DNA from: Candidatus Absconditicoccus praedator
Lineage (GTDB): Bacteria; Patescibacteriota; Gracilibacteria; Absconditabacterales; Absconditicoccaceae
Assembly (NCBI RefSeq): GCF_021057185.1
Contig: NZ_CP054059.1
Location: forward strand, 990,001-1,022,000
Length of the DNA: 32,000 nucleotides
Direction of reading: 5' to 3'
Shown in pieces: positions 1-32,000 of this stretch. The notes beneath the pieces are model-generated. The model did no database searches and had not been told where the DNA came from. It saw nothing but the letters and a program-made list of their open reading frames with translations. The translations under genes and the position numbers were made by a program. Positions within the stretch are counted from its first letter, which is position 1, and every line of letters starts with the position of its first letter.

Positions 1-5
1 CAAAA

Positions 6-206
6 CTATTCAAACATCTTTTTTTTAATCAGAGAACTCAAAAGAGACCCTGTTACCACCAAACTAAAAATAAAACCACCTCCAAAAAAGTAAAGAATGA
101 AATAATCTTCATAGAGTATAAAACCAAGAGCTGCAAAATCTCCCAGGAACAAGGCCAGGATTCCAAACAAAACAATCCAGACCTTGTCTTCATCAAACTC
201 CATCAT
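6..206 (-). CDS. small membrane protein, 66 aa, two predicted TM helices (hypothetical)
   Basis: ATG at 206 with AGGAG at 214-218 (7-nt spacer) and TAG at 6-8. Peptide MMEFDEDKVWIVLFGILALFLGDFAALGFILYEDYFILYFFGGGFIFSLVVTG... All 7 Gly are GGN; there is no UGA codon. Confidence 0.5.
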   Translation of the reverse strand: MMEFDEDKVWIVLFGILALFLGDFAALGFILYEDYFILYFFGGGFIFSLVVTGSLLSSLIKKKMFE

Positions 207-278
207 AATATTTCTCCTATATTTGATTCCTTGATGGCAAATACAAATTAAATATTTATTATCTAATGTCAATACAAA

Positions 279-2366
279 ATGCAAGAAGAAGAAAGTATTA
301 CTATCCAAGAACCAAATTATATTGAACTGATAAGCAAAAACTTAAATATTGGTCAATGACAAGTACAAACCGTTTTGAATCTAACATCAGAATGAGCTAC
401 AGTACCTTTTATTTCTCGTTACAGAAAAGAGCAAACCAACAATCTGGACGAAAACCAAATAAGAGAAATCCTGGAACTTAGGAAAAAAGAAAAAAATCTA
501 CACCTTGCCAAGCAAAAAGCCATCAACTGAATCCATGAACAGTGAAAGCTAACCAATGATTTACAAGACAACATCCTAAACTGCCAAACTCTCAAAGAAG
601 TAGAAGAAATCTACAAACCCTACAAGTCCAAGAAAAAAACAAAAGCTATGATTGCTATAGAAAAATGATTTGAGCCTGTAGCCCATAACCTGCTCAACAA
701 CATCTTACAAATCCCTGATGAACTACTCCAACAATATGCCCAAGAAGAAATACTAGAATGAGCTGTACAGATTATAGCAAGCTGGATTAGTTCAAACTCA
801 CAGCTTAGACATAAACTGCTAAATACTCTATACTCATTAGGAAGCATATCATCATCATACAAATCAGAAAAAATGCTTGAAAAACTCAACCCAAAAGAAA
901 AATCTCAAATTCCCAAGTTTGAAATATACAAAAACTTCACAATCCAAATTTCAAAAATCAAACCTTATCAAACCCTAGCTCTCAACAGATGAGAAAGTCT
1001 AGGAATTTTGAATGTCAAAATCCTCAAAGATGAAGATATTTTTGCAAAAATACAAAAATACTACCTCAATTCTTTGGAAATAAAAAACCAACTCAATGAA
1101 TACCTACTTGAATGATTCAAAACCTGATACAATGCACTTTTTGAGTCTGTAGAAAGACAAATTAGGTCAGAGCTTACCGAAAAAGCTCACGATGAAGCAA
1201 TAGTTACTTTCCAGCAAAACCTCAAATCTTTGCTTATGACCAAACCACAATACTGACAAAAAATTCTTGCAATAGATCCTTGATTCAAGACTTGATGTAA
1301 AATCACCATACTGGACGAACTTGGAGATCCTCAAACTTTTGACAAAGTATATCTGGAACAAAAACAAGAAACAATCAACAAAATACTGGACCTTACCAAC
1401 AAATATAATATCCAAACTATAGTAATATGAAACTGAACCTGAAATGAAAAACTCCAGGAACTCATCAACAATGAATTTGAAGGTGATATCTATATTGTTA
1501 ATGAATCCGGTGCTTCGGTTTATTCTGTTTCCAAAACAGCCAAAGAAGAATTTCCAAATTACCAAGATGTTGATATCTGAACTATATCTATTGGAAGAAG
1601 GTTTATAGATCCACTGGCAGAACTTGTAAAAGTACCGGTAGGAAGTATATGAGTTGGGCTTTATCAACACGATATTCCTAACAAAAAACTAGAAGAAAAA
1701 CTAAATTATGTGGTAGAAGACTGTGTAAATAATGTTGGTATAAACATCAACACAGCTAGCATTCACTTACTAAATCACATATCCTGAATCAACAAAACTC
1801 AAGCCAAAAAAATCTTCAACAACAAACCTTATCAATCAAGACAAGAACTTCAAAAAATACTTGGACCCAAAGCATACCAACAAGCTATATGATTCCTAAG
1901 AGTTCCAGAAAGCAGTGAAACTCTGGACAACACCGATATCCATCCAGAACAATATCAGCTTGCAAAATATATAATATCCAACAACAAAACACAACCTGAT
2001 GACCAAATGCCAGAAATGTATCCTGATGTTACTCAAACAACAATTGATTTTATCCGAAAAGCTTATAAAAATATTGGGAATGACCCAAGAACTAATTTTG
2101 CTCACCAAAAAGCCCAACAACCAATCACTATAGAACAACTCAAAGAATGAGATATGCTACAAGGTATAGTAAGAAATGTAGTAGCTTTTGGAGCTTTTGT
2201 GGATGTTGGATTAAAGAATGACTGATTAGTGCATATTTCTGAACTTGCCAATGAATTTGTATCCAACCCTATGGATATAGTAAAAGTTGGTGATACTGTA
2301 GATGTCAAAGTAATATGAATAGATGAAGAAAATGGTAAAGTCCAGCTAAGTATGAAAGATAGCTAA
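279..2366 (+). CDS. tex: Tex-like transcription accessory protein (YqgF/RuvC-like, HhH and C-terminal S1 domains), 695 aa under table 25
   Basis: Uninterrupted from ATG 279 to TAA 2364-2366 when TGA=Gly. Hand translation gives ...EGATVPFISRYRKEQTNNLDE..., ILAIDPGFKTGCKI, VIGNGTGNEK, VGSIGVGLYQHD, and the S1 domain [30 protein letters not shown]. Several of these conserved Gly are TGA. Confidence 0.93.
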
Positions 2367-2374
2367 AAAACAAA

Positions 2375-2410
2375 AAAGATGCTAAATTATTAATAAAGCA
2401 TCTTTTTTTT
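2375..2410. terminator. bidirectional intrinsic terminator between convergent tex and serS
   Basis: A 9-bp stem, aaagatgct (2375-2383) pairing with agcatcttt (2397-2405), with a 13-nt loop. A T-run follows on the + strand and an A-run precedes it, which is a T-run on the - strand. Confidence 0.6.
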
Positions 2411-2452
2411 ATTAAATATAAGTTTTGAAATCACAGAAATTTACAAAACAAA

Positions 2453-3712
2453 CTATATCTCCTCTACTCCCATATAAGGCTGCAATACTTTTGGTACCTT
2501 TATTTTCATATCTTTTGTTTGAAAGTTTTCTACTATTGCAATAAGTGGTCTCATAGAAATAACAGTACCATTCAAAGTATGTAGATAATCTTTTTCTTTG
2601 TGTTCTTTGTATTTGATATTTGCTCTTCTTGCCTGAAAATCAGTACAGTTAGAACAAGATGTTATCTCCTTGTATGTGTCTTGACCTGGGAACCAAGCTT
2701 CCAAATCGTATTTTTTGGCAGCATGAAAACCTGTATCTCAAGTACAAATATCAATTTTTTGATAATGAATTCAAAGCTCTTGATATATCTCCTCTTCTAT
2801 ATCTAATAAAAATTGATGTTCTTTTTCACTATCTTCTGGAGACACAAAACTTACCATCTCTACTTTTTCAAACTGATGCAAACGAATAAGTCATTTGGTA
2901 TCTTTTCAATAACTTCCTGCCTCTCTCCTATAACATGGAGAATAACCTATATATCTAAGAGGTAATTTTTCTTTATCTATTGTTTCATCCAAATGCTGAG
3001 CCACAAGAGACACCTCTGAAGTTCAGATAAGATACAAATTGTCTTCTCACTCATTTACAGCATATATCTCATTTTCTTCTGCAGGGAAGAATCCTGTAGC
3101 CAACATTGATTTTTCTCTGACCAAATTAGGAACCAATGTAGGAGAAAATCATTTTTTCACTAGCTTGTTTACAACATAATGCAACAATGCCATATGCAAC
3201 AAAACTAATCCGTCCCTAATATAATAGAATCTTGCTCAAGAAACCTTGGCAGATCTTTGTTGATCTAGCATCTGTCTTTTTTCCAACAACTCATAATGTG
3301 GTAGTGGATCAAAATCAAATTGTGGTTTTTCTCATACATAAGAGTTTACACGATTTTCATCATCACTTTCTCAAAAAGGCACATCATCCAAAGCTGGATT
3401 TGGAATTTTTAAGTACATACTGTTGAATTCTTCTATAATTTCTTTGTACTCATTTTCTTTTTCTTCTAATTGGTTTTTGATTTCTTTGACTTTTGCTATT
3501 TTGTCAGAAGTATCTTCTCACTGTTTTTGAAGTTGAGGTATTTCTTTGGAGATTGTATTTCTCTGATGACTAAGCTCATCTATTTGTTTTTTGAGCTGTC
3601 TTGCATTTGTATCTAGCTGCAAAAGTTTAGTAAAATCTATATCTATTCATTTTTCTTTTGTTTTTTGTTGATATCGTTCTGGATTCTCACGAAGTTTTTT
3701 TAGGTCAATCAT
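2453..3712 (-). CDS. serS: seryl-tRNA synthetase, 419 aa
   Basis: ATG at 3712, TAG at 2453-2455, length 1260 nt. N-terminal coiled coil [17 protein letters not shown]..., then [40 protein letters not shown], and C-terminal [18 protein letters not shown]...HTLNGT. Needs TGA=Gly. Confidence 0.95.
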
Positions 3713-3913
3713 TTATTATTATAACTAGATAAAACTCTAAGTTTTTTATAAGGATTTTGGGGAGTTTTTCAAGTATTATAAAAAGTTAACCAAGAAAAAG
3801 TTGTTAATTATAAATATTTTTGTGAGTAAATTTTTATAACACCATACAGTCTAAAAAAAACATAAAAATTATTATATTAAATGAAAATACAAATTATAAG
3901 CAATATAAATTTA

Positions 3914-3943
3914 TTGACTTTTTGTAATAAAAACATATATATT
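3914..3943 (+). promoter_or_regulatory. sigma70-like promoter for the 65-aa ORF
   Basis: TTGACT at 3914-3919, an 18-nt spacer, TATATT at 3938-3943, about 45 nt upstream of ATG 3988. Confidence 0.4.
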
Positions 3944-3987
3944 TTATTGTTTAATTATTTGGAGTTCAAAAAAAAAGGAGTCTTTTT

Positions 3988-4185
3988 ATGAAAAGATGCT
4001 ATGATTGCAAACATTTCAAGCCTAACATGCATTTTGAAGATGATGAAATGCTGTTTGAGGCATATGGTGTATGTACTCGTTCAAATAGGTTTGTGTTCCA
4101 AGAAGTCCACATGAGCTGGGTGGAGGCTCTACTCAGAAGAAGATGTGGAAGAAAGAAAAGATACTTCCTACAAGTAAAAACCTAA
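3988..4185 (+). CDS. small Cys-rich protein, 65 aa (hypothetical, possible Zn-binding CxxC...C...C)
   Basis: Intact even in the standard code. AAGGAG at 3975-3980 with a 7-nt spacer; stop is TAA. Peptide MKRCYDCKHFKPN...GVCTRS...RRRCGRKK. No UGA codon. A perfect hairpin follows at 4193-4219. Confidence 0.6.
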   Translation: MKRCYDCKHFKPNMHFEDDEMLFEAYGVCTRSNRFVFQEVHMSWVEALLRRRCGRKKRYFLQVKT

Positions 4186-4192
4186 TAACAAA

Positions 4193-4219
4193 AAACCCTA
4201 GGGCATATCCCTAGGGTTT
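4193..4219. terminator. bidirectional intrinsic terminator (perfect 11-bp stem)
   Basis: aaaccctaggg (4193-4203), loop catat, ccctagggttt (4209-4219). It sits between the convergent 65-aa ORF (+) and the 92-aa Zn-ribbon ORF (-). Confidence 0.75.
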
Positions 4220-4249
4220 ATCAAAAGGGTAATTTTTCAAAAAAGTTTG

Positions 4250-4528
4250 TTATTTTTTGATAGTTCATATCATTCATTGGTTGAGCTTATTCATATATTT
4301 TCAGCTAATTAGTTTAACTGTTGCTAACCTTCATCAACAATTTGGACAAAAAACATCAGTATTTTCAGGAAGTTCATTTATAAAAACTCAAGCACAATCT
4401 TCTGTTATTCTTTCTTTATTTATTTTGATTAGTCTTCAACTTCCTCCTTTTTTGTATTTTACAAGCTTTTGTCAACACTTACAATAAACAGTAAGCATTT
4501 TATATTTTGTAAGTTTTCTACCAGACAT
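4250..4528 (-). CDS. zinc-ribbon protein, 92 aa (hypothetical)
   Basis: ATG 4528, TAA 4250-4252, 279 nt. MSGRKLTKYKMLTVYCKCGQKLVKYKKGGSGRLIKINKERITEDCAGVFINELPENTDVFCPNCGGRLATVKL... has paired CxC and CxxC motifs. Contains several in-frame TGA=Gly. Confidence 0.55.
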
Positions 4529-4555
4529 ATATTTGAAATTAATATTCAAAAAAAT

Positions 4556-4577
4556 AGCATGTGTAGTTACACATACT
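4556..4577 (-). terminator. weak putative terminator after the 53-aa ORF
   Basis: A 6-bp AT-rich stem, atgtgt (4559-4564) pairing with acacat (4569-4574), followed on the - strand by gcTATTTTTTT. Confidence 0.25.
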
Positions 4578-4588
4578 ATCTTAAATTG

Positions 4589-4750
4589 TTATTCTTCAAG
4601 TGCAGGTTCCTGCTGCTGCTCCTCTTCTCACACTCACAAAACATATAAGGTTTCTCTAGATGATTTGTCTGCCATATCTACAAATCAAGGAGTAGAGTCT
4701 ACTTTTGATATTGGATGATCGATTTCTTCAAATATTCATTTTCCTTCCAT
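4589..4750 (-). CDS. small acidic protein, 53 aa (hypothetical)
   Basis: ATG 4750, TAA 4589-4591, 162 nt. MEGKGIFEEIDHPISKVDSTPGFVDMADKSSRETLYVLGVGEEEQQQEPALEE. The frame opens only after an in-frame stop at 4784-4786. No recognisable family. Confidence 0.35.
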
Positions 4751-4872
4751 ATTTTGGATTAATATTACAATATAAATATTGGATTATATATTGATTTATT
4801 TTTACAATTCAACATAATTTTCGTACCCAAAACAATCATCTACAGCACAAGATTTAATTTACACATCAAATA

Positions 4873-7800
4873 TTATTTGTTATAGGATTTAATTAAATTA
4901 TCATACAAAAATACAGGTATAATAATCAAAGTCAAAATAGCAGACACAGACAAACCAAATATTATAGACCAAGCCAAACCACTCCAAACCGGGTCTCCAA
5001 GAATAGTTGTAATTCACAAAACTGTAGTCAAAGAAGTAATAATAATAGGTCTAAGTCTGGTTTTACCTGCATTTATTATACTAGACTTCAAAGTCCATCA
5101 TCTTGCCAAAAGATTGTTCATATACTCTATCAGAATAATCGCATTTCAAACAACAATACCTGCCAATGCTATCACTCATATCATAGAAGTTGCACTAAAA
5201 TACTCACCTGTAAGCAAATACAACATAGTAAAACCTGGGAAAACACCAAAAAATCATAAAAGGAAAGTTATCATTATAACACCTCAAATAGCAAATCACT
5301 TGAACTGACCCACCATCAAGAAATATATCAACATTAAAGCTATTATCATAGCAACACCAAGATCTGCAAAAGTATCCATAGTAACTTCCCACTCTCATCA
5401 AAAATCTATTTGGAATTTTTCTCCAGTTGCTTTATCCTGTATTTCAACTCAATATGGACTCCATCAAGTCATTTCAAATGCATCTCCCCAAAAATCATCA
5501 TTGAAAAATGAAACAAACAATCCTATCACAGGATACACCACAGAATTTTCTCACATTTCTCAATAAATATATGCAGTTGGTCTAAGCTGATCTGTTCTTT
5601 TGAAATCATCAGACTCCATAGGCACAATATCCGCTACTTCTTTCAGTGGCACTTTTCTTCAAGTTTCACTTGTAAACCTGATATCATCAAAACTATTAAT
5701 ATCATCAGCATATTCATCATCTGCTCTTACAAACAATCATATTTCTTCTCTTGCAGAATCATCACGGTATATTCCAACCTTTCATCCATCAAATACATTA
5801 TAAACAGTATTCCTTATTTGTTCTGCACTCAACCCAAGTCTGGTTGCTTTTTCATGATTTATTCTAACATCATAAGTTGTTTGATAATCTTGAACAGTAG
5901 TATAAACATCTTCTACACTTTCTTTTGATAAATAATCATAAGTTGTTTGATACATCCAATTTGTTAGATTATTTATTTCCTGATAAGAGGTACCTGGTTG
6001 GCCTGACACCTTCATTTTATAAGTTGCTTGAACAGGTGGACCTGGTGGTTCCTCCAAAACTCTAATTTCAGCATCTGGATATTTTTCTTTTATATGTTTT
6101 GTAAGCAAATCTCTAAATTTTATTACAAATTCTGGAGAACTTATATCTCTATTATCTTTGTTTAGTATATTTACTCTACTAGATATTTGATTTTGTTGCT
6201 GCCTTTCTGCTGCACCACGGAAAGTATTTGCAAAATCAGGAACAGGAGGCAATCCTACCCAATAAGATGTGTTTTTAATTATATTCAAATCTTGCTGAGG
6301 ATATTTATCGTTGTCCACTTCTGGAGAAAATTTTCTCATAAAATCTGACATGTGTTGAGCAACTTGTTTTGATTTATCCAACGATGTATCTCTTGGCATA
6401 TCTATCCAAACAAAGAAATTATCCTGATCTGACTTAGGCAGCATTTGAGCCTTGAATATATTCAAAAATATTGGAACAAAAACAACCAGTCACAAAGCTC
6501 ACCAAAAAATCATTTTTAGAGAACTTCTTCTAAGTTTTTTGTTTTCTCATATAAAGTACTCAAGTATGTTTACATACCATTTTTCAATTTTTGTTGTTGA
6601 AACTTCATGAGCTCAACTATCAGCAACTTTATCAACATCCTTTAGCTTGTATGATTCTTTTTTCTTATCAAATCTTGGATTGTCAGCCAACATATAGGCA
6701 ATAAATGGATTTATACTAAATGCTATAAAAAACGAAGCAGTCAGTGCTATTATTGCATATTGAGGGATGGGTCACATATACTCTCCCATCATATCAGCCA
6801 CAAAAAACATTGCCACAAACGCCAAAATTCTAGTAATAGTAGCCAAAACCACTCCAAAACCTACTTCATCTACAGCATCTTTGATTGCTTGTAGTTTATT
6901 TTTTCAAGTTTTAACTCTTTCATCTAAATGCCTAGAAATATTTTCTACTACAACAGTACTATTATCTACCAACATACCTAATACAAGTATCAAAGCAAAA
7001 AGAGTTATTCTGTTTACATTATCTCATATACTTAAGGCAACAAAAAATGTAATACCAAGGGCCAATGGTATAGCAATACTATTATTTAATGCATCTCTAA
7101 ATCAAAGATAAAACAACAAAACCAAAAACACTATAATAATAGCCTGAAAAAGATTAGTTAAAAGCATATTAGTGGCACTTTGAGCAGTTTGTCAGTCGTC
7201 CTGTACTGGCTGAATATGGTAACCTTCTGGAAGTGTAGGTTCAAGTTTTTCTATTTTTTCTTCTATATCATCCACCAAGAAAATAGAATTTTTATCTGGA
7301 GCTTTTGCTATACCAAGATACACTGCATCTTTGGAAGATTTATGATCTGCAAAAAAAGTATAATGAGTTTGTGGAGATGCTCATTTATATATTCTAGCAA
7401 GATCACCAAGATACACAGGAGCTCACTCATGCTCTCAAACTACAAGTCTTTCTATATCCTCTACTGAAGAATACTCTCCTGACACCTTCACTTGAGACAA
7501 ACTATCACCGTATGATATAGTTCATCAAGGCTGATTTTCATTATTTTCTTTGATAGTTTGAATAACTTGTAGCATATCAACCCCTCTTGTATGAAATTTT
7601 TCTATATCAAAAAGTATATTTATATTTTCTTTTTCTGCTCAATTCAGATAAAACCTTGTTGTTCAATCAATCTGTTTGAACTCATCAACCAACTGGTCTC
7701 ATATCTTCCTAAGTTGTAGCATATTTTCCTCGTCGTCTAATGGCTTGTCTTCATGATAAACTGCTATTGTGTATATAGGAATTTCATCTGGATCAATTGG

Positions 7801-8193
7801 TTGCACATCAGGTCTTTCTACTCAGTATGGAGACAGATCTAGATTGGAGTATATTTTGTTGTAAAGTCTTGTAGTTGCAACTTCTTGATCCATCCCAACC
7901 TCAAAACTTACCATTACTCATGCTTTGTGTGGCATTGAAGTTCATTGAATATCATCTACTCATTCTATTTGTGAAAATACTTGTTCCATTTCACGAGTAA
8001 CAAGATTTTTTACTTGTTGAGAATTATACCCTGGTGCTTCTGCCATAATCTGAAATGCTGGCACTTCTATGTCTGGATTGTACTGTTTTGGTATAGTATA
8101 CCAAGAAAAAAATCAGGCAAAAACAATACAGATTATTACCACAGCAGTTATTTTAGGATTTTGTATCCAAAAATTCGCAAATTTTCAAAACAT
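4873..8193 (-). CDS. RND-superfamily efflux transporter (AcrB/AcrD/AcrF-like), 1106 aa
   Basis: ATG 8193, TAA 4873-4875, 3321 nt, continuous under table 25. N-terminus MFGKFANFWIQNPKITAVVIICIVFAGFFSWYTIPKQYNPDIEVPAFQI. TM bundle with FLVLLFYLGFRDALNNSIAIPLALGITF...GMLVDNSTVVVENISRH. C-terminal repeat LAGIVVGNAIILIEY...AGKTRLRPIIITSLTTVLG. Confidence 0.9.
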
Positions 8194-8310
8194 CGTTAAA
8201 TTTTTATTAAATTAAATATGACTTTAAAACAAATCCATTTATATCATTCCTACATAAAACACAATAGTTTCTACTAAAAATCTATTCTATTTTAACACTC
8301 TAAATTTTTC

Positions 8311-10212
8311 TTATCTTAAGATGTCACCATACTCTATATCACCTTCCACAATACAATCTCACATACTACAAGCTTTCTTATCCACAAAAACCTTCTCAAA
8401 ATTGTTTTCAGATTTTTTCTTGTATACAAATGAATTTCAATAATCATACCTTATTTTATTGTATGGTACAGTTAAACCATAATCTCTAGACTCTCACAAA
8501 AACACATCCAAATTCATTCATATTCTTAATTCTTGAGGAGTTTCATTAAGAGTTATTTCTACAGGTAATGTTCTGGAGAACTCATCTACAATAGGTCATA
8601 TATTACTCACATATCATTCATACTCTTTTTCATTGAAGTCGGTTTTAGCTATAGCATAATCTCATTCAGTTATATCTTCCATCTCACTTTCAGATACCAT
8701 CACATCAATTTGTAAATCTTCCATAGAAGAAATCTCAAACATAGCAACCTGAGGATTTACCAACTGTCATATTTGAACATATTTTTTAGTAATTATTCAA
8801 TCAAATGGAGCATATATTACTGAGTCATCTAGTTCTTGAGACTTCATATCCAATTCCATATTCATCTCATCTATTTGTGCTTGTATTTCTGATAGTTCTG
8901 CTTGTTTTTGATCTTTTTGAGAATTTAGCATATTTTTTGCTTCTTCGTATTCTTGATTAGCTATTTCTATCTGGTTTTCAAGTACATCTTTTTCAGTTTG
9001 AACATCATCCAAATCTATATTTGAAGATATTTCAGACTGATCCACTTTTTCTTTTGCTGTATTGTACTCTTTTTCAGCAGAATCTATAGCATTCTGAAGC
9101 TCATCAATCGCAGATTTTTCTTTTTCCTTGAAATCATCTATATTTTGTAAAGATGCTTGTATTCATACATTAAAACTTCAGTCTGTTCATATTATCATAT
9201 CTTCTATATCTGACTGATAGTTGGTAGTTTTTTCTTTCAGCTCATCTATTTTTGATTGAGGAAAAGTTGATCATGAAACACTGTTATCCAAAACATCATA
9301 AAAAAGGTATGAAAAACTACTTAAATCAGAAAAAAAATCCTCGCCATACTCAAGAAGATCTTTAGTTTTCTCTTTTCTTTCTTCTCATTCATAAGAATCC
9401 AACTCATCAATTTTATCAATATACTCTTCATAATCAGATCTTAGGCTCTCCCACTGCCTTTCTGATCTATCTTTCAATGAAGATTTTCTTGCCGAAAGAT
9501 TTGTTTCAAAATGATTGTTTTTATTTTTATTTGCATCTGATACTCACAAAATCTCATCAGTAAAATCCAAAAAATTTCTTGAAAGATTTCTAGAGTTTCT
9601 CAAAGCAGACTCAGCACCATCATATATACTTTTCTCTTCTTGTTCCAATTGAGAAGATTTATTTTCCAAGTTTAATTTTGCCATATCCAACTGTAGTTGA
9701 GCATTTTCCTTTTGTGTATTGGCTATATTTTGCTGTGTTTGGGAAAGTTGTTCAACATTTACAACCGAACTTCAAGCGTGCTCCAACTGTCTTTGAATTA
9801 TGTTTATATTTTCTTCTGCTTGTTGAACTTGAGATCTAGTAGCCTCTATTTGTTGTTCAAACATATTTTCAGTATTCTGCTGAAGATTTTCCATGGTTTG
9901 TATAGTATTTTCTATACCATCATAAGCTATAGAAGCATAGTTTGTATCAATATTTGCTATTGGCTGTCCTTGTCTTACAAAATCACCCTCTTCATAATTT
10001 AAATTCACTATAAATCATTCTACTTTTGGCTGTAATGTTGTTTGTCTATCAGGCTGTACTACACCTACATAAGACTCTTCACTCATTAATGCTCAAGTAG
10101 ATACCTCATATTCACTTTGATATGTTTTTGGTTTTGAAGAAGTCTCTTCTACACCACATCAGTATATTGTAGATATTAGTATAAACATTCATAACATTAA
10201 AAACTTTTTCAT
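8311..10212 (-). CDS. HlyD/membrane-fusion-protein family efflux adaptor, predicted lipoprotein, 633 aa with an extended coiled coil
   Basis: ATG 10212, TAA 8311-8313, 1902 nt. Signal and lipobox-like MKKFLMLGMFILISTIYGCG, with the Gly before the Cys encoded by TGA. Lipoyl-like FIVNLNYEEGDFVRQGQPIANID. About 370 aa of heptad-rich Q/E/K sequence. Then SVIYAPFDGIITKKYVQIGQLVNPQ and a beta-barrel-like tail. It lies directly upstream of the RND gene. Confidence 0.8.
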
Positions 10213-10317
10213 CCAGATAATATTATATTATAAATTATTTTGAAAATAAATATTTTTTTCTAATCTTCTAGAAAAAATATTAAAAAAACAAAAAAAGCAA
10301 ATACAAATTAATCATTA

Positions 10318-10791
10318 TTAATTTTTTATCAACATATTTATAGAATAAAAAATGGGTTCTAGAAAAACTCCAGAACCCAGTCAAAATCATGAGGAAAAAC
10401 CTCTAAGCTTTCTTAATTCATCCCAGCTAATATATTCTATCCATTGAACTCCAAAACCCTGAACACCCAACAAAATTGGATATTCTTCAAAATTTGGGGA
10501 AGAATCTCCTAGATCAACAGCAAAAACTGCTATATCTCTAATTATACTATCTGGAAAGAGTTGGTTGATCTCCAAGAAACCAACATAACCTTCTGTTTCT
10601 TTGTACTTGAATATAGGTTTCACAATGCCTTTAAATAGTTCAGGAAAGACAACTTTTAAAAGTTTTTTATGTTTTCTACCAAATATTCTATAAAAATCGG
10701 TGTCTTGCATCAAGACTATCATGCTTCTACCAGATGAATGATCCAGCTTCACATAAAATATATCTTGACGATGTTCAGTTACAACACCCAT
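10318..10791 (-). CDS. hypothetical protein. The core is 134 aa (10390-10791) ending at TGA 10387-10389; table 25 read-through adds 23 aa up to TAA 10318-10320.
   Basis: ATG 10791 with GGAGG at 10801-10805 (9-nt spacer). MGVVTEHRQDIFYVKLDHSSGRSMIVLMQDTDFYRIFGRKHKK...GVQWIEYISWDELRKLRGFSS. All 11 Gly are GGN and there is no internal TGA. The ORF-track start at 10809 is a GTG. Confidence 0.6.
10345..10378 (-). terminator. intrinsic terminator 9 nt after the TGA of the 134-aa ORF
   Basis: On the - strand: GGGTTCTGGagtttttCTAGAACCC followed by ATTTTTT. Stem gggttct (10354-10360) pairs with agaaccc (10372-10378). Confidence 0.65.
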
Positions 10792-10921
10792 AAACCTGGA
10801 CCTCCACACTACAATTCAAGTAAAAGCAAGACGTAGTATATTCTTCTTAGAAAAAAAGTCAACCTTATTAAAAAATCCACAAGAGTAAAACAAATAATAT
10901 ATTTTTTAGGTTACAAATCTA

Positions 10922-11116
10922 TTATCTTTCAAGAATATACAATATCATAAAGTGAATAATAAAAAACACAAATAAAACCAAAAACAAACGAAAAATATAG
11001 TTTAGCAAATGATTAAAATCAATTATTCACAAAACAAAGCCTATCATAAACAAACCAAAAGAAAACAAAAACACTACAATGTACATAACTCATATAGATT
11101 TTGCCTTATCCAACAT
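10922..11116 (-). CDS. small hydrophobic membrane protein, 64 aa (hypothetical)
   Basis: ATG 11116, TAA 10922-10924. MLDKAKSIGVMYIVVFLFSFGLFMIGFVLGIIDFNHLLNYIFRLFLVLFVFFIIHFMILYILER. Uses TGA=Gly. Sits just downstream of miaA. Confidence 0.4.
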
Positions 11117-11145
11117 ATCAATATATTTATTAATAAATTTGTAAA

Positions 11146-12102
11146 TTAACCAGAAAAAATTTTGTATACAACATTACTTTTGGGAGAATACTTTTTGTCA
11201 TTTAGATATCTTCTAAACCAGGTTCTTTGTCTTTTAGCGAATTTTTGAGTGTTTTTTTTCAAAGTTTCTACCATTGATTCAAAATCATACTTTCAGTCAA
11301 TATAGTCCAAAACCTCCTTGTATCATATACCCTGCATACTTGGTAAAGTTTTATCATATCACATATCTATAAGCTTTTCTACTTCTTTTACAAGTCATTT
11401 TTCCAACATTTCCAAAACCCTATTATTTATCATATCATTTGAAACATTTTTTCAAGGTATCAAACCTCACATGAAAATAGGTCGATCAACAGGCTGAGGT
11501 TTTGCCAATTGAGATTTTGTTTTTCAAGTCTTCTCGTATATTTCTAATGCTCTAATAATGTACCTTGTACTATTGGGATGAATCTGACTGGCAGATTCGG
11601 GATCTATATCTTTAAGGTTTTGATGTAAAATTCCAGGATTTTTTCTTTCTTTTTGTTCATAACATCTCCTAAGCTCCATATCAGGTCAAACCTGTGGCAT
11701 ACTAAAATTTTTGTATATTGTATCTATATAAAGTCATGTACCACCCACCAAAAAAGGTATATCTCATTTTTTTTGAATATTTTGTATTATTGGTTTTGTA
11801 GAATTTTTCCATTCTCAAGCAGTATATATCTTATCAGGCTCCACTAAATCTATTTGATGATGAGGAATTTTTTCCCTTATTGAAATATCTACTTTATCAG
11901 TTCAAATATCCATATATTTGTATACTTGTCTACTATCTGCTGAAACAATTTGAACATTACCTAAAAATTTTGCAATCTCCAACGAAATTGATGTTTTTCA
12001 ACTGGCTGTAGGTCACCAAAGCATTATTATACCTTTTGGATAGTTTTCTAGAAAATTAGAAATATCTCTTTTCAACTCTTCTATTATCTTAAACTTATTC
12101 AT
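11146..12102 (-). CDS. miaA: tRNA dimethylallyltransferase, 318 aa
   Basis: ATG 12102, TAA 11146-11148, 957 nt. P-loop LWGPTASGKTS with both Gly encoded by TGA (12013-12015 and 11998-12000). Also SADSRQVYKYMDIGTDK, HHQIDLVEPD, LVGGTGLY and AKRQRTWFRR. Confidence 0.95.
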
Positions 12103-12110
12103 CAAAAAAA

Positions 12111-13319
12111 TTAATTTAATAAATCCGTAACTATACTATTATAAAGATTCATTCATCAATCTTTCAAATAAAATATTTTTCAATCATACTCAGCAAGTGA
12201 ATCGTTTTTGTATTCAATTATCTTCTGCTCATAGCCATTTTCCAAGACTGGAGCAAATTTATGAATATTGGCAACACCATCACTTTTCCTCAAAGAAAGG
12301 AAAAATTCTTCTATCAAAAAATCATGCTCTTGCATAGAAAACAAACTTCTTTCATCTATAAAATTACCTTCAAAAAAATCTTCCCAAGACTTAGTATTTT
12401 CAAATCTTACTCATTTACTGTTATCGTCTTTCTCAAAAATTTTTGATGAATTCTTTTTATGTAAAAACGAAGATGCTCCTGGTCATAATCATAAATACTC
12501 TCACATATCCCAGTATACCATATTGTGTATACTATTCTTACCAGGTAAAGTAAAGTTTGATATTTCATATCTTTTATATCATCATTTTTGAATAATTTTT
12601 TTCAAAATATCAAATTCCTCAAAAACATTTTCCTCATTTGGCTGAAAATTACTAAACATTTGACTTCATGGAAACAACTCCAAAGTATACAAAGAAAAAC
12701 TATCAGCAAATGTACTATCTACAAAATTTTTGAAAAACTCCATCTTGTCATAATTCCAAATAATTTTTTTTCAGTTCTTATCTTTGTTGAATTTTCAGAA
12801 TGCTATAAAATCAAAGTTGAAAACATTGTTGGGTTTTTTGTGATTTACAAGATCTTTCAAGTAAAGTTTTAATGTGTTGAAAACATATCATCTTCAAGTC
12901 TGCTGCAGGATATCATCATCAAATGTTTGAATTCAAAAACTAAATCTTATCCTAAAAAAGTCTTTGTATCTATTGTTTACAAAGTCTATAAATTCCAAGG
13001 TTTCCTGAAAGGGATTTGGATTTAGTTCAAAATTTATTTCTTCAAGATATTCTAGATTGAAATTTGACTTTATGCTATCTATTATTTTAGATATATTTTC
13101 TTTTCATATATACAAAGGAGTTCCTCAACCAAAATATATTGTTTTTATTTCTTGTTTTCAAAAATGACTAGCATAATAATGTATATTTTCAATTACAGCA
13201 TCTGTGTACTTATGTACATATTCTTGGATATTATCGAATCATTCACTTGGAGCTACAAAAAAATTACAGTATGAACATTTTTTTTCACAAAATGGTACAT
13301 GGATATACAAAGACAACAT
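12111..13319 (-). CDS. hemW: radical SAM HemN/HemW-family protein (heme chaperone / coproporphyrinogen-III oxidase-like), 402 aa
   Basis: ATG 13319, TAA 12111-12113, 1209 nt. LYIHVPFCEKKCSYCNF (the CxxxCxxC cluster), TIYFGGGTPL, RIRFSFGIQTFDD, GYKRYEISNFTLPGKNSIHNMVYW, YLGLGPGASS. Only 8 nt separate its stop from the miaA start, so they form an operon. Confidence 0.85.
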
Positions 13320-13405
13320 CAACAAAAAACTATTACTAACTAAAAATTTTTATTAGTATAACAAACAACACACAAAAATCAATATTGAAAATTTCATAGT
13401 TTCTA

Positions 13406-13434
13406 TTGACTATTGTATTGCGATATATTATAAT
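13406..13434 (+). promoter_or_regulatory. near-consensus sigma70-type promoter
   Basis: TTGACT (13406-13411), a 17-nt spacer, TATAAT (13429-13434), 72 nt upstream of ATG 13507. Confidence 0.6.
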
Positions 13435-13506
13435 TTCTTTATTGAAGCTTTGTTTTTAATAGATATCTCACTATGTTTTTTGTTTTTAGTGATAAGTTTT
13501 TATATA

Positions 13507-14955
13507 ATGAATGAAAATATTGAAAGTTTAAAAAGTCAATTATACTGACCAGAATGAGATAAAAACACAGCTGAAAGCTTAATAAACACTTTCAATAACT
13601 TTTGATACTGAAAATTCAACAGCTCCCAAAATAATGAACTTTGTGTTGATCAAGAAAAAATTATAAATTTTTTAATATCATTAGCAAAAAGCAAACAAGA
13701 TCTAAAAGACACAAATGAAGAAATAAAAACCTGGAAAGAGCGAGTAACTCAACAAATAGAAGAAAAACACCAAGAAAAAATTGAAGATTGAACAATAATT
13801 CCAAATCACCATCTTGCTCCATACAAAAAAGCAAACAGCATAGATAAAAATGAATTAATCTATCTTATACAATCAGTATTTTCACAAATTATAATACCAC
13901 ATCAAGAAGATCAATCAAATCGAGAATGATGTTATTATGAATCAAAAAATCTTTTTTTCAAAGCAAATTCCAACACACCAGATCAGCAACTAATTGAAGC
14001 TGTGTGGATATATCCCCAAAACATAACTAAAGAAATTTTAGAAAAACTTATTGGTGTTGATTGCTCTAACCTCAAATGAAACCAGTTATATTTAGCCCAA
14101 CTAAAAGCTATTCCTCTACTTCAAGAAATATTAACAAGCTTAAAACCTGTTTATATACCTTGGGAAAATAGATATACATATAAGGCCTGTTTTATTGACC
14201 ACCCTATTGCAAAAGGTAAAATAATAGATTTTTCTAAAACAAGAGAATACTACAGTAAAAAAAATCATATTATGAAAAAAAGAATAAAAATATTTGATAA
14301 TTTGTATGAATATCTAGAAAACATACAGCATATATGAAAAACAAGCAAAGAAAGACTAGAAACTTTAGATAAGTTATTGGAATGACTAAGTTTTCAACTT
14401 ATTGCTATAAAATCTGAATGAATAAGAACAGACTGAATTGAAAATGACATAAAACAAATTAGAGAAGAAATAATGTACCTAACAAACAAACATATAAGAA
14501 CTGCTGTTGCAGACAGAATATCAAAACTTTGGTATAATCACCTTGAAAGACTGTCCAAACAACTTAGTTGAGCAAAACTTGATACAATAAAAAGAATCTG
14601 AGAAATAAGTAGAATAATAGAAAGAAATACTCAAATTGAAAGGCTCCTAATACAAATTCATAAAAATCAAAAACAAAATTTAACTATTGCCCTAAAATCT
14701 TTAAATTATTTCGAAACCAAGAAATCTGTTGGAAAGAAACAACTTGTAGTATTATTAAATAATTTTTTATCAAATCTTCCAAATTACAACATAAGGCCAT
14801 TTTGCAAAATCAAGGATGAAATTTTGGAAATAGTATGAAACGAATATGAAAATTTGTCAAATACAATCAACAAACAAACGATAGCAGAAATTAAAAAAAT
14901 ACTTACAAAACATTATGAATCACTACAATTCTATCATAAACTCTATTTTATGTAA
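13507..14955 (+). CDS. hypothetical protein, 482 aa, mostly helical, no recognised domain
   Basis: Checked codon by codon from ATG 13507 to TAA 14953-14955 with no TAA or TAG and about 17 in-frame TGA. MNENIESLKSQLYGPEGDKNTAESLINTFNNFGYGKF... Confidence 0.7.
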
Positions 14956-16452
14956 TTTATTATTTTCATTTCATGAAAGTACATATACTATATTAGTTGA
15001 ATAAGGTGTATTAAATTTTCTATAAGCTTTAGGATTTGTTTTTACTTCCAATATATCAAGTTCTTTGGGTAAGTATACAAGTCACATATTCTCAAAATCA
15101 TATCAGAAATTAAGAATATGTTTTTCTCTTTCAGCCATTTCTACATCATATTGTTTTTCAAGCTCTTTGATATAAGTTTTATACCTAGATGGAACATTTA
15201 AATTATATCATATTACAATATTATAAACACCAGACTCAAAATCATCAAAATCTACTCTATCAAAATTTGTTGTTTTTAATATTTCTCAATCTTTTTTTAT
15301 TTTTATATATTTTTCTACAAATCAATCTATTTTATTATAAGAATAATTGAAATCCCAAAAATATCATATATCTTCCTGAAATGTAGTATATAGAAGATTT
15401 TCTTGTAAAAAATTTTTAAATTCATCTGAAGCATCTGGGAAGTAAGCTTGTACATATCATTCATCTTGGACAAGTTCAAAGTTTTTAGCAAAATTTTGAA
15501 AAAGCAAATACTTATTGGACTGTATATAATTGTTTAACTGTTCCATATAGACCTGTTTTTCTTGAAAATCATCATTATCCTTATTCATTATTCTTCAAGC
15601 AGCATTTACAAATTGCCACTGTCGCATTTTTTCTCTAAATCAAGGAAGCATTTTTTCTAAAAGTTGTGACTGCAAGAATATCACTCAATTTATGCTTTTT
15701 TCTGGAAATGCAGATTCATAGATATCTATTATATTTTCTCAGTCTTTGTCAGTAAATCACAAAACATTACTTGAAACAAAAGAAATTCTAGAATCAGCTA
15801 TATTATCTTGTCTTCGTTGTGGTGAATCTACTTTCTCTATTGAGTCTTGAGCATCAACCTTATAACTATCTTTTATTGTGTAATCTATCTTTCAGTTTTT
15901 TATTTCCAAAAGTATAAAACTACCAAAGAAACCTCAGTTTGGTCTAGCCTCATTACTATTTTGAAGTGCAATTATGTATTTTTGCTTTTGATCCTTTCAT
16001 AAGATTTGATATATATCATCTTTATAATTCAAAGATTTTCATAAAAACTCCAAAAATCTAGTATAGTCTTCCAAGTAATCAAATCACATCACAGTTTCAT
16101 AATTGTCTTCTAGAAAATTAATCAACAGCTTTATATCGGCCTCATTAGTTTCAAAAACATTTTTTCAATCAGAATAGTTTTCAATAGAAGACTTCAAAGA
16201 TAGAAAAGCTTGAGAAAGTTGTGTATTTATAGGCCATGAATACAATGCAAGATCCTCCAAAGATTCATTGATCATTTCAAATCAAGATGCACTTGCATCT
16301 ACAGTTTTAGAAAAATTATTTATTCAAGAAAAAAATGAAAAAGCTACTGTCAAAAGCAATATATAAGATATACTTATATTAGAAAAAGTATAAGACAGCA
16401 TCTTTTTTGTCTTTTGAAATTTTGTTTTTTTTCTAAATCAGATAGTCTTCAT
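14923..16452 (-). CDS. DUF4012-like envelope-associated protein, 509 aa, N-terminal TM anchor
   Basis: ATG 16452, TAG 14923-14925, 1530 nt. N-terminus MKTIGFRKKTKFQKTKKMLSYTFSNISISYILLLTVAFSFFSG. The motif YIIALQNSNEARPNGGFFGSFILLEI matches the DUF4012 signature as I remember it. Its 3' end overlaps the convergent 482-aa gene by 33 nt. Confidence 0.6.
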
Positions 16453-16514
16453 TATAAGATTCTTGTTTTAAATAATTGTTTTTATTTATTTTTCATTTTT
16501 TTTCAACACTACAA

Positions 16515-17306
16515 TTAATGAATTTTTATATCTACCTTTTTTCACCTAGAAAGCATCATATTCCATCTTTTATCCTCCAAAACAAAATCAAATATTCAGT
16601 TGGTATAAACATTTATATCATAAAAGTTTTGTTGATAATCAGATACAAGATTTGAAAATATTTTTTCTAACTTATCAATTCAATGAAATCTAATTTTGTT
16701 GAAATTTAATCTATTTTTTATGTTTCTAGTATAAGCAAAATAACCATAATTTAGTGGTATTATTGTATCAACAGAAGCATCCTTAAAATATCTTAGATCA
16801 TATTTTACTAGTTTATTTATCATCCAAGACCTAAAAGACAAATTTGACAAAAAATACTTCCACATCACTACCTGTTTTTTCCATATAGCAAAAGGAAAGT
16901 TGAACTTGGAAATATTTTTTTGATTTTTGGTTAATTGAAAGTTTTGGGTAAGATCATAAAATTTTTCATCAAAATACTCAAAATCAGAAATATCTCACAA
17001 AAATCATATTTTTCCTACAAGACTATATGTCAAAACATCTAGCATATAATCTCTAAATAAAGGAAGCACAACCTCATCATCCAAGCTATAAAGCTCATAA
17101 ATTGGTGGAAGAATAACTTTGTCGGCTCATTTATTCTTTAGAAAGTCTATTCAGATTTTAGCTTTTTCAAAAGAATAAGGAAAACCTTTATCAGAATAAT
17201 ATCCATTATTCCAATCCCAGTAAATCATATACTCAAAATCAAATTTTTGAAGTATTCTAAAAATATACAACATATCAACTCAAGATGCTATTACTCCTAT
17301 TTTCAT
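16515..17306 (-). CDS. Asp/Glu-racemase-fold (MurI-like) protein lacking both catalytic Cys, 263 aa
   Basis: ATG 17306, TAA 16515-16517, 792 nt. MKIGVIASGVDMLYIFRILQKF..YMIYWDWNNGYYSDKG...FLKNKGADKVILPPIYEL parallels the MurI pattern IGVFDSGVGGL...IYFGDTARVPYG...LVIACNTA. DTIIPLNYGYFAY sits where LGCTHYP would be. Confidence 0.45.
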
Positions 17307-17434
17307 ATAAATTTAGATTAACAATATCAAATTAAAATTATAAATAAGGATTTTATATAGTTTTTCAATTAAAAATTGATTTTAAAGCATTTTTTTTTAT
17401 ACTTGCAAAAATATTTATTATATAATAAAAAATT

Positions 17435-17863
17435 ATGATAGAAATAATTACAAACCAGATATTAATTGCTACAGTTGTATCCACAGTACTTGCGCAAATA
17501 ATAAAAACAATTTTAGATGTGTTTCGCTTAAAAAAGTTTGAACGACAGTCTCTTTTCCGTGGAGCTTGAATGCCTTCATCACATACAGCAACTGTTGTTG
17601 CACTTGCATTATCAGTTTATCTTGTAGAATGAGCAAGCACTATTTTTATTGTTACACTAGTTTTTGCTTCTATTGTTATTCGTGATGTTATATGAGACAA
17701 AATATTTGCTACACATCAAGAAAATATTCTCAACAAAATAATAAAGGATATAGTAAAAACAAAAAAACTAAAACGAAACCACTTAATAGGACATTCTATA
17801 ATAGAAGTATTTTTCTGAATCATAGTATGAATAGTTTGAGTAACATTAGTTTTTGGATTCTAA
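17435..17863 (+). CDS. divergent PAP2 family membrane protein (YuiD/DUF212-like), 142 aa
   Basis: ATG 17435, TAA 17861-17863. ...SLFRGAGMPSSHTATVVALALSVYLVEG...GHSIIEVFFGIIVG... The GGMPSSH-type motif has one Gly encoded by TGA. Confidence 0.75.
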
Positions 17864-17870
17864 AAAACTT

Positions 17871-19145
17871 CTAATATTGTAAAGGAAATTTTTCACACAA
17901 GTTTTTTATCTCAGACTTTAATTCTGACAAAACTGAATCATCATCATAATTCATAAGAGCCTGATCTATCAATTCAGCAACATATCTGATAGTATTTTCA
18001 TCAAATCATCTCGTAGTTACAGCGGCAGTTCAAATTCTAAGTCAACTTGGATCCATAGGTTTTCTTTGGTCAAATGGAAGCATATTTTTATTTAGAGAAA
18101 TTCATATAGTTTCAAGAGTTTTCTCTGCAATTTTTCATCATATTCAAGTAGAAGATCAATTTTTAGAAGTAACATCAAGCAAAACAATATGATTATCAGT
18201 TCATCAAGTTATTACATGCCAACCTTTTTCTGATAGTTTTTCTGCCAATGCTTTTGCATTTTTAACAACATTTTCTGCATAATCTGAAAACTGACCACTA
18301 ATAACTTCTCAAAAAGCTACAGCCTTGGCAGCTATTATATGCTCGTGCGGTCATCATTGAATTCAAGGGAAAACTCACCTATTTATATCTGCTTGATACT
18401 GCTTTTTACAGTAAATTAATCATCATCTTGGTCATCTTAATGTTTTGTGTGTGGTTGTAGTTACCACATCAAAATATGGAAACGGAGAATTATATACTTT
18501 ACCTGCTATTAATCAGGCTACATGAGCTATATCAGCCATCAAAATAGGTCTATATCAATATTTATCTTCTACTTGATCAGCTATATCACTGAATTTCTTC
18601 CAATCTATTTCTCTGGGATATGCCGAAAATCAACCTATTATCAATTTGGGTTGATTATCTAATGCCTTAGACAACAATTCATCGTAATCAATCAAATAAT
18701 CTTCTTTCCTAACTCAATAAGAAACTATATTATAATATATTCAAGATGAGTTAAGAGGATGTCCATGAGTCAGATGTCATCAAGCACTAAGATCCATTCA
18801 AAGTATTGTATCTCCAGGCTTTAATAATCACAAAAATACTGCCAAATTTGCAGGTGCTCCACTCAAGGGCTGTACATTTACATACCAGTCATCATCACTT
18901 AATCAAAACATATCCAAAGCTCTTTTTTGGGTCAAAACCTCCAACTGATCTACATATTCTTGTCATCAATAATATCTTTTACCCGGATATCACTCACTAT
19001 ACTTATTTGTGAAAACATTTGAATAAGCCATCATTACATCTTTGGAAACATAATTTTCACTTGCAATCATTTCCAACTCACTTTGTTGTCTTGAGTACTC
19101 AAGATCAATTATATTTTGCACAATATTATCTGAAAGTTTGTACAT
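17871..19145 (-). CDS. glyA: serine hydroxymethyltransferase, 424 aa
   Basis: ATG 19145, TAG 17871-17873, 1275 nt. [74 protein letters not shown]. Most conserved Gly are TGA. Confidence 0.95.
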
Positions 19146-19169
19146 TTATATTTTTTTAATTCAGTAAAG

Positions 19170-19631
19170 TTATTTCCTGACATACTCCCTAAAAACATAG
19201 TCTCATCTAGGATCTTCAAAGTCCAACTTGAATTTGTCCTCAAAAAAAGGGAAGAATGTGTCTCCCTCAACCTCTTTTGGAATCAAACTTAAATATATTT
19301 TTTGTATCAAATCTTTTTCCAAAAATTGCTTATAAATACTTTCTCATCAAATTATCATTACTTCCTCATTACTGTCCAATTTTTGCAGCAACTGATCAAT
19401 ACTACCAAAAACTTCACATCAAGGAATATTTTTTGCTTGATAGGAAAGTACTATATTTTCTCTATTGGGCAAAGGCTTTCATATTGATAAATATGTGTTG
19501 TATCACATCACTATCTTCTTGTTTGTAGTAAGATGTTTGAAATTTTTTAGATCTTCAGGGATATGCCATGGCAATTTTCAATCTTTACCTATAACTCTAT
19601 TCAAAGAGATTGCTACTATTATAGAAAACAT
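19170..19631 (-). CDS. folA: dihydrofolate reductase, 153 aa
   Basis: ATG 19631, TAA 19170-19172. MFSIIVAISLNRVIGKDGKLPWHIPEDLKNFKHLTTNKKIVMGYNTYLSIGKPLPNRENIVLS...IIGGESIYKQF. Confidence 0.9.
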
Positions 19632-19655
19632 TATAGCAGGTTGAATTTTAAAGTA

Positions 19656-20123
19656 TTACTTCACATCTACTATCTTCATTTCATATCTTCTTCTTGGCGC
19701 TCTTACACTTACTGTATCTCAAGCTTTTTTTCATTCTATTGCTTGTCATACTGGACTTGCAAATGATATTGATCCATTCAAAATATCTACTTCTCAAGCT
19801 CACACCAAAGTAAACTCATATACATTTTTTTTATCATCTTCTAATGTTACACTAGATCAGTACCTTACTACACCTCATCACTGTCATTCTTCTATTATTT
19901 CTACATTTTCAAGCATACCCTCTATCTCATTTATCCTCACCTCTATAAGATCTTTTTGAGACATAGCATCATCATATTCCGCATTTTCAGATATATCTCA
20001 CTGAGCAATTGCTTCTTTAAGTCTTTCTAAAACTTCTGGTAACTTATTTTTTTTCAAATCTTCCAGTTCGTTTGCTAGTTTGTCATATCAGCTTTGAGTA
20101 AGATATTTTTTTTCTTCAGCCAT
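19656..20123 (-). CDS. greA: transcription elongation factor GreA, 155 aa
   Basis: ATG 20123, TAA 19656-19658. MAEEKKYLTQSGYDKLANELEDLKKNKLPEVLERLKEAIAQGDISENAEYDDAMSQKD...SFASPVGQAIEGKKAGDTVSV. Confidence 0.92.
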
Positions 20124-20148
20124 TCTTGTTGATAATTATTATATAAAT

Positions 20149-20472
20149 TTATTTGTCTGACATTTCTCTTTTAAAATGATCAAATGCATGATTTACAAGA
20201 TCAGTGATATTTTTAAAAGGTACATCATTTTGATATATCATACCTTTTCAGTCAAGATTTAATCTGAAAGACCCTTCATATTTTTCTTGTTTATTTTTTC
20301 TTACATCTATCTCAAATCTTGCTTCTGCATCATCCTTTTGTAAAGCTGCATTAAGATATCTATCAAGCTTTCAGTTTATGTTTTTTTCTATCAAAGTCTT
20401 TAAATCTTCTTGTAAAGCATCAGTAATTCAATCAAACTTATAATTAATTTTTATATTTTCATTCTCTTGCAT
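20149..20472 (-). CDS. hpf: ribosome hibernation/translation-inhibition factor (RaiA/HPF, S30EA family), 107 aa
   Basis: ATG 20472, TAA 20149-20151. IKINYKFDGITDALQEDLKTLIEKNINGKLDRYL...ARFEIDVRKNKQEKYEGSFRLNLDGKGMIYQNDVPFKNITDLVNHAFDHFKRE follows the RaiA/HPF pattern. Confidence 0.7.
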
Positions 20473-20532
20473 TTATTTTATTTTTAAGTAATATAAATAT
20501 AAATTTAACAATATAGAATATACTAAAAAAAA

Positions 20533-20837
20533 CAAAAAAATCAACAAAATTATTAAATTCATACAAACAGCCCTATATTGATAATTTAAAATAATATATT
20601 ATGATAGAAGATAAAAATTATATACAAAAACTTGTAGAACAAAAAGACATTGAATGACTTAAAAGGGAATGGCAAACTATTGTCAATATAAAATCACAAA
20701 TAGTCGATGCTTTATCAACTTGTTCAAAAAGGAGACAAAAAGATTTTAAAACCTTAGAAGAGCTTGAAAAAAAGCAAAGACAAATTACTCAAGCTCTGAA
20801 TGAACTTGAACCAAAATCAAAAACTAGTCATTAACAA
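20533..20837 (+). repeat. direct repeat, copy 1 (about 305 bp; core 20613-20837)
   Basis: The 225-bp core matches 25709-25933 with 4 mismatches and no indel (offset 5096 bp). The upstream 22-mer caaaaaaatcaacaaaattatt (20533-20554) recurs at 25633-25654. The stretch between is more diverged, with a 4-nt length difference. Confidence 0.9.
20601..20834 (+). CDS. small helical protein, 77 aa (hypothetical), intact copy
   Basis: ATG 20601, TAA 20832-20834. [77 protein letters not shown]. Confidence 0.6.
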
Positions 20838-21022
20838 GTTTAGTCTTGGATTGTTTCAACAAAACTTAATTTTTATTATCTTAGAATTGTTGACTTTTTT
20901 ATTCAAACTTTTTTCTTAGCTACCTAAAACCTTCAAACATCCTCCTTAATCTCTTTCCTTTTTTGCTTACTCTAGTTATCCTAATTACTGTTTATTATAC
21001 TTATTATTTCCCAAAAGATTTT

Positions 21023-21919
21023 TTATACTATTCACTCATTTAGTCTTCTAAGCAACAAACTTGTTTCTTCTCTTTCCTTTTTTTCTCCTTCTAATCTTTC
21101 TTCTCTTGCTTGTTCTACTTCTTCTAATTTTTGAATTGCTGATTCATAAAGTTCTTTTGAAATAGTTCATGCTGGTATTTCTATATGGTTTCATCTTGGG
21201 TATTCTATAGTTCATCAGTGAAAGTATGCATCCAGTTCTTCTCTTGTGACAGGGTCTTGTCGATAATTGTACCTATCATCTCATATCTGGTCTAATAAGT
21301 TTTCTTTGGCTGTATTAAACTCATCTTCATATTTATCTTCTGGGATTGAATCTTCACGTCTTATTATATCTCTCACCCTTGCTATTCATCTACTATTAAA
21401 CAACTCTATTCAATGATAACTTAAATCATCCACATTATCCAACTGTGCCTTCATTGTAACAAACTGTATAGTATCCCAAGCTTCTACAAATTCTGCACTA
21501 AATATATCTATCTCTCTTCATTTCTCTCATTCTGTTTTTGTACTAAGATCTCAACTTTCATCCAACTTTCTTCTTTCTGAAGATTCAAATATTCTTAGAT
21601 CTCAATCCTCAAATTCTATTTTGTATCAAGCAGCTTTTGCTGAAACTGTATATCGTTCTATTGTTTTATCTCTCACTCAATCTCTTAAATCTACATGGAT
21701 CTGATACTCTAAATCCATGCTAAATATAGATAAAGGATGGTTTGTATCTTTTTTGTATACCAAAAATCTATCGTCTGCTATCTCTTCCACTCATACATTA
21801 TCTATATCATATCAGTCTCTTTCAAGTCAGGCTGATAGTATTTCTTCATTCCTTTCCAAAAATTCAGCTTCTCTTTCTTGTCCTTGTTGCTCTATTTTAT
21901 TATCCATTTTTTCATTCAT
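21023..21919 (-). CDS. acidic hypothetical protein, 298 aa (third gene of the orphan operon)
   Basis: ATG 21919, TAA 21023-21025, 897 nt, checked codon by codon. MNEKMDNKIEQQGQEREAEFLERNEEILSAGLERDGYDIDNVGVEEIADDRFLVYKKDTNHPLSIFSMDLEYQIHVDLRDG... It starts 12 nt after the stop of the 1094-aa gene. Confidence 0.65.
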
Positions 21920-21931
21920 TTTTAACTAATT

Positions 21932-24900
21932 TTATCAAGGTAAATATTTTTCTATAAAATCTTCACTGGTTTCCTCTTCAGGTAGTCTCTCTCTAAGCTG
22001 TTCAAGTACAACATTCCTAAAATACTCACTTCACAATCCATCTATATCATAGATATGTTTTTGATCTTTTTTCTCTATAAGAGCCTGCTCGAATAGTCTC
22101 TTCATCCTAGACTTCTCTTGATTTAATTTAATAATGATTTCTTCATAATTATCAACGCTTTCTGGGCCTATCATATTAAGTAATCTTTCTTCAAAAATCT
22201 GGTCTATTATTCTTTTCCCTTCATCTCTAAACTCTCATGTGCTTATCTCTTCATTCTCTGCTTTCTCTACTAAATTTTCAAATCTACTATCAAGCTGGCC
22301 TTCTTCTCATTGATTTCATTCAAAATTATTCATTACACTTTCTAATGTAATTCCAGTAGTTAGTATACTTGTAGGTATTGTTCACCTTGCACTTAGTGTA
22401 GACAATGATCCTCAATAATCTGAATTTATAGCTCTTGTGGTTCATCTACCCATAAAAGCACCCAGTCATACTTTATCTGAAAAATCATTAAATCTCCTCA
22501 TTAAGTCACTAACTTCATCTGGAGATCTTGCTCTTCATCAATAAAACAATGCTACAATAAGGTTTGAAACAACTTCTTGAGTTAAATTTTCAGCACTCAT
22601 ATCTAACTCACCTTGAGAAAATCCATCTATTCCCATTGATATTCCCATTAAAGATGTAGCATCCATTGCTACTTCCCTTGATCTACTCATATCATCTCTA
22701 AATCTCATTCTTCTAGTAGCACCAAGATATCCAAATTGTGTCATAAATGTTAGTAAGCCTTCGGATACACCTTCACCATAAGGATTTTCAAAACTTTCCC
22801 CACTTAATGCACTATCTGTAACTTCCTCTCAAAGTAAATATCAAAAATGAAATGGAATAGCTTCACCTGCTCATCTTGCTCATCTTAAAGCATGTCATCA
22901 CATACTACTGCTATTATTTATCATAGCTCTAGCTCTTAGTCATCATCTAACATTTAAAACTCTTGCTCCACCTCTTGCTAACAAATATGAACCTCTAGCA
23001 GCTAATGCAACAGCTCATAATCATACAGCTGAAGCAGCTACTGTTATAGCTAATTCTCTTGCAACAATTGCTATTGCCTCTTTTTGAGTGTCTGACAAGT
23101 TGAATCGTCATATACCTTCAATATCTCAATACATTTCAAGTAAAGGATTGTCTCAATTATATCCACCACTACGATTAGAATTATTTTCAATTATCTCTTC
23201 AACAATAGCAGATTGTATTCATTTTTGTATAAATTCTTTACCTAAGTAATCTGACATATTATCAACTATCATATCCATATTTTCTTCCAAAAATCTTTTT
23301 CTTTCATCCTCTTCTGAGCTAAGATCTTCTTTATTTCTTAACTCTTCTAATTCTTCTTCTAATTCATTTCTTTGTGCTTCAATTAATCTTTCTCTGTCAT
23401 CAAAAGACTCTTGGATTTGTTCAAAAAATTCTCTTGCTTTTGTACTTGAATATTCTCAATTTTCATCATTAAAAAGTCACATTTGCATAAGTTTGAACAT
23501 CATAGTATTTTCTCATTCAGGTATACTATCTGCAAACTTTCAAGTTCTACTATCTACTCATTTTTCTTCTATCATTTTATCATATCTATCTACTTGAGGA
23601 GATGGTCACTGTGCTGAACTAATGGGTCTTTCAGGAACAAGTTCTCAGCTATCAGAAAATGTTTCTAAAGATTCATTAAATTCAGCAATAAGTCTATCTA
23701 TTCATTTTTCTCATACATAATCTATAAAATTATTAATTTCATCTTCTGATGGAATTTGTTCTAGATTTAATGGTATATAATCATCATATTCATTTAATGC
23801 ATCAGGATTTTCTAATATATACTCTGATATTTGTTCACTAAAATTTTCTCAGTCCAATCACAATTCTCTGATTGTTTCAAATGTTTTGATATATTTATCA
23901 TGTCATATATATTCATTGTCAAAAAAGTCTTTTACAATCTTTCTATCATCAAAAATTCTATCTAATCTTTCTCTTACCTCAGGGTCATCTGTGTCTACAA
24001 CACCAGTATGTTGCTCGTTTTCTATATCAAGGTTTTCATCGAAAATTTCTTCTATTACAACATCTCTTATTTCATCTAATCAGCTTTCAATTTTATCAAA
24101 AACATCTTCTTCCCAATTTATATCTCTTAGATAAGGATTCATTCTTGATGTCCTATCATTTGTCAATGTTTGAGATTTTATCAAACTATCAGACATGCTT
24201 TCAAAGATCTCATTTATTCTTTGAAAATTTTCATCATCTTGATTTAAAAATCTTGATCACTCTTCTATATTTTCTTCCAAAGCTTCCAAAAATATAGATA
24301 TTGTATCTACTTTTTCATTTATTCTTTCAGCTTTCTCATAAGTTTCTCTAAATTCATCACTTTCTACATATTCTCTTTGGGCTTCATAATTTTGCATCAT
24401 ATCCAACACTCAAGCAATAGGTTGATATTGTTCATTTGCAGACAAAAAATCATCTATAGAATCATATCATTGTGCTTCTTCTAAAATATCACTTAAATTC
24501 TCTCTATGTTTTTCTCAATCATATTGAAATTCAACTTTTCAGTCTGTCATATCCATATCTAGCACTCTATCAGTATTTTGTAGTTGCTCATAGTTTTCTT
24601 TTATTCATGGATAAGCATCTACATCTACACCATTGTGTTCAGCTATTTCTTCCCAACTTACTCACCTATATACAAGCTCCAAAATACTTATATAAATATC
24701 TTCTCAATCATGTCATTCATATTTCAACATTATCTCTCAAGTATCTGAAATTTTGAATAAATCACTTTGTTCAGGATTTATTTCTATTGATTCTCAAGCT
24801 TGTATCTGATCTGGACTTTGTAGTTGTGAGTTTGATTCCAAAATATCTTGCATATCAACTCAATGATCATCTGCAATTTTAGACAACACATCTCATGGTA

Positions 24901-25216
24901 ATATATCATATTGTATTATACCATCCAAATGTTCTTCTATGGAAGAGACAATATTATCTACCATATCTTTATTACTTTCTATGTTTTTACCTAATTCTAA
25001 AGACTCAATAACTAATTCTATAAAAGCATACTGTAAAGCTTCTTTTTCATACTCTTCAAGATCTTCACTATCAGACACCTGTTCCAAATGTTGCTCAGAT
25101 TTTTCTACAACATAAGAAACAAGTTCTTGCTTACTTTCATATTCAAGATTATCTTTTATATCTTCTGTATTTTCTTTTTCCTCTATTCTCCACATTGTGA
25201 AACTTTCAATGGACAT
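21932..25216 (-). CDS. giant acidic LysM-domain protein with central hydrophobic/Gly-Arg-rich segments, 1094 aa (hypothetical)
   Basis: ATG 25216, TAA 21932-21934, 3285 nt. Every codon was checked and there is no in-frame TAA or TAG, with dozens of TGA. LysM-like YDILPGDVLSKIADDHGVDMQDILESNSQLQSPDQIQAGESIEINP lies at about 24773-24910. The hydrophobic AIAIVARELAITVAASAVGLGAVALAA lies at about 22990-23077. A TGA-dense stretch VRGGLRARAM..MGGHALRGARGAG lies at about 22865-22951. Confidence 0.75.
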
Positions 25217-25218
25217 TT

Positions 25219-25470
25219 TTATAGATTATCCAGTAAAGATTCTGCCTCTTTTACTTCTTCTTGATATTCTTTTTCTTCTTTTTTCTTTTTTATTTTATTT
25301 TTTTGGTTTTGTAATAATAATCAAATTTTATCTTTTAAATTTGGATCTTTTTCCAAAGATTTTTTTACCAAAACTTTTTTAAATTCTTCTAATTGATCTA
25401 TAGTGTTAATTATTTTTTCTCTTTTATCTTCTGAAAATCTATCCCACTGAGAGATCAACTTTTTTTTCAT
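25219..25470 (-). CDS. small lysine-rich helical protein, 83 aa (first gene of the orphan operon)
   Basis: ATG 25470, TAA 25219-25221. MKKKLISQWDRFSEDKREKIINTIDQLEEFKKVLVKKSLEKDPNLKDKIGLLLQNQKNKIKKKKEEKEYQEEVKEAESLLDNL. Its stop is 2 nt from the ATG of the 1094-aa gene. Confidence 0.55.
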
Positions 25471-25632
25471 GCTCTGCCTCAAAAATAGGGATTTTTTGAT
25501 TTTATTTATATTTTCTTGGTTTCAACAACTCATAAAAAATTATGACAGCCTAAATACATAATAAATTATATCAGTTTTTTTATAAAATGCAAATTTGATT
25601 AATTACTAAAATAAGATTTTACAATACATATT

Positions 25633-25933
25633 CAAAAAAATCAACAAAATTATTTTATATGTACCCAAAATAATTTTATTGATTATCTAAAAATGATATT
25701 AATGAAAAAAAAATTATATACAAAAACTTGTAGAACAAAAAGACATTGAATGACTTAAAAGGGAATGACAAACTATTGTCAATATAAAATCACAAATAGT
25801 CGATGCTTTATCAACTTGTTCAAAAAGGAGACAAAAAGATTTTAAAACCTTAGAAGAGCTTGAAAATAAGCAAAGACAAATTACTCAAGCTCTGAATGAA
25901 CTCGAACCAAAATCAAAAACTAGTTATTAACAA
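25633..25933 (+). repeat. direct repeat, copy 2 (about 301 bp; core 25709-25933)
   Basis: See copy 1. Mismatches fall at 25768 (TGG>TGA), 25867 (AAA>AAT), 25903 (synonymous) and 25925 (CAT>TAT). Confidence 0.9.
25702..25930 (+). pseudogene. second copy of the 77-aa gene, out of frame with its ATG because of an A9 tract (pseudogene or phase-variable)
   Basis: The conserved frame runs from 25712 to TAA 25928-25930 but is closed upstream by TAA at 25700-25702. The ATGs at 25693 and 25702 are in the +1 frame. ATG 25702 is followed by 9 A (25705-25713), and removing one A gives MKKNYIQKLVEQ... in frame. Confidence 0.6.
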
Positions 25934-27563
25934 AATGCAGGTAAACTCAAGCATAATTTTCCACTCATACAACTTTTAACTCCTCTCAATCATCCAAAAT
26001 CAAACTTCAAGTATCAGAAGTCTGACCACCCGATTCTGCATAAAAAGGCGTTTTATCCAAAACTACTACTCTTTGTCAGTCTACTTCAAAATCTTTTAAA
26101 ACACTACTATCTTGAGTTTCCAAAGTATCATATCCAACAAATTTAGTGGCAGGAATTCAATGCAAATACTTCGCCCAGTCTATTCATCTTTTGAATACAT
26201 CTTTTGTTCACTCACGAGATCTTTCTCTGGCTTTTTCCATTTCTTTTTCAAATCAACACAAGTCCACAGCAAGTCAATTATCTGTAGCTATCTCCTTGGT
26301 AAGTTCTACAGGAAAACCATATGTATCATACAAAAGAAAAATATTTTTTCACTCAATCTCTTTTGAAGAATTTTTCATTATTTCATTCAATTTCTGCCTT
26401 CAATTATTTATTGTTTTTTGGAATTGAGATATTTCGTTTAGGATAGAAGAAACTATTGATTCTGTATTATTAGAAATTTCAATATAGTAAGTTCAATATT
26501 TCTTATTAATTTGATCAACCAGGTTTTTCACAAAATCATCCAATTTTGCATTTTCATCAAGAGAAATTACCGAATAATACAGCCTTCTAATCAGTCTCCT
26601 AAGCACATATCCCCTACCCTCATTACTTGCAATTACTCAGTCTCATATCATAAAAACAGCTGTCCTTATATGATCTGCTATTATTCTAAAATGTTTTGTA
26701 GTATTGTTTTCCTTATCAGAAAAATCATTTTCATGTTTTTCAAATGGAGGATATTTTTTGTCTACCAAATCTTGTATAGCAAGCATTATAAACTCAAAAA
26801 GATCACACTCAAAAACTGTTTGTTGTCATTGCAAAATCATTGCCAGTCTTTCCAATCACATACCTGTATCTACATTTTGTTGAGAAAGTTTGGAAAAAGT
26901 TCAGTCTTCATTTTTGTAAAATTCCATAAACACATTATTCCAAACCTCCAAAAATCTATCATTTTCTCACATATCCCAATCATTTGGCCCCCACTCTTCT
27001 CATCTATCAATATGAATTTCTGCACAAGGCCCACATGGACCTATCTCTCAAGCAGGACCTCGGAAGTTATCTTCCATTCAAATAGCTTTAATTCTTTGGT
27101 CAGGAATTCATATTTCATTAAGAATTTTTCTAGCCTCAGTATCTTCTCATATTCACAAACTTTCATCACCAGCAAAAATTGTAACCCCTATTTTTTCCAT
27201 GGGAACTCATATATACTCATTCAAGAACCTGATAGACCATGTCAAAGATTCTTTTTTGAAGTAATCACCCAAAGACCAATTCCCTAGCATCTCAAAAAAT
27301 GTAAGATGTCTTTCATCACCAACTTCATCTATATCTCAAGTTCTTAATGATTTTTGCGTATTATAAAGTCTTTTTCATTGAGGATGAGGTTTTCATACAA
27401 GATAAGGCACAAGTTGTTGCATTCCTGCAGTAGTAAACAACACAGTTTTGTCTTGGCTATCTGGTACTAGTGAAGCATATTTTAGATAAGTATGATTTCT
27501 ATCTGGATCTTGCCAAAACTCATCCCAAAGTTTTCTAATTTCTTCTGAGGTTAATTTTTTCAT
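25920..27563 (-). CDS. alaS: alanyl-tRNA synthetase, catalytic and tRNA-recognition part only (547 aa); editing and C-Ala domains absent
   Basis: ATG 27563, TAG 25920-25922, 1644 nt. [118 protein letters not shown]. It ends ...GVYLHFVNN*, with the final codons lying inside repeat copy 2. Confidence 0.88.
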
Positions 27564-27675
27564 AAAACTTTTTCTTTGATATAAATTCAAACTTTAATAT
27601 AAATAATTAACAAATCAAATCAAGTTTTTATATAAAACAAAAAAAATACAAAATTTTAAATTATCCAAAAATAAA

Positions 27676-27708
27676 TTAAAAACCCGGTTCATGCTTTCAT
27701 GAACCAGG
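27676..27708 (-). terminator. intrinsic terminator after the 175-aa ORF
   Basis: On the - strand: CCTGGTTCATGaaagCATGAACCGGG followed by TTTTT. The stem spans 27683-27693 and 27698-27708 with one mismatch. Confidence 0.7.
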
Positions 27709-27720
27709 TATATATCCAAC

Positions 27721-28248
27721 CTATGAATGACAATCAATAAAATCTTCGGTAAACCTCCAATATTCATAACTTAAAGCCATAGGATTCTTGGTAAGAGTAT
27801 AATCCAAAACATGCGTTAGACCATTCTCACCTCCCACAGCAACAATATCTCCTCTTCTCAATTCCAAAAGATCCTCAAACCACAATTCTTTTCTGGGACC
27901 AATCACCCAAGTATTAACCAATTGTCTTGGAAAACCATTTAGAGCTGTCCAATAAGTTTGGCTTTGGTCAGGTAAATAAGTATTTATAGCAACCAAAATT
28001 TTGGAAGAAGATTTATTTGGATCTGCAAGCCTATACAAGTCATGCAAACATTGCCTTACCAATACAGGAAAGGCATTTGTCACCAAACCTTTTTCAATTT
28101 TTGGGGGATTTTTAGTAAAGAATCTGATATTTTGAAATCTACTATTTCTCCCCTTCCTACCAAGTCGTACATGATAACCATTTTTCTGGTCTTGACATAC
28201 AGGAATTCCTTTTTGCAAATAACCTTGTTTAAAATGGTAACACTGCAT
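27721..28248 (-). CDS. hypothetical protein, 175 aa, with atypical codon usage (no UGA)
   Basis: Intact in the standard code. ATG 28248 with AAGGA at 28256-28260 (7-nt spacer) and TAG at 27721-27723. MQCYHFKQGYLQKGIPVCQDQKNGYHVRLGRKGRNSRF...RRGDIVAVGGENGLTHVLDYTL...FIDCHS. All 12 Gly are GGN. Local GC is about 38-40% on two 60-nt lines I counted. Confidence 0.7.
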   Translation of the reverse strand: MQCYHFKQGYLQKGIPVCQDQKNGYHVRLGRKGRNSRFQNIRFFTKNPPKIEKGLVTNAFPVLVRQCLHDLYRLADPNKSSSKILVAINTYLPDQSQTYWTALNGFPRQLVNTWVIGPRKELWFEDLLELRRGDIVAVGGENGLTHVLDYTLTKNPMALSYEYWRFTEDFIDCHS

Positions 28249-28325
28249 GTTTCTGTCCTTTTTTATTATCAGACTTTGTGAATATACTTATTTGAAAAAT
28301 ATTATCAAGAAAAGTTTACTAAAAA

Positions 28326-29420
28326 CTAAACATTAAATTTGAAAACTATCACATCACCATCTTGCACTATATAGTCTTTTCACTGCAATTTGATTTGTCA
28401 ATTTTCTTTGGCTTTTTGCCAGGATCCAGAAGAAATTAAATCTTCATATTTTACTACTTCAGCTTTAATAAATCATCTTTCAAAATCTGTATGAATGGCT
28501 CAAGCGGCCTGAGGCGCAGTACTATTTTTCTTGATTGTCCATGCTTTACTCTCTTTTTCTCAAGTAGTAAAATAATACATCAAACCAACTTCATCAAAAG
28601 CAGTTTTAATAAGATCATCTAATGTTGGAACCTTATTGTCTCCAAACATTTCTATTAAAAATTCTTGCTTTTCTTTCTCAGAAAAATCAATCATATCTGC
28701 TTCTATTTTTGCACTTACTACACATACAGGCTTATTAAGTTGATTTTCATATTCACTTATTATACTGTCAAACTCACTGATATTATCTTCTGAAACATTA
28801 AATGCATACACAAATGGCTTAAATGTAAGAAAATTGAAAGGTTTTATTATTGATTTTTCTTTGTCAGAAAGATCATCTTTTATATCCCATATAAGTTTTC
28901 AATTTTCTAAAACTTCTTTCAGTTTTTCTAACACTTCAGCTGTTTCTATTGCTTCTTTTTCTTTGCTTTTTACTTTTTTCTGAAGTTGAGGAAGCTTGTT
29001 TTCTATTTGTTCTAAATCTGACAGTATAAGTTCTGTATTAATTGTTTCTATATCTCTTAGGGGATCAACATTCCCATCTACATGATTTACATCATCGTCT
29101 TCAAAATGTCTAACTACTTGCACTATTGCATCAACCTCTCTCACATTAGCAAGAAACTTATTACCAAGTCATTCTCCTTTACTTGCTCACCTAACAAGTC
29201 AAGCAATATCAACAAACTGGATATTTGCATATACTTTCTCCTTGGAGTTTGAAATTTCAGATAGCTTACCAACTCTTTCATCTTTTACATCTACCACTCA
29301 TGTATTTGCATCTATAGTACAAAATGGGAAATTTCAACTATCAGCAGCATATGATTTTGTCAAAGCATTAAAAAGTGTTGATTTACCTACATTTGGAAGT
29401 CATACTATACCTATCTTCAT
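28326..29420 (-). CDS. ychF: ribosome-binding ATPase YchF (Obg-like), 364 aa
   Basis: ATG 29420, TAG 28326-28328, 1095 nt. MKIGIVGLPNVGKSTLFNALT, with the P-loop Gly at 29400-29402 encoded by TGA. Also [34 protein letters not shown] and the C-terminal GAIHTDFERGFIKAEV...DGDVIVFKFNV. Confidence 0.95.
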
Positions 29421-29522
29421 CGTCAAATTTACTTAATTTTTTAAAAACATCAAAATAACTGCAAATTATAATAAAAAAAACTTGAAAATCAAAGAAAAAT
29501 AATTAAATAGTAGCAAATTTTT

Positions 29523-29930
29523 ATGTTTTTGTATAAAAAAATGCTGGCAAGAAACGAAATAACAACCCTAAGGTTGCCAAACCAACCAAGAAATCAATCA
29601 CAAACTGAAATATCACAAAAAGAGATTTCTGGTATACTTAATTCCCATAATCAGCTACCAGAAAATTTTTATGACAGAAAAGCAAAAATACTATGCAAAA
29701 AGATAAGCAGACTTCTATGATGGGAATATGATTTTGTAATACAAAACTATTATAGTTGAATTTTGGATATAATAAAAACCAAAAACTACCAAGAAAAAAC
29801 TCAAAAAATCACACAACTACAAGTATCTTTTATGAGTCATTTTGTTTCAAATTGTGAATCAAGACAAACTTGATGTTTTCAGCGAACCAAATTATATGCA
29901 GAAGATTTTCGCAACATATTAGAAAGCTAA
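29523..29930 (+). CDS. hypothetical protein, 135 aa
   Basis: ATG 29523, TAA 29928-29930, checked codon by codon, with 3 in-frame TGA. MFLYKKMLARNEITTLRLPNQPRNQSQTEISQKEISGILNSHNQLPENFYDRKAKILCKKISRLLGWEYDF... Confidence 0.5.
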
Positions 29931-30886
29931 CCTTCTTCAACACATATTTTCTTGTTTAAAATATGCCTGAAAGTAAGAAAAACAATAATAATTAATATAA
30001 AAACTAAAGCAAAAAACAAAACATAAGACAACAGTTCAAAAAACATCAATCATGTATTATCATACATAACCATTGATGCTATTCCAACTGCAGCTATTGG
30101 GAAAGTATATGCCCACCAAGAAAGATAAAAGTTTATTTTCATAAAAATTTTTGACTGAAAAATCAATAACATCAAAAAAAACAAAGAAATATAATAAAGA
30201 ATTTTTCAAAACTGATCAATTTGTCACACCAGCTCATACCATGATACAAAACCAACTGCAGGTGGCGCTATTAGTATAAACAAAGTTGGAAGAAGTTTTT
30301 CCGGGATTGGTGGATAAAATATAATACGATTAAAAAAGATTACCAACAAAACAAGCCAAAAAACAATTCAAATAGAAAAGAAAAACCAAGATATTTCCAA
30401 TCAAAGATAGGAAACTCACACTATTGGAATCAATATATTACCTACTACAGGTATAAACCATGCTGGACTCATATGTGTAACTTCAAATTTGGTATCATGC
30501 ATCCATAAAGATATAATAAAAAATGTGATAAAAAGATGCAACACACTTCAAACCCACAATAATATATGTGCTAAAAGATCATTAATACCATCAAATCCCA
30601 CACTTAAAAGTATAAAACTTATAGAAACAGCCCCAAAAAAACTTATTTTTATTGGATGATTAATCTCAGACAACACCTGTTGTTTATAAAAAACAAACTT
30701 TAACAAATAAACAACCAAAAACAAAACAAACAAGGCAACAACAATCATCAACAAATAAAAATCTATCATCTGAGGAAATCACAAAACTTCTTGACCTTTT
30801 TGAATAGACATTATCAATCCTGAAAGTCACATAACCACCGCAAAAAATGGTACAGGAAAAAACTTCAATCTACTATCTTTTTCCAT
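29927..30886 (-). CDS. TehA/Mae1 (TDT, SLAC1-like) family anion/C4-dicarboxylate transporter, 319 aa
   Basis: ATG 30886, TAG 29927-29929, 960 nt, checked for in-frame stops. MEKDSRLKFFPVPFFAVVMGLSGL..., followed by about 10 hydrophobic helices (...HMSPAWFIPVVGNILIP..., ...LFILIAPPAVGF...). Its stop overlaps the stop of the convergent 135-aa gene. Confidence 0.75.
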
Positions 30887-31101
30887 AACAACAATTTAAT
30901 ATCTAAATTAAAAAACTTATAAGTTCGTCTTAGTATAATCGCCTACAGATAGTTCTTTTAATAAAAACAAAACTATCAACTAATCTTTTTAGTGACAAAA
31001 AAATATTTTTTTATTTCTAATATAAAATAGATTTTATTAAAGAAGTTGAAAAAAACTAAGTTTTATTTATAAAAAAACATATTTAAAAAACTTATCAAAC
31101 C

Positions 31102-32000
31102 ATGAAAATAACCATAACAAGTGAAGAAGCTTGACAAAGATTTGATAGATTTCTTAGAAAATATCTTAAAAATTATGATATTACTCTTTCACAAATTTTT
31201 CAACTTATTAGAAAATGAAAAACAAAAGTAAACAACCAAAAAAAACCAAACAACTACAAAATAAATATTTGAGATCAAATATATATTCATCCAGAAATCA
31301 AAAAACTCAATCAAACAAAGCAAGAAAAAGTTAAAAACATAAATCAAACTTATATAAAACAATTAATCATATACGAGGATATTAATTGGATTTTTTTCAA
31401 CAAACCAGCCAAAACACCTACCCAATCTTGAACAAAACAAGAAAACAAAATCACCATGATAGACATTCTAAGAAGATACACAACATCAAAAAGCAAAACT
31501 TTTTCACCTATGTTTTGATTTAGATTGGATATAGACACCACAGGAATAATTGTAGCAGCCAAAAATTATAATGCACTCAAATACTTAAATCATATCATCA
31601 AACAAAGACAAACAGACAAAAAATATATTGCTATACTAAGTTGACATTTGGATGAAAAAATTACAGTCAAAAAAAACCTGTATAGAAAATACGACAAAAA
31701 AGTTTGAAAAGATCTAAGTTTTCCTGATGACAACTGAGATTATGCCAAAAGCATATTTGAACCAATCCAAAATCAACAAATTTACTGAGAAAACATCACA
31801 TTGGCTAAAGTAAAAATCATAACTTGAAGAATGCACCAAATAAGAGCTCATGCAAAATATATTTGAACACCTATAATTTGAGACTTATTATACTGAGAAC
31901 AAGCTACAAATAATCTGTTCCTAAAAAAACTTGGTATCAATAGACAACTTTTGCATTGTTATAAATATTCATTTTATGACAAATTCCAGGGCAAACAAAT
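31102..32000 (+). CDS. RluA-family pseudouridine synthase (RluC/RluD-like) with N-terminal S4 domain; 3' end lies outside the window
   Basis: ATG 31102. MKITITSEEAGQRFDRFLRKYL...VNNQK (S4-like), FGFRLDIDTTGIIVAAK (the HRLDxxTSG motif), and ITGRMHQIRAHAKYIGTPIIGD with TGA at the conserved Gly positions. Open to position 32000. Confidence 0.85.

What the first reader, a model, noticed from the sequence alone, without database searches (positions are those of the whole stretch)
10318..10809. A 134-aa ORF ends in UGA 9 nt before its terminator, which predicts a non-stop message under table 25
The ORF runs from ATG 10791, with GGAGG 9 nt upstream, and contains no internal UGA. It terminates in the standard code at TGA 10387-10389. 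A GC-rich hairpin (10354-10378) and T-tract follow immediately.

If UGA is Gly, as it is everywhere else in this window, translation reads on through a second TGA (10381-10383). It crosses the hairpin and meets the first TAA only at 10318-10320, about 25 nt beyond the terminator T-tract. Transcripts ending at the terminator would therefore have no in-frame stop and would be targets for ribosome rescue.

This looks like the footprint of a gene imported together with its stop codon and terminator from a standard-code genome. The alternative is context-dependent termination at UGA.
Basis: partly seen in the sequence, partly recalled or inferred. Interest (0 to 1): 0.66.

Follow-up and report, generated by a model that had tools for sequence, protein, structure and literature searches.

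The report
Imported gene with an unreadable stop
A small gene in the predatory bacterium Candidatus Absconditicoccus praedator keeps the ribosome-binding site, UGA stop codon and terminator typical of ordinary bacteria, although its host reads UGA as glycine, so it is a natural test of how a changed genetic code treats foreign genes.

Summary
The window comes from Ca. Absconditicoccus praedator, a code-25 genome in which TGA supplies 66% of glycine codons. ORF134 (10791-10390, minus strand) has 11 Gly codons and no TGA (P about 7e-6). It is preceded by GGAGG, and a real hairpin plus T-tract terminator follows its TGA.

Three further results support import from a standard-code source:
- None of 48 native genes examined has a properly spaced Shine-Dalgarno motif, whereas all six TGA-free genes do.
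- The only homologues, among 1.84 billion representative proteins, are also TGA-free. One is a paralogue in the same genome that ends ...SS-TGA plus terminator at the aligned position. It lies in an island with a 55-58% GC, proteobacterial-type dapD.
- The 23-codon extension is not conserved. The sister-strain homologue stops at TAA a few codons earlier.

ORF134 is therefore best read as a foreign-style cassette whose stop codon has become a sense codon.

Three points remain open. The non-stop mRNA and ribosome-rescue consequence is a sound inference but is untested. No standard-code donor was found. ORF134's other codon usage looks native, so the donor was AT-rich, or TGA avoidance is actively maintained.

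The parts
10835..10862 (-). Sigma-70-like promoter, TTGACT-16 nt-TATACT, about 45 nt upstream of the ATG
   Evidence: 10 of 12 consensus matches. It is a consensus match only, and such matches are not enriched in this AT-rich window. The paralogue P0003 has TTGACA-16-TATATT at the equivalent place.
10801..10805 (-). Shine-Dalgarno-like GGAGG, 9 nt before the ATG. It is a foreign-style signal in an SD-less genome.
   Evidence: None of the 22 native genes in the window, and 0 of 48 across the loci of this organism and its sister strain, has a properly spaced SD. All six TGA-free genes have one.
10390..10791 (-). ORF134 core: 134 codons and 11 Gly codons (8 GGT, 2 GGA, 1 GGC), none of them TGA. 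It belongs to a three-member protein family of unknown function.
   Evidence: Homologues P0003 (E 4e-8) and P0004 (E 2e-6) came from an exhaustive search of 1.84e9 representative proteins. The alignment has 31 invariant columns. There are no Pfam, PHROG or PADLOC matches.
10387..10389 (-). Fossil stop codon: a TGA at the position where the paralogue's reading frame also ends in TGA. The host decodes it as Gly.
   Evidence: Evidence that TGA = Gly.
10381..10383 (-). Second in-frame TGA, two codons downstream of the first
10343..10379 (-). Intrinsic-terminator-like element: an 11-bp hairpin (10379-10353) followed by TTTTTTATTC (10352-10343). Under code 25 it lies inside the reading frame.
   Evidence: scan: 12 pairs, 5 of them GC. 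(-17.4 kcal/mol, z = -3.5).
10318..10386 (-). Remainder of the code-25 read-through extension after the TGA at 10389-10387 (the 23-residue extension is GFGLGSGVFLEPIFYSINMLIKN), ending in TAA at 10320-10318, which lies 22-26 nt past the T-tract
   Evidence: Public gene calls include the extension: a 157-aa product, P0001 with TGA read as W and P0011 with TGA read as G. It is not conserved in the homologues.

Best explanation
ORF134 is a self-contained expression cassette built for a standard-code bacterium. It has a sigma-70-type promoter, a GGAGG ribosome-binding site, a TGA-free ORF, a TGA stop and an intrinsic terminator. It sits between miaA and an hlyD/acrB-like efflux operon in the chromosome of Candidatus Absconditicoccus praedator. 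This host reads UGA as Gly and normally uses no Shine-Dalgarno sequences. The cassette was most likely acquired horizontally from a standard-code or code-neutral, probably AT-rich, source. Its stop has not been repaired.

Shown by the data:
- the anatomy of the cassette;
- the host's genetic code;
- the significance of the TGA avoidance;
- the split in SD use between native and TGA-free genes;
- the homologous TGA end in the paralogue;
- the non-conservation of the extension.

Inferred:
- In this host the ribosome inserts Gly at both UGA codons and runs into the terminator.
- Transcripts that end in the T-tract (about 10346-10344) then carry no in-frame stop. They would give a product of 134 plus about 14-15 residues that must be released by ribosome rescue. 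If tmRNA performs the rescue, the product is tagged for degradation.
- Transcripts that escape termination, possibly because the translating ribosome melts the hairpin, would give the annotated 157-aa protein ending at TAA 10318.
For: 1. The host reads UGA as Gly.
- 360 in-frame TGA codons in 21 native genes, 66% of their Gly codons.
- 26 of 29 aligned TGA positions in glyA match Gly.
- The organism was identified by exact protein look-ups.

2. ORF134 has 0 TGA among 11 Gly codons, P = 7e-6. No native chunk of the same size with more than 5 Gly codons is TGA-free.

3. SD motifs mark the TGA-free genes.
- They are present upstream of 6 of 6 TGA-free genes: ORF134, ORF175, P0003, the 103-aa membrane ORF, P0004 and the sister-strain dapD.
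- They are absent at proper spacing from 0 of 48 native genes (Fisher P between 4e-8 and 1e-6).
- Absconditabacteria are published as SD-scarce and lacking CCUCC (PMC10783764).

4. Two of the three strongest terminators in the 32 kb follow the two large TGA-free ORFs.

5. The homologues point the same way.
- The family has three members among 1.84e9 representative proteins, and all are TGA-free.
- P0003 is in the same genome, because its neighbour HsdM is UFX82625.1 of A. praedator. It ends SS-TGA at the aligned position, with a terminator 19 nt later.

6. P0003 and P0004 lie beside a foreign dapD.
- This dapD is 55-58% GC, has 28 Gly codons and no TGA, has an AGGAGG SD, and is closest to gamma/beta-proteobacterial DapD structures.
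- The island sits at different loci in two strains whose backbones are 94-98.6% identical. The island itself is only 74.5% identical.

7. No protein at least 50% identical to ORF134 is on record from the sister-strain assembly, although that assembly yielded counterparts of ORF175, HsdM and LysA.

8. Literature context.
- About 11% of Vampirococcus genes are inferred to be HGT, and read-through of foreign UGA stops has been proposed (PMC8080830).
- In recoded E. coli, foreign genes ending in the unassigned stop are resolved by tmRNA, ArfA and ArfB (PMC6207430).
Against: - No homologue from a standard-code organism, plasmid or phage was found. All three family members are in Absconditicoccus genomes, so the donor is only inferred.
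- ORF134's GC (33%), GC3 (0.24) and non-Gly codon usage (z = -1.25) fall within the native range. This is unlike P0003, P0004 and dapD. The import is either from an AT-rich donor or old, and an old import fits poorly with an intact SD and zero TGA.
- No insertion scars, integrase or tRNA flank the cassette.
- Expression, the transcript 3' end, tmRNA, and the absence of RF2 in this genome could not be examined within the window.
- The orthologous locus in the sister strain could not be retrieved.
Confidence: 0.7

Rival explanations
1. The cassette belongs to a code-neutral gene pool (a phage moron or other mobile DNA) that circulates between the code-25 predator and standard-code bacteria such as its prey. 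On this reading, TGA avoidance, the SD and the terminator are kept by ongoing selection in standard-code hosts rather than being leftovers of a single import.
For: - ORF134 and ORF175 have native-like codon usage but zero TGA and intact SD motifs. That pattern is expected for elements adapted to this host's composition but constrained to stay code-11 compatible.
- Such TGA-free, code-11-compatible phages of Absconditabacteria and Gracilibacteria have been described (PMC10746230).
- The dapD/P0003 island occupies different loci in two close strains.
Against: - The described code-neutral phages avoid TGA as a stop codon. ORF134, P0003, the 103-aa membrane ORF and the M39-6 dapD all end in TGA.
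- There are no PHROG hits, no hits in IMG/VR, GenBank phages or PLSDB plasmids, and no phage or mobility genes next to ORF134. Its neighbours are miaA, an hlyD-like gene and an acrB-like gene.
Confidence: 0.17
2. ORF134 is an ordinary native gene whose true product is the annotated 157-aa protein. The hairpin is incidental, or is an attenuator for the downstream efflux operon, and the lack of TGA is chance.
For: - Public annotation calls the 157-aa product.
- Codon usage is native-like.
- The extension is hydrophobic and could act as a tail anchor (sequence).
- An ORF running through a terminator resembles coupling-dependent attenuators (own knowledge of pyrBI/pyrE).
Against: - The probability of zero TGA is 7e-6.
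- An SD is present in a genome where 0 of 48 native genes have one.
- The extension is absent from P0004 and unrelated in P0003.
- The TGA falls exactly where the paralogue's frame ends in TGA.
- hlyD has its own AT-rich upstream region containing a TATAAT.
Confidence: 0.05
3. UGA has a dual meaning in this organism. In this context (UGA UUU UGA directly before a strong hairpin) it terminates translation, so the real product is 134 aa.
For: - Four TGA-free genes of this genome (ORF134, P0003, the 103-aa membrane ORF and dapD) carry TGA exactly where termination is expected, and a scanned terminator follows three of them within about 20 nt.
- The dapD TGA aligns with the sister strain's TAA.
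Against: - UGA is read as sense 360 times in the window.
- According to a screen of 250,000 genomes, UGA-reassigned Gracilibacteria and Absconditabacteria carry tRNA-Gly(UCA), and only the non-reassigned outliers carry RF2 (PMC8629427).
- The pattern is explained more simply by inheritance from standard-code donors.
- The sequence contexts after the four TGAs share nothing except the terminators.
Confidence: 0.04
4. The ORF is not a gene: it is a chance open frame or a dead remnant that is never expressed.
For: - It has no known domain.
- The AlphaFold model is poor (pLDDT 44).
- The SD is probably unusable by a ribosome that lacks CCUCC.
Against: - Two homologues with 34-36% identity over the full length and 31 invariant columns.
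- A 134-codon frame free of TAA and TAG in 33% GC DNA, with no competing ORF on the other strand.
- The promoter, SD and terminator are all intact.
Confidence: 0.04

Closest known systems
Foreign genes ending in an unrecognised stop codon in genomically recoded E. coli (Ma, Hemez, Barber, Rinehart & Isaacs 2018, PMC6207430)
   Same: A horizontally arriving gene ends in a codon that the recipient no longer reads as stop. Ribosomes run on, and the outcome is read-through products or rescue by tmRNA, ArfA or ArfB, with loss of the protein.
   Different: That system is engineered, and its UAG is unassigned (no tRNA, no RF1). Here the system is natural, and UGA is efficiently decoded as Gly. So the ribosome should not stall at the codon but only at the transcript's 3' end. 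None of the outcomes has been measured here.
Code-11-compatible phages predicted to infect Gracilibacteria and Absconditabacteria (Liu, Jaffe, Chen, Bor & Banfield 2023, PMC10746230)
   Same: These are TGA-free reading frames associated with code-25 hosts. The sequence remains interpretable under both codes.
   Different: Those are whole phage genomes that rely on stop codons other than TGA. ORF134 is a single chromosomal cassette among housekeeping genes and does end in TGA. No phage gene is nearby, and there is no PHROG or IMG/VR match.
Horizontally acquired genes in Absconditabacteria (126 HGT genes in Vampirococcus lugosii; Moreira et al. 2021, PMC8080830)
   Same: The same bacterial group and lifestyle, a predator that likely imports prey DNA. 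That paper explicitly proposes that UGA reassignment would cause read-through of foreign UGA stops.
   Different: There the read-through idea is speculation, without an example locus. HGT was inferred from phylogeny, not from code or SD signatures. Here the donor cannot be named for ORF134.
Translation-coupled attenuators in which a leader ORF runs through the terminator hairpin (E. coli pyrBI and pyrE leaders; own knowledge, not checked with tools)
   Same: The reading frame crosses an intrinsic terminator and its stop lies beyond it. A ribosome close behind RNA polymerase would therefore prevent hairpin formation and favour read-through into the downstream genes, here hlyD/acrB-like.
   Different: Those are short, evolved regulatory leaders with a nucleotide-sensing pause. 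Here the geometry looks like an accidental by-product of the code change after a 134-codon gene. No regulatory logic or conservation is evident.

Membership tests
Genome using translation table 25 (UGA = Gly) | In-frame TGA is frequent in conserved genes and aligns with Gly in homologues | tested here: met
   360 TGA codons in 21 native genes. In glyA, 26 of 29 aligned TGA positions match Gly and none matches Trp. The organism is Ca. Absconditicoccus praedator.
Genome using translation table 25 (UGA = Gly) | tRNA-Gly(UCA) present and release factor 2 absent | not testable with these tools
The literature reports this pattern for the clade (PMC8629427).
Intrinsic (Rho-independent) terminator | G+C-containing stem, short loop, and an immediately following U-tract on the transcribed strand | tested here: met
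   11-bp stem, 5-nt loop, tail TTTTTTATTC. Energy -17.4 kcal/mol, z = -3.5.
Intrinsic (Rho-independent) terminator | Transcript 3' ends map to the U-tract | not testable with these tools
   This needs Term-seq or 3' RACE.
Horizontally acquired gene | Sequence signatures that differ from the native genes of the recipient | tested here: met
   - Zero TGA among 11 Gly codons, P = 7e-6.
- SD present, against 0 of 48 native genes.
- However, GC, GC3 and non-Gly codon usage are native-like.
Horizontally acquired gene | Closest homologues lie in a different lineage (an identifiable donor) | tested here: not met
   Only two homologues exist, and both are in Absconditicoccus genomes. There are none in plasmids, phages, IMG/VR or JGI metagenomes.
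Horizontally acquired gene | Patchy presence among close relatives | tested here: inconclusive
   - No ORF134-like protein is on record from the sister-strain assembly, but the orthologous locus could not be fetched.
- For the paralogue's island, the locus differs between strains.
Non-stop mRNA / trans-translation substrate | No in-frame stop between the start codon and the mRNA 3' end | tested here: inconclusive
   The condition is true at the sequence level if transcripts end at the T-tract. The first TAA or TAG lies 22-26 nt beyond it. The actual 3' ends, tmRNA and tagging are untested.
Code-11-compatible phage / prophage gene | Phage hallmark genes or phage-family membership | tested here: not met
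   - No PHROG match.
- No phage or IMG/VR match.
- The neighbours are miaA, hlyD-like and acrB-like genes.
Any curated protein family (Pfam, PADLOC, PHROGs) | Significant profile match | tested here: not met
   No hits at permissive thresholds for any of the three family members. The AF2 model is unusable (pLDDT 44).

The most novel reading that the evidence does not exclude
A. praedator may carry a standing class of small genes deliberately kept in 'standard-bacterial dialect' (sigma-70 promoter, Shine-Dalgarno, no TGA, intrinsic terminator). This would reflect exchange with, or expression in, its standard-code prey. For the members that end in TGA, the terminator plus ribosome rescue, rather than a stop codon, would define the protein's C-terminus. 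The combination of native-like codon usage with strict TGA avoidance and intact SD motifs in ORF134 and ORF175 is what this reading predicts. Simple decay after a single import does not predict it.
Probability: 0.1. Interest if true: 0.85.

Novelty: new variant of a known kind. Interest (0 to 1): 0.6.

Why it matters
Whether a reassigned stop codon isolates a lineage from horizontal gene flow is a long-standing question. It has been argued both ways for SR1 and Gracilibacteria (PMC8080830) and tested so far only in engineered E. coli (PMC6207430).

This locus gives a concrete natural case in a cultivable predator-prey system. It is a foreign-style gene fixed in a code-25 chromosome with its UGA stop unrepaired and its terminator inside the new reading frame.

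The analysis also yields a simple, alignment-free marker of imports in these genomes: TGA-free and SD-bearing ORFs against a TGA-rich, SD-less background. In the sequence examined, 4 of 7 such genes still end in TGA. The code therefore does not seem to prevent fixation of UGA-ending imports. Their fate (extension, rescue, degradation, or terminator suppression) can now be measured directly.

Tried and rejected
- **Table 4 (UGA = Trp).** Rejected. TGA aligns with Gly, never Trp, in SHMT. Public code-4 calls such as P0001 and P0003 simply write W at TGA.
- **P0003 as a 278-aa protein.** Rejected. It is an over-call that starts in upstream non-coding DNA and reads through TGA and two terminators. 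The real gene is L082 2793-3251.
- **L082 and L083 as standard-code donor contigs.** This was my first impression from the GC-rich dapD and the TGA stops. Rejected, because the flanking HsdM, lysA and histidine-kinase genes are full of in-frame TGA. HsdM and LysA were matched to A. praedator proteins by exact look-up: HsdM is identical, and LysA falls in the same 90% cluster.
- **Assembly chimera as the origin of the island.** Unlikely, because two independent assemblies from different samples show junctions between code-25 genes and the island.
- **Synteny with other CPR genomes around miaA.** No shared neighbours, and no close relative in the GTDB representatives or JGI metagenomes (best MiaA identity 51%, 44%).
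- **Structure-based function.** The AF2 model on the three-sequence alignment gave pLDDT 44, so no fold search was run.
- **Rfam.** Nothing in the window.
- **Insertion scars.** Only a chance-level 15-nt imperfect repeat was found.
- **The shared TCTGGAG in the three family terminators.** Noted, but not relied on as evidence of homology.

Full report
**1. What is in the sequence**

On the minus strand, an ATG at 10791 is preceded by GGAGG (10805-10801, 9-nt spacer). A TTGACT-16-TATACT promoter-like site lies at 10862-10835. The frame runs for 134 codons without any TGA, then reads TGA (10389-10387), TTT, TGA (10383-10381).

It then enters an 11-bp hairpin (10379-10353) followed by TTTTTTATTC. 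The first TAA or TAG in frame is at 10320-10318, which is 22-26 nt beyond the T-tract. The hairpin folds at -17.4 kcal/mol, against -8.6 +/- 2.5 for shuffles (z = -3.5). It is among the three strongest terminator-like sites in the window.

**2. The genetic code and the organism**

Under table 11 the window gives only fragments. With TAA/TAG as the only stops it gives tex, serS, an acrB-like gene, an hlyD-like gene, miaA, a hemN-like gene, glyA, folA, greA, alaS, ychF and rluD.

- These native genes hold 360 in-frame TGA codons, 66% of all their Gly codons.
- In glyA, 26 of 29 aligned TGA positions match Gly in a solved SHMT, and none matches Trp.

Exact-sequence look-ups place the window on the 1,129,696-nt contig of Candidatus Absconditicoccus praedator. 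This is a cultivated epibiotic predator of the Absconditabacteria/SR1 group. Public annotation reads ORF134 through to the TAA as a 157-aa protein.

**3. ORF134 does not look like a native gene**

- It has 11 Gly codons and no TGA (P = 7e-6). Among 315 native chunks of 134 codons, only five lack TGA, and each of those has at most five Gly codons.
- Its GGAGG is exceptional. None of the 22 native genes in the window has a Shine-Dalgarno motif. Across 48 native (TGA-containing) genes of this organism and its sister strain, none has a properly spaced one.
- All six TGA-free genes examined do have one: ORF134, ORF175, P0003, a 103-aa membrane ORF, P0004 and the sister-strain dapD. Fisher P is between 4e-8 and 1e-6.
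- This matches a published survey that lists Absconditabacteria among SD-scarce organisms lacking the CCUCC anti-SD core (PMC10783764).
- Two of the three best terminators in the window follow the two large TGA-free ORFs.

**4. Homologues**

A word-indexed search of 5.8 billion proteins found only the protein itself. An exhaustive HMMER scan of 1.84 billion representatives found two relatives, P0003 (E 4e-8) and P0004 (E 2e-6). A profile search added none. There is nothing in JGI metagenomes, IMG/VR, GenBank phages or PLSDB plasmids. There is no Pfam, PHROG or PADLOC match. The AlphaFold model is too poor to use.

P0003 lies on a contig of the same sequencing run. Its neighbour HsdM is identical to A. 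praedator protein UFX82625.1, so P0003 is a paralogue in the same genome. Its recorded 278 aa is a code-4 over-call.

- The real gene is L082 2793-3251. It has a near-consensus promoter, GGAGG and no TGA.
- It ends ...ELLRKKRISS-TGA, followed 19 nt later by a terminator.
- ORF134 ends ...ELRKLRGFSS-TGA, with the same spacing from the conserved EL.

P0004 comes from a sister strain whose backbone is 94-98.6% identical. It ends ...VLKEV-TAA a few codons earlier and is also followed by a terminator. The read-through extensions are 23 aa in ORF134 and 64 aa in P0003, and P0004 has none. They share nothing beyond passing through a hairpin.

**5. The paralogue's neighbourhood shows import directly**

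P0003 and P0004 sit tail-to-tail with a dapD gene.

- This dapD is 55-58% GC in a roughly 30% GC genome.
- It has 28 Gly codons and no TGA, and it carries an AGGAGG SD.
- It is closest to gamma/beta-proteobacterial DapD structures.
- It uses CGA and CGG at conserved Arg positions, although these codons appear to mean Trp in this clade (PMC8629427; alaS codon 168).

In strain M39-6 the island follows HsdM-481. In the sister strain that locus lacks it, and the island lies between a histidine kinase and a different HsdM.

The island is only 74.5% identical between the strains. The dapD fragment is 82% identical, with 29 synonymous changes in 70 codons. P0003 and P0004 are 50.7% identical at the protein level.

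In M39-6 the three island genes end in TGA. In the sister strain they end in TAA or TAG. The dapD stops differ as TGA versus TAA at the same codon.

**6. Most likely mechanism**

ORF134 is a foreign-style cassette whose stop codon became a sense codon on arrival. Sections 1-5 establish the anatomy, the host code, the statistics and the homology of the TGA end. The rest is inferred.

- The ribosome inserts Gly at both UGA codons and enters the terminator.
- RNA that ends in the T-tract has no in-frame stop. It yields a stalled ribosome and a product of 134 plus about 14-15 residues that must be rescued. If tmRNA acts, as in recoded E. coli, the product is degraded (PMC6207430).
- RNA that escapes termination yields the 157-aa protein. 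A ribosome translating across the hairpin may itself favour that escape, as in coupling-dependent attenuators (own knowledge).

**7. What does not fit neatly**

- No standard-code donor homologue exists in the databases searched.
- ORF134 and ORF175 have native-like GC3 and non-Gly codon usage (z = -1.25 and -0.6). P0003, P0004 and dapD are clearly foreign by the same measure.

So either the donor was AT-rich (a standard-code CPR bacterium, a Firmicute, or a code-11-compatible phage of the kind described in PMC10746230), or TGA avoidance and the SD are being maintained by selection. The second possibility is the basis of the more novel reading, a code-neutral gene pool shared with the prey.

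Context-dependent UGA termination, a genuine native 157-aa protein, and a spurious ORF are each much less likely, for the reasons given under the rival explanations.

**8. Verdict**

The interpretation as an imported gene with a fossil stop and terminator is supported and extended. The non-stop and rescue consequence is a well-founded but untested prediction.

The general idea that UGA reassignment makes foreign UGA stops unreadable is already in the literature as speculation (PMC8080830) and as an engineered model (PMC6207430). In the papers I could search, I found no documented natural chromosomal example, and no report of the sharp TGA-free/SD-bearing signature.

Noticed in passing
window 27682-28308 (-): A second foreign-style cassette, ORF175 (28248-27721).
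- It has a promoter-like TTGATA-16-TATATT and an AGGA SD at -7.
- It has 12 Gly codons and no TGA (P about 2e-6), and a TAG stop.
- A strong terminator (27709-27682) follows 12 nt after the stop.
- It is an orphan protein. The only relative is a 98% identical copy at the same locus in the sister strain (L168, 98.6% nt identity; 5 synonymous and 4 non-synonymous differences).
   Followed up: partly
window 6-206 (-) and 3988-4185 (+): Two more small TGA-free ORFs with AGGAG 7 nt before the ATG.
- ORF66 is membrane-like, has 7 Gly codons and no TGA (P about 5e-4), and ends in TAG.
- ORF65 is Cys-rich, has 2 Gly codons, and ends in TAA.
Together with ORF134 and ORF175, this makes about one such cassette per 8 kb in this window.
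   Followed up: partly
all native gene starts in the window; L167, L166, L084, L082: Native A. praedator genes have AT-rich leaders and no Shine-Dalgarno motif (0 properly spaced in 48). SD presence separates TGA-free genes from TGA-containing genes perfectly in the sequence examined.
   Followed up: yes
window alaS codon 168 (ORF 25920-27593, -): A CGA codon sits at the invariant Trp of the AlaRS 'DNFW' motif (aligned to W in solved AlaRS structures). This fits the predicted CGA/CGG-to-Trp reassignment in Absconditabacteria. CGG is absent and CGA is rare (12 codons) in the native genes. The alaS ORF is only 547 aa.
   Followed up: partly
L082 2145-3580 (same genome as the window); L084 4737-6160 (sister strain): An island holds a proteobacterial-type, 55-58% GC, TGA-free dapD, tail-to-tail with the ORF134 paralogue.
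- It lies at different loci in two close strains and is 74.5% identical between them, while the backbone is 94-98.6% identical.
- In M39-6, dapD ends in TGA (a predicted +95-aa read-through) and has CGA/CGG at conserved Arg positions.
- In the sister strain, the same codon is TAA.
   Followed up: partly
window 20533-20837 and 25633-25933: A 306-nt repeat (91% identical, with a core of about 230 nt nearly identical) in two intergenic regions. The first copy holds an intact 77-aa coiled-coil-like ORF on the plus strand (20601-20834, one TGA). There is no Rfam match.
   Followed up: partly
L082 codon 292 of HsdM vs L166: A TGA codon in strain M39-6 corresponds to GGA in the sister strain. This is a live example of synonymous TGA/GGA exchange in a native gene.
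   Followed up: no
window 10327-10341 and 11116-11130: A 15-nt imperfect direct repeat (14 of 15 matches) brackets hyp64 plus the ORF134 cassette. In this AT-rich DNA the expected number of such repeats by chance is about 0.3, so it is not taken as an insertion scar.
   Followed up: partly

What the first reader, a model, noticed from the sequence alone, without database searches (positions are those of the whole stretch)
20533..25933. A 5.1-kb segment bracketed by ~300-bp direct repeats that each carry a copy of a 77-aa gene
Two same-orientation repeats lie 5096 bp apart. Their core regions, 20613-20837 and 25709-25933, span 225 bp with 4 mismatches and no indel. A conserved 22-mer lies a further ~60 bp upstream of each. 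Between them sits only the three-gene orphan operon on the opposite strand.

The distal repeat abuts a truncated alaS, and the proximal one sits just beyond the hpf promoter region. Repeats this long and this similar are unusual in a small, streamlined CPR-type genome. They are substrates for RecA-mediated deletion, inversion or amplification of the enclosed cassette.

I see no integrase, transposase or short att-like sites. The architecture looks like cassette exchange or capture by homologous recombination at a multi-copy 'handle' gene rather than classical mobile-element insertion.
Basis: partly seen in the sequence, partly recalled or inferred. Interest (0 to 1): 0.72.

Follow-up and report, generated by a model that had tools for sequence, protein, structure and literature searches.

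The report
Strain-specific gene cassette flanked by duplicated small gene
In the predatory ultra-small bacterium Candidatus Absconditicoccus praedator, a 5.1-kb block of three cell-envelope-type genes sits in the leader of a conserved small gene, carries its own copy of that gene, and is absent from a near-identical relative; it is a tidy but fairly ordinary recombination-driven insertion, not a new kind of mobile element.

Summary
The repeat is real: 20613-20837 vs 25709-25933, 225 bp with 4 mismatches, plus an exact 22-mer upstream of each copy. It is the only repeat of 40 nt or more in the window. The genome is Ca. Absconditicoccus praedator, where UGA encodes Gly.

A relative with 98% identical flanks has the order greA / "hpf" / small gene / alaS with no cassette. 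The junction falls exactly in the 22-mer, so the variable unit is 5100 bp (20555-25654).

alaS is not truncated by the event. It ends at the same residue in the relative, and short alaS is the rule in Absconditabacteria.

The small gene is not a multi-copy handle. It is a single-copy partner of alaS, conserved in related species.

Copy A is intact. Copy B, in the ancestral position, has lost its reading frame (ATG followed by A9).

Both copies differ from the relative's allele at 36 shared sites (dS 0.55, against 0.02-0.10 in the flanks). That indicates an imported allele followed by gene conversion.

The cassette genes are not orphans: the LysM protein and g300 have homologues in other Absconditabacteria.

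Best reading: recombinase-free integration at the 22-mer between diverged copies of one locus, then conversion and decay of copy B. Interest is modest.

The parts
20149..20472 (-). It is the left chromosomal flank, present and 98.1% identical in the relative.
   Evidence: No Pfam or PDB support for the name hpf.
20473..20532 (+). P: the chromosomal region upstream of the small gene, 96.7% identical to the relative.
20533..20554 (+). Left copy of the exact 22-mer CAAAAAAATCAACAAAATTATT. The junction between relative-like flank and cassette-specific sequence lies within it.
20555..25654 (.). The 5100-bp segment absent from the relative (equivalently 20533-25632). It comprises U_A, small-gene copy A, spacer, g300, g1097, g106, P' and the right 22-mer.
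   Evidence: Empty-site alignment.
20555..20612 (+). U_A: the leader of copy A. It is unrelated to the relative's leader except for a weak ~30-nt similarity just before the start codon.
20601..20834 (+). Small-gene copy A: intact, 77 aa, annotated by NCBI (P0001). Predicted helical hairpin.
20613..20837 (+). 225-bp repeat core, copy A.
20838..21022 (.). Spacer between copy A and the 3' end of g300. It contains no remnant of alaS.
21023..21919 (-). g300: a 298-aa acidic protein with no Pfam family. Homologues (44% identity) lie directly downstream of g1097-C-terminus-like ORFs in two other Absconditabacteria.
21932..25216 (-). g1097: a 1094-aa acidic protein with a LysM domain (aa 105-146) and one conserved hydrophobic segment (aa ~713-735 in P0003 numbering, about 7 higher in the 1094-aa model). 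Remote homologue P0125 in another Absconditabacterium.
25219..25533 (-). g106: a 104-aa lysine/glutamate-rich protein, first gene of the three-gene operon. No homologue found.
25540..25632 (.). P': the cassette-borne region upstream of the right 22-mer. It holds the best promoter-like site for the minus-strand operon (25593 to 25565, TTTGCA-17-TATAAT). It is not significantly similar to P.
25633..25654 (+). Right copy of the exact 22-mer.
25655..25708 (+). U_B: the chromosomal leader of the ancestral-position copy, orthologous to the relative's leader (50 of 54 identical, plus 16-nt and 5-nt indels).
25702..25713 (+). ATG followed by an A9 run. The ATG is out of frame with the ORF, and A8 would restore the frame. 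Relative to the relative's allele this region carries a 5-nt deletion and a G-to-A change.
   Evidence: The A9 run is also present in the independent assembly L010.
25709..25933 (+). 225-bp repeat core, copy B. It is the body of the small gene in its ancestral position and now carries the copy-A allele.
25920..27563 (-). alaS: native short form, 547 aa, catalytic and tRNA-recognition domain only. Its last 4 codons overlap the 3' end of the small gene, as they do in the relative.

Best explanation
What it is: a strain-level insertion of a 5.1-kb gene module into the leader of a conserved small gene, made by recombination between two diverged copies of that small-gene locus.

Ancestral state (shown): the upstream gene, then P, the 22-mer, a leader and the small gene, which converges on and overlaps the native short alaS.

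Step 1 (inferred): a DNA segment from a related code-25 lineage carried its own diverged version of the locus (P', 22-mer, U_A, small gene) next to the operon g106-g1097-g300. This segment was probably a circle. It recombined with the chromosome at the 22-mer, the only stretch of perfect identity between the two versions. A single Campbell-type crossover there gives exactly the observed order: P / 22-mer / U_A / copy A / operon / P' / 22-mer / U_B / copy B / alaS.

Step 2 (inferred from the incongruent sequence groupings): gene conversion overwrote the body of the resident copy B with the copy-A allele, covering 25730-25924.

Step 3 (shown as sequence state): copy B then lost its reading frame at the start (ATG plus A9) and picked up derived changes, including Trp24 to Gly. 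Copy A, now behind the old chromosomal promoter region, is the working copy.

Consequences (inferred): the 225-bp direct repeats leave the module poised for RecA-type deletion, which would regenerate one intact small gene next to alaS. The cargo is probably a cell-envelope or prey-contact function. It encodes a large acidic LysM protein with one conserved hydrophobic segment and a conserved partner, g300.
For: - Empty site. The relative contig L001/L002 reads greA / 107-aa gene / small gene / alaS. The window joined at the 22-mer aligns to it seamlessly. Flanks are 98.0-98.6% identical and the 22-mer is 100% identical.
- Mosaic pattern. Left of the 22-mer, copy A's flank matches the relative. 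Right of it, copy B's leader and alaS match the relative. U_A and P' do not match.
- Incongruent groupings. Of 40 variable core sites, 36 group A with B against the relative. Core divergence is 17.3%, against 1.8% in the flanks (Fisher p = 1e-17). dS is 0.55, against 0.02-0.10 (p = 2e-7), with dN/dS 0.25, so this is an older allele and not faster protein evolution.
- Copy B is decaying. It has the frameshift at ATG plus A9, confirmed in an independent assembly. Two of the 4 A/B differences are derived in B, one of them at a Trp shared by copy A and the relative's allele.
- Ancestral position. In species whose alaS is 65-66% identical, a convergent 77-80-aa gene overlaps or abuts the alaS 3' end. 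One of these is 39% identical to copy A (pairwise E = 3e-10). None has a second copy or the cassette.
- No recombinase. No integrase, transposase or phage-like family is found in the cassette or the window, and there are no inverted terminal repeats.
- Native-type cargo. Codon usage correlates at r = 0.977 with host genes, and 63-100% of Gly codons are UGA.
- Related modules exist. g1097 has a remote homologue (E = 2e-67), and the g1097 C-terminus plus g300 pair recurs in two other Absconditabacteria.
Against: - Direction of the event is not proven. Only one empty-site relative is known, on a 1.36-kb contig, and more distant species have different left neighbours.
- A 22-bp identity is at the lower limit for RecA-type crossover.
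- The proposed conversion tract covers every informative site to within 9 nt of the end of homology, which is tight.
- No circular form or donor locus has been seen.
- The complete genome could not be scanned for further copies of the 22-mer or core, or for recombinases encoded elsewhere.
- The function of the cargo rests on one LysM domain, one hydrophobic segment and gene neighbourhood.
Confidence: 0.55

Rival explanations
1. Old arrangement, with loss in the relative. The two-copy structure with the cassette is ancestral to both strains, and A and B are old, diverged paralogues. The relative lost copy A and the cassette by recombination between the two 22-mers, keeping an unconverted B allele. 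In A. praedator, B was later converted by A.
For: This gives the same junction at the 22-mer and the same incongruent groupings. The cassette's native codon usage and the presence of related modules in other Absconditabacteria fit long residence in the lineage.
Against: It needs one more event than the insertion model. Species with 65-66% identical alaS have a single small gene and no cassette at the locus. Deletion would have used the 22-bp identity. If conversion had already happened, the 225-bp core would have been a far better substrate.
Confidence: 0.2
2. Site-specific integrative element. The 22-mer is an att core, and a recombinase encoded elsewhere in the genome, or since lost, inserted the 5.1-kb element. 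The element's copy of the small gene serves to keep the target locus functional after insertion.
For: Exact 22-bp direct repeats sit precisely at the junction, with dissimilar sequence on both sides. The empty site in the relative is intact.
Against: No recombinase is found in the element or in the 32-kb window. The element carries a homologue of the whole target locus, not just an att site. The 22-mer is not found flanking anything comparable in other genomes; genome-collection hits were chance matches. The 77-aa gene and g1097 have no relatives in IMG/VR.
Confidence: 0.12
3. One reading: the 77-aa gene is a multi-copy 'handle' at which different cassettes are captured and exchanged by homologous recombination.
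For: The gene copies flank a cassette, no mobile-element genes are present, and the repeats are recombination substrates.
Against: Only two copies are detectable. One other homologue exists among 5.8 billion protein clusters, and none in JGI metagenome or IMG/VR DNA. In relatives the gene is single-copy and syntenic with alaS. No alternative cassette was seen at the locus.
Confidence: 0.04
4. Assembly artefact: a duplicated or mis-joined segment in the published genome.
For: Repeats are classic sites of mis-assembly. The left junction could not be checked independently.
Against: An independent Logan assembly from run SRR15691272 is 100% identical across 21257-25738, including the right junction and the A9 run, and stops 30 nt into the core as expected for a true repeat. 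The two copies differ at 4 sites and have different flanks. The source contig is a closed 1.13-Mb genome.
Confidence: 0.02

Closest known systems
Campbell-type integration of a circular DNA by a single homologous crossover, as with integrative or suicide plasmids and homology-driven islands
   Same: The insert is flanked by direct duplicates of the shared segment. Each flanking copy is a hybrid of resident and incoming sequence. No dedicated recombinase is needed, and the event can be reversed by recombination between the duplicates.
   Different: The crossover maps to only 22 bp of identity inside a strongly diverged homologous region. The incoming copy is a diverged natural allele of a chromosomal gene. 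No circular form has been observed.
Integrase-mediated genomic islands and prophages that insert into a gene and carry a replacement copy of its end (attL/attR direct repeats)
   Same: There are short exact direct repeats at the junctions and an intact empty site in a close relative. The element supplies a working copy of the target gene, so insertion does not inactivate it.
   Different: There is no integrase, excisionase or phage gene. Composition is not foreign. The target is the leader of a small protein gene and not a tRNA or tmRNA gene. The element carries the whole gene, not only its end.
Gene conversion between duplicated genes in bacteria (concerted evolution of paralogues such as the duplicate tuf genes; stated from general knowledge)
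   Same: The coding bodies are 98% identical while the flanks are unrelated or far more diverged. The gene body and the flanks give conflicting groupings.
   Different: The pair here is 5.1 kb apart in direct orientation, was created by an insertion, and one member is already frameshifted.
Integron gene cassettes
   Same: Small promoter-poor gene units are added at a fixed chromosomal site.
   Different: There is no IntI integrase and no attC or attI structure. The cassette has its own promoter-like region and is a three-gene operon on the opposite strand.

Membership tests
Integrase-mediated genomic island / integrative element | Tyrosine or serine recombinase gene within or next to the element | tested here: not met
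   Pfam, PHROGs and NCBIfam scans of all four cassette proteins gave no recombinase family. A Pfam scan of the other unassigned window ORFs gave one weak, sub-threshold match (PF10136, E = 0.027, 13 bits against a cut-off of 24.6) inside an HlyD-type protein.
Integrase-mediated genomic island / integrative element | Short exact direct repeats (att) at both junctions and an intact empty site in a relative | tested here: met
   The exact 22-mer lies at 20533 and 25633, and the relative L001 has one copy at the junction.
Integrase-mediated genomic island / integrative element | Composition or codon usage deviating from the host | tested here: not met
   GC is 22-31%. Of Gly codons, 63-100% are UGA. 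Codon-usage correlation with host genes is 0.977, against 0.970 for host half versus host half. The composition profile is flat.
Insertion sequence / transposon | Transposase gene and terminal inverted repeats | tested here: not met
   No transposase family was found. No inverted repeat of 40 nt or more exists in the window, and none of the inverted pairs found pairs the two ends of the segment.
Campbell-type homologous integration | Insert flanked by direct duplicates of a segment shared by donor and recipient | tested here: met
   The 22-mer and the 225-bp core are present on both sides in direct orientation.
Campbell-type homologous integration | Each flanking copy is a donor/recipient hybrid, switching at the crossover point | tested here: met
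   The left copy is chromosomal P followed by foreign U_A. The right copy is foreign P' followed by chromosomal U_B. The switch lies inside the 22-mer.
Campbell-type homologous integration | Circular or excised intermediate, and dependence on RecA | not testable with these tools
Gene conversion between paralogues | Conflicting groupings between the gene body and its flanks | tested here: met
   36 of 40 variable core sites group A with B against the relative, while B's flanks group with the relative. dS is 0.55, against 0.02-0.10.
Integron cassette | IntI integrase with attI/attC recombination sites | tested here: not met
   No integrase was found. No imperfect inverted-repeat attC-like structure lies at the cassette ends.
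   Only one annotated protein from this genome and one homologue elsewhere. None in JGI metagenomes or IMG/VR. Single copy in relatives. The complete genome could not be scanned at the DNA level.
LysM-domain protein (g1097) | Pfam PF01476 match above the gathering score | tested here: met
   38 bits against a cut-off of 20.9, E = 1.6e-9, aa 105-146. NCBI names it a LysM peptidoglycan-binding domain-containing protein.
Short ('mini') alanyl-tRNA synthetase | Aminoacylation and tRNA-recognition domain only, with no editing (tRNA_SAD) or C-Ala (DHHA1) domain | tested here: met
   Only PF01411 matches, at profile positions 1-532 of 552. The same architecture and length occur in dozens of Absconditabacteria homologues, whereas Gracilibacteria homologues have PF07973 with or without PF02272.

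The most novel reading that the evidence does not exclude
The locus could be the first example of a recombinase-free, self-complementing integrative cassette in recoded CPR bacteria. In this reading, a prey-contact module (LysM protein plus partners) travels between Absconditabacteria strains attached to its own allele of a conserved small gene. It docks at a 22-bp leader sequence, and the flanking repeats let it be switched out again. The A9 tract of copy B would act as a slippage-prone on/off switch. A linked possibility is that the small helical-hairpin protein, conserved next to the lineage's short alaS, is a trans-acting partner of that enzyme.
Probability: 0.1. Interest if true: 0.6.

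Novelty: new member of a known kind. Interest (0 to 1): 0.35.

Why it matters
Closed genomes and strain-level comparisons are rare for CPR bacteria, and how these tiny genomes gain and lose genes is poorly documented. This locus gives a clean, base-pair-resolved case: an empty site in a relative, the crossover point, a converted paralogue and an early pseudogene. All of this occurs without any mobile-element gene. The cargo may be relevant to how a predatory epibiont binds its prey's cell wall.

The work also corrects three tempting mis-readings:
- alaS is not truncated by the event.
- The operon is not made of orphans.
- The small gene is not multi-copy.

It also brings out a lineage-wide short alanyl-tRNA synthetase with a conserved small neighbour, which may deserve its own study.

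Tried and rejected
- Table-11 ORF calling gave fragmented genes. I replaced it with code 25 after UGA aligned with invariant Gly positions in SHMT and YchF.
- Rfam and tRNA scans of the window found nothing.
- A scan of the genome collection for the 22-mer gave 7 chance hits in unrelated taxa with no flanking similarity. The A. praedator genome is not in that collection, so a genome-wide copy count was impossible.
- Exact-protein look-ups failed.
- DNA-level scans for the small-gene family in JGI metagenomes and IMG/VR, and for g1097 in IMG/VR, found no relatives.
- The small protein's predicted fold is a generic helical hairpin with no significant PDB match. The best E-value was 1.6. A hit to an AlaRS C-Ala fragment had probability 0.25 and is not evidence.
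- The idea that the cassette split alaS is rejected. There is no alaS remnant next to copy A, and alaS ends at the same place in the relative.
- The idea that the 22-mer is a deeply conserved regulatory motif is not supported. It is absent upstream of the small gene in L011 and L013.
- The similarity between P and P' is not above shuffled controls.
- Fast protein evolution as the cause of the small gene's divergence is rejected, because dS and not dN is elevated.
- The founding paper (Yakimov et al. 2022) is not in the library.

Full report
**Genetic code and source.** With the standard bacterial code the region breaks into short ORFs. Reading UGA as sense raises the total length of ORFs of 100 aa or more from 3,288 to 17,186 aa. 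UGA falls on invariant glycines: SE-G-YPGKRYY-GG in serine hydroxymethyltransferase, and GIV-G-LPNVGKST in YchF. So the code is 25. The 77-aa protein is 100% identical to a hypothetical protein of Candidatus Absconditicoccus praedator on a 1,129,696-bp contig. This organism is a predatory member of the Absconditabacteria (SR1) (PMC13293708).

**The observation.**
- The repeat is as described: 20613-20837 vs 25709-25933, 225 bp, 4 mismatches and no indel.
- An exact 22-mer lies at 20533 and 25633.
- The 22-mers are 5100 bp apart and the cores 5096 bp apart. The 54-58 nt between 22-mer and core (U_A, U_B) are largely dissimilar.
- It is the only repeat of 40 nt or more in the 32-kb window.
- Three genes lie between the repeats on the minus strand: g106 (104 aa), g1097 (1094 aa) and g300 (298 aa).
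- An independent Logan assembly of the same strain (L010) is 100% identical to 21257-25738. It crosses the right junction and stops 30 nt inside core B, as a k-mer assembler would at a true repeat.

**Two corrections to the observation.**
- Only copy A is an intact gene (ATG at 20601). Copy B has no in-frame start codon. Its ATG at 25702 is followed by nine A's, and eight would be needed for the frame. The A9 run is also present in L010.
- The label 'hpf' for the 107-aa left neighbour has no Pfam or PDB support.

**The key comparison.** The small protein's only homologue among 5.8 billion protein clusters (P0002, 71% identity) lies on a 1.36-kb metagenomic contig, L001/L002. That contig reads greA / 107-aa gene / small gene / alaS, with nothing in between. 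Joining the window at the 22-mer (up to 20554, then from 25655) gives a sequence that aligns to L001 without a break.

| Segment | Identity to the relative |
|---|---|
| greA | 98.0% |
| 107-aa gene | 98.1% |
| Intergenic P | 96.7% |
| 22-mer | 100% |
| U_B | 50 of 54, plus two indels |
| alaS 3' part | 98.6% |

The variable unit is therefore 5100 bp (20555-25654) and its junction is the 22-mer, not the 225-bp core. Left of the 22-mer the relative matches the copy-A side. Right of it the relative matches the copy-B side.

**alaS.**
- In the relative, alaS ends at the same residue (...YLHFVNS* against ...YLHFVNN*) and overlaps the small gene's 3' end in the same way.
- Dozens of Absconditabacteria homologues at 44-66% identity are 521-602 aa long with only the catalytic Pfam domain. 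Gracilibacteria homologues are about 870 aa and have the editing domain.
- alaS is therefore natively short in this lineage and was not cut by this event.

**The small gene is an old neighbour of alaS, not a multi-copy handle.**
- In two further species whose alaS is 65-66% identical, a convergent 77- or 80-aa gene overlaps or abuts the alaS 3' end.
- The 80-aa protein is 39% identical to copy A over 64 residues, with pairwise E = 3e-10.
- Their other neighbours differ (ftsA-ftsZ in one; a 94-aa gene and holA in the other). None has a second copy or the cassette.
- DNA-level scans of JGI metagenomes and IMG/VR for the family found nothing.
- Copy B therefore occupies the ancestral position and copy A came with the cassette.

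**Conflicting histories within the repeat.**
- B's flanks are about 98% identical to the relative, but its 225-bp body is only 82.7% identical, with no indels. All 39 differences lie between 25730 and 25924, inside the coding sequence.
- Of 40 variable sites in the core, 36 group A with B against the relative. Two are B-specific, one is A-specific and one differs in all three.
- The excess over the flanks is highly significant: p = 1e-17 for all sites and p = 2e-7 for synonymous sites.
- dS is 0.55, against 0.10 for the 107-aa gene and 0.02 for alaS, and dN/dS is 0.25. So this is a real protein-coding gene, and its divergence reflects a much older allele and not faster protein evolution.
- The simplest account is that the cassette brought in a diverged allele of the locus (U_A, copy A and P' are all unlike the resident sequences), and its coding body later overwrote that of copy B by gene conversion.
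- Copy B then shows decay. It has a 5-nt deletion and a G-to-A change at the start relative to the relative's allele, which created ATG plus A9. It also has a derived Trp24-to-Gly change at a residue shared by copy A and the relative.

**How the insertion most likely happened.** A single crossover between a circular DNA carrying P' / 22-mer / U_A / copy A / spacer / g300-g1097-g106 and the chromosomal P / 22-mer / U_B / small gene / alaS reproduces the observed order and the hybrid make-up of both flanks, provided it is placed in the 22-mer. The 22-mer is the only perfect identity between two otherwise diverged versions of the locus, so it is the natural site for homology-driven exchange. I could not exclude a site-specific recombinase acting in trans.
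- No integrase, transposase or phage family was found in the cassette or elsewhere in the window.
- There are no inverted terminal repeats.
- The 22-mer is not conserved upstream of the small gene in more distant species.
- The crossover, the circular intermediate, the direction of the event and the direction of conversion are inferences. An ancestral two-copy structure lost in the relative by 22-mer recombination fits the same data with one more event.

**The cargo.**
- The cassette is compositionally native. Codon-usage correlation with host genes is 0.977, and UGA-Gly is used heavily.
- g1097 has a LysM domain (E = 1.6e-9) and one strongly hydrophobic segment.
- An exhaustive HMMER search found one true remote homologue, P0125 (E = 2e-67). 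Its hydrophobic segment is at a similar position (aa ~722-748 in P0125, ~713-735 in P0003). It lies in assembly GCA_018420025.1, next to a type IV pilin-like gene and a 1,871-aa surface-type protein. I believe this assembly is Ca. Vampirococcus lugosii, but that identification rests on memory only.
- The C-terminal ~80-130 aa of g1097 followed by a g300 homologue (44% identity; E = 1e-36 and 2e-11) recurs in two other Absconditabacteria contigs.
- The genes are therefore a lineage-typical module and not orphans. A role at the cell envelope or in prey contact is a reasonable guess and remains unproven.
- The small protein is predicted as a helical hairpin (mean pLDDT 84) with no significant structural match.

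**Consequences of the architecture (inferred).** Recombination between the 225-bp cores would delete the cassette and leave one intact small gene, with copy A's start, next to alaS. Recombination between the 22-mers would leave the frameshifted copy B. An A9 tract is prone to slippage, so copy B may not be fully silent. This is speculation.

**Verdict.** The 'multi-copy handle', 'truncated alaS', 'orphan operon' and 'no att-like site' elements are wrong. The locus is a well-resolved example of known processes (homologous integration, gene conversion, pseudogenisation) in an unusual organism. It is of modest interest in itself and has a more intriguing side observation about the lineage's short AlaRS and its conserved small neighbour.

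Noticed in passing
window 25920-27563 (alaS); also L011-L015: AlaRS here has only the aminoacylation and tRNA-recognition domain (547 aa). The same short form (521-602 aa, PF01411 only) is found throughout Absconditabacteria, while Gracilibacteria keep the ~870-aa form. A natural mini-AlaRS has been reported as a rarity in Tupanvirus (PMC10036535). In the closest species the short alaS is always followed by a convergent 77-80-aa helical-hairpin gene, which raises the untested idea of a functional link.
   Followed up: partly
window 27721-28248 (-), in the 760-bp gap between alaS and ychF: A 175-aa ORF contains no UGA codon at all, in a genome where 50-100% of Gly codons are UGA. Its composition is odd (rich in Cys, His and Gln) and it has no Pfam hit. 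No Rfam family or tRNA/tmRNA is found in the gap. It is unclear whether it is a gene, a non-coding RNA or foreign DNA.
   Followed up: partly
The name is unverified.
   Followed up: yes
window 25907-25883 and 20811-20787 (-): A terminator-like hairpin followed by a T-rich tail lies on the minus strand inside both repeat copies. In copy B it sits just downstream of the alaS stop codon, so the repeat may carry the alaS terminator antisense to the small gene. The hairpin looks weaker in the relative's allele.
   Followed up: no
L001, about 640-690 (upstream of the small gene at 698): The relative's leader contains a 16-nt tandem duplication (TTATTGATTATCTAAA, twice) that is absent from U_B in the window.
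   Followed up: no
L016 898-4135: The remote homologue of g1097 is split into a 942-aa ORF and an overlapping 153-aa ORF that matches the g1097 C-terminus. This is either a frameshift, a sequencing error or a natural split. In L018 only the C-terminal piece exists, as a separate 91-aa ORF in front of the g300 homologue.
   Followed up: partly
L010 / P0004 (Logan) and ENA gene calls: Public gene calls for these recoded genomes translate UGA as Trp (Logan) or differ from code 25. The same gene therefore appears as a '95% identical' protein, and exact-sequence look-ups fail. This is a trap for homology counts in code-25 lineages.
   Followed up: yes
window 4873-10227 (-): A 633-aa HlyD-type membrane-fusion lipoprotein (Pfam-supported) lies next to a 1,112-aa ORF that I labelled AcrB-like from a brief look at its sequence only, without any search. 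If that label holds, they form an efflux pair, which would be notable in a genome this small.
   Followed up: no
samples ERZ27266011 / ERZ27265986 (L001, L012, L013, L017): One ENA metagenome project holds at least three different Absconditabacteria lineages, including the near-identical relative of A. praedator. It would be the place to look for more alleles of this locus.
   Followed up: no

Follow-up and report, generated by a model that had tools for sequence, protein, structure and literature searches.

The analysed stretch of DNA (hereafter the window) is 32 kb in length and harbours three closely spaced genes encoding proteins of 83, 1094 and 298 aa (Table 1). The genes are separated by gaps of 2 nt (83/1094 aa) and 12 nt (1094/298 aa), which confirms the operon-like packing reported in the preliminary description. 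An alternative start of the first gene at 25533 would yield a protein of 104 aa; the NCBI annotation of the source genome features the 83-aa form, not the longer one. The block is flanked by the genes alaS, greA, folA, glyA and ychF. A 107-aa neighbour had been called 'HPF-like' by eye, for which Pfam gives no support.

Table 1 Features of the three-gene cluster and its flanks (positions refer to the window)
Feature	Position	Strand	Remarks
83-aa gene	25219-25470	minus	ORF with UGA as sense codon; product basic, Lys-rich; no family match
1094-aa gene	21932-25216	minus	acidic LysM/single-TM protein; pI 4.2; 51 UGA-Gly codons
LysM domain	24779..24904	minus	residues 105-146; Pfam PF01476
Motif GGYNGDNPLLEMYGDIEGIGRFNLS	23093..23167	minus	residues 684-708, directly before the TM helix; most conserved motif of the family
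Single TM-grade helix LAITVAASAVGLGAVALAA	22997..23053	minus	residues 722-740; KD19 = 2.14, no other KD19 window >1.0
Arg/Gly-rich juxtamembrane stretch	22871..22996	minus	residues 741-782
C-terminal helical domain (~130 aa)	21935..22354	minus	residues ~955-1094
298-aa gene	21023-21919	minus	ORF with UGA as sense codon; product acidic; no family match
Left copy of 225-nt direct repeat	20613..20837		ends in a relic of the alaS 3' end ('LVND*')
Right copy of 225-nt direct repeat	25709..25933		final 14 nt of the alaS-like gene lie within it; its small ORF is start-less
77-aa small ORF, intact	20601..20834	plus	codons 5-77 inside the left repeat; annotated by NCBI; no family
Sigma-70-like promoter match TTTGCA-17-TG-TATAAT	25565..25593	minus	best match upstream of the cluster; consensus match only
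Terminator-like hairpin	20787..20811	minus	212 nt past the end of the 298-aa gene, in the left repeat

The codon UGA clearly encodes glycine in the source genome. It is found at universally conserved glycines, such as those in SHMT ('SAggHLTHGH') and in the P-loop of YchF, and the number of ORFs of at least 80 aa in the 32 kb is 8 with translation table 11 and 41 with table 25. The earlier claim that the cluster is adapted to this code holds: in-frame UGA codons number 51 in the 1094-aa gene and 17 and 1 in the other two, and the RSCU correlations with the rest of the window (0.93 and 0.87) fall in the range of neighbouring genes (0.75-0.955). Promoter-type matches were observed at 41 sites compared to 36 expected, which makes the match listed in Table 1 weak evidence for a promoter. 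A Shine-Dalgarno motif was absent from all 21 other gene starts tested in the window, so that such motifs say nothing about translational coupling here.

Domain organisation of the 1094-aa protein

The LysM domain noted earlier was confirmed. The PF01476 model matches with 38.0 bits, which is above the gathering score of 20.9 (E = 1.6e-9, model positions 3-42 of 43), and the family profile matches LysM structures in the PDB, namely Ecp6 (E = 7e-10), LytE, CEBiP, MltD and, weakly, SafA. The domain is also kept in the homologue of Candidatus Vampirococcus lugosii. Judged by this domain, the 1094-aa protein is predicted to bind peptidoglycan. Two further LysM-like modules, seen by eye at residues ~165-215 and ~225-275, were not supported: a Pfam scan of the isolated segments (E ≤ 10) gave no LysM match, hhalign against the LysM segment a probability of 0.3% and self-BLAST no hit.

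Asp and Glu make up 23% of the 1094-aa protein, compared to 25% of the 298-aa protein and 5-21% for neighbouring genes. The acidity is extreme in the N-terminal ~710 aa, which are predicted to be largely helical. The preliminary description had also listed a block of hydrophobic segments. One TM-grade helix is indeed present, but the multi-segment block was overstated, as no second segment of this kind was found. The GxG at mid-helix is kept in the alignment with V. lugosii.

The charges around the helix are distributed unevenly. The first 25 residues on its C-terminal side contain 6 Arg and neither Asp nor Glu, and the N-terminal flank has a net charge of 0. The homologue of V. lugosii combines 5 Lys/Arg with zero acidic residues at the juxtamembrane position. 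The RGG/RGA stretch (residues 741-797) had been singled out for its UGA-encoded glycines; UGA indeed accounts for 8 of 12 Gly codons, but this is nothing special given a gene-wide share of 63%. A conserved, weakly hydrophobic region follows the Arg/Gly-rich stretch.

In line with the earlier reading, none of the three proteins carries a signal peptide. Over their N-terminal 70 residues, the three proteins peak at a 10-residue hydropathy of 1.71, 0.69 and 0.34, compared to 2.94 and 2.60 for two exported proteins of the same window used as controls. The N-terminus of the 1094-aa protein is acidic and devoid of a hydrophobic h-region, its KD10 maximum of 1.71 being located at residue 61. AlphaFold2 modelling of this protein from a two-sequence alignment yielded a pLDDT of 36, a quality too low for the model to be of use.

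A small family with a conserved core pair

Exhaustive searches revealed a full-length homologue of the 1094-aa protein in V. lugosii; four lineages known from metagenomes or MAGs contain partial relatives. The cluster is thus not an orphan in the strict sense, as had been assumed, but belongs to a small family found in V. lugosii and several MAGs. No match to the family was obtained in JGI metagenomes (profile and UGA-aware DNA pattern), in IMG/VR (two profiles, two patterns), in plasmids or in 50,697 phage records. Since the patterns recover the window and the related loci, these negatives are real. Word-indexed homologue searches found nothing beyond the query protein and its table-4 mistranslation, whether run with the single sequence or with the family profile. 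Two hits of the exhaustive search, P0004 and P0008, were rejected, as they are repetitive proteins without relation to the family and owe their scores to repeats.

Apart from LysM, the absence of any recognisable family was borne out for the whole proteins in Pfam, PHROGs, NCBIfam, PADLOC and the PDB. The first four databases yielded LysM alone with isolated segments too, as did the PDB by sequence and by profile. Neither profile nor structure methods assigned a function to the proteins; their assignment to a known system, which the preliminary description had named as a refutation, did not come about. The role in host attachment or wall breaching raised in that description is still purely speculative; signatures of hydrolases, adhesin repeats, secretion or phage tails were all absent. 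PADLOC defence models did not match the 1094-aa or the 298-aa protein, and matches of small ORFs were at chance level (E 0.002-0.04).

The evolutionary core of the family consists of the C-terminal ~130-aa domain and the 298-aa protein. Both are encoded next to each other in four of five lineages (the window, L004, L003/L008/L009 and L006), with a gap of 12 nt where measured. The LysM/TM part is missing from two of these core-pair lineages, and in several relatives the C-terminal domain is a separate ORF or the sole surviving part. Instead of the triplet, it is this pair that is conserved as a unit, also without the LysM/TM part. A separate gene for the C-terminal domain is only in part a general feature; the split in V. 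lugosii results from an assembly error in a homopolymer. The V. lugosii gene is not preceded by a homologue of the 83-aa protein, and no 298-aa gene lies beside it.

Omega (dN/dS) values range from 0.24 to 0.42 for the 298-aa gene and from 0.26 to 0.70 for the C-terminal domain, which shows that the core pair is under purifying selection. The intact reading frames and omega well below 1 rule out a pseudogene or non-coding DNA. Neither partner of the core pair has a signal peptide or a TM helix. AlphaFold2 modelled the 298-aa protein with a pLDDT of 55; at this model quality, Foldseek against the PDB gave a meaningless best match (E 0.7, TM <0.15). Matches of the C-terminal domain to the HI1450/DUF440 'DNA-mimic' family and to DUF3567 (E 0.0008-0.05, below the cut-offs) were dismissed as compositional noise.

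The source bacterium is related to V. lugosii, a predatory CPR bacterium, and the module is accessory and lineage-restricted. The lifestyle of CPR bacteria has been observed in only a few cases; one of these is the Vampirococcus/Absconditicoccus group of Absconditabacteria, the members of which are epibiotic predators. In V. lugosii, the gene is located in a cell-surface neighbourhood, between a pilin-like (N_methyl) gene and a gene for a >1871-aa surface protein with a match to the CLIPPER family. In the module's family, a peptidoglycan-binding domain (LysM, as judged by sequence) is accompanied by a membrane helix and by a core of two conserved proteins. Being lineage-restricted and located on an insertion, this combination is therefore a concrete, clonable candidate for a role in the envelope or in prey contact. 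If it is merely a lineage-specific envelope protein, the value is smaller and consists of a corrected V. lugosii gene model and the domain map.

Possible roles of the 1094-aa protein

Our best guess, which is a tentative one, is that the 1094-aa protein acts as a wall-tethered bitopic scaffold. It would be composed of four parts: the super-acidic N-terminal ~710 aa with the LysM domain, the TM helix, the Arg/Gly-rich stretch together with the conserved region, and the C-terminal domain of ~130 aa. Because of the charge asymmetry around the helix, the positive-inside rule (applied by hand to two sequences) predicts an N-out/C-in topology, with the LysM domain outside and the C-terminus inside. 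The C-terminal domain and the 298-aa protein probably form a soluble cytoplasmic complex. The 1094-aa protein might tether this complex to the membrane and, via LysM, to the cell's own wall, and in both the source genome and V. lugosii the TM and LysM parts form a fusion with this core. Such a trans-envelope scaffold would follow the logic of FimV/HubP without homology.

FimV and HubP are polar hub proteins of Gammaproteobacteria, the C-terminal domain of which recruits partners (PMC12918733). Compared to the feature list given there, the 1094-aa protein shares the LysM domain and the single TM helix, as well as a low-complexity region that is very long and acidic and a C-terminal domain that is small and conserved. 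However, FimV/HubP carry a signal peptide before the periplasmic LysM domain, which the 1094-aa protein lacks. In addition, their acidic region follows the helix, whereas in the 1094-aa protein the acidic ~710 aa precede it and a basic, Gly-rich stretch follows. The host also differs, as it is a monoderm-type CPR bacterium. No FimV, HubP or TPR model matched in Pfam or NCBIfam (E ≤ 1) with either the whole protein or the isolated C-terminal domain. We regard the likeness as an analogy, not as homology.

Several observations count against the scaffold. The acidic region is located on the LysM side of the helix, unlike the cytoplasmic side in FimV/HubP, and the V. lugosii copy is not adjoined by a 298-aa gene. 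The lack of a signal peptide in the 1094-aa protein is a further point, since its acidic N-terminal region would have to be exported without one. The membrane potential might assist this export through its effect on the acidic residues, as is known for short N-tails. To our knowledge, there is no precedent in bacteria for the export of ~710 N-terminal residues by a downstream TM helix alone. Finally, an accessory, island-borne and fairly fast-evolving gene is equally typical of a weapon or a mobile element.

Unlikely in our view is a weapon or penetration protein, a concrete version of the role raised in the preliminary description. Its helix would be shielded in the cytoplasm after synthesis, perhaps with the small basic 83-aa protein as chaperone, before the protein is released or handed to prey. 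The LysM domain would then bind prey peptidoglycan and the helix would insert into the prey membrane. A LysM domain and a TM helix without a signal peptide are typical of proteins acting on the envelope of another cell, and the gene is accessory and island-borne with omega around 0.3-0.4. The V. lugosii copy lies among surface and pilin-like genes, and the family is so far confined to the Vampirococcus-related lineage, the described members of which are epibiotic predators (PMC8080830). However, no hydrolase, toxin or pore-former domain was detected (Pfam, NCBIfam, PHROGs, PADLOC), no secretion apparatus is encoded nearby and the only hydrophobic helix is short. The persistence of the core pair without the LysM/TM part also argues against a weapon, as does the position of prey peptidoglycan beneath an outer membrane.

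A wholly cytoplasmic acidic scaffold, with a helix that anchors it monotopically or peripherally or mediates oligomerisation and a LysM domain that has a role other than wall binding, appears decidedly improbable. It would account for the lack of signal peptides in all three products, for the extreme acidity and predicted helicity of the 1094-aa and 298-aa proteins and for the soluble core pair. Cytoplasmic LysM proteins exist, e.g. Kbp of E. coli. However, LysM domains are overwhelmingly extracytoplasmic, and the helix comprises 19 uncharged residues of full TM grade with a strong, conserved positive-inside asymmetry. With LysM proteins such as MltD, LytE, SafA and Ecp6 (PF01476), the 1094-aa protein shares a canonical LysM domain at residues 105-146, and its other ~1050 residues match nothing. 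Most LysM proteins have a signal peptide or are part of a hydrolase. The spore-coat protein SafA is an example without a signal peptide, but its cellular setting differs.

Phage tape-measure and ejection proteins resemble long helical LysM proteins with a hydrophobic segment and no signal peptide. The likeness extends to a domain for wall binding, to a small gene upstream and to a downstream partner of ~300 aa, and the 83-, 1094- and 298-aa proteins could be read as chaperone, tape-measure/ejection and distal-tail-like proteins left as relic or cargo of a phage-like integrated element. The direct repeats at the flanks, the tRNA/tmRNA adjacency in relatives and the pairing of the C-terminus of the 1094-aa protein with the next gene fit this very improbable reading, but PHROGs (38,880 families, E ≤ 1) gave LysM-based matches alone (transglycosylase, endolysin and sporulation protein, residues ~97-154) and, like Pfam, no match to a tape-measure, tail-chaperone or distal-tail family; relatives are absent from the phage records, IMG/VR and plasmids, the 32-kb window contains no capsid, tail tube, terminase, integrase or other phage gene, and the genes are intact, under purifying selection and of native codon preference.

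Flanking repeats and possible mobility

The two copies of the 225-nt repeat are 98% identical and spaced 5096 nt apart. Their direct orientation, with the small ORF intact on the left and start-less on the right, suggests that the block is an insertion of 5,096 bp that separates the alaS-like gene from the small ORF. The 77-aa ORF is presumably the target gene restored by the insertion. The block is code-adapted, yet looks like an insertion flanked by direct repeats.

Module neighbours differ from lineage to lineage. A tmRNA gene (79.6 bits) is located ~110 nt upstream of the module in L006 and a tRNA (61 bits) ~80 nt upstream in L009; L008 features an identical block with another neighbour. 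Given that the bracketing repeat restores an ORF and that relatives adjoin tRNA or tmRNA genes, the cluster looks like an insertion, albeit one that lacks an integrase. The three proteins gave no match to an integrase or recombinase family in Pfam, NCBIfam, PHROGs or PADLOC.

It is conceivable, although improbable as a whole, that the 5.1-kb block is an integrase-less, target-restoring minimal mobile element of predatory code-25 CPR bacteria, the cargo of which is a new wall-binding, membrane-inserting protein with its partner at the predator-prey interface. Such an element would use host or in-trans recombination to move among gene 3' ends and tRNA and tmRNA sites. In this case, the truncated copies that relatives carry beside tRNA/tmRNA genes would represent the ends of elements, or perhaps even gene halves that excision joins again.

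The direct-repeat bounds and the element-borne copy that restores the target gene resemble CIMEs (att-flanked, integrase-less), and the adjacency of relatives to tRNA or tmRNA genes resembles genomic islands targeting these sites. The repeat of 225 nt is, however, far longer than usual att cores, and the block lacks an integrase, excisionase or transfer gene. Its target is a small protein-coding ORF together with the alaS 3' end, not a tRNA as for islands. Target-restoring repeats of this length combined with tRNA/tmRNA adjacency would be a rare indication of gene movement between code-25 genomes. The terminator-like hairpin in the left repeat has a twin at 25883-25907, after alaS.

Genes and encoded proteins of the cluster

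With the standard bacterial code, the window yields 8 ORFs of at least 80 aa, compared to 41 when UGA is read as sense. UGA codons occupy glycine positions that are invariant in housekeeping enzymes, for instance in the 'SAggHLTHGH' motif of SHMT and the P-loop of YchF, and the code is hence table 25 (UGA = Gly) and not one with UGA = Trp. The ORF map of the window recovers exactly the gaps of 2 and 12 nt given for the three genes in the preliminary description.

Positions of the cluster genes and of surrounding features in the window
Feature	Position	Strand	Remark
83-aa ORF	25219-25470	minus	Alternative upstream ATG gives 104 aa
1094-aa ORF (large protein)	21932-25216	minus	UGA read as sense
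298-aa ORF	21023-21919	minus	UGA read as sense
Left repeat	20613-20837		
Right repeat	25709-25933		
alaS-like gene	25920-27563		
18-nt inverted repeat	25639-25684		
AAGGAGG, ATG and 6-codon ORF	20920-20945		
AcrB-family transporter and HlyD-family lipoprotein genes	4873-10212		

The large protein contains one genuine LysM domain at residues 105-146, which scores 38 bits against a Pfam cut-off of 20.9 and is also supported by matches of the family profile to solved LysM structures. A motif had been placed at about residues 103-148, and this holds. Apart from LysM, no family was detected in any of the three proteins in Pfam, PHROGs, NCBIfam, PADLOC and PDB sequence and profile searches, isolated segments included, in agreement with the earlier failure to recognise one. 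Additional degenerate LysM modules, suspected by eye in the large protein, found no support on testing.

Both larger proteins are extremely acidic (23% D+E and a pI of 4.2 for the large protein, 25% D+E for the 298-aa protein), and the 83-aa protein is basic and Lys-rich. The block of hydrophobic segments described before is an overstatement: transmembrane-grade hydropathy is reached by only one stretch, LAITVAASAVGLGAVALAA, at residues 722-740 of the large protein. Net charge is nil on the N-terminal side of this helix, and the next 25 residues contain six Arg and no acidic residue. The reported RGG/RGA-rich stretch was also found, with 8 of its 12 Gly codons being UGA, which equals the gene-wide proportion. 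An N-terminal hydrophobic region is absent from all three proteins, unlike in the exported controls taken from the window (an HlyD-like lipoprotein and a DUF4012 protein); the large protein indeed appears to have no signal peptide. The AlphaFold2 model of the large protein reached a pLDDT of 36 and that of the 298-aa protein 55, each from an alignment of two sequences, and Foldseek returned no fold match for the latter. A real LysM domain and one membrane-grade helix are firmly supported features of the module.

A Shine-Dalgarno (SD)-like motif within 30 nt upstream was found for only one of 23 candidate starts tested in the window, namely GAGG at -10 of the ATG of the 83-aa gene; the upstream regions are otherwise AT-rich. 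The strong AAGGAGG that occurs in the 185 nt separating the left repeat from the 298-aa gene is odd for a genome otherwise without SD motifs and might be what remains of the start of a lost gene.

Relatives and conserved core

Word-indexed searches returned only the large protein itself, on its 1.13-Mb contig, and a table-4 mistranslation from a Logan assembly, the DNA of which (contig L001) is identical to positions 21257-25738 of the window. This independent contig breaks off after the first 30 nt of the right repeat, where a repeat boundary would be expected to end it. On the other side it terminates inside the 298-aa gene without visible reason, perhaps owing to a variant or a drop in coverage in its read set.

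An exhaustive HMMER scan of 1.84 billion representatives yielded a 28%-identical protein (E = 4e-43), judged by eye to be alignable over its full length, along with several short proteins whose match is confined to the C-terminal ~130 residues. The operon had been called an orphan; in the strict sense it is not one but belongs to a small family, which is new at the sequence level and built around a known kind of domain. The homologue is encoded on contig JAEDAM010000037.1 of Candidatus Vampirococcus lugosii, which lives as an epibiotic predator on Chromatiaceae, and goes unmentioned in the paper on this organism (PMC8080830). In the GenBank assembly its gene is split at an A-run into 942 and 131 aa (L002 3660-3740). 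A Logan assembly of SRR13241709 reads through to give 1078 aa, or 1039 aa when counting begins at the conserved MSIEQFT start; the split is an assembly error and the public gene model probably a frameshift artefact.

Common to the two full-length proteins are the start MSIE(S/Q)FT, the LysM domain, the pre-helix motif SG.Y.G.NP.L.MYGDIEGIG.FNLS, the helix with central GxG followed by a basic flank, motifs such as FGYLG.T..M.FR and the C-terminal helical domain (residues ~955-1094, C-domain). In V. lugosii the homologue lies between a pilin-like gene, upstream and on the opposite strand, and the gene for a surface protein that exceeds 1871 aa and has a CLIPPER-family match. The homologue is not followed by a 298-aa gene, and no 83-aa homologue was seen at this locus. 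JGI metagenomes, IMG/VR, phage genomes and plasmids contained no relatives, also when searched with DNA patterns that allow for UGA and do retrieve the loci already known.

In L004, an ENA contig with 72% nucleotide identity to positions 22904-21065 of the window, a 57%-identical homologue of the 298-aa protein follows the large-protein homologue after 12 nt. Two further lineages, L003/L008/L009 (including MAG GCA_964532625.1) and L006 (from MAG GCA_041694255.1), encode the C-domain only, in a short ORF of 175 or 82 aa directly followed by the 298-aa homologue (after 12 nt in L003), and neither features a LysM or transmembrane part upstream of this ORF. Pairwise dN/dS values, with dS near saturation, are 0.24-0.42 for the 298-aa gene and 0.26-0.70 for the C-domain. 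Since the values are below 1, and low also in the lineages lacking the LysM/transmembrane part, both are working genes. C-domain and 298-aa protein are firmly supported as the conserved unit and, judged from these sequences, can function as a pair without the LysM/transmembrane part.

Two in-frame TAA codons were observed among the relatives. One lies in the large gene of L004 (528-530), where the window has UGA (Gly), the other at codon 7 of the 298-aa homologue in L003 (~699-701) and at the same site in L008 and L009, hence in three independent assemblies, where L004 has CAA. Each is a single transition in a gene on which purifying selection still acts, and may be a nonsense mutation with a restart behind it or something different.

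Predicted topology and possible role

We favour a topology in which the C-terminus faces the cytoplasm and the acidic, LysM-bearing region the outside, based on the positive-inside charge asymmetry around the helix, the soluble character of C-domain and 298-aa protein, which lack signal peptides, and the usually extracytoplasmic location of LysM. This suggests that the large protein could be a wall-tethered trans-envelope scaffold that would hold a cytoplasmic complex at the membrane, a reading we put forward tentatively. FimV/HubP is a scaffold similar in logic; among its defining features (listed in PMC12918733), the large protein shows only 'LysM' and 'one TM helix' and lacks all others.

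The weak point of the scaffold is that about 710 residues would have to be exported with no signal peptide, which makes a protein acting on another cell its main rival. A delivered weapon of this kind takes up the host-attachment or wall-breaching role offered as speculation in the preliminary description, the observations of which stand with corrections and the interpretation of which is supported in part. We regard such a weapon as rather unlikely, and the other version of this rival, a phage-tail-like relic, as very unlikely; neither is backed by a hydrolase, toxin, secretion or virion signature. A purely cytoplasmic role is improbable. The remaining probability falls to something not yet imagined.

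Insertion and genomic neighbourhood

The three genes are bracketed by a 225-nt direct repeat (98% identity, spacing 5096 nt), which was absent from the preliminary description and is extended by weaker homology for ~85 nt on one side. The right repeat overlaps the last 14 nt of alaS, and the left repeat ends in a relic of the alaS 3' end ('LVND*' vs 'FVNN*'). On the plus strand the repeat corresponds to codons 5-77 of a 77-aa ORF, of which the left copy retains the ATG and appears in the NCBI annotation, whereas the right copy is start-less with an in-frame TAA in front. From its sequence, this layout is the pattern of a circular DNA with a copy of the target's 3' part recombining into the target; such an event would restore the target gene on one side and leave a start-less fragment on the other. 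The block encodes no recombinase, and in the available DNA the V. lugosii copy has no flanking repeat.

The neighbours of the module differ in every relative. In L008 a block identical to that of L009 adjoins another gene, with a sub-threshold NERD nuclease match. The truncated module is preceded by a tmRNA gene at ~110 nt in L006 (4283-4678) and by a tRNA at ~80 nt in L009 (1-69; anticodon apparently UUU, cut by the contig end). With about one tRNA-type gene per 25 kb, by our own rough estimate, two such adjacencies are unlikely by chance. The window itself has no tRNA or Rfam matches. Codon and UGA usage of the block are typical of the genome, so that the block did not arrive recently from a donor of different composition or with the standard code, as already argued for the latter. 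The locus is firmly supported as a code-25-adapted accessory module on an insertion.

The housekeeping flanks comprise ychF, greA, folA, glyA and the alaS-like gene, which encodes a catalytic fragment. Its product has only 547 aa, equivalent to the class II catalytic region (positions 1-532 of 552 of Pfam tRNA-synt_2c), and the window contains no editing or C-terminal domain for it. Upstream of the cluster, where the right repeat has diverged, the inverted repeat (AATCAACAAAATTATTTT / AAAATAATTTTATTGATT) has arms that are 94% complementary around a loop of 10 nt and overlaps a -35-like hexamer, TTGATT. It may represent an operator or a coincidence in AT-rich sequence. The plus strand of the window (1-32000) is much richer in C (5696) than in G (3619), and the minus strand carries most of the genes. 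GC skew stays below zero in each 1-kb segment and is strongest over the cluster (-0.31 to -0.41). The AcrB-family transporter and HlyD-family lipoprotein are encoded 11 kb from the cluster. In L006 (1-2868) an AcrB-like gene, recognised by eye, likewise lies some 2 kb away from the truncated module, which could be residual synteny or coincidence.

What the first reader, a model, noticed from the sequence alone, without database searches (positions are those of the whole stretch)
25920..25940. alaS ends mid-domain exactly at the repeat boundary and lacks the editing and C-Ala domains
The AlaRS ORF is 547 aa. Homology runs through the aminoacylation and tRNA-recognition regions into the beta-barrel segment ([19 protein letters not shown]...VVGVENYAGVYLH). 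It then stops as ...HFVNN*. The codons for VNN and the TAG stop (25920-25931) are the reverse complement of the end of repeat copy 2, whose identity with copy 1 ends at 25933.

Canonical bacterial AlaRS continues for more than 300 further residues, through the editing domain with its HxxxH/CxxxH zinc motifs and the C-Ala domain. The coincidence of the homology break with the repeat edge suggests a recombination event removed or relocated the 3' part.

N-terminal AlaRS fragments are known to be aminoacylation-competent. This enzyme could therefore work but would lack cis-editing of Ser-tRNAAla and Gly-tRNAAla.
Basis: partly seen in the sequence, partly recalled or inferred. Interest (0 to 1): 0.62.

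Follow-up and report, generated by a model that had tools for sequence, protein, structure and literature searches.

The report
Split alanyl-tRNA synthetase in SR1 bacteria
The short alaS gene is not a broken remnant: this bacterium and the rest of its order encode alanyl-tRNA synthetase as two separate genes cut inside the proofreading domain, and the repeat at the gene's end comes from a later, unrelated insertion.

Summary
The alaS ORF (window 25920-27563, minus strand, TGA=Gly) is 547 aa and ends ...HFVNN* inside the beta-barrel that precedes the editing core. Its last 14 nt lie in copy 2 of a 225-nt repeat.

The interpretation does not hold. The missing part was not lost and the repeat did not remove it. 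A separate 309-aa gene about 230 kb away (G000:C1:785272-786201, minus) encodes the last barrel strand, the editing core with HxxxH and CxxxH, the helical arm and C-Ala. On the alaS model TIGR00344 the two ORFs cover positions 1-528 and 542-819 of 847.

The same cut recurs across the order: N part ending ...LHFVx*, C part starting MK[LA]xV[DN]..RAHTATH. It was read residue by residue in 18 relatives of 18 genera. Coordinates agree in nearly all of 120 genomes from 37 genera. None of 40 relatives searched carries the repeat's 77-aa ORF. Both halves form single clades next to the same full-length Gracilibacteria-type AlaRS, which fits one ancient fission.

In the closest relative, alaS-N ends ...HFVA* and is followed directly by the 107-aa gene and greA. 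Here a ~5.4-kb insertion abuts the stop, changing only A* to NN*.

I found no paper on a bacterial split AlaRS. Earlier notes of this scan report splits in other bacterial lineages at other sites. Reassembly of the two proteins is inferred, not shown.

The parts
25920..27563 (-). alaS-N: gene for the N-terminal subunit of a split alanyl-tRNA synthetase (547 aa plus TAG stop at 25920-25922; 29 in-frame TGA=Gly)
   Evidence: Searches give the ORF and translation. Pfam PF01411 scores 505 bits over model positions 1-532 of 552. TIGR00344 scores 521 bits over model positions 1-528 of 847. It is the only PF01411 match in the genome.
26184..27563 (-). Residues 1-460: class II aminoacylation core and helical tRNA-recognition domain. 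The G3:U70-reading residues are kept: N314 = E. coli N303 and D413 = E. coli D400.
   Evidence: Alignment to E. coli AlaRS. N314 and D413 are invariant in 41 split-type homologues. PDB matches to catalytic fragments 1riq, 3htz and 3hxu.
25923..26183 (-). Residues 461-547: linker and an incomplete beta-barrel sub-domain of the editing domain ([10 protein letters not shown] ... GVYLHFVNN). The polypeptide ends right after a beta strand.
   Evidence: Strands at 488-494, 497-502, 519-522, 528-537 and 540-545 in the model. Aligns to A. fulgidus AlaRS up to residue 574 and to E. coli up to about residue 537. Residues 487-547 are as conserved as the catalytic core, mean column identity 0.66 in both.
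25709..25933 (+). Repeat copy 2. It carries the reading frame of a 77-aa small ORF, open from 25703 to 25930 and convergent with alaS-N. This copy has no in-frame ATG, GTG or TTG: the ATG at 25702 is one base out of frame across an A9 run.
25920..25930 (.). 11-nt convergent overlap of the alaS-N tail (V-N-N-stop) with the 3' end of the small-ORF frame. This is where alaS-N departs from its closest relative (GTT AAT AAC TAG here, GTA GCT TAA in G019).
20613..20837 (+). Repeat copy 1, holding the intact 77-aa small ORF (20601-20834). Its right end carries a copy of the 14-nt alaS-N tail with one mismatch.
20554..25928 (.). A ~5.4-kb genome-specific insertion (borders approximate) between alaS-N and its ancestral downstream neighbours. 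It holds the two small-ORF copies and the three-gene LysM block (21023-25533, minus strand).
   Evidence: In the closest relative G019, alaS-N (89% identical) is followed after 87 nt by the 107-aa gene and greA. The small ORF was not found in 40 relatives.
19656..20472 (-). Ancestral downstream neighbours of alaS-N: the 107-aa ORF (20149-20472) and greA (19656-20123)
   Evidence: One search identifies GreA. Searches show 73% and 85% identity to the genes directly downstream of alaS-N in G019.

Best explanation
Alanyl-tRNA synthetase in this UGA=Gly bacterium (SR1/Absconditabacterales) is a naturally split enzyme.

The window gene alaS-N (547 aa) makes the aminoacylation core, the tRNA-recognition domain and most of the beta-barrel. 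A second gene about 230 kb away, alaS-C (309 aa, G000:C1:785272-786201, minus strand), has its own conserved Met start. It makes the last barrel strand, the zinc-dependent editing core, the helical arm and the C-Ala tRNA-elbow-binding domain. Only about 10 loop residues of the canonical enzyme (E. coli 538-547) are missing.

The fission happened once, in an ancestor of the order, from a full-length Gracilibacteria-type AlaRS.

Inferred mechanism: the two polypeptides reassemble non-covalently. The N-terminal strand of alaS-C completes the barrel of alaS-N. This would restore a canonical-like enzyme that charges G3:U70 tRNA-Ala and clears Ser- and Gly-tRNA-Ala.

The repeat at the gene's end is unrelated to the split. 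It is the border of a later ~5.4-kb insertion, specific to this genome, that landed at the alaS-N stop codon and changed only the last residue (A* to NN*).
For: Two complementary genes (shown):
- There is a single PF01411 locus in the complete genome.
- tRNA_SAD matches only ThrRS and one 309-aa ORF.
- TIGR00344 covers positions 1-528 with the N part and 542-819 with the C part.
- On E. coli numbering the N part ends at about residue 537 and the C part's M1 aligns to V548.
- On A. fulgidus 3wqy the corresponding residues are 574 and about 584-589.

The C part looks functional:
- H17, H21, C119 and H123 are invariant in 60 homologues.
- The AlphaFold model has pLDDT 95.
- Its best Foldseek matches are full-length AlaRS, 9a7x_B and 3wqy, over 313-341 columns. 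AlaX proteins cover only about 150 columns.

The N part looks functional:
- N314 and D413 (E. coli N303 and D400) are invariant.
- The single tRNA-Ala(UGC) has G3:U70.

The split is lineage-wide and at the same site:
- 18 relatives end ...LHFVx* and their C parts start MK[LA]xV[DN].
- In single-contig or large-contig genomes the halves lie far apart: G021 at 63 kb and 792 kb, G002 at 925 kb and 428 kb.
- An order survey of 120 genomes from 37 genera shows the same pattern.

Single origin:
- N parts form one clade with SH-aLRT 100.
- C parts form one clade with SH-aLRT 100.
- Both sit beside the same two clades of 870-880-aa full-length enzymes.

Hints of reassembly:
- The barrel piece of the N part is as conserved as its catalytic core, 0.66 in both.
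- The C part's first residues are conserved in an alternating strand-like pattern (M1, x3, V5).
- Those residues are coil in the C part modelled alone.

The insertion is separate from the split.
Against: - No direct evidence that the two proteins bind each other. A complex could not be modelled with the tools at hand, and no expression or proteomic data were available.
- E. coli N-terminal fragments (442N, 461N) are active alone (cited in PMC11392972). A stable complex is therefore not required for charging.
- The trees are quick searches under LG+G4 with composition warnings on several split rows. The single-origin claim rests on SH-aLRT support alone.
- Two genera of the order (g2, g44) carry a ~600-620-aa fused short AlaRS instead, so the split is not universal in the order.
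Confidence: 0.85

Rival explanations
1. Uncoupled two-protein system. alaS-N works alone as a mini-AlaRS. alaS-C is an autonomous trans-editing factor: an AlaX-like protein that kept C-Ala to bind tRNA-Ala by itself. There is no stable complex.
For: - N-terminal fragments of E. coli AlaRS and the Tupanvirus mini-AlaRS charge tRNA-Ala without editing or C-Ala domains (PMC11392972, PMC10036535).
- Free-standing AlaX proteins share the editing-core fold.
- The C part folds confidently when modelled alone.
- The two genes are 230 kb apart and not co-transcribed.
Against: - The cut lies inside a folded sub-domain. alaS-N keeps a barrel piece of about 60-75 residues that has no known role without the editing core, yet it is as conserved as the catalytic core.
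- alaS-C keeps a conserved N-terminal strand that is unstructured when the protein is modelled alone.
- alaS-C scores far below the AlaXM cut-off, 61 against 300 bits.
- alaS-C groups with AlaRS C-terminal halves.
Confidence: 0.25
2. One reading: a recent recombination at the 225-nt repeat truncated a full-length alaS, leaving an enzyme and an organism without AlaRS editing.
For: The last 14 nt of the ORF lie in repeat copy 2, and identity to copy 1 ends at 25933.
Against: - The same end position occurs in 18 aligned relatives and in about 100 further genomes.
- The repeat's ORF was found in none of 40 relatives.
- An intact editing plus C-Ala gene exists in this genome.
- There is no repeat copy near that gene.
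- The closest relative ends ...HFVA* at the same codon without any repeat.
Confidence: 0.02
3. Assembly or annotation artefact: a mis-join at the repeat, or a frameshift, falsely ends the gene.
For: Repeats of 225-305 nt can mislead assemblers, and reads could not be inspected.
Against: - Independent assemblies of more than 100 relatives from different sources show the same stop position and a separate C part.
- No AlaRS-like sequence follows the stop in any frame here: the next genes on this strand are the three genes of the LysM block, which show no AlaRS domain, and PF01411 and tRNA_SAD match nowhere else in the window.
- The C part has its own conserved Met start.
Confidence: 0.02

Closest known systems
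Split AlaRS of Nanoarchaeum equitans and other Nanoarchaeota (AlaRS-alpha / AlaRS-beta; Waters et al. 2003 as cited in PMC11392972; PMC10036535)
   Same: An essential AlaRS is encoded by two distant genes that together cover the canonical enzyme. The organism has a tiny, host-dependent genome. The second subunit carries the editing and C-terminal domains.
   Different: - The nanoarchaeal enzyme is of the archaeal type and is cut at about E. coli residue 368, inside the tRNA-recognition domain. Its alpha subunit alone is weak and not G3:U70-specific (PMC11392972, PMC10036535).
- This enzyme is of the bacterial type: TIGR00344 scores well above TIGR03683.
- It is cut at about E. coli 537/548, inside the editing-domain beta-barrel. 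The N subunit therefore keeps the whole charging and G3:U70-reading module.
Canonical bacterial AlaRS (E. coli AlaS, 876 aa; TIGR00344)
   Same: All four modules are present with their key residues: class II core, N303/D400 equivalents, HxxxH and CxxxH, and C-Ala. Together the two ORFs cover model positions 1-528 and 542-819.
   Different: There are two polypeptides from genes 230 kb apart. About 10 loop residues of the barrel are missing (E. coli 538-547).
Free-standing AlaX trans-editing proteins (AlaX-S, AlaX-M; e.g. 1wnu, 2e1b)
   Same: The editing core of alaS-C has the same fold and zinc motifs and is free-standing.
   Different: - alaS-C also has the helical arm and C-Ala.
- It scores 61 bits against the AlaXM cut-off of 300.
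- It groups with AlaRS C-terminal halves.
- It lacks most of the barrel that AlaX-M carries itself.
Mini-AlaRS without editing and C-Ala (Tupanvirus TuAlaRS, PMC10036535)
   Same: alaS-N taken alone resembles a charging-only AlaRS.
   Different: The genome still encodes the editing and C-Ala parts. alaS-N also retains a conserved barrel remnant that TuAlaRS lacks.
Short fused AlaRS of about 595 aa (NCBIfam NF002436, PRK01584 type)
   Same: This form is found in most other families of the same class and in two genera of this order. It is another departure from the roughly 875-aa prototype.
   Different: It is one polypeptide in which the charging module is followed directly by the editing core, with no C-Ala. 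The window gene matches only positions 2-446 of that model and scores below its cut-off.

Membership tests
Bacterial alanine--tRNA ligase (TIGR00344 / Pfam PF01411) | Class II aminoacylation core plus tRNA-recognition domain, scoring above the curated cut-offs | tested here: met
   PF01411 scores 505 bits against a cut-off of 30.3. TIGR00344 scores 521 bits against a cut-off of 457.
Bacterial alanine--tRNA ligase (TIGR00344 / Pfam PF01411) | Residues that read G3:U70 (E. coli N303, D400) and a tRNA-Ala with G3:U70 | tested here: met
   N314 and D413 align to N303 and D400 and are invariant in 41 homologues. tRNA-Ala(UGC) has a G3-U70 pair.
Bacterial alanine--tRNA ligase (TIGR00344 / Pfam PF01411) | Editing domain (HxxxH, CxxxH) and C-Ala in the same polypeptide | tested here: not met
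   The window ORF stops at model position 528 of 847. The motifs and C-Ala are on a separate 309-aa ORF 230 kb away.
Split (two-gene) AlaRS, as in Nanoarchaeota | Two separate intact genes that together cover the enzyme, conserved in a lineage | tested here: met
Split (two-gene) AlaRS, as in Nanoarchaeota | Break inside the tRNA-recognition domain (about E. coli residue 368), archaeal-type sequence | tested here: not met
   The break is at about E. coli 537/548. The bacterial model scores far above the archaeal one: 521 against 199 bits for the N part and 188 against 126 bits for the C part.
Split (two-gene) AlaRS, as in Nanoarchaeota | The subunits associate and are both needed for specific, efficient charging | not testable with these tools
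   No multimer modelling or biochemistry was available. The only evidence is indirect conservation.
AlaX trans-editing proteins | Free-standing editing core with zinc motifs | tested here: met
AlaX trans-editing proteins | Score above the AlaXM equivalog cut-off, with ancestry separate from AlaRS | tested here: not met
   61 bits against a cut-off of 300. The C parts group with C-terminal halves of full-length AlaRS.
Mini-AlaRS (editing-less organism or virus) | No editing or C-Ala module for AlaRS encoded anywhere in the genome | tested here: not met
   alaS-C is present in this complete genome. C-part matches were found in 24 of 24 family relatives; in two of them (G001, G003) the match is the editing core of a fused short AlaRS.

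The most novel reading that the evidence does not exclude
In Absconditabacterales, charging and proofreading of tRNA-Ala are physically uncoupled. alaS-N acts alone as the synthetase. alaS-C, a fission product that kept C-Ala, acts as a separately dosed trans-editing factor. The fidelity of alanine against serine and glycine could then be tuned by subunit ratio, in a lineage that has also reassigned UGA to glycine.
Probability: 0.2. Interest if true: 0.72.

Novelty: new variant of a known kind. Interest (0 to 1): 0.6.

Why it matters
AlaRS is described as the one synthetase that keeps its four-module prototype architecture throughout biology. The nanoarchaeal split and a viral mini-enzyme are cited as the exceptions (PMC10036535).

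Here a whole bacterial order splits the enzyme at a new place, inside a folded sub-domain. This has three consequences:
- It gives a natural test of whether C-Ala and editing must be covalently linked to the charging module.
- It gives a natural example of assembly by strand complementation.
- It affects annotation: the C part is labelled 'hypothetical protein' in many public SR1 records, so these genomes could be misread as lacking AlaRS proofreading.

Earlier notes of this scan report other bacterial lineages with AlaRS cut at other sites (not checked here). If those hold, AlaRS fission would be recurrent rather than unique to Nanoarchaeota.

Tried and rejected
- Another repeat copy beside the missing 3' part: none. 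The repeat has only its two window copies.
- A continuation of alaS in the sequence just beyond the stop: the adjacent sequence is the repeat and its small ORF, followed on the alaS strand by three genes without AlaRS domains.
- A split intein or protein splicing: rejected. The two ORFs sum to 856 aa with nothing extra, the N part ends HFVNN*, and the C part begins with a conserved Met.
- A three-piece AlaRS in G059 and G013, suggested by the table: rejected. Those pieces stop at contig ends.
- Literature: seven searches found no paper on a bacterial, SR1 or Patescibacteria split AlaRS. The held library lacks most subscription journals, so absence is not proven.
- Conserved gene neighbours around either half beyond the closest relative: none within the fetched flanks.

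Full report
**1. What is in the window**

Read with TGA as glycine, the minus strand holds an ORF from ATG 27563 to TAG 25920-25922.
- It is 547 aa with 29 in-frame TGA codons and ends ...[10 protein letters not shown].
- The genome encodes a tRNA-Gly(UCA), which supports this code.
- Pfam tRNA-synt_2c matches residues 8-546, model positions 1-532 of 552, at 505 bits. No editing or DHHA1 domain is present.
- NCBIfam TIGR00344 (alaS) matches model positions 1-528 of 847 at 521 bits.
- Against E. coli AlaS the ORF is collinear from residue 1. It keeps N303 and D400 as N314 and D413, and it stops at about E. coli residue 537. That is inside the beta-barrel before the HSATH zinc motif.
- The AlphaFold model ends in a run of beta strands, 488-545.

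The 225-nt direct repeat is at 20613-20837 and 25709-25933, 98% identical, and the genome has only these two copies. The last 14 nt of alaS lie in copy 2.

**2. The missing part exists as a second gene**

The window lies at 990,001-1,022,000 of a complete single-contig genome of 1,129,696 bp.
- PF01411 matches only the window locus.
- The editing-domain family tRNA_SAD matches two places. One is ThrRS. The other is a 309-aa ORF at G000:C1:785272-786201 on the minus strand, about 230 kb away.
- This ORF begins MKAKVEKTQRIGKQRAHTATHLLH and contains CGGTH.
- It matches TIGR00344 positions 542-819 and E. coli AlaS 548-851.
- Its model has pLDDT 95: coil at 1-6, editing core 7-152, two long helices 153-212, and a globular C-terminal domain 224-308.
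- Its best Foldseek matches are full-length AlaRS (9a7x_B and 3wqy, 313-341 columns). AlaX proteins cover only the core of about 150 columns.

The two ORFs together make a canonical bacterial AlaRS lacking about ten loop residues (E. coli 538-547). The first residues of the C part correspond to the last strand of the barrel.

**3. The split is old and lineage-wide, and it has nothing to do with the repeat**

- Among 24 relatives of the same family, all TGA-recoded, nearly every genome has an N-part frame of about 530-570 aa ending at the same model position.
- The same genomes have a separate C-part frame of about 305-330 aa on another contig or far away. In G021 the two lie at 63 kb and 792 kb. 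In G002 they lie at 925 kb and 428 kb.
- I fetched the loci of 18 relatives from 18 genera, 42-89% identical to the window protein. Every N part ends ...GV[FYW]LH[FLI]x(1-3)*. Every C part opens with M-[KQ]-x-x-[VI]-[DNH] followed by QRxAKMRAHTATHLLH.
- A survey of 120 genomes from 37 genera shows the same coordinates almost everywhere; this one family was the only family among the order's genomes sampled.
- The exceptions are two genera (g2, g44) with a fused short enzyme of about 600-620 aa.
- Apparent extra breaks in G059 and G013 are contig ends.
- The repeat's 77-aa ORF was found in none of 40 relatives.

**4. One fission**

- In a tree of the charging module, the 17 split-type N parts form one clade with SH-aLRT 100. 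It sits beside two clades of 870-880-aa full-length enzymes, which include a same-class relative (G027) and a record named Candidatus Gracilibacteria.
- A tree of the editing plus C-Ala module gives the same picture for 20 C parts: SH-aLRT 100, grouped with the same two full-length clades to the exclusion of E. coli at 99.
- Both halves therefore descend from one vertically inherited AlaRS. alaS-C is not an acquired AlaX.
- These are quick LG+G4 trees with composition warnings, so the claim is 'well supported', not proven.

**5. Why the gene end coincides with the repeat end**

In the closest relative, G019, the N part is 89% identical.
- Its gene ends ...CAC TTT GTA GCT TAA (HFVA*).
- After 87 nt come a 107-aa gene and greA. 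These are the homologues of window genes 20149-20472 and 19656-20123, at 73% and 85% identity.

In this genome about 5.4 kb lie between alaS-N and those genes. This segment holds the two small-ORF copies and the three-gene LysM block. Homology with G019 runs through TTT GT and then gives way to inserted sequence (GTT AAT AAC TAG). The insertion reached the last codon of an already short gene and replaced A* by NN*. It did not remove 300 residues. An insertion reaching further into an essential gene would presumably not survive, which would explain the exact abutment (inference).

**6. How it most likely works**

Shown:
- There are two intact, conserved genes.
- All catalytic and recognition residues are kept. 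HxxxH and CxxxH are invariant in 60 C parts. N314 and D413 are invariant in 41 N parts.
- The single tRNA-Ala has G3:U70.

Inferred: the two proteins reassemble without a covalent link, and the C part's N-terminal strand completes the N part's barrel. Three observations point that way.
- The cut is inside a folded sub-domain.
- The barrel remnant on the N part has no known role on its own, yet it is as conserved as the catalytic core (0.66 against 0.66).
- The first residues of the C part show alternating conservation typical of a strand (M1, x3, V5) but are coil when the protein is modelled alone.

The rival is that the halves act separately, as a mini-AlaRS plus a trans-editing factor that kept C-Ala. 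I rate it at about one in four, because N-terminal AlaRS fragments are active alone (PMC11392972, PMC10036535).

**7. Comparison with what is known**

- The only split AlaRS I found in papers is that of Nanoarchaeota. It is cut at about E. coli residue 368 in the tRNA-recognition domain, and its alpha subunit alone is weak and not G3:U70-specific (PMC11392972, PMC10036535).
- PMC10036535 states that AlaRS otherwise keeps its prototype structure throughout biology.
- Seven full-text searches gave no report of a bacterial, SR1 or Patescibacteria split AlaRS.
- In public records the C part is mostly 'hypothetical protein' or 'alanyl-tRNA synthetase', and the N part is 'alanine--tRNA ligase'.
- Earlier notes of this scan describe split AlaRS in other bacterial lineages, cut at other sites: Pyrinomonadaceae, an alphaproteobacterial clade and a Rickettsiales clade. 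I did not check them. They suggest the phenomenon recurs.

**8. Verdict**

The recombination and loss-of-editing reading is not supported. The real feature is an order-wide, two-gene bacterial AlaRS with a new break point: a new variant of a known kind. Physical reassembly of the two halves is untested.

Noticed in passing
window 25693-25930: Copy 2 of the 77-aa small ORF has no in-frame start codon. The ATG at 25702 is one base out of frame across a run of nine A. Copy 2 is therefore either a decayed copy, a slip-prone (phase-variable) start, or a homopolymer sequencing error. Copy 1 (20601-20834) is intact.
   Followed up: partly
window 20534-20553 and 25637-25657; G019 locus L004 about 2270-2290: The 22-mer upstream of each small-ORF copy (AAAAAAATCAACAAAATTATT) partly matches the ancestral alaS-N / 107-aa-gene spacer of the closest relative (GTTGATTTTTT on the other strand). 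The duplicated unit therefore seems to include a piece of the original intergenic region.
   Followed up: partly
L047 (G090:C54), L049 (G136:C41), L048 (G137:C4), L050 (G095:C38): Some relatives carry 120-170-aa inserts inside the aminoacylation domain of alaS-N, between ...[10 protein letters not shown] and QNVDTGMG. The sequences differ between genomes. One looks like a PD-(D/E)XK nuclease (a database homologue carries PF13366) and one looks HAD-like. This recalls the module inside LeuRS noted earlier for this genome.
   Followed up: partly
G001:C3:162119-163879 (L023); G044, G074, G127; most other families of the class: Two genera of the order, and most other families of the class, have a ~595-620-aa fused short AlaRS (NF002436/PRK01584 type: charging module followed directly by the editing core, no C-Ala) instead of the split pair. 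One same-class genome (G027) has a full 883-aa enzyme. At least three AlaRS architectures therefore coexist in the class.
   Followed up: partly
window 20149-20472 (minus): The 107-aa ORF downstream of alaS-N in the ancestral arrangement has no Pfam match. By eye it resembles a ribosome hibernation or sigma-54 modulation (HPF/YfiA-like) protein. It is 73% identical in G019.
   Followed up: no
table, genus g23 (e.g. G060, G065, G070, G116): alaS-N of one genus has only 0-7 in-frame TGA codons, against 29 here. TGA=Gly usage therefore varies widely within the order.
   Followed up: no

What the first reader, a model, noticed from the sequence alone, without database searches (positions are those of the whole stretch)
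27676..28265. UGA-free, SD-bearing, GC-richer 175-aa ORF: one of four genes that look foreign to this code
This ORF is intact in the standard code, and all 12 of its Gly use GGN. Neighbouring native genes use TGA for most Gly; for example, the glyA stretch SEGYPGKRYYGG uses TGA for 3 of its 4 Gly.

Other differences from the native genes:
- It has an AAGGA Shine-Dalgarno motif 7 nt upstream of the ATG, whereas nearly all native genes here have none.
- It is about 38-40% GC, against about 30-32% on native lines I counted.
- It is followed by a GC-rich hairpin terminator.

The same syndrome, at least for the missing UGA and the SD motif, recurs at 6-218, 3961-4219 and 10318-10809. Taken together, the four ORFs have 32 Gly codons and none is UGA.

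These are either recent acquisitions from standard-code donors such as a host bacterium, phage or plasmid, or a native gene class under different translational constraints. The product has no family I can name. The motif GDIVAVGG..THV...DCHS faintly suggests a papain-like or NlpC-type hydrolase, but I cannot support that.
Basis: partly seen in the sequence, partly recalled or inferred. Interest (0 to 1): 0.66.

Follow-up and report, generated by a model that had tools for sequence, protein, structure and literature searches.

The report
Code-neutral gene cassette in SR1 bacterium
In a bacterium that reads the stop codon UGA as glycine, this small gene of unknown function never uses UGA and carries ribosome-binding and terminator signals that its neighbours lack, so it reads the same in the standard and the altered code and probably comes from a standard-code gene pool.

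Summary
The window comes from an Absconditabacterales (SR1) genome that reads UGA as Gly; 66% of native Gly codons are TGA. The ORF lies on the minus strand (27721-28248, 175 aa). It has 0 TGA among 12 Gly codons (P~2e-6). It has its own sigma70-like promoter, an AAGGA SD, a TAG stop and a 12-bp hairpin terminator. None of 22 native genes has an SD.

It is a real gene. pN/pS is 0.21 against a 98.6%-identical strain. It belongs to an unannotated family (~50 representatives) with a confident AF2 model (pLDDT 95, all-beta) that has no PDB counterpart.

Three results revise the 'recent import' reading:
- Non-Gly codon usage is fully native-like, and GC is 35%, not 38-40%.
- The closest homolog (36% id) sits in a second UGA=Gly genome and is also UGA-free with an SD-like motif.
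- The sibling ORF 10390-10791 ends on TGA, with a terminator 7 nt later. That layout only makes sense in the standard code.

Best reading: a resident accessory cassette drawn from a standard-code or code-neutral gene pool. The protein's function is unknown. The NlpC/papain idea is not supported.

The parts
28281..28308 (-). sigma70-like promoter TTGATA-16-TATATT upstream of the target ORF. It begins 18 nt after the ychF stop.
   Evidence: 10 of 12 matches. This is a consensus match only; such matches are as frequent in shuffled sequence, so it is suggestive, not proof.
28256..28260 (-). Shine-Dalgarno-like AAGGA, 7 nt (CAGAAAC) before the ATG
   Evidence: No native gene in the window has an SD core.
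27721..28248 (-). Target ORF: 175 codons plus a TAG stop; 0 TGA, 12 GGN. It encodes a member of an unannotated all-beta protein family.
27672..27709 (-). Intrinsic terminator: 12-bp stem, 4-nt loop and a T-run, 11 nt after the stop codon
   Evidence: -18.8 kcal/mol, z = -6.1.
10390..10791 (-). Sibling cassette ORF10387: 134 codons, 0 TGA, 11 GGN, with GGAGG at 10801-10805 and a promoter-like site at 10862->10835
   Evidence: An orphan in the word-indexed protein search.
10343..10389 (-). TGA at 10387-10389, the stop in the standard-code reading, followed 7 nt later by a 12-bp (scan; 11-bp in the MFE fold) terminator hairpin (10379->10353) and a T-run. In code 25 the frame reads through the hairpin to TAA at 10318-10320.
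   Evidence: -16.9 kcal/mol, z = -5.4.
3914..4219 (+). Sibling cassette ORF3988: promoter-like site 3914-3943, AGGAG 3976-3980, 65-codon ORF 3988-4185 (TAA stop, 0 TGA, 2 GGN), and an 11-bp hairpin at 4193-4219 shared with the convergent native gene 4250-4528
   Evidence: Codon usage is less native-like (z = -4.1). The product's exact sequence is not in the protein collection, so its status as a gene is unproven.
6..218 (-). Sibling cassette ORF6: AGGAG at 214-218 and a 66-codon ORF at 6-206 (TAG stop, 0 TGA, 7 GGN). From its sequence it looks like a small protein with two hydrophobic segments.
   Evidence: Its 3' signals lie outside the window.

Best explanation
The ORF is a functional, self-contained, single-gene cassette: promoter, SD, 175 codons, TAG stop, hairpin terminator. 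It sits between the native genes ychF and alaS of an SR1 (Absconditabacterales) chromosome that reads UGA as Gly.

The cassette contains no in-frame UGA and stops on UAG, so it gives the same protein in code 11 and in code 25. It carries standard bacterial expression signals (an SD and a strong intrinsic terminator) that the host's own genes lack.

The most likely history is horizontal acquisition from a standard-code, or deliberately code-neutral, gene pool that repeatedly seeds UGA=Gly genomes. That pool could be mobile elements, code-11-compatible phages, or neighbouring or host bacteria. Acquisition was followed by residence as an accessory gene under purifying selection.

The protein is a cytoplasmic member of an uncharacterised family with a new all-beta fold. 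The conserved residues are almost all Gly, Pro, Leu, Trp and Ala, with no conserved catalytic set. I therefore infer a binding or scaffold role, possibly in inter-genome conflict, rather than an enzyme.

Shown: the anatomy, the UGA depletion, family membership, purifying selection, and the replicate in a second genome.
Inferred: the direction and vehicle of transfer, whether UGA avoidance is still under selection, and the protein's role.
For: Real gene:
- pN/pS = 0.21 (4 nonsynonymous, 5 synonymous changes) against the 98.6%-identical strain contig L001.
- 49 family representatives at E<1e-3, with alignments starting at residue 1 and invariant M1, G14, G30, P48, L127.
- The AF2 model built on the family alignment has pLDDT 95 and pTM 0.89.

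UGA depletion is specific:
- 0 of 12 Gly codons are TGA, against 66% in native genes (P = 2e-6).
- The native ratio of TGA to GGA is 6:1, yet the target has 3 GGA and 0 TGA.

Standard-code anatomy:
- An SD precedes only the four odd ORFs (Fisher 7e-5).
- The three strongest hairpin terminators in the 32 kb all sit 7-11 nt after the stops of odd ORFs.
- The sibling ORF10387 uses TGA as its stop with a terminator right behind it. Read in code 25, the frame runs through the hairpin and past the T-run.

Replicate:
- The closest homolog, P0002 (36% id), lies at a different locus in a second UGA=Gly genome, L089, where native genes are 44% TGA and UGA aligns to Gly in AtpD.
- P0002 is also UGA-free (0 of 15), is preceded by GAGGG and is followed by what reads as a hairpin terminator (by eye, not scanned).
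- It sits next to a second UGA-free gene (0 of 16) with a GAGGAGG SD.

Family context elsewhere:
- Other members lie on contigs where TGA is never in frame.
- On low-GC, SD-poor contigs they are GC-rich, SD-bearing outliers. Examples: L005 at 51% against 36-41% GC with AAGGAGG; L097 at 49% against 31-33% with AAGGAGG; an island in L095/96.

Lineage background:
- SR1 genomes are reported as SD-scarce (2-7% of genes) and lacking the CCUCC anti-SD core (PMC10783764).
- SR1 relatives fetched here have 0-1 SD genes per locus.

Precedent:
- TGA-free, code-11-compatible phages are predicted to infect Absconditabacteria and Gracilibacteria (PMC10746230).
Against: - No mobility hallmarks flank the target: no integrase, no tRNA, no convincing flanking repeats.
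- No relative was found in GenBank phages, PLSDB plasmids or IMG/VR. These searches see only fairly close relatives.
- Non-Gly codon usage is fully native-like (z = -0.8), and the gene co-diverges with ychF. If imported, it came either long ago or from a donor of nearly identical composition. With long residence, neutral drift should already have produced some TGA, which points to selection (rival 1) or to an AT-rich reservoir.
- The genome's own 16S anti-SD could not be inspected.
- Only 32 kb of a 1.13-Mb genome was seen, so the size of the class genome-wide is unknown.
- The protein's function is not established by any homology or fold match.
Confidence: 0.55

Rival explanations
1. A native SR1 gene class is kept UGA-free by selection inside SR1. 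These would be genes that must stay translatable when UGA decoding is compromised, for example when tRNA-Gly(UCA) is limiting or under attack, or when a standard-code phage brings in RF2-like termination to shut off host translation. Such 'shut-off-proof' accessory or defence genes might also use a separate, SD-dependent initiation route.
For: - Codon usage is fully native apart from Gly.
- The gene has been resident since the two strains diverged and is under purifying selection.
- Two homologs at 36% identity in two code-25 genomes are both UGA-free, which suggests persistent avoidance rather than recent arrival.
- Code-11-compatible phages of this lineage are reported (PMC10746230), so a conflict over the genetic code is plausible.
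Against: - It does not explain why sibling ORF10387 has TGA exactly where a stop is expected, 7 nt before a terminator.
- It does not explain why the family is widespread on contigs where TGA is never in frame and is a compositional, SD-bearing outlier there.
- SR1 16S is reported to lack the anti-SD core, so an internal SD-dependent route is doubtful.
- The class is nearly absent from about 115 kb of other SR1 genomes.
- No PADLOC defence model matches.
Confidence: 0.2
2. Simple recent horizontal transfer from an AT-rich standard-code bacterium. The missing UGA, the SD and the terminator would be unselected relics that will decay.
For: - Any gene arriving from a code-11 donor is UGA-free by construction.
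- The SD, the terminator and the TGA stop of ORF10387 fit a donor layout.
- ORF6 and ORF3988 have less native-like codon usage (z = -2.8 and -4.1).
- An AT-rich donor would give similar codon usage.
Against: - The target's codon usage is 95% of the way from uniform to native usage, and its GGN preferences mirror native ones.
- Its synonymous divergence between strains equals that of ychF, so it is not brand new.
- The same family is UGA-free in a second code-25 genome at only 36% identity and at a different locus. This would require two independent recent events from related donors.
- No named bacterial donor appears among the homologs.
Confidence: 0.15
3. The cassettes are meant to be expressed in a standard-code, SD-using cell. 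That cell could be the bacterial host or prey of the epibiotic SR1 cell after DNA delivery, or other hosts of a broad-host-range element that shuttles between codes.
For: - Every signal (sigma70-like promoter, SD, a TGA or UAG stop, an intrinsic terminator) suits an ordinary bacterium rather than SR1.
- SR1 reportedly lacks the anti-SD core.
- Relatives of this lineage are predatory or parasitic epibionts (PMC8080830, seen).
- The second UGA-free gene in L089 has a signal peptide and a glycine-zipper segment. Its match to the Pfam glycine-zipper 2TM model is weak (E = 0.2). My own knowledge associates such proteins with Gram-negative envelopes.
Against: - There is no delivery machinery, border repeat or transfer origin near any cassette.
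- The cassettes are scattered singly among housekeeping genes.
- There is no precedent for bacterium-to-bacterium delivery of effector genes.
- The target is equally readable in SR1 itself.
Confidence: 0.06
4. Chance, a non-coding region, or an assembly chimera.
For: Small ORFs with SD-like motifs can arise by chance. ORF3988 has only 2 Gly.
Against: - P~2e-6 for the target, and about 1e-15 for the class.
- There is no Rfam or tRNA hit.
- The same locus appears in three independent assemblies: L001, L087, and an NCBI contig of 1.13 Mb.
- There is a conserved family, a confident fold, and pN/pS of 0.21.
Confidence: 0.02

Closest known systems
Code-11-compatible (TGA-free) phages predicted to infect Absconditabacteria and Gracilibacteria (Liu, Jaffe, Chen, Bor, Banfield 2023, mBio; PMC10746230)
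   Same: [quoted passage not shown]
- TGA is sometimes used as a stop, with another stop further on; ORF10387 has TGA and then TAA 23 codons later.
- The proposed rationale is movement between hosts with different codes.
   Different: - Those are free phage genomes linked to hosts through CRISPR spacers. That paper reports that ALL integrated prophages in these lineages are densely UGA-coded.
- Here the UGA-free genes are single chromosomal cassettes among housekeeping genes.
- They have no phage hallmark genes nearby and no match in phage collections.
- They carry an SD in an SD-less host.
Ordinary horizontally acquired islets or ORFan accessory genes recognised by atypical composition
   Same: - Patchy distribution.
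- Insertion between conserved genes.
- Its own promoter and terminator.
- Family members elsewhere are GC-rich outliers.
   Different: - Here the base composition and codon usage are native-like.
- The 'foreign' marks are categorical instead: the codon table, the SD, and the choice of stop codon.
- There is no integrase, tRNA or flanking repeat.
SD-containing special genes in SD-blind lineages (for example the prfB frameshift site in Bacteroidia; PMC10798248, abstract seen)
   Same: A few genes retain SD-like sequences in a lineage whose ribosomes generally ignore SD.
   Different: - Those are conserved core genes that use the SD in a regulatory role.
- Here the SD-bearing genes are non-core orphans that also avoid UGA.
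Uncharacterised protein of Sulfolobus islandicus rod-shaped virus 11 (BFVD A0A1X9SKG1)
   Same: This is the only fold match of any note: TM 0.49/0.47 over 195 columns, probability 0.96. Both proteins are about 180 aa and all-beta.
   Different: - E = 0.11, 13% identity, TM below 0.5.
- It is itself uncharacterised, so it gives no functional inference.
- There is no PDB counterpart; the best TM-score is about 0.2.
Agrobacterium T-DNA genes (from my own knowledge, as an analogy for the novel reading only)
   Same: Genes in one organism's genome that carry the expression signals of a different recipient cell.
   Different: No transfer borders or secretion system are seen, and no evidence of delivery exists. 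This is purely an analogy.

Membership tests
Unannotated 'MKCYTF...LGE.GRGRRYEKV...NP.EV...PGD.I.V' family (no Pfam, NCBIfam or PHROG model) | Significant full-length sequence similarity, with alignments starting at Met1 | tested here: met
   49 representatives at E<1e-3 (P0002 at 1e-23; 5 at <1e-10), with alignments covering residues 1 to about 145-175; the profile recovers the target at 3e-47.
Unannotated 'MKCYTF...' family | Family-invariant residues present (M1, G14, G30, P48, L127; near-invariant L29, A59, L74, G98, W100, D125) | tested here: met
   All residues are numbered on the target sequence.
Unannotated 'MKCYTF...' family | Shared fold supported by family covariation | tested here: met
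   pLDDT 95 and pTM 0.89 with the 39-sequence alignment, against pLDDT 37 for the single sequence.
   No Pfam, NCBIfam or PDB-sequence hit for the target or for 9 relatives.
Papain-like / NlpC-P60 hydrolase | Conserved catalytic Cys and His in an alpha+beta fold | tested here: not met
   - The predicted fold is all-beta with one C-terminal helix.
- C173/H174 and T145-H146-V147 are not conserved in the alignment.
- C3 is frequent but is replaced by Thr or Ala in members.
- No fold match to any hydrolase.
Code-11-compatible phage genes of SR1/Gracilibacteria (PMC10746230) | No in-frame TGA; stop codon usable in both codes | tested here: met
   0 TGA in 175 codons, TAG stop.
Code-11-compatible phage genes of SR1/Gracilibacteria | Located on a phage genome or prophage with hallmark genes (terminase, portal, tail, integrase) | tested here: not met
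   The flanks are ychF and alaS. There is no PHROG hit and no relative in GenBank phages or IMG/VR.
Code-11-compatible phage genes of SR1/Gracilibacteria | Targeted by CRISPR spacers of the host lineage | not testable with these tools
   No spacer database is at hand, and the window contains no CRISPR array.
Classical genomic island / integrated mobile element | Integrase or transposase, tRNA attachment site, flanking direct repeats | tested here: not met
   There are no tRNAs, no repeat pair brackets 27670-28310, and the insert holds a single gene.
Classical genomic island / integrated mobile element | Atypical base composition or codon usage | tested here: inconclusive
   GC is in the top 1.1% of windows, but this comes from amino-acid composition. 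Synonymous usage is native-like (z = -0.8).
Hint / intein-like module (weak lead from relative P0002) | Pfam Hint match above threshold | tested here: not met
   P0002 scores E = 0.068 and 13 bits against a cutoff of 29.7. The target has no hit.
Known anti-phage defence proteins (PADLOC) | Match to a defence-system model | tested here: not met
   none for the target or 8 relatives. P0017 has only chance-level hits.

The most novel reading that the evidence does not exclude
The SR1 chromosome holds a dispersed set of small cassettes built for a different translation system from its own: sigma70-like promoter, SD, a UGA-free ORF or TGA used as a stop, and an intrinsic terminator. They would be kept that way by selection because they are expressed in standard-code cells. 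Either they are delivered into the epibiont's bacterial host or prey, a bacterial analogue of T-DNA, or they belong to a gene pool that continuously shuttles across the genetic-code boundary. This would be a natural breach of a 'genetic-code firewall'.
Probability: 0.07. Interest if true: 0.9.

Novelty: new variant of a known kind. Interest (0 to 1): 0.58.

Why it matters
Stop-codon reassignment is widely discussed as a barrier to gene flow and viral infection. Here, inside a UGA=Gly genome, there is a small and statistically sharp class of chromosomal genes that read the same in both codes and keep standard-code punctuation. One of them still uses TGA as its stop, directly ahead of a terminator.

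The same protein family shows the same signature in a second recoded genome. That gives a concrete, testable handle on three questions:
- How genes cross a code boundary.
- How long the 'foreign punctuation' (UGA avoidance, SD) persists, or is selected for, after codon usage has otherwise equilibrated.
- Whether UGA-free genes have a special role in SR1 biology, such as phage conflict or host interaction.

It also flags an uncharacterised protein family of about 50 clusters with a confidently predicted fold that has no PDB counterpart.

Practically, UGA/Gly fraction plus SD presence is a simple detector of cross-code imports in code-25 (and by extension code-4) genomes. It also warns annotators that ORF10318, currently read through UGA as 157 aa, is probably a 134-aa standard-code gene.

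Tried and rejected
- Structured RNA instead of a gene: no Rfam or tRNA hit, and the coding evidence is strong.
- Family assignment by Pfam, PHROGs, NCBIfam, PADLOC and PDB sequence, for the target, the family profile and 10 relatives including long forms: nothing.
- Single-sequence AF2: useless, pLDDT 37.
- Fold search: no PDB analogue. Only a marginal match to an uncharacterised rudivirus protein.
- Synteny test through YchF in 80 genomes: SR1 relatives share only ychF itself, at 59-64% identity. The test is therefore uninformative about the ancestral state of the locus.
- Phage or plasmid reservoir: GenBank phages, PLSDB and IMG/VR were all negative. The first profile scan failed for lack of a conserved stretch.
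- Operon-partner search in 12 family contexts: no consistent neighbour. A TrmB-type regulator recurs within 1-9 kb in 4 contexts, but this may simply reflect the host lineage.
- 'ORF6 has a paralog': rejected. P0068 is the same ORF with another start.
- 'The window is SR1 Aalborg_AAW-1': rejected. That genome is 1.045 Mb, against a 1.13-Mb contig here.
- Higher divergence of the ORF than its flanks between strains: not significant (P = 0.19).
- Family-wide avoidance of TGA stops (9 of 10 use TAA or TAG): too few cases to be significant.
- ORF10318 homologs: none at word-index sensitivity.
Full report
WHAT THE WINDOW IS. Standard-code ORFs are short everywhere. Reading TGA as sense raises the total length of ORFs of at least 100 aa about five-fold. 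TGA occurs at glycine-like frequency: 369 TGA against 189 GGN in 22 native genes. TGA aligns to Gly in 44 of 48 positions of YchF against four standard-code orthologs. The GlyA motif SEGYPGKRYYGG uses TGA for 3 of its 4 Gly. The nearest genomes by YchF are SR1/Absconditabacterales MAGs at 59-64% identity. The window is part of a 1,129,696-bp NCBI contig. It is not Aalborg_AAW-1.

THE OBSERVATION. The ORF lies on the minus strand at 27721-28248: ATG start, 175 codons, TAG stop.
- It has 12 Gly codons (GGT 8, GGA 3, GGG 1) and no TGA. P = 2.3e-6 at the native TGA fraction of 0.66. It is still 2e-4 at the lowest per-gene fraction among the native genes scored, 0.50.
- AAGGA sits 7 nt before the ATG.
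- A sigma70-like TTGATA-16-TATATT lies at 28308->28281. It is a consensus match only.
- A 12-bp hairpin with a T-run starts 11 nt after the stop (-18.8 kcal/mol, z = -6.1).
- None of the 22 native genes has an SD core in its upstream 25 nt; all four odd ORFs do (Fisher 7e-5).
- GC is 35.3%, not 38-40%. That is still in the top 1.1% of 528-nt windows (mean 29.1%). The excess is mostly at codon position 2: the protein has more Arg, Pro, Trp, Cys and His and fewer Ile, Glu and Lys.

The other three loci also hold up:
- ORF6 (6-206, minus strand): 0 of 7 Gly codons are TGA.
- ORF3988 (3988-4185, plus strand): 0 of 2, which is not significant alone.
- ORF 10390-10791 (minus strand): 0 of 11.

IT IS A REAL GENE IN A REAL FAMILY.
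- There is no Rfam or tRNA signal.
- The locus appears in independent assemblies. L087 and L088 are 100% identical to the window. L001 is 98.6% identical.
- Against L001 the ORF has 5 synonymous and 4 nonsynonymous changes (pN/pS 0.21). Its pS of 0.046 is similar to that of the adjacent ychF 3' end, 0.06. The gene is therefore under purifying selection and was already present when the strains split.
- The word-indexed protein search found only the strain variant. The exhaustive HMMER scan found 49 cluster representatives at E<1e-3. Most are 176-200 aa. Some are 475-833 aa with two tandem copies of the module and long C-terminal extensions.
- Alignments start at Met1. M1, G14, G30, P48 and L127 are invariant.
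- No member hits Pfam, PHROGs, NCBIfam, PADLOC or PDB sequences.
- With the family alignment AF2 gives pLDDT 95 and pTM 0.89: about 15 beta strands and one C-terminal helix.
- Foldseek finds no PDB analogue (TM about 0.2). It finds only a marginal match to an uncharacterised rudivirus protein (TM 0.49).
- Conserved positions are almost all Gly, Pro, Leu, Trp and Ala, with no conserved Cys/His/Ser/Lys set. I therefore infer a binding or scaffold protein rather than an enzyme. The NlpC/papain idea fails.

THREE RESULTS THAT CHANGE THE INTERPRETATION.

(i) Codon usage. I modelled native synonymous usage and scored each gene on all degenerate amino acids except Gly. The target is indistinguishable from native genes: z = -0.8, 95% of the way from uniform to native. 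Its GGN preferences also mirror native ones. The only anomaly is the missing TGA. Native TGA:GGA is 6:1, yet the target has 3 GGA and 0 TGA. ORF10387 is similar (z = -1.5). ORF6 and ORF3988 are less native-like (z = -2.8 and -4.1). A 'recent import from a compositionally foreign donor' is therefore not what the target looks like.

(ii) A replicate.
- The closest homolog, P0002 (36% id), shares subfamily-specific C-terminal motifs with the target.
- It lies on L089, a 13-kb contig of a different UGA=Gly genome: native TGA fraction 0.44, UGA aligned to Gly in AtpD, and obg, ndk, L31, atpD and yidC as neighbours.
- L089 comes from the same metagenome as L001.
- At an unrelated locus, P0002 is again UGA-free (0 of 15, P = 1.6e-4), GC-richer than its neighbours, preceded by GAGGG, and followed by what reads as a hairpin terminator (by eye, not scanned).
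- The next gene is also UGA-free (0 of 16) with a GAGGAGG SD. It has a signal peptide and a glycine-zipper segment, with only a weak Pfam match (E = 0.2).
- About 115 kb from eight other SR1 genomes shows no such class.

(iii) A standard-code stop.
- In ORF10387 the first in-frame TGA (10387-10389) is followed 7 nt later by a 12-bp terminator hairpin (12 pairs by the scan, 11 in the MFE fold) and a T-run (10379->10353; -16.9 kcal/mol, z = -5.4).
- The target and ORF3988 have the same stop-then-hairpin spacing: 11 and 7 nt.
- These are the three strongest terminators in the whole window.
- Read in code 25, as NCBI does to give 157 aa, the frame passes through the hairpin and reaches TAA only about 30 nt beyond the T-run.
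- That layout makes sense only if TGA was this gene's stop codon.

FAMILY CONTEXT ELSEWHERE.
- On contigs where TGA is never in frame, members sit as lone genes in cellular neighbourhoods: an F-ATPase operon; PHP, DEAD helicase, Tmk and ArgRS; Csx3, HD and TrmB.
- On low-GC, SD-poor contigs the member is a GC-rich, SD-bearing outlier. Examples are L005 (51% against 36-41% GC, AAGGAGG), L097 (49% against 31-33%, AAGGAGG) and a GC-rich SD-bearing islet in L095/96.
- Neighbours are mostly unannotated.
- No member was found in GenBank phages, PLSDB plasmids or IMG/VR.

LITERATURE.
- SR1 genomes are listed as 'SD-scarce', with 2-7% of genes carrying an SD and no conserved CCUCC anti-SD core (PMC10783764).
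- The clade often lacks bS21 (PMC9297842).
- Liu et al. 2023 (PMC10746230) describe TGA-free, code-11-compatible phages predicted to infect Absconditabacteria and Gracilibacteria. They argue that code neutrality broadens host range. They also report that all integrated prophages are densely UGA-coded.
- In my searches I found no report of isolated chromosomal UGA-free, SD-bearing cassettes.

SYNTHESIS. The target is a resident, selected accessory gene whose coding and punctuation are those of a standard-code, SD-using system. It is one of at least three or four such cassettes in 32 kb. The best-supported account (about 0.55) is horizontal acquisition from a standard-code or code-neutral gene pool that repeatedly seeds UGA=Gly genomes. 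The reservoir must either have nearly the same AT-rich composition, for example elements co-evolving with these hosts, or the genes are still under selection to stay UGA-free.

The main rival (about 0.2) is an SR1-internal reason to keep some genes UGA-free, such as translation that is robust when UGA decoding is attacked or limiting. That rival does not explain the TGA-stop-plus-terminator layout or the family's outlier status elsewhere. Plain recent HGT with neutral relics (about 0.15) fits ORF6 and ORF3988 better than it fits the target. The most novel reading (about 0.07) is that the cassettes are expressed in standard-code partner cells.

The protein's function remains unknown. I commit only to a non-enzymatic beta-rich binding module of an accessory, possibly conflict-related, gene family, and this is inference.

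LIMITS.
- Only 32 kb of the genome was seen.
- The genome's 16S was not available.
- The promoter calls are consensus matches at background frequency.
- The strain comparison rests on 9 substitutions.
- The viral and plasmid searches detect only fairly close relatives.

Noticed in passing
window 20613-20837 and 25709-25933: A 225-nt direct repeat (98% identical). Each copy carries a terminator-like hairpin (20811->20787, 25907->25883), and the second copy overlaps the last 14 nt of alaS. The repeat brackets three very acidic, UGA-rich hypothetical genes (21023-25533, including a 1094-aa protein). An independent assembly (L087) breaks inside the repeat. This may be an integrated or duplicated code-25 segment.
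   Followed up: partly
window 10318-10791 (-): The protein collection's NCBI-sourced record for this ORF is a 157-aa product read through two UGAs, and a Logan gene call holds it as UGA=Trp. The TGA-then-terminator layout suggests the ancestral product is 134 aa. In SR1 the ribosome would read into the terminator, giving a possible non-stop transcript. An ATG overlaps the TGA (ATGA) and opens a 36-aa ORF at 10280-10390, preceded by GAGG.
   Followed up: partly
window 279-2366 (+), tex: The Tex gene uses UGA normally (22 of 39 Gly) yet has strongly deviant synonymous codon usage relative to the other native genes (leave-one-out z = -11.5). The 1094-aa acidic protein at 21932-25216 deviates the other way (z = +5.1).
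   Followed up: no
window 25920-27563 (-), alaS: Alanyl-tRNA synthetase is only 547 aa. The only Pfam family on record is tRNA-synt_2c, and it seems to lack the usual C-terminal editing/C-Ala part.
   Followed up: no
L089 6535-7068 (= L091 839-1372): This is the second UGA-free (0 of 16 Gly), GAGGAGG-preceded gene next to the target's homolog in another code-25 genome. It has a signal peptide plus a glycine-zipper-like segment (Pfam Rick_17kDa_Anti, only E = 0.2). I associate that protein type with Gram-negative envelopes.
   Followed up: partly
L005 9296-9853; L097 232-2292; L095 8261-12187: On low-GC, SD-poor standard-code contigs the family member, or a small islet around it, is 10-17 GC points richer than its neighbours and carries strong AAGGAGG/GGAGG SDs. 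L005 has no TGA stops in 11 genes, and L002 has only 2 in 14 at 50% GC.
   Followed up: partly
L002 1337-2098; L095 7326-8099; L093 878-1666; contig of P0055: A TrmB-family regulator of about 255 aa recurs within 1-9 kb of family members in four independent contexts. This could be a marker of the host lineage or a loose functional link.
   Followed up: no
L013 5557-5829 (+): A 90-aa ORF with 0 TGA among 4 Gly codons and 39.6% GC, in a 28.6% GC SR1 genome whose native TGA fraction is 0.72. It has no SD. This is the only comparable outlier in about 115 kb of other SR1 loci.
   Followed up: no
window 17435-17863 (+): A native DUF212 gene (142 aa, 6 UGA) that my first gene list missed. It was found through the gene calls on L088.
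   Followed up: yes
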